32,870 nucleotides of DNA from positions 1 to 32,870 of the forward strand of contig OLMU01004592.1 in the NCBI GenBank assembly GCA_900291995.1, given 5' to 3'. Below the pieces are notes generated by a model. That model made no database searches. It had not been told where the DNA came from and saw only the letters and a list, made by a program, of their open reading frames with translations. Every line of letters starts with the position of its first letter. Positions within the stretch are counted from its first letter, which is position 1. This DNA comes from Licmophora abbreviata. Taxonomy: Eukaryota. This document shows, in pieces, positions 1 to 32,870 of the stretch. The translations under genes and the position numbers were made by a program.

Positions 1-2
1 CT

Positions 3-521
3 ACCTCACGCCTATATGATCCTGTGCCTGAGAAAAATGTAAAATGTAGAACTTCAGCAGTGACAATGGGCATGCAGGTCAAGATTCGTATAGTCGGTCG
101 AAAGAAGTCAGGCGCTGGCGACCGCTGGCTTGAGGAAGCATATGGTATGTACGATACGCGACTACGACCGTCCGGGTTGGAGGTGGAAACCATATGGCAC
201 AAGAACGACGACGAACTGGTAAAAAATGTACGGACCGACCAATCCAAGCAACATACGGTGGTACTTCTTGATCCACAAGGAAAAATGTGCACAAGCGAAG
301 AGTTTTCGAACAAGTTATACGATTGGCTAGATCAAGGAGGGTCGCGAGTGGCCTTTGTCATAGGAGGAGCAGAGGGACTTCCAAATGAACTCAGAGAGAG
401 CTCGATCCCCAAACTGAGTTTGAGCAAACTGACTTTTACGCATCAGTTTGCGAGACTGACTTTAGCAGAACAGATCTATCGGGCATCCGAGATTCGAAAA
501 GGGTCAGGATACCACAAGTAG
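3..521 (+). CDS. rlmH: RlmH-like SPOUT rRNA methyltransferase (23S pseudouridine-1915 N3), probably organellar; 5' end may lie outside the window
   Basis: Motifs FVIGGAEGL and LSLSKLTFTHQFARLTLAEQIYRA...GYHK are typical of RlmH. The frame is open back to base 3, so a targeting peptide may be truncated. First in-window ATG is at 66. Confidence 0.9.
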   Translation, partial: TSRLYDPVPEKNVKCRTSAVTMGMQVKIRIVGRKKSGAGDRWLEEAYGMYDTRLRPSGLEVETIWHKNDDELVKNVRTDQSKQHTVVLLDPQGKMCTSEEFSNKLYDWLDQGGSRVAFVIGGAEGLPNELRESSIPKLSLSKLTFTHQFARLTLAEQIYRASEIRKGSGYHK

Positions 522-705
522 CATCTCGGTAGAATAGATACGAAAACACCTCAATATCGCTTCCAGCTGCTAGAACATGATTGCTACTCTATCGTAATCA
601 TGAAAAGACACAACGCAATGGGGGGTTACAGCCTCTCCTCGACGTTGCTGAACCGTACCAGGTAGTGTATTGGTCATACCATTGCCATCAAGTGGCAGAG
701 GCGAG

Positions 706-737
706 ACTTGACTCGACTCGACTCGTTTGAGTCAAGT
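706..737. repeat. (GACTC)3 pentanucleotide tract within a 9-bp inverted repeat
   Basis: ACTTGACTC (706-714) and its reverse complement GAGTCAAGT (729-737); the left arm overlaps GACTCGACTCGACTC (710-724). Intergenic. Confidence 0.7.
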
Positions 738-1133
738 AAGTCAAATACTCGCGTGAACCTCAACGCGCGAAATGAGTGTTTTGGCGAGAGTTGAACCTCC
801 GGGTCTTCCACGATTTTCATTGAACTATATCCGTGGCTGTTTACAAATCATTGTCTAATTGTTTTAGCAAGCGTCATCCGCAAAATTCCAAAAAATGAAA
901 ATGGCGCCTACCTCACAATCGCCACAGCTGCCTTTGACACATGTTGATAGAGCGACAACCGCTGTTTGATCCCGACTTGTGCAGCCAAAAGGGATCGAAC
1001 AACCAGGGAGTGTACTAGAGATTCCTGGGTTTAACGAAAATCTACGAAAAAGGGAGGGTGTTGGAGCAAAATGAGAAGATCGGGCAGACCCGAGGAGAGA
1101 GGCTTCTCATCACATGCCGGCAAGCATCAGTTA

Positions 1134-2560
1134 ATGTGGCTTGTGGCATGTCTCCTGCTGTTGAAGCCTGCTTCGGCGTTTCGGACACTATCATTTGCAA
1201 GGAAGTCTGCCAGATTGAGTTCACAGAAGCCGTATCGGGCACTTTGGGAAGTAAATGCAAGAGTCACCGCTAGGCAACGATACCCGAGTGATACCCTCAG
1301 GATGAGTGCTGTGGTGCGTGTCGACTGACCTCGAGATGAAGCGATGCTGGTCCATACTGTCCACTGATTCATCGTTTCGTATGTTTCGTTGCCATCTCTC
1401 CCTTTGTCTCCCCCCACAGCCCCATGGCAACATAGCTGTGTCGATCGATACTCCACTCTTCCCGACGAAGTCTGCCCCTAATACCAAGAAGATCTTTTGG
1501 AAGTCCCTCACTGGTGTTTTAGCTTCAGATGCCTCAAAAATTGCAGCAGCGGCTTTTGCTGTGGCATTGATCATTGCAGTGGTGGCGCGTGGCTCCTCTG
1601 GCTCTAGTCTCTCGGTTTTTTGGAAGACGATACAGGCACGGCTTGTGCAATGGAAGGAAGCCGTCGCCTCTACAGTACAGTCATCCGGAACGCAGCTAAC
1701 AGGCGTTCCTTTGACTTTCAATAGCACTGAAAGTGACGGATGGGGTGTGTGCACGTTGCGATCCAAGAAGCGCTTGGGAAAATCCAGCTTTGTGCAGTAC
1801 GATTTTGATTTGCCAAGAGCGGACAATGTTTTGCAGCTCGAACTTGGGCAGCAGCTATCGCTGTGTTGTCTTGACAGCGGCGACAGTGTGGCCAAAGGAG
1901 AATTCTACATGTATCATGGAGAAAAGTCGAGGCTGGGAACGTTTTCAATTCTGGCTCCCAACAAGAGTCCTGGTGATAATGAATATGAAGTCGGAAAGGA
2001 CGCGGCCAATTTTGTACGTAATTGCGACTGATACATCTTGAAGAAGCCCGCAAGTTGATCTCATCCTGTCTTTTCTCTGCTCTTAGGTTCGGGTTCTCAA
2101 GGAAGATCTAAAAGTTGGAGACGAGGTGGCGTTAAAGCCGGGAGCGCAAAAGCTGAGCTATCGCGGACAGTACTTGCCTGTCACAGACATTGTCTACCTA
2201 GCGTCAGGAGTCGGAGTCGTGCCGGTTGTGGAGCAAATGAAGTCAATCTTGCCAAGTGGATCGTCTAGTGTCAAGAGTGTGACGGTGGTATGGATCAACG
2301 AGGAAACAGACGACTTTGATGTGACGGCAGAAGAGCTGGAGCAAGAGTACTTCAAGTACAGCACCAAGCTGGCTGTCTCTTGCATCGTAGACAATCTACG
2401 TTCGAATACACTCGAGGAGAACGCAGAATTGACCTCGGCCGTTCCTGATTTTCAGCCAGGCATCATGGGGGTCATCTCGGGACCCGAGGAATTGTCGAGG
2501 GACGCGCGACGGTACTTGCTAAATCGGGGATATCCCGATGACTGTATTTGTGTCTTGTAG
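1134..2560 (+). CDS. Plastid-targeted ferredoxin-NADP reductase / NADH-cytochrome b5 reductase-like protein with internal TM helix; 3 exons (1134-1313, 1420-2013, 2087-2560)
   Basis: N-terminus MWLVACLLLLKPASA-FRT is a signal peptide + ASAF motif (alternative start 1071). Introns 1314-1419 (GTGCGT..CAG) and 2014-2086 (GTACGT..TAG) are both phase 0 and join three ORFs in frame. Motifs LxLGQ, YLASGVGVVP (NAD-binding GxGxxP) and ISGP. Confidence 0.75.
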
Positions 2561-2682
2561 TACGGGCAGACATGGTACACATATTATCTGCTGCGATGAT
2601 GGGGATCGCGCTACAGTATTAAAAACGACAATGGTTTAATGTTACTTGTTTTCTTTCGTGATACGCACTATGCGTCGTGTTA

Positions 2683-4026
2683 TTATGCAAAGCTAGCTAG
2701 AATTAAGAGGACCGTCAGTTTTCCCTCTTCGACCGCTCGATCGACTGTTTCCTTGTCTTGACCGCCATCTTGATAGACTTGCCAGGCCCGATACACCATG
2801 GCGCCACTTCCGAAGATGGCTAGTAACATTCGTCTGGACACGGCTGTTTTCCACCAAAACATGTCTCGTTTGGCCTCCATTATCATAGCATACAGAGGTC
2901 CACCCACAGCAATCAATCCCGTTCCAATGGTAGACAGTAGTGCTACTCGACTTGCATACTTTCGACCATGTCTCACGGGAATCGTCTGCACTCCCTGCAA
3001 TCGATCGTCCTTCCTGTCATTGATATCCATGAGGACCTCTCTACCAAAGAAGCCCATAAACAAGGTAGACACCAATCGCAGCAAGGAAGGAATTCCAAGG
3101 ACTCTCCACGATGCAATGCTGCTTGCTACTTCAACTTGTTGTCGTTGTAACATCAAATGATAGGCCGACGCCCCCGAAGTCATGGGACTCAAGGCAATCA
3201 GCACCGCACAAACCACATTCTTCCACCACGTGAGCGGCTTGAGGTGTTGTGTATACGAGTAAGTCAACATAACTCCAATGGTAACGGACAATCTCGCCGG
3301 CACTCCTGGAATGACACAGACGGTCAAAAGTATGGTCGCGTAGAGAATAGAGAGGAAGCGTCGCACGAGGCTGGAGCTGACGCGGCCGCTCACGAGCGGT
3401 TTTTCCAACGACTTGCTGGCATCGACACCCGACCGATTGTCGTAGTAATCATTGACCAACATGCTTGTAGAGGATGTGAGTAAGAGCGACAGCAATACAA
3501 GGAGCATTTGAGGGTTTGCCAGGGTTTGAAGTAACAAACGCGTCGTGGGAACAGACGAGGTAGTAGTAGTACTCAGAGTCATCCCACCGCTGGTCGTCAT
3601 CATGGCCAACCAAACTCCCAGGGTATGAAATAGAAAGACACCGGGAAAATTAGAAGGACGGCACATGGTCCATAGATCGCGTCGACACGACCAAAGTGTC
3701 GAATGAGGGCTCTGTGAGGATCCATCCGCAAACCCGTCGTCGTCGTTCCTGTGAAGTTTCGAACCATCCTCTCCATGACGATGATCCGCCGTATCGTCCT
3801 TTTCATCATTCATTTTTATAGACAAAGACATGATTAGTTTTGAATCTCGCTTCTGGAAAGTGGACGAACGTGATTTCGTTCTTGAATTAGAATAAGCTGA
3901 CGGCGTCGACAATGATGAGATGAGTATAGGATGCGCGCCGGAAAAGCCAAGTACTGGTACTGGCAGAGTGACAAGCGCAGTCCACAGTAGTACTTCTAGC
4001 AGTACTCGTACACGAGAGTGCCTCAT
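2683..4026 (-). CDS. UbiA-family prenyltransferase, DGGGP-synthase-like subfamily, probably plastid-targeted
   Basis: Asp-rich motifs MLVNDYYD...D and REVLMDINDRKDD...GVQTIPV; multiple TM helices; N-terminal signal peptide ending VLG-F followed by a Ser-rich transit-like region. Start taken at ATG 4026. Confidence 0.85.
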   Translation of the reverse strand: MRHSRVRVLLEVLLWTALVTLPVPVLGFSGAHPILISSLSTPSAYSNSRTKSRSSTFQKRDSKLIMSLSIKMNDEKDDTADHRHGEDGSKLHRNDDDGFADGSSQSPHSTLWSCRRDLWTMCRPSNFPGVFLFHTLGVWLAMMTTSGGMTLSTTTTSSVPTTRLLLQTLANPQMLLVLLSLLLTSSTSMLVNDYYDNRSGVDASKSLEKPLVSGRVSSSLVRRFLSILYATILLTVCVIPGVPARLSVTIGVMLTYSYTQHLKPLTWWKNVVCAVLIALSPMTSGASAYHLMLQRQQVEVASSIASWRVLGIPSLLRLVSTLFMGFFGREVLMDINDRKDDRLQGVQTIPVRHGRKYASRVALLSTIGTGLIAVGGPLYAMIMEAKRDMFWWKTAVSRRMLLAIFGSGAMVYRAWQVYQDGGQDKETVDRAVEEGKLTVLLILASFA

Positions 4027-4363
4027 GATAATGATGACCAAGTAATGGAAGAGTCAGAGAATGTATGATCGCAGCATTCATCCGTAATGCCATGGCGTCG
4101 AGGCTAACATTGAAACACGAGAGAAAGAAAAAAGCGCGCCGTTGCATCTCACGGCAGAGAGGGCTAATTCGATCGCAAAATGCAGATGGTATCTAAAGAC
4201 GTCTGTCCGGCCATCCGGAAGGATTCCCAGATTTTTTGAATTCAATCGCAAGACACACAAAAAAGGCAACGCCGCCGGCGACCAAGATCATTGCCCTCGC
4301 CCACCTAAGGCCTAAACACTACTTGTTGTTGTTTTTGATTTCTCTCGCAAGAGTCTCTCCACC

Positions 4364-5117
4364 ATGGCAGCAGCAGCTCCTCCTCCTCAAACCTTTCCCT
4401 ATGATCATTTGTTTAAAATTCTCATCATTGGCGATGCGGGCGTAGGAAAAGTATGAACAAATGAACCAACCCAGCCGGCAATCAACAACGACTCGACTCG
4501 ACTCGACTCACCATGATGCTCCTGCCGTATTTTTATTTTTTCTTTCTCTCTAGTCTTCCATGCTCTTACGCTTTACTGACGACTCCTTCGACGAACACAT
4601 TCAAAGTACGATTGGCGTCGACTTCAAGGTCAAACACCTCGAGCTGCAGGGCAAACGCGTCAAGCTCACCGTCTGGGACACGGCCGGCCAGGAACGCTTT
4701 CGGACCTTGACGTCGAGCTACTATCGCGGCGCCCACGGTGTCGCGCTCGTATACGATGTCACTCGTCCCGAAACACTCACCAATCTTCAACAGTGGTTGA
4801 AGGAAGTTCAATTGTACTCTCCCAACAATGGGGAGAGTGTAGTCAAACTCTTGGTGGGGAACAAGATGGATTTGCAGCCTCAACGGGTGTCTAGAGAGGA
4901 GGGAGAAGCCTGGGCGCGGCAGCAGGGCATGTTGTTTCTAGAAGCTTCTGCTAAAACCAAACTCGGCATTCGACAAGTCTTTCTAGAAGTGGTGCAGAAG
5001 ATATTGCAGGATCCAGATCTACTTGCCACGACGACACCCGGTGGCAAGCCCAAATTGCAGTTGCGACCACAGTATCCGAGACCGACGTCCAGAGAAGATG
5101 ACAATGGGTGTTGTTAG
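4364..5117 (+). CDS. RAB18: Rab18 (RabC) small GTPase; 2 exons (4364-4450, 4554-5117)
   Basis: Splicing intron 4451-4553 (GTATGA..TAG, phase 0) restores the P-loop GDAGVGKSS. Motifs TIGVDFKVK, WDTAGQERFRTLTSSYYRGA (Rab18 signature), GNKMD, EASAK and C-terminal CC prenylation site. Confidence 0.93.
4490..4509 (+). repeat. (GACTC)4 microsatellite in the Rab18 intron
   Basis: GACTCGACTCGACTCGACTC running into CTCAC, a plausible branch point. Confidence 0.8.
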
Positions 5118-5278
5118 AAAAAGAGAGAAAACGAGAGTGGGGGAAAACATGTTGATGATCTGGGGATCTTAATGATTTCTCGCATGGGAACTTTCTACCA
5201 CATTTGTGTATGTGTCAGTCATTGTACAGTGCATGTCTACACTATAGAGTGGCAGTAGCAACAACAGCAACAATATGT

Positions 5279-6522
5279 CTAAATGTCGGGCTCTTCATCT
5301 TCGTCGTCGTGAACGTAATCTACCTCGTCGTCATCGTCATCAAAGTCCAAATCATCCAGATCGTCGTCAACATCGAACAAATCTTCGTCGACATCCAGCT
5401 CACTCGGATCAATCTCATCCTTCTCTGCCTCTTCCGCCGCCGCCTCTATGGCTTGCATACTAATAGTGCCACTCTGCTTGTCACTAAACTGCTCGTAGCC
5501 GGTGAGCCGCTTTGACTTTTCATCCTTCTTACTAGCGGCCGCCGCTTCACTCTTTTTCGTCTTGCTGCCCTCCTGTTGTTCTGCCTTTTGTTCTTGCAGG
5601 AGCACCAATTGCGCCGCCTGTTCCGCATCAAACCTACGCTTCCAATCTTCAAAGTTCTCCTTGTTGCACGGCGTTCCCTCCGCGCGTCGTCGGCGCACCT
5701 CCAAGTCCTCTTGTTCCGTCTGCGTCATCTCTTCCTGCTGCTTTTGCGCCTCGAACTCTTGTTGCTTTTGAGTCTTTGGGAGAAACGAAACGCCAGAGTG
5801 TCAGTACAGGAAAGATATATACAAATGTAGCCAACATCGGATATTATCCCGGAGAGGTCACTGGTCGTCGTCGATTGAGCGCCTTGGCGGCGCTGCACGC
5901 AACCACCTATACAACCGGGATCTTGTTCCGTGCCAATAGATTTTTCTTGCACACATCATAAAGAAAGTATCATATGACCAATCGAAAGGTGCGAGGGGAC
6001 ATTTTCATAGATATACCGTGTGCTCATCGTCGTCGTCGTCGTCATAAACTCATACAATACGGTGCGGCCACTCTTGATACGTACCTCTTTTCGTTCCGCT
6101 TCTTGGGCACGTCGCATCATTTGGGCATGCATACTGGCATCATCGAGTCCCTTGACGTTGTGATCGACCAACCACTCTCGTAGTACCTCGCAAACTGCGA
6201 AAATTGCTGGCATGCCTGCGTTGTTTCGAGCCTCCTTTTGGGCGAGCTGGAGCAGCTCACCCTGATGGTCGTCCGTAAGGCCCTTGACGAGCTTGATTTC
6301 CAAATCCGGAAGACTGATTTCTGGATAATCGAGTGGGAGTGAACAGTGTAACTCGATCGTAACATGATTCTGTTCGTCGTGCTCTTCAGGATTGCAGTCC
6401 ACCGGTACTAACGTGACGCTCCATCGGAATGGCTGCGTATCCGAGACAATGTGAAAGGATGTATCGAAAATGGCCCCCAGGGCTTCCTGTTCCATCTCTT
6501 GTTCTTCGCAGTGATCAGACAT
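5279..6522 (-). CDS. RWDD1: RWD domain protein (RWDD1/Gir2/DFRP2-like); 2 exons (6522-6085, 5773-5279)
   Basis: MSDHCEEQEMEQEALGAIF, YPEISLP and GMPAIFAV are RWD-domain features; GTPCNKENFEDWKRRF and KRLTGYEQF match the DFRP C-terminal region; acidic tail. Intron 6084-5774 (GTACGT..AAG, 311 nt, phase 0) joins both ORFs in frame. Confidence 0.88.
5823..6023 (-). ncRNA. Candidate intron-encoded H/ACA-box snoRNA/scaRNA-like RNA (~201 nt)
   Basis: Minus strand. Hairpin 1 is closed by GCACAC/GTGTGC with inner TATC-TATGA/TCATA-T-GATA; then AGAAAA (H box ANANNA, 5947-5942); hairpin 2 has ATCCCGG/CCGGGAT, GGTTG/CGACC and AGCGCC/GGCGCT; then ACA-TTT (5828-5823). It lies in the only long intron of the window. 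Confidence 0.55.
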
Positions 6523-6789
6523 GTTGATAGTGAGTGCGCAGTGGCGATTAAAACGGTAGAGACACAGGGAAGCTGGAGTGGGGCTGTTAATCAACGAGCT
6601 GCAACTCGATCGGCGCCATTTTGTGCGGTCGGCGGTCGCAATGAGTATCATCGCCGCGACGGTCGGCGACGGACGGACGCGATCGGGAGAGACCGAATCA
6701 AAAGGCATCTCTAGTACAAAGCCTAAATACTACCTCTTTGAAGCATCGCTTAGCATGTCTTTCTGTGCTACTCTCTCTACTTTCGTATA

Positions 6790-9540
6790 TTAGTTTCGCA
6801 AATGAGATGGGTGAATGTCCTCGGCGTATTGCAGAGAACGGAGCAAATCCGTTTCCAACGCCACAACGCCACACGCATCCGAGCAAAACATGGAATCAAA
6901 CCTTGGTTTTCGTTGGCAACCCTTGCGGGCGCATCTGGACATATCCACGGAGCCAGTATCAAGATGAGGAGCATGAGGGCCTGCAGTGCGGCCTATAGCG
7001 TTGCGCGCGGCATGGTGGTATCCATCTTGTTCGCGAGACGCACTTGAAGGACTGATGGGTTCCACATAGGACTTGGCCGGATCAATGTCCATTGTCGTGT
7101 CATCGCTGGGGTCAAATAGATTTCGTCGGGCCTTGGAAAATCCAGCTGCGATCTCTTTTCGGATGTCGTTTTGCAGGAACAGCGTCATGTTGTGGCGATC
7201 CGTGTAAGCTTCTGCAAGCAACAAAATAAAGCAGAGGGGCTGTTTCGTCAGGACACGAATACTCGCGCCGAGCTTCAGACTCCCTCGTCGCACGCACGCG
7301 AGCATACACACACACACATACCTGCATCTTCAACGGAAACTAGAAGACGTTCTAATTCACGTGTCCGAACCTTGGAGCGCTCTTTTGGGCGGAAACCAAA
7401 GCCCCTCCCTAGTTTCTGCGCCATTTCCGACCACTGTTTTTCGGCCTTGTCGTGCCGAGAATGTACACTGCGTGTGTGCCCTCCAATATGAGTCGCCGAA
7501 ACACTGCCCAATGGCCACTTGTATGTTCCACTGTGCTTGGCAAATGATGCCTGACGTATGACTGCAGATGTCTCCAGAGCGCGGCGAAGCTGTTCCGTTC
7601 TCTGACGCTCGAGTCGCGCCTTCCCGCGTGGGAATGGTTCTAGAATCTTCTGCTCTTCATGGCACTCGTCGCATATAGCAACGAAAGGCTTACCTTCCGT
7701 GATACATTCGCGCACAGAATATGGCTTGTAGTGCCCACCACAACTCGCATGTCTCCAGGTGCTGCAAACTGAGCAACACACCATAACGTCATTGCAGTAG
7801 CTCTCAGTTACCTGCCAGCAGAAGGCGTGATCCGGAGCGTTCCCACCTTTCTTGTTCCGCATATGTTGACGATGAATCCTGCAATGGGGTAGTTTCTCGA
7901 CTACACCAGGTTCAGCATTCTTTGTGAATCTCGTTCGAATTGACGCCATGTCAGCGCGGAAACGAGACCCCTCGGGGTGCAGAGAAGAGTTGGGAAAGTC
8001 GTCTTCGTCACTCTGTTCCCCGTGCATCCGACGCTCGCGGCGAATCGTCGTGATGGAAGGCCACCAAGTGTCGACCGGATAAGGGTACTCAACTGGGGCC
8101 ATTGGAGAGCTCAATGAGTTGGCCTTGGAAGTACGCTTCGGAGTTTCGTTAACATTAACCGCATCTTCGAACGGACCGGCATCTCCATGTAGGTGGGCCG
8201 CTTCATCATTGTCGGGGCCCCTGGCCTTCACCAGAGTCCCCGTCTCAAACATAGGCTCTTCCTGTAACGACGGAATCGAAGATTTGAAGTTTGGAAGTTC
8301 GATAACAAACGCAGCCGGGACGCTCATAACACTTTCTTCTCCTTCTTCTTCTCCCTCCCCCTCATCCTCCTCCTCCTCCTCCACGTCCGAGTCTGGCCAT
8401 ACAACACTCTTGAGGCCTGTCATGAGTGACGCGGCATTGTCGGCCTTCTGATCTTCAGCAGCTGCCTCCAGCAGGCCCTCTACCGTTCCGAGCTTGATCA
8501 GCTCTTCCACTGGAGACGGACTCCGGCTGGGAGGCGTCATCTCAAGTCGCTCCTCAGTGGCGCTCTGCAAAAGACCCTCAACTGCATCGCGATCGGACGA
8601 GTCGGCAATGGCGTTGAGCAGCGCCTGCCCTTCTTTCGCTGCCCTCTTCTTCTGCGCCATCTTGCTCCTGTTACGGCGAGGTTTTACGGGCAGAATGTCA
8701 CCCGAGGTACCGTCATGATACTGTGGAAAGTGCTGAAGAGTACCCTCTCGCTTGTAAAATTCCTCGCGAGAGATTGGGTCGTTTCGATGGATTTGAAGCT
8801 TGAATGTCGACAGATCGATTTCTTCTGGGCTTGGCCGCTTGAAGGAAGCATGATCAACGGTCGGTCGTGACCCAAAGGAACCTGGTGCATCTGGCATGAG
8901 CACGTCGTTCTCGTACTCACTGATCCCGGCGGCTCCTCCCATTGTCGGGGGAGGGACTCCGACGGAGGGTTTCGGCTGCTGAGGGAGCTGGCCGGCCTGA
9001 TGTTGTTGGAGCTGAAAGCGGCGCAGTTGCTCTTGTTGCTTTAAAAGCATTTGTTCTTCACGCTGCTGGTTGAGTATCATTTGCTCCTCCTGACGAAGAC
9101 CTGCCATGGTCTGATGACCAGATTGGGCGTACTGCTGGAGCTCGAACAGTCGCTGTTGTTGTTGCTGCTGTTGAAGCGACGTGGCGACGCCACCGAACAA
9201 ATTCTGTTGATCAAACTGATCTTGGAGTAGCAATTGACGAATTTGAAGATCACGCTGAAGGTTGCGCTGAAGATCGCGCTGGCGCTGTATATAAAGAGCT
9301 TCCTCCATTCCCATGGCGGCCTGCATACGCAAATTTTGCTGGCATAAATGGGAGAAATAGCAAAAAGGGAAATAACAAACGATGAGGTTGACGTTTGGCT
9401 CAGATAAATAGAACCAAGGAAAAAGATAACGGACGGGCCAGTTACCATCGGCTCGCGATCAGTCGGAGCACAGTACTCACCGCCTGCTGTCTCTGTTGTT
9501 GGCTCCCGGGCGTTTCATACGGGTTAAAACGATTGTCCAT
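6790..9540 (-). CDS. Nuclear protein with Gln-rich N-terminus, PHD-like finger and C-terminal Cfp1/Spp1-like C4 zinc motif; 3 exons (9540-9481, 9338-7322, 7211-6790), ~830 aa
   Basis: Introns 9480-9339 (GTGAGT..CAG, phase 0) and 7321-7212 (GTATGT..CAG, phase 1) give a continuous frame. PHD-like MVCCSVCSTWRHASC...ICDEC; C-terminal CARKGC...SMFCSDACG; polyQ, acidic tract and basic NLS-like KPRRNRSKMAQKKR. Confidence 0.75.
7306..7318. repeat. (AC)n microsatellite at the 5' end of intron 2 of the PHD gene
   Basis: ACACACACACACA directly adjacent to the GTATGT donor. Confidence 0.8.
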
Positions 9541-10556
9541 TTTGCGGTTTCACGGAATACCACGAGTCGTCTTTTCACTAACACCCGATCGCTCCAAATA
9601 AACGATATGACTTGTTGAGACGCTTCTATCAACGGTAGAACTCGAATTTACCAAGAATCAAATAGTATTGCGCTGCCACGTCTTCAACGGAGGCGTGAAT
9701 GGCACCTTCGATTTTGTGACTAAAGGAAATTTCCAATTTCTTCTTTCACCGTCCTCTTTCGTTCTATCACTCCTCTTTGAAATGATAAAATAGGTAGATT
9801 GAAAGTGTTGGAAGAGGGAAAGCGTGGAAAGGAAGCAAGAAATAACAATGGATACACGCTGCAACTGTCGCTGTGGTGTGTGCAAATTGTGGTTCGCTCA
9901 AGCAACCCAAAAAGAGGGGAGCGAGACCCAGGGAAGTCCGGCTGGCGCTCTCGACAGGTGCACGATCTTATGGCGTTTGTTTTTTATTAAGTAGAACTTA
10001 CACTTAAAATGCGATGCTCCTTGTAGGTCGTTAAACAATGTAGTAGCCTAGATAGAAACGAGGTACATATATGTATCGCCTCACACACGGCCGTGTGCAA
10101 AATCACGTGGAGGAGTACCCCGTTCACGATTTCGTTCGCGCAGACAACATCGAAGACAAAAATGCACGAGACAGCGCGACATTCCCAATTCCGAATACAC
10201 GGAGACACAACGCACTCGTCGTCTTCCTGTGCAATTCTGCATTGCACTCTCACTCAACATTGATGAATGCGCACATGAGTATGGGATACAGTTGCTCGCT
10301 TGATCCACAAATTGTCCGGACCATTGGTAAATGGTAAAGCAGCTCACATTTTCATGAGCTTTCGTGCAACCTAGCTAGAATTGCTGAGATATCTCTAGAA
10401 TACAGGACCAATCTCTAGACACCTGCTACCTCAATAGATACAAAATACTCGTTTATTCCCTATGAAATCTTTGTGCTGTGCACATCCTGTTACACAAGTA
10501 CCAATGCGACAGTCGAATCAACAAATATTGACGATGCCCTTCTTCGTTCATCTGTC

Positions 10557-11151
10557 CTACGCGTCAAAGTCGAGGTAGTCCACCGACTCCATTCGGAAAC
10601 GCGATTCCGTATCGGATCCCAGCATTTCCGCTTTTTCCTGCCAAAGACAAAAACAAAGAAGAGGATCAGTCAGACTAGGTCCACCAGAGCACAGCAAAGC
10701 GACTCACGCAACACTGTGTCTTCTCTGTTTTTCATACCTCTGGCTCCATGTTCTTCATCTGATCCAGCTTGCGCTGGTAGTTGGTAATCTGAGTCAGGAG
10801 ACGCTCGTGGTCTTCGCGTCCGAGACGCCTGTTTCCGTTGTTGTGTTCCTCCAGTTTATCGACACGATCCTTGACTAAGTTGGAAAGCTTTTCGACATGC
10901 CGGCCGTATCGATCGTTTACAATTTTCACCAATTTCTACGTGAACGAAACGAAAAGAAGAAGAAGAAGAGAGAATGAGAGACAGGAACAATGACAGAGGA
11001 ATCTTTCGACGTTCTGGATTATCTTCCGTCAACGTACCGACTTGTCGACATTTTCGGGATCACGGAATTTCTGGAGCCTTTCCTTGATCATGTTGGCGTT
11101 CACAGACGTGGCCAAAACGGCCAACAAAGTTCCAATCGTAAAGAGCTTCAT
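10557..11151 (-). CDS. Small secreted coiled-coil protein of unknown function with RRL motif (130 aa); 3 exons (11151-11038, 10935-10738, 10637-10557)
   Basis: Signal peptide MKLFTIGTLLAVLATSVNA. Introns 11037-10936 (GTACGT..TAG) and 10737-10638 (GTATGA..CAG) are both phase 0 with clear polypyrimidine tracts. Contains HNNGNRRLGREDHERLLTQITNYQRKL and ends VDYLDFDA-stop. Confidence 0.85.
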
Positions 11152-11818
11152 CGTTCTCTTCAATCACACTGAGAGAGGCAAAGAAAAAAGCAACAGCATA
11201 CATTGTGAGATCGAATCAGGAAGAAAGATCGGTAATGCGAAAGCATCACCAACAAAGAGGGCAATACGCAACGCTCGAATCCCATCACAGCCGAGAGCTT
11301 CATCTCAAATTCGAGAAACACTATGGCACAAATATGGCTAAATACCTCGCAGCATAAGTCCAACGAATTCGCAAAAGCAAGATCTATGGCCCACGAGTAC
11401 GACGTTCGTTTGAGTCATTGCAGCTATCATTTGCCTCTTTGACCTTTCTGATCCCTTCGCATGGGTCCTTAGTGACGTTTCATATCCAGAAATAAACAGT
11501 GGAACGTCAAGGAACGAAAGACGCCATGGCGGTAACTCACCCTTCTCCGGCTGCTCGTGGAGTTTATGAATGTGTGCAACTTGCAATTATGGCGACAGAA
11601 TATCACAATGACCTCATTTTGTACCTGCGGCACGTAGAACTAACGCACAACATGAATTTGAAGGGTCATTGTTGAAAGTCTGTACGTCATGCGTCGATTC
11701 CTTGGAACCATTCATCTTTCGCGCACCTTCATCGCGCGAAAAAGATCTGCCGACGGCCGACGATGATGGTGGCATTCTGTTTCGGTGCTGGGAGAAGCGA
11801 ACCGAAAGCACCATTACT

Positions 11819-12718
11819 ATGGCTCCGTTGCACCCCTTTGCTGTTGCTTGTATGTCTCTGTCGTTATGTTTCGAACAAAATCGTCCTCTGATGGAGACTG
11901 AAGCCTTTCATTCAAGTGTTGTTACTTTTCGACGACCGAAACGCACACCAGCAAGAAACCCCATCAGCCGTCGCACCATGCTGCTACTTTCTTCCAAGAA
12001 TTCCTACGGTGATGAAGAAGACGGTAATAATGATACTAGAGAGGGCGGAAGCGACTGGATAAGTTCCAATGCCGAGCTGATAACGGACGACTTCTACGAT
12101 GACGACCTAGACGAGTGGATGCCCGACCGAGAAAAGGCACGTCGTGCGAGAGAAGCTCGAACGGCACGGCGACCAGAAGGAGTCTATTATGACGAACCTA
12201 AATCTAAAGGACAGCCTAAAGAGGAGAACCCTGTTGAGGAGCGACCGTCAGAAGCAGCCGCGAAAAGCAAGGCCTACACTCAAGAAGAGGAAGAATTGAT
12301 TGCAGCTATGGGTGGCAAGGAAGGATCCACGAGGAAGCGAGAGGCTGGATTCTTGGGGGACTCGACTCTGAAGGAGATTGCCATGGATTACTCGGTCCCA
12401 GTATGTTACTTGGCAGATGTCTTATGTATGTGGGGGGTTCCAGTCCCGATCGATACGAACGACCGACTTGGTGACTTGGCGACTGGAGAACAGGCGTTTG
12501 CGATTGTCGAAGCCATCTACTCATTGGATGTGTCAGCATTGCATGATCGATACTCGAATCAAAGTTTAATGTCAGTCTGTGATGATTACGAGATCGATCT
12601 AAGAGAAGGTTTCGAGATGGCAGTGAGAGAAGGATGGAGTCTACCGTTCGGTGTACAGACATGCCTTCGAGTCGATCAAGAGGAAGAGCTGTTACGAGTG
12701 CTAGGGACGGTGGTATGA
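11819..12718 (+). CDS. Probably plastid-targeted protein with two tandem IF2 N-terminal-like (IF2_N) modules; function unknown
   Basis: Long intronless ORF from ATG 11819; hydrophobic N-terminus and TEA-F possible cleavage site, then an Arg/Ser-rich transit-like stretch. C-terminal repeats STLKEIAMDYSVPV...WGV and QSLMSVCDDYEIDL...EGW. Confidence 0.6.
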   Translation: MAPLHPFAVACMSLSLCFEQNRPLMETEAFHSSVVTFRRPKRTPARNPISRRTMLLLSSKNSYGDEEDGNNDTREGGSDWISSNAELITDDFYDDDLDEWMPDREKARRAREARTARRPEGVYYDEPKSKGQPKEENPVEERPSEAAAKSKAYTQEEEELIAAMGGKEGSTRKREAGFLGDSTLKEIAMDYSVPVCYLADVLCMWGVPVPIDTNDRLGDLATGEQAFAIVEAIYSLDVSALHDRYSNQSLMSVCDDYEIDLREGFEMAVREGWSLPFGVQTCLRVDQEEELLRVLGTVV

Positions 12719-12776
12719 AACAGTGTATTCTAGTTTAAGAGCTTAGCTGCAAGCAACACAACTATGCAGTCGGAAC

Positions 12777-14771
12777 TCAGAATCCTTTGCTTGCCTCGAC
12801 CGCTGCGGCACGTGCATCCTTGACAAAGGCCTGGACCTTGGAAGTGTCCTTTTCCCCTGGGGATGCTTCAACGCCAGAGCTGACATCAATTCCCCACGGT
12901 CGCACAGTGGATACAGCATTATTGACATTGTCTGGTGTCAGACCACCAGCGATAATCACCGGGAGTCCAGCGTCCTGCACTTTTTGAGCAATGCTCCAAT
13001 CGAAAGTTACTCCCGTTCCACCACCACTCTTGTCGCCTTTGATGGAAGTGTCGAGCAAGATGGCAACTGGATCCGCAGTAAGCGACGCCAGCAGACTATC
13101 CACTGCTCCCGCGGCAGCTTTGCCAGTTACTGGATCAGTCTCCACGTCTACGACCCGAATTGCTGGCACGCCACACTTCGCGACATTGGCAGCTTCCATA
13201 CCTTCCTTTCCGTGAAGCTGGACAAGATCCAAACCGCACTGCTCCACCATTTCCCGAATAAACTCTGGACTTTGATTCTGAAAGACACCCACCACCATTG
13301 GACGTTTCGCTGCATCTTCCATAGCGTGAGCCGATGCCCGCAAGCGACGCAAGGGTTGGTTGCCATCGGAGATTGCCACTGTCGTGAGAGTCTTGCGCTC
13401 TCCGAAACTGCGCACAGCCTGTACTACTTCTCGAGCTTGTGCAGCTGTGACGCGCCGCTTGCTCTTTTCTGCAAAAATGACCCCGATCAAGCTGGCACCG
13501 GCTCGACACGCCACCAAGGCGTCTTCAACATTCGTAATTCCACACACTTTGACCAACTTGGTACCAGCTGTATAGGCGCCACCTGCACCGCCGCGATCCG
13601 CCTGTTTGGCGAAATCGTCTGGATGTAGACACAGGCCCTCGATCGCTGCCACCGGGTCTGCGGCACGCATTAGCGACTCTCCAATCAGACACATGCCGAT
13701 GCCCGACTGTCGGTATCGATCGACATCCAGGGCTGTCGACATGCCTGATAGAGAGCATAAGGTGTACTTAACTTCTTCATCGTTGTGATGAAATGTTAAT
13801 CCTCTGTTTTCCAATTGCGATGCCACGTGCTGTGTAGTAGCCAGGTCAACTTGGAATGTGTGCAGATTTCTATTATTGACACCAATCACTCTCGCACCCG
13901 CCTCGAGGGCGACATTTAATTCTTCGTCCGCATGCACTTCTACAAGCGGCTCCATTCCAATGCTTCTCGAATACTCGATAAGGCGTTGCAAGAGGTGCTG
14001 TGGCAGAACCGCAACAATCAACAAGACTGTGTCGGCTCCGGTGGCCGCGGCTTCTGCGATTTGATACTCATTGGTGACAAACTCCTTGCGCAGGACCGCC
14101 GGTCTAGACTCTTTTTGTTGATCCCTCGCAACTTGACTACTAGACAGCCGAGCTTGTGTAAGATCGTCCAGACTTCCTCGAAACCAGTGCCACTCCGTCA
14201 AGACGGACAAGATGTTGGCACCGGCTTGGGTGTAGAGCGAAGCCTGCTCGCCCGCATTCAAGTGAGGAGCAATGTCTCCCTTACTCGGCGACGCGCGTTT
14301 AAACTCGGCTGCTAGCGCCATAGCAGGAGACTGGGACTGAACAACTTGCTGCAGATTCAGAATGGGACCATGCTCTTGAGCAAACGTTTTCGCCTGGACA
14401 AGAATATCTGCAATGGGAGGAAGCGAGGCCATGGAGGCCTTGTAGTCGAGGATGCGGGTGGCAGTGACCGTCTGAAGCATGCTAAGTTTGTGATGGGGGT
14501 TTCCAAAGCCATAAATATGGCGAGCATCGTATTCTGGCTTTGTCGAATCTTCCAGTAGAGATGCGAGAGCCCCTGAAAGCTCTTGTTCGGTGTACACCGG
14601 GGGACTCTTGGGCGTCTCATGATTCGCAGCCATGACGGTGTCGGAAGAAGCTCGTGTGGCGCTCAGATGTGAAAAATCAGACGACACTAAGCTATGATGC
14701 ACGGTGAAGGCGAAAGAGCTCCTCCGGCAGAACACCAAAAGACACAGAAACAACGGCGGGAGCAACGCCAT
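12777..14771 (-). CDS. trpCF: Bifunctional indole-3-glycerol-phosphate synthase / phosphoribosylanthranilate isomerase, plastid-targeted
   Basis: IGPS motifs AEFKRASPSKG, SVLTE, LRKEF, GADTVLLI, LVEVH, IGVNNRNL and LIGESLMR; PRAI motifs VKVCGIT, VQLHG, GGTGVTFDW, AGGLTPDNV and DVSSGVE. Presequence MALLPPLFLCLLVFCRRSSFA-F. Confidence 0.96.
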   Translation of the reverse strand: MALLPPLFLCLLVFCRRSSFAFTVHHSLVSSDFSHLSATRASSDTVMAANHETPKSPPVYTEQELSGALASLLEDSTKPEYDARHIYGFGNPHHKLSMLQTVTATRILDYKASMASLPPIADILVQAKTFAQEHGPILNLQQVVQSQSPAMALAAEFKRASPSKGDIAPHLNAGEQASLYTQAGANILSVLTEWHWFRGSLDDLTQARLSSSQVARDQQKESRPAVLRKEFVTNEYQIAEAAATGADTVLLIVAVLPQHLLQRLIEYSRSIGMEPLVEVHADEELNVALEAGARVIGVNNRNLHTFQVDLATTQHVASQLENRGLTFHHNDEEVKYTLCSLSGMSTALDVDRYRQSGIGMCLIGESLMRAADPVAAIEGLCLHPDDFAKQADRGGAGGAYTAGTKLVKVCGITNVEDALVACRAGASLIGVIFAEKSKRRVTAAQAREVVQAVRSFGERKTLTTVAISDGNQPLRRLRASAHAMEDAAKRPMVVGVFQNQSPEFIREMVEQCGLDLVQLHGKEGMEAANVAKCGVPAIRVVDVETDPVTGKAAAGAVDSLLASLTADPVAILLDTSIKGDKSGGGTGVTFDWSIAQKVQDAGLPVIIAGGLTPDNVNNAVSTVRPWGIDVSSGVEASPGEKDTSKVQAFVKDARAAAVEASKGF

Positions 14772-14960
14772 GGCGACAGGCACGCAACGTCATTTTGTGG
14801 GATGCCCGCGAAATTTCAAAATAGAGTGGTCAGAGCTACGCGTGGAACCAGATGTACGTTTCCGGGTCTCCCTCAAATTTGACTCCAAAAAGCGCGCGCC
14901 GACGGATGTTCAATGTGACAGAAAATAATCAAAGCACCCCCCGCATCACTCTTATGAACC
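14772..14960. promoter_or_regulatory. Short bidirectional promoter region between trpCF and sNpl4
   Basis: Divergent starts ~190 nt apart. Contains CCCGCGAAATTTCAAA (14805-14820), the palindrome TCAAATTTGA (14873-14882) and GCGCGCGCC (14892-14900). Confidence 0.5.
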
Positions 14961-16526
14961 ATGAGATCCGTCGCGAGGATGAGAACGGCACCATGGTTTC
15001 GACGCCCCACGAGGCGGACAGAATTATGTTTGCTACTGCTATTCTCTATACTGGTTCCAGCTTTGACGACGACGACGCCCCCCAAAACAGGCGGAATGGT
15101 CCTCCGAGTGCGACTGTGTGATGGATCCATGGAGAGGGTTCAAGTGCCACCGGGAACCGAGGATAACATGACTCTCAATGAGCTTTTAACGCCTTTCTCC
15201 GTTGAAGAAGACTGCAAGGTTCGGATAGGAACCTCAGAAGAGGTTGCGCTCGAGTCCACGGGGCAGACGCTATCCTCTCTGGGACTCCAACACGGATCGC
15301 TCTTGACGATTGTGAGAAAGGCCGCCGCAGCAACAAAACAGCAGTCCAAAGAGTCCCATTTTTCCACACCCACAAGTACCCGCTTTAATCCCTTTCCAGA
15401 ACTTGCCAAGGACTATGCATCAGCCGTAAGAAAAAAGCAGCGACGCCGCGGTGGCATGTCGTACAACGACATTGCTCACGTTCAGAATGCCCTCCACGTG
15501 GTGGAACCGCAACAGGAGGGGCCTGTTCTGCGCGTGTACATTTGTGGCAAGTCGGCCGAACGCTTTCAGACCAGTGGAACTGGGAAAGGAAAATTACCTG
15601 AGACTCAGATACAACCTCAGGTAGGACTTTTGCTTGGAACGATTCAAAGAGAACGAGTCGAGACGACACCGATCAAGACACGGACATCGCTGTCATCCAT
15701 GCCGACGGACAGTGACTATTGCCAAGTAGCCAAAGTGCATGCGTTGTGGATCCCCAACCAGAGTCCATCAGGCGCTTACGATAGCAAGGGACTCATAGAG
15801 GCCTTGCAGGGAGAGAAGGGCAGCGACCCTTCCGTAAAGCGTGTCTTGAAAGTTGCATCGTGGCTCGGACTGCGACCTGTCGGCTGGATCTTTTCCTATA
15901 CAGATGCTCGACTCGATCAAGATGAGGACTCGCTTCCAGTGTATGACACGGATGTCGTGAATGGTGCGCGGATGCAGGCAATGCTCATGCAGTCCCTGGG
16001 CCATACGGAAGGCGCGCAGTATGTCACTCTCGCCATGGATGCCAAGACGGGAGCCACTGAGGCCTTTCAGTTGAGCGACGTGAGCGTCCAAATGGTCGCC
16101 GAAGGCATGTTGCAGGTACCAGGTCCCGAGAAGCCAGCTAAGCGTACGATGAATATGAAACACGAAGTTCTAGTGGACGGGCAAGAGACCAAGATGTTAG
16201 ACTCAGTCTTATGTTTGGTCAACACCGCTCTACTGAGTCACAAAGGCTCGTATGCGTCATCCCATACGCTCAAGAAGAATGGTAGTCTTACAAAGAAAAG
16301 CAAAAAGACATTGCTGAAAGCCATAGAGCAAGATCAGACTGATCGGTGCAGCCTGCTACACGCTCTAAGCGACTTTAATGTTCTTTTTGCATTGGATCAG
16401 TTGCTACCGGCATGTCAATCGGAAGAGCTTTGTCGACTCGTACGCAAGTGGAGCCGTGGGCAGAGAAAAGGAACAGAAGTGCAATCTGGCCTTCGAGAAA
16501 CCTTGCAGAGCTTGCTAAGTACCTAG
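14961..16526 (+). CDS. Npl4-like protein with N-terminal signal peptide; probable symbiont-specific (SELMA) sNpl4
   Basis: Ubiquitin-like start MVLRVRLCDGSMERV, MPN-like core VGLLLG...LGLRPVGWIFSY and EAFQLSDVSVQMV, preceded by hydrophobic LCLLLLFSILVPALT without Phe at +1. Start could be 14961 or 14979. Confidence 0.8.
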   Translation: MRSVARMRTAPWFRRPTRRTELCLLLLFSILVPALTTTTPPKTGGMVLRVRLCDGSMERVQVPPGTEDNMTLNELLTPFSVEEDCKVRIGTSEEVALESTGQTLSSLGLQHGSLLTIVRKAAAATKQQSKESHFSTPTSTRFNPFPELAKDYASAVRKKQRRRGGMSYNDIAHVQNALHVVEPQQEGPVLRVYICGKSAERFQTSGTGKGKLPETQIQPQVGLLLGTIQRERVETTPIKTRTSLSSMPTDSDYCQVAKVHALWIPNQSPSGAYDSKGLIEALQGEKGSDPSVKRVLKVASWLGLRPVGWIFSYTDARLDQDEDSLPVYDTDVVNGARMQAMLMQSLGHTEGAQYVTLAMDAKTGATEAFQLSDVSVQMVAEGMLQVPGPEKPAKRTMNMKHEVLVDGQETKMLDSVLCLVNTALLSHKGSYASSHTLKKNGSLTKKSKKTLLKAIEQDQTDRCSLLHALSDFNVLFALDQLLPACQSEELCRLVRKWSRGQRKGTEVQSGLRETLQSLLST

Positions 16527-16767
16527 AGGAATAACTTAGAAGTACCGATGTCGTACCGGTCGATGATGCTTGTGGCGATGGGATTCAGGGCGTGGCTGTC
16601 GAGAGTGCTCATTCAACATACGAGTATCATAGCAGAAGCGGTTCTCCTCGTGCGCTATAATATACCCCTCATCGCGCGATTGACTGACTCGACTCGAGCC
16701 ACCATCTTCATTTTTTCAGCGTCGTCGCCGCCGCGCTGTTCGACCTGAAGACCTGACTTCGTCGCCC

Positions 16768-18297
16768 ATGTCGGTAAGCGCACGCCTTTTCTGTCCTTCT
16801 CAGGCTGAGATCGAGCATTACAGAGTATCAAGAGTCGCCATGTTAAACAGGGAACGCAGAATGCGGCGTCGAAGTTTGCTAGAGATGAATGGAAATCATC
16901 ATCTTTTCCAAGTCATTGTTTCGCTGTCAATCGCTCTAGCGATGAGAATACGTTGTGTTCACGCTGAACGTGCTTACCCACTGGGCTGCTCGCAGCAGCC
17001 TCCCAACTATTACAACTACGATAGCTACCCCTTTCCACCTCCCGATAGTCCTACAAAGTCGACTGATGACTATCTACTCTTGCGAAGATTGGGTGCAGGG
17101 AAGTTCAGCGATGTGTTTGAAGCAGTCGACGTCGAAGCGGAACGGGCAATCTGCGCTGAACCAAAGGAGCAGGTAGATCCACGGACTCTGGTGGTGCTCA
17201 AGTGTCTCAAACCTGTAGCGGAACGAAAAATTCGAAGAGAACTCCTGGTCCTATCACATGCCTCAAAGCTTCCGAATCTCGCGCGGCTACTCGGCGTGGT
17301 CGTTCCAAAATCACTCCCAGCATCAGAACGAAACTCAGCTGTCGTGGCCAAGCTGCAGCCCATGCCGACCTTGGTGCTGAAGCATGCTGGGACTCAGTCA
17401 CAGTGGCTGTGTCATGGGCGAGGTACGGATCCTGCAGCACGGGGAGGCAATAAAGATCAAAAGCAAAACCAGCAGTATCTGTCCGACTACGACATTCGGT
17501 ACTATCTCTGTCACTTGCTCGTGGCTCTTGATGCACTGCATGCGAGGGGCATCATGCATCGCGATGTCAAACCTCGTAACGTTCTGATCAATCGAAATGC
17601 AAAGGACGACAATAGCAATCCACTCATGCTGATTGACTTGGGACTGGCTGACTTCTTGTTGCCCAACACTCGCTATAACGTTAGAGTGGCATCGCGACAC
17701 TACAAGAGTCCGGAACTGCTCGTTGGGTTCGAGTACTATGATTACGCCATTGACATGTGGGGTGTGGGATGTATACTAGCGGGACTCTTATTTCGAAGGG
17801 AACCATTCTTTCGAGGGTCAGTAGTTATTTGTGTTTATGCAATGCTCCTAGAACATCGAATCGCCATGAAGTCAATCAAATATCTAACGGGAACCCGATT
17901 CGCGACTCTATGCGTTAATTGCACATACAGGAAAGATAATGTCGATCAGCTGGGAAAGATTGTGTCAGTCCTTGGGACTGCAGACATCATTGCGTATATC
18001 TCTCGATACAACATTGACCTGACACCAGAAGTGCAGAGAATCATCAACAAGTATTCCTCGCGTGGTGGGAACAAGCGATCGTGGCTGTCGTTTCTTCCAA
18101 AGGGGTGTCCTATTCCGAGCATGGAGGCCCTCGATCTCTTGGACAAGTTGCTTATTTACGACCACGACTCCCGGTTTACCGCGCAGCAGGCCATGCAGCA
18201 CTCGTTCTTTGATTCCGTTCGAGAACGCGTCAGGAACGAAGTATGGTCACAGCAGACGAGCGGTGCCACCAATGGTACGCACGCAGCTCTTCAATGA
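16768..18297 (+). CDS. Divergent casein kinase II alpha-like Ser/Thr kinase with signal-peptide-like N-terminus; intron 17817-17930
   Basis: Motifs GAGKFSDVF, VVLKCLKPV, HRDVKPRN, IDLGLADF, YNVRVASRHYKSPELL and YDYAIDMW. Removing the intron (GTCAGT..CAG) restores EPFFRGKDNVDQL, matching CK2 EPFFHGxDNYDQL. Start is ambiguous (16768, 16840, 16861 or 16885). Confidence 0.88.
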   Translation: MSVSARLFCPSQAEIEHYRVSRVAMLNRERRMRRRSLLEMNGNHHLFQVIVSLSIALAMRIRCVHAERAYPLGCSQQPPNYYNYDSYPFPPPDSPTKSTDDYLLLRRLGAGKFSDVFEAVDVEAERAICAEPKEQVDPRTLVVLKCLKPVAERKIRRELLVLSHASKLPNLARLLGVVVPKSLPASERNSAVVAKLQPMPTLVLKHAGTQSQWLCHGRGTDPAARGGNKDQKQNQQYLSDYDIRYYLCHLLVALDALHARGIMHRDVKPRNVLINRNAKDDNSNPLMLIDLGLADFLLPNTRYNVRVASRHYKSPELLVGFEYYDYAIDMWGVGCILAGLLFRREPFFRGSVVICVYAMLLEHRIAMKSIKYLTGTRFATLCVNCTYRKDNVDQLGKIVSVLGTADIIAYISRYNIDLTPEVQRIINKYSSRGGNKRSWLSFLPKGCPIPSMEALDLLDKLLIYDHDSRFTAQQAMQHSFFDSVRERVRNEVWSQQTSGATNGTHAALQ

Positions 18298-18332
18298 CAT
18301 AGAAAAATATTTTTAGAGGCAGACGCAGCACT

Positions 18333-19394
18333 TCAGAACGAGTCGGACGGCCAAATCAAATGAGGCTGTACGATGGCTGTCATCGGCGTCTGTTGATCTT
18401 GTAGTGTTAGGTACATCCACCCTTCATCGGAATCCTCCTGGATACCGCTCCAATCTACAAAATCGAGCTCCATATCCTCTTTGGTCATGTTCACAGCAAC
18501 AAAACGTGGAAGATGCAGCGATAAATCATCTTCTCGCAACGATCCGGTAAGGGCCTGAGGTAGTAGATAGGATAGGGCAGTTGCCATATTCAGTGTAGAC
18601 TCGTCGCAACCGAACTCACGCAGCTGCCAGCGACCTTCACCCCGCGGTCGAAGGGCGAGCCAAGCCCCGCACTTTCCATCGAATGCTTCCAAAATCCACA
18701 GTGAGCCGTCCACTTCTTTCCTCAAGTACTCAGTCCAGTATTGCAAGGATCGGACAATGCATCCCGCAAAGCGATCTTCGGAAAATGACTTGTGCAAGGC
18801 CTGCAGATGCTGTGCGTCCCGAGGAAACTCTGCCAGTCTCATCTTCCACCCTTCAGGCAACGAGGACGGGCCAAGCCTTAGCTTTCGAACGTCGATGGGC
18901 AACAAAGACCATTCAGACGAGAGAGACTTGTACCCTCCACCCCGCTCGTAAACCGCACGGAATTCAGGGGCCGCGTGCAGTAACGAGACCTTCATATCAC
19001 ACAACTTCATAATGCGAATGGCATCGTGTAGCAAAATTTTCGACAATCCCCTTCTTCGGTGGTTCGAACTGGTGCAGACTTCTCCGATTCCACCTGCCGA
19101 CACCGACTCGCCGGGACGCCCCAAAGAGACTTCCCGTCGAAAGATGCGACAGGACGATACAATTTCGTCGCCAAAGAACACGACCCGTACCAGTGCTGCT
19201 TCCTTTTCTGGATCATTGTAGAAGTGACGCTCAAAGTAGGATGCAGGAGGAGGATTTGCCTTGTAGCCAAAGACATTCGCGCAGAAAGCTGCCCACCGGG
19301 CAATTTCGTCATTGCGCAGACCCCTCATCGTGTAGCTCATTCTTGTGCCATCCTTAAGCTCAATAGACACCGGAGTTTCTTCCAGAAGATTCAT
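18333..19394 (-). CDS. GNAT-family N-acetyltransferase (Eis-like tandem GNAT architecture)
   Basis: GGIGEVCTSSNHRRRGLS acetyl-CoA motif A; SLLHAA...VYER; second GNAT-like lobe with IVRSLQYW. Confidence 0.8.
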   Translation of the reverse strand: MNLLEETPVSIELKDGTRMSYTMRGLRNDEIARWAAFCANVFGYKANPPPASYFERHFYNDPEKEAALVRVVFFGDEIVSSCRIFRREVSLGRPGESVSAGGIGEVCTSSNHRRRGLSKILLHDAIRIMKLCDMKVSLLHAAPEFRAVYERGGGYKSLSSEWSLLPIDVRKLRLGPSSLPEGWKMRLAEFPRDAQHLQALHKSFSEDRFAGCIVRSLQYWTEYLRKEVDGSLWILEAFDGKCGAWLALRPRGEGRWQLREFGCDESTLNMATALSYLLPQALTGSLREDDLSLHLPRFVAVNMTKEDMELDFVDWSGIQEDSDEGWMYLTLQDQQTPMTAIVQPHLIWPSDSF

Positions 19395-20341
19395 TGAATA
19401 TAACTTGATGATCAGAAAGAAATAAAATAGAGGGAAAGAGAGAGAAAGGAGACAGCTCCGCTGATATTGATGCCTCGCTTGCTCTTGGTGTGTGTGGATC
19501 GAGAGGCGTGAGGCGCAATGACAACTCGTGACTCGACCCAGCTTTCAACCACGATTCAGAACGTTTGAAACGACGGTCGTTGTGATGTGGTGCTCCACTC
19601 ATTGCCAGCGGCGGGGGAAAATGAGGATCGGCCTAGTGTCCCTCCCGACATTCTGGACGTGACAAACATACTGTAGTATCTATCATGGCCATGCCGCCAC
19701 TGACTTGCGGTTCCAAGTGTCGACTCGATCATGGTCTTCATGTCCATCCCCCCGCTGAATGTCACACAAGCAAGAACAACAACAGTTAACTGCAGCGTCC
19801 CTTTCACCACTGAAGAGTGACTAGAGTCTAGCGACCCTTTTCACCTTGTGAACCAAGCCTCCCCGCAAAAGGCATACAATCCCTTTTGTCTGGATTAACG
19901 ACATTTCGTGTGAAAGTTGATTGCATAAGGCAATGGGTTGATGGCCAATTGTTCACGTTGGTGGACTGGCTGCCAGTAGAAGTGGACCACATCCAAACGT
20001 ATCTACCCTTCCAGTGGACATACCTCAGCGATCTGTCCAATCGAGAGTCTTTCGTTGGAAAAGTCGTTGTTTCTCATTGTCTATCGTCTCTATTCATGGT
20101 CTCGTCGAAATTGAAAATGCCCCCCCGACCCACAGAGGGCGCGCGAGCGCGTGCCAGCTCAATAGAATCTGATGACCATCCGTTTTGTCGTGAGTACGAT
20201 AAATGATTACTTATGCCACGCCGTATTCAACGCTTAACGCTCCGCCGGCAGCGCACTTCGCCTAGGATTTGGAAAACAAGCCTCCACATTTCGACCATTT
20301 CTCAACGCCATCTCAGGTTTCATGCTATTCTGTCTTGCAAG

Positions 20342-21808
20342 ATGATGCGTTGGCTGTCGACTTTCATCCTCCTCGGAGTTATCCCAATGGACCAGGCGGA
20401 GGGTGCATGTACTCTATGTCCTGACGGAAGCCTTTCGCCAACGCCAGAATTGAGAATTCCTAGCCTCCAGGGTGTCGTTTCCTGCGCGGAGTTAGAAGTT
20501 CAAGCCGACGACATCCTTGACGATGCCGAATGTCATCATTTTCGAGAGCTCTCCGGCTTTGCCACTCTCTGTCGCTGCTATCAAACAGAAGATACATGCA
20601 CGTTCTGCGCTGATGGGAGCACCCCCGACACCGTTACCGACATGGACCTCTGCGAAGAAGAGTTCTTGTACATACCCTACCTTGAAATTGGAACGGATGC
20701 TTGTACTCGAACGCAACACACAGGGTTCTTGGAGTGCGGCTGCCCGACTCCCCCAAGTATTGAAGAAGATGCTTGTACCCTCTGTGTGGACGGATCGGAA
20801 CCCACTGCTGATCCCACAACACTCGTGGACGAGACCACCACTTGCAACCAAATGATGGCCATCGCGTCGGGCACGGACAAGGACACGGCAAAATGCCACA
20901 CAATCCAGAGCAGATCAGAAGGACCATGCGGTTGCCCTACAAAGATTGAGCTGTGTGGCCTTTGTGCAGACGGAACAGCGACGCCTTTTCCTGAACGCAT
21001 CATTGATCAGCACAATACGACCTGCGGCGACTTGCATGATGCCGTAGCGACGACGTCCCCCATCTGCGCGAACATACAGTCCGCGGGGCACTTTCTTTGC
21101 GGCTGTCCTACTCTACCTGATATTCAGAACCCTCAAGGACCTTGTACACTTTGTGCCGGCGGAGAAACCTTCAAAGGGGCCTCCACGTTTAACAGCCAAG
21201 ATACTCTGGAACTCACGACGTGTGCCGAGACAGCTGCTGCGGTCTATGCGACGGGGGCAGCATCCTCTCAGTGTCACTATCACCAAGCATATGCATTCCT
21301 TTACTGTGGATGTGAGACGATGCCTGACATGCCCAACGACCCCTCTTGCACACTTTGTGAAGGTGGTGCGAGTCCGCTGTACCCGGACAGCATTGTACCA
21401 GGGTCCGATGGTCTAACGTGCGGCACTGCCAACTCGGTTGTATCCCAGCTGTTTGGCAGCGATGCTTGCGACGACTTGGAAGATCTTCAGGAAGCCTGTG
21501 GCTGTCCGAAACCTGAGCCTTGCACGCTTTGCGCTGGCGTGGGCGGAGGTCTCAATGCGACGACCGTGATTTCCACCGACAGCGGTGAAGTCTCCTGTAG
21601 CGAAATTGACGAGGTTGCAAAGAATTTTGAGTTTGAGACGGACTTGGAAGTATTTCAGACGAGGTGCAGGAACTTCCAAGACCGATACAGTGAAGGATGC
21701 TGCACGGCGATGATGGTGGATGGCACTACGAGTAGCGCAGGCCAGGCCACACTAGCCAAGGCCACACTCGTGACAATTTTGGGTGCATCGATGCTATTTT
21801 CTTACTAG
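20342..21808 (+). CDS. Cysteine-rich repeat cell-surface protein, probably GPI-anchored
   Basis: Signal peptide MMRWLSTFILLGVIPMDQAEG; seven ~55-70 aa repeats C[TG][LF]CxxG...C...C...CxC; C-terminal TTSSA + hydrophobic tail LVTILGASMLFSY with no cytosolic tail. Confidence 0.85.
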   Translation: MMRWLSTFILLGVIPMDQAEGACTLCPDGSLSPTPELRIPSLQGVVSCAELEVQADDILDDAECHHFRELSGFATLCRCYQTEDTCTFCADGSTPDTVTDMDLCEEEFLYIPYLEIGTDACTRTQHTGFLECGCPTPPSIEEDACTLCVDGSEPTADPTTLVDETTTCNQMMAIASGTDKDTAKCHTIQSRSEGPCGCPTKIELCGLCADGTATPFPERIIDQHNTTCGDLHDAVATTSPICANIQSAGHFLCGCPTLPDIQNPQGPCTLCAGGETFKGASTFNSQDTLELTTCAETAAAVYATGAASSQCHYHQAYAFLYCGCETMPDMPNDPSCTLCEGGASPLYPDSIVPGSDGLTCGTANSVVSQLFGSDACDDLEDLQEACGCPKPEPCTLCAGVGGGLNATTVISTDSGEVSCSEIDEVAKNFEFETDLEVFQTRCRNFQDRYSEGCCTAMMVDGTTSSAGQATLAKATLVTILGASMLFSY

Positions 21809-21948
21809 TAGACAAGCCTATGCCTCTGTAGAATATGTGCATAACTACAGTGATACAATACGTCTACCGCTATCGTCTATCTGGTAGCTACCCCATTCTT
21901 TTAGACTTTATGCGTTTTGACATCATAGAATGATACAGTTCTTTCGAG

Positions 21949-22579
21949 TTAGAAAAAGGACGACGAAAAGTCTGCCTGCGTATTGGACACCTTGATGCTG
22001 CCGCACAGCGGAGACATAAGCTTAATGTGTACATGAGGGGCATCCGCAGTCATGGCCGGTGCAATGTCCACATTTCGATCTCCACACAGCGTGATATCAC
22101 TAACAGATACAGTTGTGCCGGGAGGGACTACGAGTTTGACTTCGCAACACATGAGAGAAACAAACAAAAAGGAGGTTGTCGAGCCGGGGGGAAGTCGCGC
22201 TTCCGACATGTCGAACTTATAGTCCCCGCACATCAAGGAAATGTACTTGTGTCGACCCTCCCCAATCTGACGACTCGTTGTTTGTCCGCACAGAAGCGAG
22301 ACGCCACTGAAATTCTTCTCTGCCCGAGGAGGAGGCAATAGTACTACGTTTGGAATAAAGAGACGAGAGTGAGATCGACTGCGATTGCAAAATATGGTTC
22401 GAGTCCCGTTACCCAAGGAGCTCACCTTGTGGGTTGTTGGTAGTCTGATCGGCCAAAGTGCCATAGGTCGCTCCAGTTGCCTGATGCTGCTGCTCAGCAG
22501 GCAATGCTTCTGCGAAAACTATGTCGGGATCGTTCATAGGTACCTCTGCTTTGTCTGGATTCGCTACAAATACTGTCAT
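21949..22579 (-). CDS. Small protein with LiaF C-terminal / DUF2154-like beta-repeat domain (~182 aa); 2 exons (22579-22426, 22343-21949)
   Basis: ATG 22579 in CAAAAATG context; intron 22425-22344 (GTGAGC..TAG, phase 1) joins in frame. Repeated [LM]CG turns, plus DMSEARLPPG, EVKLVVPPG and APHVHIK...LCGSIKV. Confidence 0.65.
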
Positions 22580-22864
22580 TTTTGCTGATCTTTGTTGCTC
22601 TTTTGAATGAGTCGGCGATGATTGATTGATTCAACGCGTTTAGTTGTGTGAGTTGATGATGGGCTTCGCTTTTTGCGATCTGGGACAGAGATCCACAGAA
22701 TTCTCGGGGTCGGAAGCAAGTCCGTTGCTCCGGGTTCTCTAAAAGCACCCGCGCGATCGATCCGAGAAACGACGCGCGCCTAAAAATAACTCCACGATGA
22801 GGACGACGAACGGCTCATCGGCCATGCATGAATCGAATCAGTGAAAGGATCCCTATCAGGTACA

Positions 22865-23650
22865 ATGAAATTCTCTGGTTGTCTAGTGATGAGATCGTCG
22901 TACTTCTTTGGTCATTATGCGAACAGGATTCTTTTTGCCCTCACAATTGTGGCAACATCATGGCGCAGCGCCGCATCGTTCGCGCCGCCTCATCTTACTG
23001 CAAACACGTATCATACTACCCTTTCGGCCAAACAAGAGGCAACCTTTGGAATGGGATGTTTCTGGGCACCCAGCGAGCGACTACTAAAGAAAGATGGTGT
23101 TGTAGATACCGTGGTGGGATACACTGGAAATCCATCATCCCAGTCTCCTCCTACCTACGACAGTGTCTGCTTTGGACGCGACTGGGTCGAGGGAGTTCGT
23201 GTTCTCTATGATGATTCACAAATCACCTACCAAGAGCTGTTGGATGAATTCTTTCAAGCGCAAGAACCGAAACTGGGATCACGACAATACGCATCCATCA
23301 TCTTTCCACATTCAGACGAACAAGAGCGAATCGCGCAGGAGTGGAAACGACAGACTAACATCAACATGACTCGCCAGGACGGAGTGTCGATGAAAATGAC
23401 CAGCATTGAACCCCTGTCGTCCTTCTATCAAGCAGAAGGATACCATCAGCGATATTGGCAAAAAATGCGTCCGCGATTTGCAGCGGCGGCGGCGCTTCTT
23501 GCCGTTGCTTCAGGAGTACTAGATTCAGTCGTTCCGATTGACTTTCAGTCGGGGCTCCGTACCGCCGCCAACGGCGCCATTCTTCTAGGGTGCGTCTACA
23601 TACTACTAGAGCGAAAGCTGGATGCAAAGGTGATCAAACTCGAGTCATAA
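22865..23650 (+). CDS. msrA: Peptide methionine sulfoxide reductase MsrA, plastid-targeted, with C-terminal hydrophobic helices
   Basis: FGMGCFW catalytic motif, VGYTG, GSRQYASIIF and FYQAEGYHQRY. Presequence ILFALTIVATSWRSAAS-FAP (ASAFAP-like). Start 22865 or 22889. Confidence 0.92.
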   Translation: MKFSGCLVMRSSYFFGHYANRILFALTIVATSWRSAASFAPPHLTANTYHTTLSAKQEATFGMGCFWAPSERLLKKDGVVDTVVGYTGNPSSQSPPTYDSVCFGRDWVEGVRVLYDDSQITYQELLDEFFQAQEPKLGSRQYASIIFPHSDEQERIAQEWKRQTNINMTRQDGVSMKMTSIEPLSSFYQAEGYHQRYWQKMRPRFAAAAALLAVASGVLDSVVPIDFQSGLRTAANGAILLGCVYILLERKLDAKVIKLES

Positions 23651-23695
23651 GGTGTTTTTATAGCCACGCGAGTAGTTCTTGTTAGTCACTGAACG

Positions 23696-24734
23696 TCACT
23701 TGCCCTTGTACACTGGCGATCGTCCTTCGCGAAAGGCTGCAAGTCCCTCCAGACGATCTTCCGTTGCGATGGTACGAGAGTAGCATCGTCGCTCAATGAA
23801 AAGTGCATTCGCCATGTCATGAGCGTCCATCCCGGAATCAATAGCCTCCTTTGCTGCACGAATCGCCACGGGACCATTCTTGGCAATCGTCCATGCCATA
23901 CTGCGAAGCAAGAGAGTAGAGAAATGGAAGTCAAAGGTGAGTTGGCCAACACGAAATCTCAACACAAAAAAGACCCTCCAAGCCCTGAGCAAACAGGTAC
24001 CCAGGAACCACTCACTCGATGGCTTCGGATTCTGCTTTTCCGTCGTCCACGACATGTTGCACGACTCCGTACTCCAGTGCAGTTTCCGCATCAATTCGTC
24101 GTCCCGTATAAATCAACTCCTTCGCACGAGCCACCCCAATCAACCTTGGTAGACGCTGTGTACCCCCAGCCCCCGGCACAATGGCCAGGGTCGCTTCGGG
24201 GAGTCCCATGGTAGCACCACGTCCCGCGATTCGTATATCGGCCGCCAGCGCCAGCTCAAGCCCCCCTCCCAATGCCACTCCATCGATTGCTGCAATGATG
24301 GGCATGGGCAGTCGCGCCAGTCGCTCCATGGTGGAGCGTAGTTTCGAGACAAAGGCGACGACGTCCTCTTGCGTCATGGTCGCCCGCTCCTTGAGGTCGG
24401 CTCCGGCGGAAAAGACTTTGGGGGATGAGGAGGAAGTTATCACTACACACCGCGTTACATCATCATGCTCGAGTGTATGTATCGTATTGTTGAGTTCTTG
24501 CAGCATGGTGGATCCCATGGCGTTGGCCTTGGGGCGATTCAAGGTCAGGGTAGAGATGCAGCTACTGGCTTCTTCGAGGCGGTCGAGGAGAACTTGAGAA
24601 GCAACAGGACTTGTTCCGCCGGAAGATGTAAAATTTCGTGTCAGGATTCGACTGGAGCATGACTTTGGCCACCATACAGCACAGTTACTACTCTGAAGTA
24701 GCCTCGCTCTCACGAAAGGGCCCATCATGGACAT
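23696..24734 (-). CDS. AUH: Enoyl-CoA hydratase family, methylglutaconyl-CoA hydratase (AUH)-like, mitochondrial; 2 exons (24734-24016, 23900-23696)
   Basis: FSAGADLKER, ALGGGLELALAAD, GLPE...PGAGGTQRLPRLIG and TEDRLEGLAAFREGRSPVYKGK. Intron 24015-23901 (GTGAGT..CAG, phase 2). CCACCATG start and an Arg/Ser-rich presequence. Confidence 0.9.
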
Positions 24735-25054
24735 GGTGGAGGCTGAAGACACAGAATGTGATGGGAACAGAAAAAAAACTTGATGCGATACAACAAAAGA
24801 GGACGAGGGACTGACGGTCGCGCAAAAAACGAATCGTTCGACTTAACCCAACAAGTTGGCGCGACGCACTCACCCTGACAAATGAAAAATGAAAAATGGC
24901 CCTCGTGGCTCGTCACGGGGTCGCGGGTTGGGTCTTCAACAGTCTCATCGCCACGACCACTGCAGCTGCTGACTGGATCCCACCTCTCAACACTTTGTTT
25001 GACTTCCTGACCACCGCATAGTTTCTGTTGTCCACTGCTGCAAGCGTTATTAAA

Positions 25055-25815
25055 ATGAGAGTGTCTCTGATCCTACTGTTTCCCACCATTGCATCCTGCT
25101 GCCTTGGCTTCAACGTCGCCCCCTCATTGGCCACGAAAGCGCCGCCGCGCAACACCAGACTGAAGATGGTAAACTTTCTGGAGAGAATTTTTGGAAGCAA
25201 AACTTTCGATTCTCCCTGCATCATGGGAGACGAGAGCATCATGAGCCCGAAAGCGCATGGCACGAGTAACACGCCTGTGCAATCCAACCTGCGTTGGAAC
25301 TGTGACTTTCAGACGGCCGATCGTATCTGTAACTTCAATAGACACTATGCGGAACGCAGGTATGTTTCTCTTTGTCATCAGAAATGTATGCAATGTCATC
25401 CGAGTAGACGCTAGCAAATGTTAACCTTGTGACTATTGCGATTCTCTCTCTTACTTCCAGAGGCTACTGGACCAGTACGTCCTTTGTTGAGGAAGCACGG
25501 AAAGAATACGAAGAAACGGGGCAAGTCAAGTTTCAGGACAGTAACACAGGGAAGCTATTGTTTGTAGCGCCGAAGGGACGGACGCTGGATGAATTCTTGC
25601 AAGAGTCTGTGAGTCATGGTTGGCCGTCGTTTCGTGACAACGAGGTGGTGTGGGATAACGTACGGTGCTTGAAGGACGGAGAAACTGTGAGTGTCGATGG
25701 AACGCATCTTGGACACAATTTACCGGATGCCATTGGGTCACGGTACTGCATCAATCTTGTGTCTGTAGCGGGAAGGCCATCGGGAGACTCAGACACTGCT
25801 GCTAGCGTGGAATAA
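25055..25815 (+). CDS. MsrB (SelR)-like methionine-R-sulfoxide reductase, plastid-targeted; 2 exons (25055-25359, 25461-25815)
   Basis: HGWPSF, GTHLGH and RYCIN motifs. Intron 25360-25460 (GTATGT..CAG, phase 2). Signal peptide MRVSLILLFPTIASCCLG-F. Confidence 0.85.
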
Positions 25816-25840
25816 CAGCACCAGAGCCAGGTTAGTGACA

Positions 25841-26347
25841 TCAGTTTTCGCTAGTTTTCTCTTCTCTGTGATTCTGCGCTTCAAAAGCATCGAGCTCAAA
25901 AAAGGCAATGACTCCCTGATGCTTTGAATAGCCCGGTCGTTGCAATAGACTCTGCACAAACTCTTGTAGCTGTCCCAATCGATTCTGCTTAAATTCTTCA
26001 TTTTGCTTCTGAAAGAAACACGTTCCTGGGGGAAAGTCAAGAGGAACGTCGTGTGCATGGGACGCCCTCACAGATGTTTCCTCTCTCACCGGGGGCGACC
26101 TCCTAAGTTCCTGGTACATGGATTTGAACTGCGAGAATCGTCGATACACTGTCCTCTGCTGATGTTCACAAAAGACATTAATTTGATAGTAGACGGCAGG
26201 AAGGTGACGATTTCCATCTACTCGAGTAGCATCATTACATCCCGGCGGGAGGCTGGACCGTTCCTCGGCCGATTCCAGCTTGACGGTGAAGAAGGTATGG
26301 TCGTATCTTGGCGACCAGTTTTCGGGAGAAAGGTAAAAGAGAGTCAT
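25841..26347 (-). CDS. Stand-alone PX (Phox homology) domain protein
   Basis: VYYQINV, VYRRFSQFKSMYQEL, Pro-rich PLDFPP, and NRLGQLQEFVQSLL...VIAFF. Confidence 0.8.
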   Translation of the reverse strand: MTLFYLSPENWSPRYDHTFFTVKLESAEERSSLPPGCNDATRVDGNRHLPAVYYQINVFCEHQQRTVYRRFSQFKSMYQELRRSPPVREETSVRASHAHDVPLDFPPGTCFFQKQNEEFKQNRLGQLQEFVQSLLQRPGYSKHQGVIAFFELDAFEAQNHREEKTSEN

Positions 26348-26772
26348 CCTTCTTGAACAATTTTAAAAAAAACTCTACCTCGGTGCGGATTGTACACACA
26401 GTATAGAGTGAATGCAAGGATAGAGAAGCTCGAGAACGAAGGCCTCTCGGGATGCACCTCTCGATGTGTGATGTGAGGTGTATGCGGGCATGTCACGAGC
26501 GGCGTTTCGATGAGCTGTGCTCGCGCGCACCTTTTGTAGATTGGCGCTCCTTTTTCTAAAAGGTTCGGCAGTCACGAACACCTCGAGATGCAAATTTGAA
26601 AGAAATGCATGCTCACGCGTCTTCTGTGTTTTCGATGCTGTTGCGGCCTGTGGCACCTCATGTCTTGCTGCCGTATCGAAGCGAAAGTAAAGGATCGAAG
26701 GTCTCATCAAGGACTCTGTTTGGAACACCTTTTGATTGAGAAAGAAGAAGATTACCCGGAAAATTCACAGCC

Positions 26773-29700
26773 ATGAAGTCGCCTTCGGAACGAGTCCTGG
26801 ATATCATGTCCCGCATGTCGTTAGAGGACAAAATTGGCCAGATGTCGCAAATTGACGTGTCGTTGTTGATTGAAAAGGACCCGAATACCAACAAGGTTAC
26901 CGTGTCGGAGGTAAGAAAAAACAAGAAATGAACGTGGCGGAAGATCGGACTCGGGTACTTGTTTCAGCCTTGCAGCTACGGTTATAACGGCGTAGAACTC
27001 TCGTTCGACTCACGATAACCAACTACACTTTGCAATTCCTTTTTCTTCAGGAAAAGCTTAGCCACTACTTTGGCGAGTTGGGTATTGGATCGCTGCTAAA
27101 TCTCGTGGGCGACGAACGCTGGGAGGCACAGCGGTACCGAGAAATCTTGCTCCGAATTCAAGACATTCGAAACGCGTACGATCGTCCGCCCGTCATCTGG
27201 GGTCTCGACAGTGTTCATGGGGCAAATTATATCAATCGAGCCATTCTGACTCCCCAGCAGCTGAATTTGGCCACATCGTTCAATACGACAGTCGCCTACA
27301 ATGCGGGAAAATTAGCCAGTCGCGACACGCGGGCGGCGGGGATCAATTGGTTGTTTTCTCCCATTCTTGGACTGGCGTTGGAGCCTCGGTGGAGTCGCGT
27401 GTATGAAACGTTCGGAGAAGATCCAAAATTAGTCAGTGCAATGGCATCGGCTTTAATATCCGGCATTCAAGTGCCCGACGATCAGGGCAGTGTGCCGTCT
27501 CGGGCTGCAGCATGTGCCAAACACTTTGTAGGCTATTCGAAACCGCGTGACGGACACGATCGCAGTCCGAGCTGGATTCCAACGAGGCATCTATACCAGT
27601 ACTTTGTCCCACCGTGGAGAACAGTAGCTAAAGAGGTCAAGACTGTCATGGAAAGTTACAATGACTATGACGGTGTTCCGAATGCGGCGAATCACAAGAG
27701 TCTTTCCTATTTGTTGAGACAACAGCTGGGATTCGAAGGGGTCTTGGTGACGGACTATCAAGAAATCCTGAACCAGTATTCCTGGCACCACATAACGCCA
27801 TCAGAAGAAGAAGCCACCATTTACTCTTTACACGAGGGCACCGTTGATATGAGTATGATCCCTCTGGATCCTGATGGCTTCCGTATTGCTGTACAGAAGG
27901 GCATTAGCTCAGGAAGAATTTCAATGGAGCGGCTTGATCGTAGTGTCGAACGAGTTCTTTCTCTCAAGGAAGACTTGGGAATGATGGATGAATTTCTGGA
28001 GCGCGGGGACCTGAACTTACAAAAGATTGGAAATACAGTGGATCGAACAGACGCGTTGGATATGGCTCATCAAGGAATCATCCTGGCCGAGAATCACGAC
28101 GGAATGCTTCCTCTCAACAGGTCTGCCCCGCTCAAAGTTCACATCACGGGACCGACCTCGAACTCTTTGAGGTACCAGAGTGGGGGGTGGACGTTCCAAT
28201 GGCAAGGCGTTGAAGACAGTGATGGATGGTTCGACTATGGCGCGACTGTGCTAGATGCATCTAACTCTTTATCAGACACTTGGCAGGTAACCTACAGCTG
28301 TGGCATTGACATTCTTGGTGAGGTCTGCTCAGAGTCGCCACAAGGCAAGATCTCGTCGAGCGTAATCGACCAAGTCGCTGACCTCTTTGGGCTCGGCCAC
28401 GAACATCCAATTCCCTCCATCGAAGAATCTCTAGGGTTTGCATCACAGTCGGACTATGTCGTCGTATGTGTAGGCGAGGAGAACTACGCGGAGAAGCCAG
28501 GTGACATACGCTCGATGGCGCTGCCCGACGGCCAGATTGAGCTTGTGCGGGCGCTTTCGAAGGAGGACGCAAAGATCATTCTGGTGTACTTTGGAGGTCG
28601 CCCTCGTCTGCTTGACGAAATGGTGGTAAGTTGCATGGTCTATTCTAGGTATGCACGTGAGCCTATCGTTTTTTCCAGCACTCGCTCAACGTGCGCTCTT
28701 TATTTTCAAATCAGGAATTTGCCGATGCTGTGCTTTTGGGATTTCTACCCGGCCCCGACGCTGGTACTGCTATTGTAAACATCATGACCGGAGAGGTGAA
28801 CCCGAGCGGCCGATTGCCAATCACGTATCCAAAGTACGAAGATGGTGGCGGTGCCCCCTATTTCCATGCTGTGTCAGATCAGTGCACGCGTGGCACTGGC
28901 GCGTTACCGCATTGGGAGTACATCCCCTGTGAAGTGCAATGGCCATTCGGACACGGTCTGAGTTACACTTCGTTCGAATATTCTGAGCTCTCCCTCAACA
29001 CCAACGTCCTCAAGTACCGAGCTCCCGGGCAAACACGTAGACTGAAAGACGACCCAGATGCGCTATTCGTCTCAGTCAATGTGAAGAATACGGGCTCAGT
29101 GGCAGGATCGGAAGCAGTCCTATTCTTCACCTTCGATGGAAGTCGCCACACGACACCAGAGTACAAGAGACTGCGGGCCTTTGAGAAGGTCCATCTCGCT
29201 CCAGGGGAGGAGCAAGTCGTCACAATCAATCTGAGTTTGAGTGATCCAGATTTCCAGTCGGTTGGGCCACACGATGACACCCACCTTATCGTGCAGGACG
29301 GCCTTGGATTTTGGGTGGGGGTTGGAGCCCACGTTGACTGTCGCCAGGCAAGCGACTCCGCTCAGTGCTCAAGCTACGTCGTGGTCGACGCCGCAGACGA
29401 CTACAGCAGTGCTTGCGACGCGGCATGCTCAGCGTGGGAGCAAAGCGGATGCACTAGCGTTTACGGTCTATCTCCTGGAAAATGTTGGAACATGTGCACC
29501 TCGAACAGCTCAAAGGCAGAAGGGATGGACGGTTGGTAAGAAATTGTATGGCTGTAACGCGAATGCATTTGGCGGGACCATGTCATTCCTTTCCGCTAAC
29601 ATGAGCTTCTTCGTCAATTGCCTCTCTAGGGGATGGAACTATGTAAACTGCATAGAGAAAGTGGCTTACGATATCACTCAGGCTGGGGGAGACACGAGAG

Positions 29701-29945
29701 ATCTCTGTTTGAAAATGACAGGCCAATGTCGAAATATCTTTGCAGATGCCCCAACCCTTCCGACTGGAGCACACACCGGCCTGCCAGTTATTGCGATTGT
29801 CCTGGCCTTGGCATCTGGACTCATCACGACCTTCTTTATTCGGTTTGCCATGCGTGGCGGCCTGTCGAGGTTTGACTCGCAATCTCGAGCTCGCGGGGAG
29901 CATGGCGATGTTCAGTTTTCTGTTGTGGAAGGGGGATTCGACTGA
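26773..29945 (+). CDS. GH3 beta-glucosidase with Fn3-like domain, Cys-rich module and C-terminal TM anchor; 4 exons (26773-26910, 27051-28625, 28715-29535, 29630-29945); 5' end uncertain
   Basis: MSLEDKIGQMSQ, GLDSVHGA, WSRVYETFGEDP, CAKHFVGY, VTDY nucleophile, GEENYAEKPGD, NPSGRLPITYP, FGHGLSYTSF and RLRAFEKV. Introns 26911-27050, 28626-28714 and 29536-29629 are all phase-consistent. TM segment LPVIAIVLALASGLITTFFI. Confidence 0.93.
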
Positions 29946-31017
29946 CTGTTTTTGTATCGTACTTTGTATTCCATTTAATGCTAGGCGGACTTTACTCTTT
30001 ATCCCCCCCCCGGAAGAATTGCTGCTCGTATCAGTATCATCACTGTCACTCGAGTCTTCTGATGAGGAACTATCATCGCCGCTTCTGTCACTATCTGAAT
30101 TGCTGGCTAGAGATGGCGGGAGGGCGGGGCGGACTCTTCTCGGGATGGGTTGCATCGCCAACGGACCGAGGTCATCATCGTCAAGCTCTAACCACTCCTC
30201 CATTGTATCCTCGGTCTCTTGGCGTTCTAGAACTCCTGTGAGAGCGAGAAGCTTGTTGACAAAGGTCTCAACTGGCGGGTACCGCGACTTGGCCTGCTCT
30301 AGAGCTTCCTCTTGCCCCGTCATCCCACTTACTCCGATCCGGTTCGAAGCAGTGTCAATATCAGAAATTATGTGTCTCAGACCTCCATCCTGGAGCTCCC
30401 GCTTGAGCCATCCCGACTTGTCCATTGCATCCATCATTTCCTTTGTCACTTTCCAGCCCTCGTCCAATTCCTCGTCGTCGTCAAGCTCTTGACGTCTATG
30501 TATCGAATTAACCAGGGGATCACGCAGTAGCAAATCGGATGGCAAATACTTGCTCTTTTCTGTCAGTGGCTGCAACAAGGAGGCATTCTTCGAGACCTTT
30601 GGATCCCCGCATCCATTCTCTTTGTGAGTTCGGCAGCAAGCGACGCTGCAGTACGATGCACGACACTTTGGACACTTGTATCTTTCAAGGTAGCACATGG
30701 CGAGGGAGACGCGGTAAGAAAGGATTTCCTTTCTTTCCATCGCAAACACATACAAAATTCACGTACTTTGGGCCTTCTGCATCACACTGAGAACATCGGA
30801 GAGGTGGCGAAACTTCCTTGACGGGTCCGTTTGTGCTGCGCCGTGGCCGCCCCTGCCGCGAGTCGCCCCCGCGATGCGTCGGATGACGTCCATCTGGCCT
30901 CGGGCGCTTCTTTCCTTGAAATTTTCTTTCTCTTTGCCCAGATGAAGGCAGTATGACATCTGAATCACGGTCCACTCGTGCCGTTGACGCCACAGGAAGA
31001 GCAGATTTCGACGCCAT
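29583..31017 (-). CDS. zf-HIT domain protein (ZNHIT3/Hit1-like); 2 exons (31017-30767, 30681 onward); true 3' end probably near 29990-30000
   Basis: Intron 30766-30682 (GTACGT..AAG, phase 2) restores CSQC...PKYKCPKCRASYCSVACCRTHK...C. LKRELQDGGLRHIISDID...VETFVNKLL resembles the Hit1 C-terminal domain; acidic Ser/Asp tail. As assembled, the frame runs on to TGA at 29583. Confidence 0.8.
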
Positions 31018-31489
31018 TTCCGACGGCGCCTTCGATGTTCGATGTGTTCGCGTTGTGCTGCTGTGTGGATGTGTGTCTGAGTGTCTCTCGATTTCGCGCC
31101 ACGCTTGACGCGATGAATGGTCATGAGCTTTCTGTAGTCTGTCCAACGCTACGGCGAAAAAACATCGATTTAATCGACTGACTCTCTCACTCGGTGAAGA
31201 GAGTGTCTCAGTCCGTCAAAAGCGGACTCAAAGTCTACACCGGTAAGAGGAGATGATGACCATCTATAACGCATGCAGTTAGGTTACTCATATATGTCAG
31301 AATGGACCGAAGGTTGTTCGGAAGAATTCATGATACCTGAACAATATCTTAATGGGCTTTGCTCGTTCGGCGACGCGATTGACAATTACATCTATCTTGA
31401 ATCCTAGGTGCAATTCACTAGCATCACATCGCAGGCGCAGCCGGTTCTAACGCACGGCGATAAATTACAATGCTAGATCTTTATTTTAT

Positions 31490-32500
31490 CTATTTTCCTT
31501 TTAGAAACTGAAGAATGATTCCGAAATCTTTGTCTCCAAGGCCTCGAAGATCAGCCATCCGATAGAGTTCCTTCGAAGCAGAACCAACGGGAAGTGCGAC
31601 ACCCGCGTCTTGACCCGCTCCCACAGCCAAGATCAGATCCTTTAGCATCAGTGATGCTCCAAACCCACCTTGATAGTCACGCGACGCCGGCGTTCCCACA
31701 CCTGTCTCCTCTAGATTTCGGTTGGCCACAGCAGGATGCGGATTGTTCACTTCCGAACTCCAGCATTTTGCAGTACTCGTATTCATTACGTCGGCCAGGA
31801 CAACTGGATCTACTCCCAATCCCTCACCTAGATTGGTAGCCTCACAGATTCCAATCATCTGAGCAGCCAAGGCAAGATTGTTGCAGAGTTTCGTGACGGC
31901 ACCGGTGCCAGCCCCTCCGCACGGAACGATGCGTTTGCTCATTTTGTTCAACCACGGCCGCGCCGTTTCGAGCGCCTCGACACTATCGTACCCCACCATA
32001 AAGGTAAGACTTCCCTCTTGTGCGCCCTTGACACCACCCGATACGGGTGCATCCAACATCATGTGTCCCTTGGCAGCAACATGCTCATGCCATTTTCGAC
32101 TCGTCGTCGGACTGACGGTCGAACAGTCGACAAAGACGGTCGGAACAGCCACACAATCCAACAGTACTGGCATGACAGCATCGACAGCGCTACAGCCAGG
32201 CAGCATGGTGAAAATGAGATTGCACTGCGCCTCCCCAATATCTCTGAGAGACATCGCCGCTTGGGCACCGCCTTGTTCTTCGGCTTCTGACACTGCGACA
32301 GAATGTGTGTCGTACGCCACGACGACGGCAGCCTGATCATTCACGCCCGACAAGAGATTCAGGCACATGGGAAGTCCCATGTTGCCGAGACCGACAAAGC
32401 CAATCTTGGTAGTCCTTGTTATGGTAGAGAAAAACCTCTGTCCTTGTCGCACGAGACGATTTGCGACTTGAGGCAGCGAACGTGCTGGTGCTGAGAACAT
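31490..32500 (-). CDS. HIBADH: 3-hydroxyisobutyrate dehydrogenase, mitochondrial
   Basis: IGFVGLGNMGLPM, FTMLP, DCSTV, LDAPVSGGVKGA, TFMVG, KLCNN, CWSSEVNNP, YQGGF and LMLKDL; Arg-rich presequence. Confidence 0.95.
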   Translation of the reverse strand: MFSAPARSLPQVANRLVRQGQRFFSTITRTTKIGFVGLGNMGLPMCLNLLSGVNDQAAVVVAYDTHSVAVSEAEEQGGAQAAMSLRDIGEAQCNLIFTMLPGCSAVDAVMPVLLDCVAVPTVFVDCSTVSPTTSRKWHEHVAAKGHMMLDAPVSGGVKGAQEGSLTFMVGYDSVEALETARPWLNKMSKRIVPCGGAGTGAVTKLCNNLALAAQMIGICEATNLGEGLGVDPVVLADVMNTSTAKCWSSEVNNPHPAVANRNLEETGVGTPASRDYQGGFGASLMLKDLILAVGAGQDAGVALPVGSASKELYRMADLRGLGDKDFGIILQFLKGK

Positions 32501-32870
32501 GATGTTTTTCAGAAAGAATCAAGAATTCTGGGAGCGTGTTCGAAGAGCGTCGAGATGGCTGGAACAAAACTTTTTGTTTACTCTTGCTTCGCAGCTCTAC
32601 TTTTCTCTACAGAAAGAGCGTTGCGTCAATTGACTGCCTCAACGACAGCAACAGGTGCTCGATGTCACATCCACATCAATGTGTCGTCGTTTCGAATTCG
32701 AAACATTGTGGAGGATAGAGAAGCATGAAAAATGTCAATCTGGCACACGCCATAAGTGAGACAAAGATGTGTCTGCGCTGGCCCATCTTTGTTCACCCTA
32801 CGACAAAATACGTACATTTCCTACGGCAGAACAAGAAACCTAAATAACGCGTGGTTCACACGAGCCAGTT

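Follow-up and report, generated by a model that had tools for sequence, protein, structure and literature searches.

What does the intron between the two exons of an RWD-domain gene of Licmophora abbreviata contain, and why would it have been kept long? In the window, i.e., the whole stretch of DNA analyzed here (32,870 nt, contig OLMU01004592.1), this gene lies on the reverse strand. Its first exon matches the RWD domain of Pfam (PF05773, E-value 5.4e-20), and the 68 homologous proteins recovered all carry this domain, with a top identity of 69%, those with a name being RWD-domain proteins of diatoms (Skeletonema, Thalassiosira, Cyclotella, Seminavis, and others). No Pfam match was obtained for the second exon, and a tblastn search with it recovered the downstream exon in related loci. 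The intron between them contains stop codons in all three frames (one, five, and four, respectively). An earlier note on this DNA had proposed that it hosts an H/ACA RNA, and the 311-nt intron and all of the elements listed in that note are indeed present. The host gene is laid out as follows:

6085..6522, reverse strand: host exon 1, 146 codons from the ATG at 6522, encoding the RWD domain
5774..6084, reverse strand: host intron, phase-0 GT..AG, 311 nt, housing the RNA
5800..5804, reverse strand: CUGAC, a likely branch point, 18 nt beyond the proposed 3' end of the RNA
5279..5773, reverse strand: host exon 2, from the list of open reading frames, encoding the acidic C-terminal half, with the stop codon at 5281-5279

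The putative RNA itself, read along the sense strand of its host, comprises the following parts:

5823..6023, reverse strand: proposed mature H/ACA RNA, 201 nt
5949..6023, reverse strand: hairpin 1, 75 nt, with the closing stem GCACAC/GUGUGC, as found in the minimum free energy (MFE) fold
5942..5947, reverse strand: H box AGAAAA (ANANNA), the hinge between the hairpins
5831..5936, reverse strand: hairpin 2, with its stems as drawn in the earlier note
5928..5936, reverse strand: 5' strand of the lower stem of hairpin 2, UUGGCACGG, pairing with 5840-5831 with one bulged A
5831..5840, reverse strand: 3' strand of this lower stem, CCGAUGUUGG, 4 nt longer than that of its relatives in the alignment
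5920..5925, reverse strand: CAAGAU, proposed 5' guide strand of the pocket, from its near-invariance in 24 sequences
5843..5847, reverse strand: AUAAU, proposed 3' guide strand of the pocket, from its near-invariance in the alignment
5848..5919, reverse strand: upper part of hairpin 2, with the stem CCCGG/CCGGG, an internal loop, a long stem, and an apical pentaloop
5914-5908 and 5861-5858, reverse strand: the upper internal loop of hairpin 2, UUGUAUA facing GUGA
5888-5884, reverse strand: the apical pentaloop GCCAA
5826..5828, reverse strand: ACA box, followed by UUU, invariant in 24/24 sequences

The MFE fold of 6030-5815 reads hairpin-AGAAAA-hairpin-ACA-UUU and reproduces exactly the two-hairpin drawing that had been made by eye. 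We would place the 5' end of the RNA at the closing stem of hairpin 1, which covaries, and its 3' end by the rule that such RNAs end three nucleotides after the ACA. By itself, the single-sequence fold is within the chance range: the window sequence reaches -61.7 kcal/mol versus -55.6 +/- 4.2 kcal/mol for shuffled sequences (z = -1.43), of which 17/200 were as good, and the opposite strand gives z = -0.40. On energy, a chance fold in a long intron would fit. The element nevertheless stands above chance because it is conserved in the same intron, because its stems covary, and because its boxes are invariant.

A scan of metagenome contigs provided 62 related loci, in which the two window exons were searched by tblastn and could both be placed in 56 cases. 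The intron is found at the identical codon junction in 34 of these 56 loci, and no gap exists there in the other 22, which are mostly transcript-like contigs of ~1 kb together with a distant intron-less group (L050-L053, L058, L059). The element is present in 28 of the 34 intron-bearing loci, whose introns are 250-574 nt long, and is absent from six (L031, L034, L036, L037, L040, L049), with introns of 82-131 nt. Across its carriers it measures ~185-250 nt and makes up the bulk of the excess length of the long introns, several of which carry a further ~200-300 nt around it. After five exact duplicates were dropped, 24 distinct sequences including that of the window were available for comparison; for counts by lineage, the near-duplicates L010, L011, L013, and L030 were dropped as well, leaving 20. 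We then placed the loci on a host-protein tree (quick maximum-likelihood, 52 rows, exact duplicates dropped, SH-aLRT supports only, unrooted for this purpose). Carriers of the RNA occur on all of its main branches, and the short-intron loci, with five distinct sequences, group together (one change, support 84) and adjoin L055, a carrier with a variant guide. The simplest reading would be that the common ancestor of these diatoms already had the RNA at this place, and that it was lost or moved once.

The intron sequences also bear on whether the segment could be an alternative coding exon that escaped recognition, an outcome that the earlier note had named as fatal to its proposal. The result came out against an exon: stop codons interrupt all frames in 33/35 of the intron sequences examined, as they do in the window, and the lengths are for the most part not divisible by three. 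There are two exceptions: the intron shared by L019 and L020 is free of stops in the frame continuing exon 1, but its 395 nt do not divide by three, and that of L036, which is short, lacks a stop in frame 1. Three public gene models (P0001, P0017, P0066) apparently read on into the intron after the same codon, as seen in our alignment A1.

Conservation in the element is concentrated in a small set of positions. In alignment A2, which extends from the H box to three nucleotides after the ACA, the letters invariant in the 24 sequences are the A's of the H box, AAGAU, CCG.CAA.G, G.A.AAU, and ACA. The pocket strands are thus among the most constant parts: AAGAU on the 5' side is invariant and its preceding C nearly so, and A.AAU on the 3' side is invariant with its U nearly so (AAAAU in L055). 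An ANANNA motif lies one base past hairpin 1 in 18/20 lineages, the other two having a G at position 6, and the apical motif C-GNCAA-G is found in 24/24 sequences.

The stems, in turn, vary in a compensated manner. For the specified structure, 86.1% of 403 cells of the alignment are paired versus 72.6% in column shuffles (0/500 as high), with a covariation score of 0.441 versus 0.201 in the shuffles, and when the partners are slid by 1-3 columns only 36-49% of the cells remain paired. A model-fitted alignment (A3), which favors the structure by construction, gives 87.7% versus 72.9% when shuffled (0/500). Pairing reaches 91% of cells at the base of the upper stem and 94% in the apical stem, one pair of which is AU in 11 sequences and GC in 10. 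MAFFT misaligns the lower stem because the window carries a 4-nt insertion there, and this stem was assessed instead by an alignment-free swap test: over the 20 lineages, cognate duplexes average -5.48 kcal/mol versus -4.37 kcal/mol for swapped ones (39/5000 permutations). For the closing stem of hairpin 1, cognate strands score 9.1 versus 6.94 for swapped ones, with the same search procedure applied to both (0/5000 permutations). Hairpin 1 is usually 59-82 nt long and closes with G-C-A-N-G.../...C-N-U-G-C, and in 14/20 lineages it folds as a hairpin that reaches down to the H box. The loop-stem-loop layout of hairpin 2 is recovered in most of the 20 single-sequence folds, including that of the window; in four of them (L007, L009, L019, L054) the initial pairs of the upper stem do not form in the MFE fold. 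The covariation across RWD introns of diatoms that the earlier note had called for is therefore there, in an element shared by 28/34 loci.

A covariance model built from these sequences (R1) was run on both strands of the window and the 62 loci (218,831 nt) and returned 30 matches, all of them in this intron and on the sense strand. One of them is L042, a locus outside the training set whose sequence is identical to that of L038. For the window the score is 64.7 bits (E-value 2.5e-10), and R1 has zero matches in the short-intron or intron-less loci. With conservation and covariation in 24 distinct sequences, model matches confined to one intron, and stops in all frames of nearly all introns, a chance fold or a coding exon has next to no probability left, the unremarkable folding energy being all that speaks for it.

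The same data narrow down what kind of RNA this could be. A structure that acts in cis, governing how the RWD gene is spliced or expressed without ever being set free as a stable RNA, would likewise stay in a single intron of the same gene throughout these diatoms. Such an element would have no need for an ANANNA motif after hairpin 1, for an ACA after hairpin 2, or for a spacing of 14-15 nt between pocket and box, and in one clade the intron spliced at this site is short and lacks it. We consider a cis-acting role very improbable. The two hairpins with their boxes, the conserved letters, the compensated stems, and the fixed position in one intron point to a released RNA, and we conclude that 6023-5823 on the reverse strand very probably corresponds to an intron-encoded box H/ACA snoRNA. 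The earlier proposal of an unannotated intronic H/ACA RNA on the host sense strand is thus borne out by the comparative evidence.

A search of Rfam, which had also been suggested, was of no help in placing it. The window has no match at gathering thresholds, and at E-values up to 10 the window and 14 homologous loci show only weak chance matches and no H/ACA family, SNORA5 included. A match to the C/D-box snoRNA snoU83D (17.5 bits, E-value 2.4) was rejected, as the RNA is devoid of the terminal-stem and C/D geometry. With no family match in Rfam 15, the class assignment rests on the comparison of loci instead. Intron-encoded H/ACA snoRNAs are the usual arrangement in animals, and for Ostreococcus tauri, a green alga, 72 intronic snoRNAs are reported (PMC7671301). 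The diatom RNA resembles known intronic H/ACA snoRNAs in its hairpin-H box-hairpin-ACA organization, its sense orientation, its occurrence as one copy per intron, and its translation-linked host. It is unlike them in being absent from Rfam 15, in its length of ~200 nt, and in a 3' hairpin of ~105 nt with its conserved internal loop and GNCAA pentaloop.

Two special types of H/ACA RNA deserve comparison. snR30/U17 is an essential H/ACA snoRNA required for 18S processing, with motifs m1 and m2 in its 3' hairpin. The RNA described here is similar in being an H/ACA RNA of ~200 nt with conserved sequence on both internal-loop strands of the 3' hairpin, but its conserved strands lie at pseudouridylation distance from the ACA. 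The absence of m1 and m2, already pointed out in the earlier note, extends to the family: exact copies of the motifs occur in 0/20 sequences, the best cases having 1-4 mismatches. With the CAB-box H/ACA scaRNAs it shares the H/ACA fold and a conserved apical loop, but the loop of hairpin 2 is GNCAA and not UGAG, and the window RNA contains no UGAG anywhere.

The pocket of hairpin 2 required redrawing. It had been drawn as AACAAG/AAUAU closed by AUCCCGG/CCGGGAU; its place in the hairpin stands, and we prefer a pocket that is two bases wider, CAAGAU/AUAAU, with an upper stem that starts at CC/GG. The AU/AU in question can also pair mutually, as in the original drawing, and since these letters never vary, covariation does not distinguish the two drawings. 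The sequence of L054 is informative in this respect: the stem above its pocket has changed from CC/GG to ACGG/CCGU with the guide letters unchanged, and the invariance of AU/AU despite this change is the pattern expected of a guide rather than of a stem. Guide variants are found in L055 (AAAAU) and in L056 (AAAGAU). No pocket sequence is conserved across the 20 lineages in hairpin 1.

In active H/ACA pockets, 14-16 nt usually separate the top of the internal loop from the H or ACA box that follows. The distance from the upper stem to the ACA is 14-15 nt in 17/20 lineages, 16 nt in L054, and 12 or 14 nt in L032. In the window it is 19 nt, beyond the usual range, with both guide strands intact, because the lower stem is 3 bp longer and is followed by two spacer bases. 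The reservation about spacing expressed earlier (~17 nt) was thus justified, and the figure itself becomes longer with the redrawn pocket.

The wider pocket predicts a substrate of the form 5'-AUUAU-U-N-AUCUUG-3', for which we searched a set of 12 rRNA pieces (18S in four full copies, 28S in one full and several partial copies, and 5.8S). These were non-diatom sequences: contaminant rDNA was retrieved by a universal 18S primer from the genome bins of bacteria and mapped with Rfam. A single site in this non-diatom set forms 10 of the 11 pairs contiguously, at position 1551 of the 18S rRNA of L077, to which L082 is identical at the site; there, 5+5 of the 11 pairs flank the unpaired U-N in helix 42. 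The site is the 3' strand of the hairpin just upstream of the conserved AACGAGGAAUUCC stretch. Shuffled guides produced at least one such match in 125/2000 cases on 5,043 nt of rRNA, so that the match alone has p ~0.06, and it is strengthened by its place, which would correspond to a helix 42 uridine that is pseudouridylated in humans. Counted on L086, the CCCGUC motif begins 78 nt downstream of the candidate uridine; its first C is taken to be Cm1703 of human 18S rRNA, so that the candidate would be U1625. A pseudouridine at this position of human 18S rRNA, in helix 42, has been reported (PMC10227372), and SNORA5C is tabulated as the guide of Psi1625, the SNORA5 family being assigned to U1238 and U1625 of 18S rRNA (PMC10835520). 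The main text and three supplements of a paper on rRNA modification in Arabidopsis do not mention position 1625 (PMC8351944). The place differs in the other eukaryotic 18S sequences examined (L084, L079, L086, L080, L087); the scan with the 18S primer provided 23 contaminant contigs, none of them diatom-like at the target, one further 18S 3' end was oomycete-like, an 18S derived from a viral contig was non-diatom, and 401 Bacteroidota genomes yielded no further 18S. Diatom 18S rRNA presumably has the base that completes all 11 pairs. The helix 42 uridine corresponding to human Psi1625 is, in our view, the probable pseudouridine site. The earlier suggestion that the RNA may be an orphan is weakened to that extent, the wider pocket providing a candidate, though predicted, target.

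Other targets fared less well. With the narrow pocket (CAAG/AAU), the best site is at ~117 of 18S, with 3 + 4-6 pairs including wobbles; this is near chance, and 8 bp are reached by only 12/24 guides. A conserved stretch of LSU rRNA is complementary to both pocket strands in an order of strands that is wrong for an H/ACA pocket. We know of no fit of the pocket to the U1, U2, U4, U5, or U6 snRNAs. By eye, hairpin 1 offers no pocket for the second site of SNORA5.

The human SNORA5 (ACA5) is itself intronic and, by the numbering given above, would have the same helix 42 uridine as a target. The diatom RNA shows no similarity to it in sequence or model (E-values up to 10) and lacks a pocket for its second site in hairpin 1, and could thus be a functional analogue at most. 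Nothing relevant to SNORA5 was found in the part of PMC6984369 available to us.

A genuine H/ACA RNA could also have a substrate other than helix 42, be it a pseudouridine at another site of diatom rRNA, in a spliceosomal snRNA, or in some further RNA, or, as a non-modifying factor, the folding or processing of pre-rRNA. The 10/11 match on a foreign 18S at odds that shuffled guides attain in 125/2000 cases, the 19-nt spacing in the window, and the conserved C-GNCAA-G with an internal loop 8-10 bp above the pocket, which a plain guide does not need, would all suit such a role. Against it, the match is the sole near-complete one in the rRNA pieces scanned and coincides with a uridine whose pseudouridylation in human 18S is reported, the invariant letters are exactly the two pocket strands, even where the stem changes in L054, and the signatures of special H/ACA RNAs (the snR30/U17 motifs, in 0/20 sequences, and a UGAG in the apical loop of hairpin 2) are missing. 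We regard a substrate elsewhere as a real possibility, yet the less likely one. The best explanation for the whole is an H/ACA snoRNA that guides pseudouridylation of helix 42, to which we give a probability of roughly 0.6.

From established knowledge of this class, the helix 42 guide would operate as follows. Cbf5/dyskerin, Nop10, and Nhp2, then Gar1, would assemble on both hairpins during transcription of the RWD gene. Once the intron had been spliced out and debranched, exonucleases would trim it down to the protected ~200-nt RNA ending three nucleotides after the ACA. The 3' hairpin would provide the working pocket, in which CAAGAU and AUAAU pair with 5'-AUUAU-U-N-AUCUUG-3', leaving the central U free at the base of the upper stem for conversion into pseudouridine. 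The substrate would most likely be the 3' strand of helix 42 in 18S rRNA, and hairpin 1 would seem mainly to complete the particle as its other structural half. Processing, protein binding, target, and modification are in this scheme predictions.

The upper part of hairpin 2 deserves separate mention. An asymmetric internal loop, GUAUC-like on its 5' side and YUGA-like on its 3' side, is conserved 8-10 bp above the pocket, below the equally conserved apical pentaloop. GACAA also occurs as the pentaloop of boxB in phage P22, a loop with a fold like that of GNRA tetraloops. The pentaloop may be the seat of Nhp2 or of a lineage-specific partner. One may speculate, as an unlikely option, that the upper hairpin is a conserved docking module with a second job beyond the guiding of one pseudouridine, e.g., the recruitment of a protein specific to the lineage or base pairing with pre-rRNA while the 40S head is being assembled. 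If true, this could explain both why diatoms have retained the RNA within a ribosome-associated (Gir2/RWDD1-type) gene, in its intron, and why the window copy persists with its off-register pocket.

Taken as a gene, the RNA is of an ordinary kind, an H/ACA snoRNA, of a family that is missing from Rfam, and its only odd features are the conserved apical module and the off-register pocket of the window copy. Diatom snoRNAs appear to be almost unannotated: in the main texts of the literature searched we found no catalogue or description of diatom H/ACA snoRNAs, and a survey of small RNAs in Phaeodactylum contains, in the part available to us, one snoRNA, used only as a qPCR reference (PMC4247016). 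The present analysis provides a well-supported diatom H/ACA family with a covariance model and a candidate target in the 18S head that would be common to humans, and the family accounts for several mis-predicted public proteins that read through into the intron. Introns that house RNA genes are reported to keep their position (PMC3675471). In the RWD gene, the intron would have been kept long and in place because of the RNA gene that it houses, and have shrunk to 82-131 nt where this RNA is gone.

The gene that hosts the putative intronic H/ACA RNA, an RWD gene on the minus strand, lies between an upstream glutamine-rich open frame with cysteine/histidine clusters close to its end, and a Ras/Rab-family small GTPase, the 3' end of which is convergent with that of the RWD gene in the window. 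A Pfam search of the 727-aa upstream frame gave no match at E 0.001. These neighbours and two minor features of the RWD gene are as follows:

7278-9458 and 6793-7329, minus strand: long open frame (727 aa), upstream neighbour
6030-6050, minus strand: short (GAC)n run in the host intron, immediately upstream of hairpin 1 of the RNA
5530-5577, minus strand: weak hit for the DnaX ribosomal frameshift element, scoring 25.3 bits against a gathering threshold of 35 (E 0.0034)
4554-5117, plus strand: Ras/Rab-family small GTPase exon (Pfam PF00071, E 3.6e-50)

The DnaX match sits in an A-rich coding stretch of exon 2 and looks like a chance hit, and the (GAC)n run showed no conservation among homologues.

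Public models of the homologous gene (P0001, P0017, P0066) appear to run on into the snoRNA intron; P0066 carries approximately 150 residues at this position that are absent from all other homologues. Loci L055-L057 and L058/L059 display an additional gap, likely an intron, in the exon-1 region, which the window's gene carries as one uninterrupted exon.

Among the contigs retrieved by an 18S primer scan, seven (L063, L065, L072, L076, L077, L082, L083) carry eukaryotic 18S/28S rDNA and belong to one bacterial MAG labelled Hyphomicrobiales, which means that this bacterial genome record is contaminated with eukaryotic DNA.

Finally, in one clade of the host gene (L031, L034, L036, L037/L049, L040) the same junction holds a short intron, 82-131 nt long and devoid of the H/ACA RNA. 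A search of the DNA of these loci with the covariance model found no copy elsewhere in them, and the RNA was therefore lost or moved in this short-intron clade.
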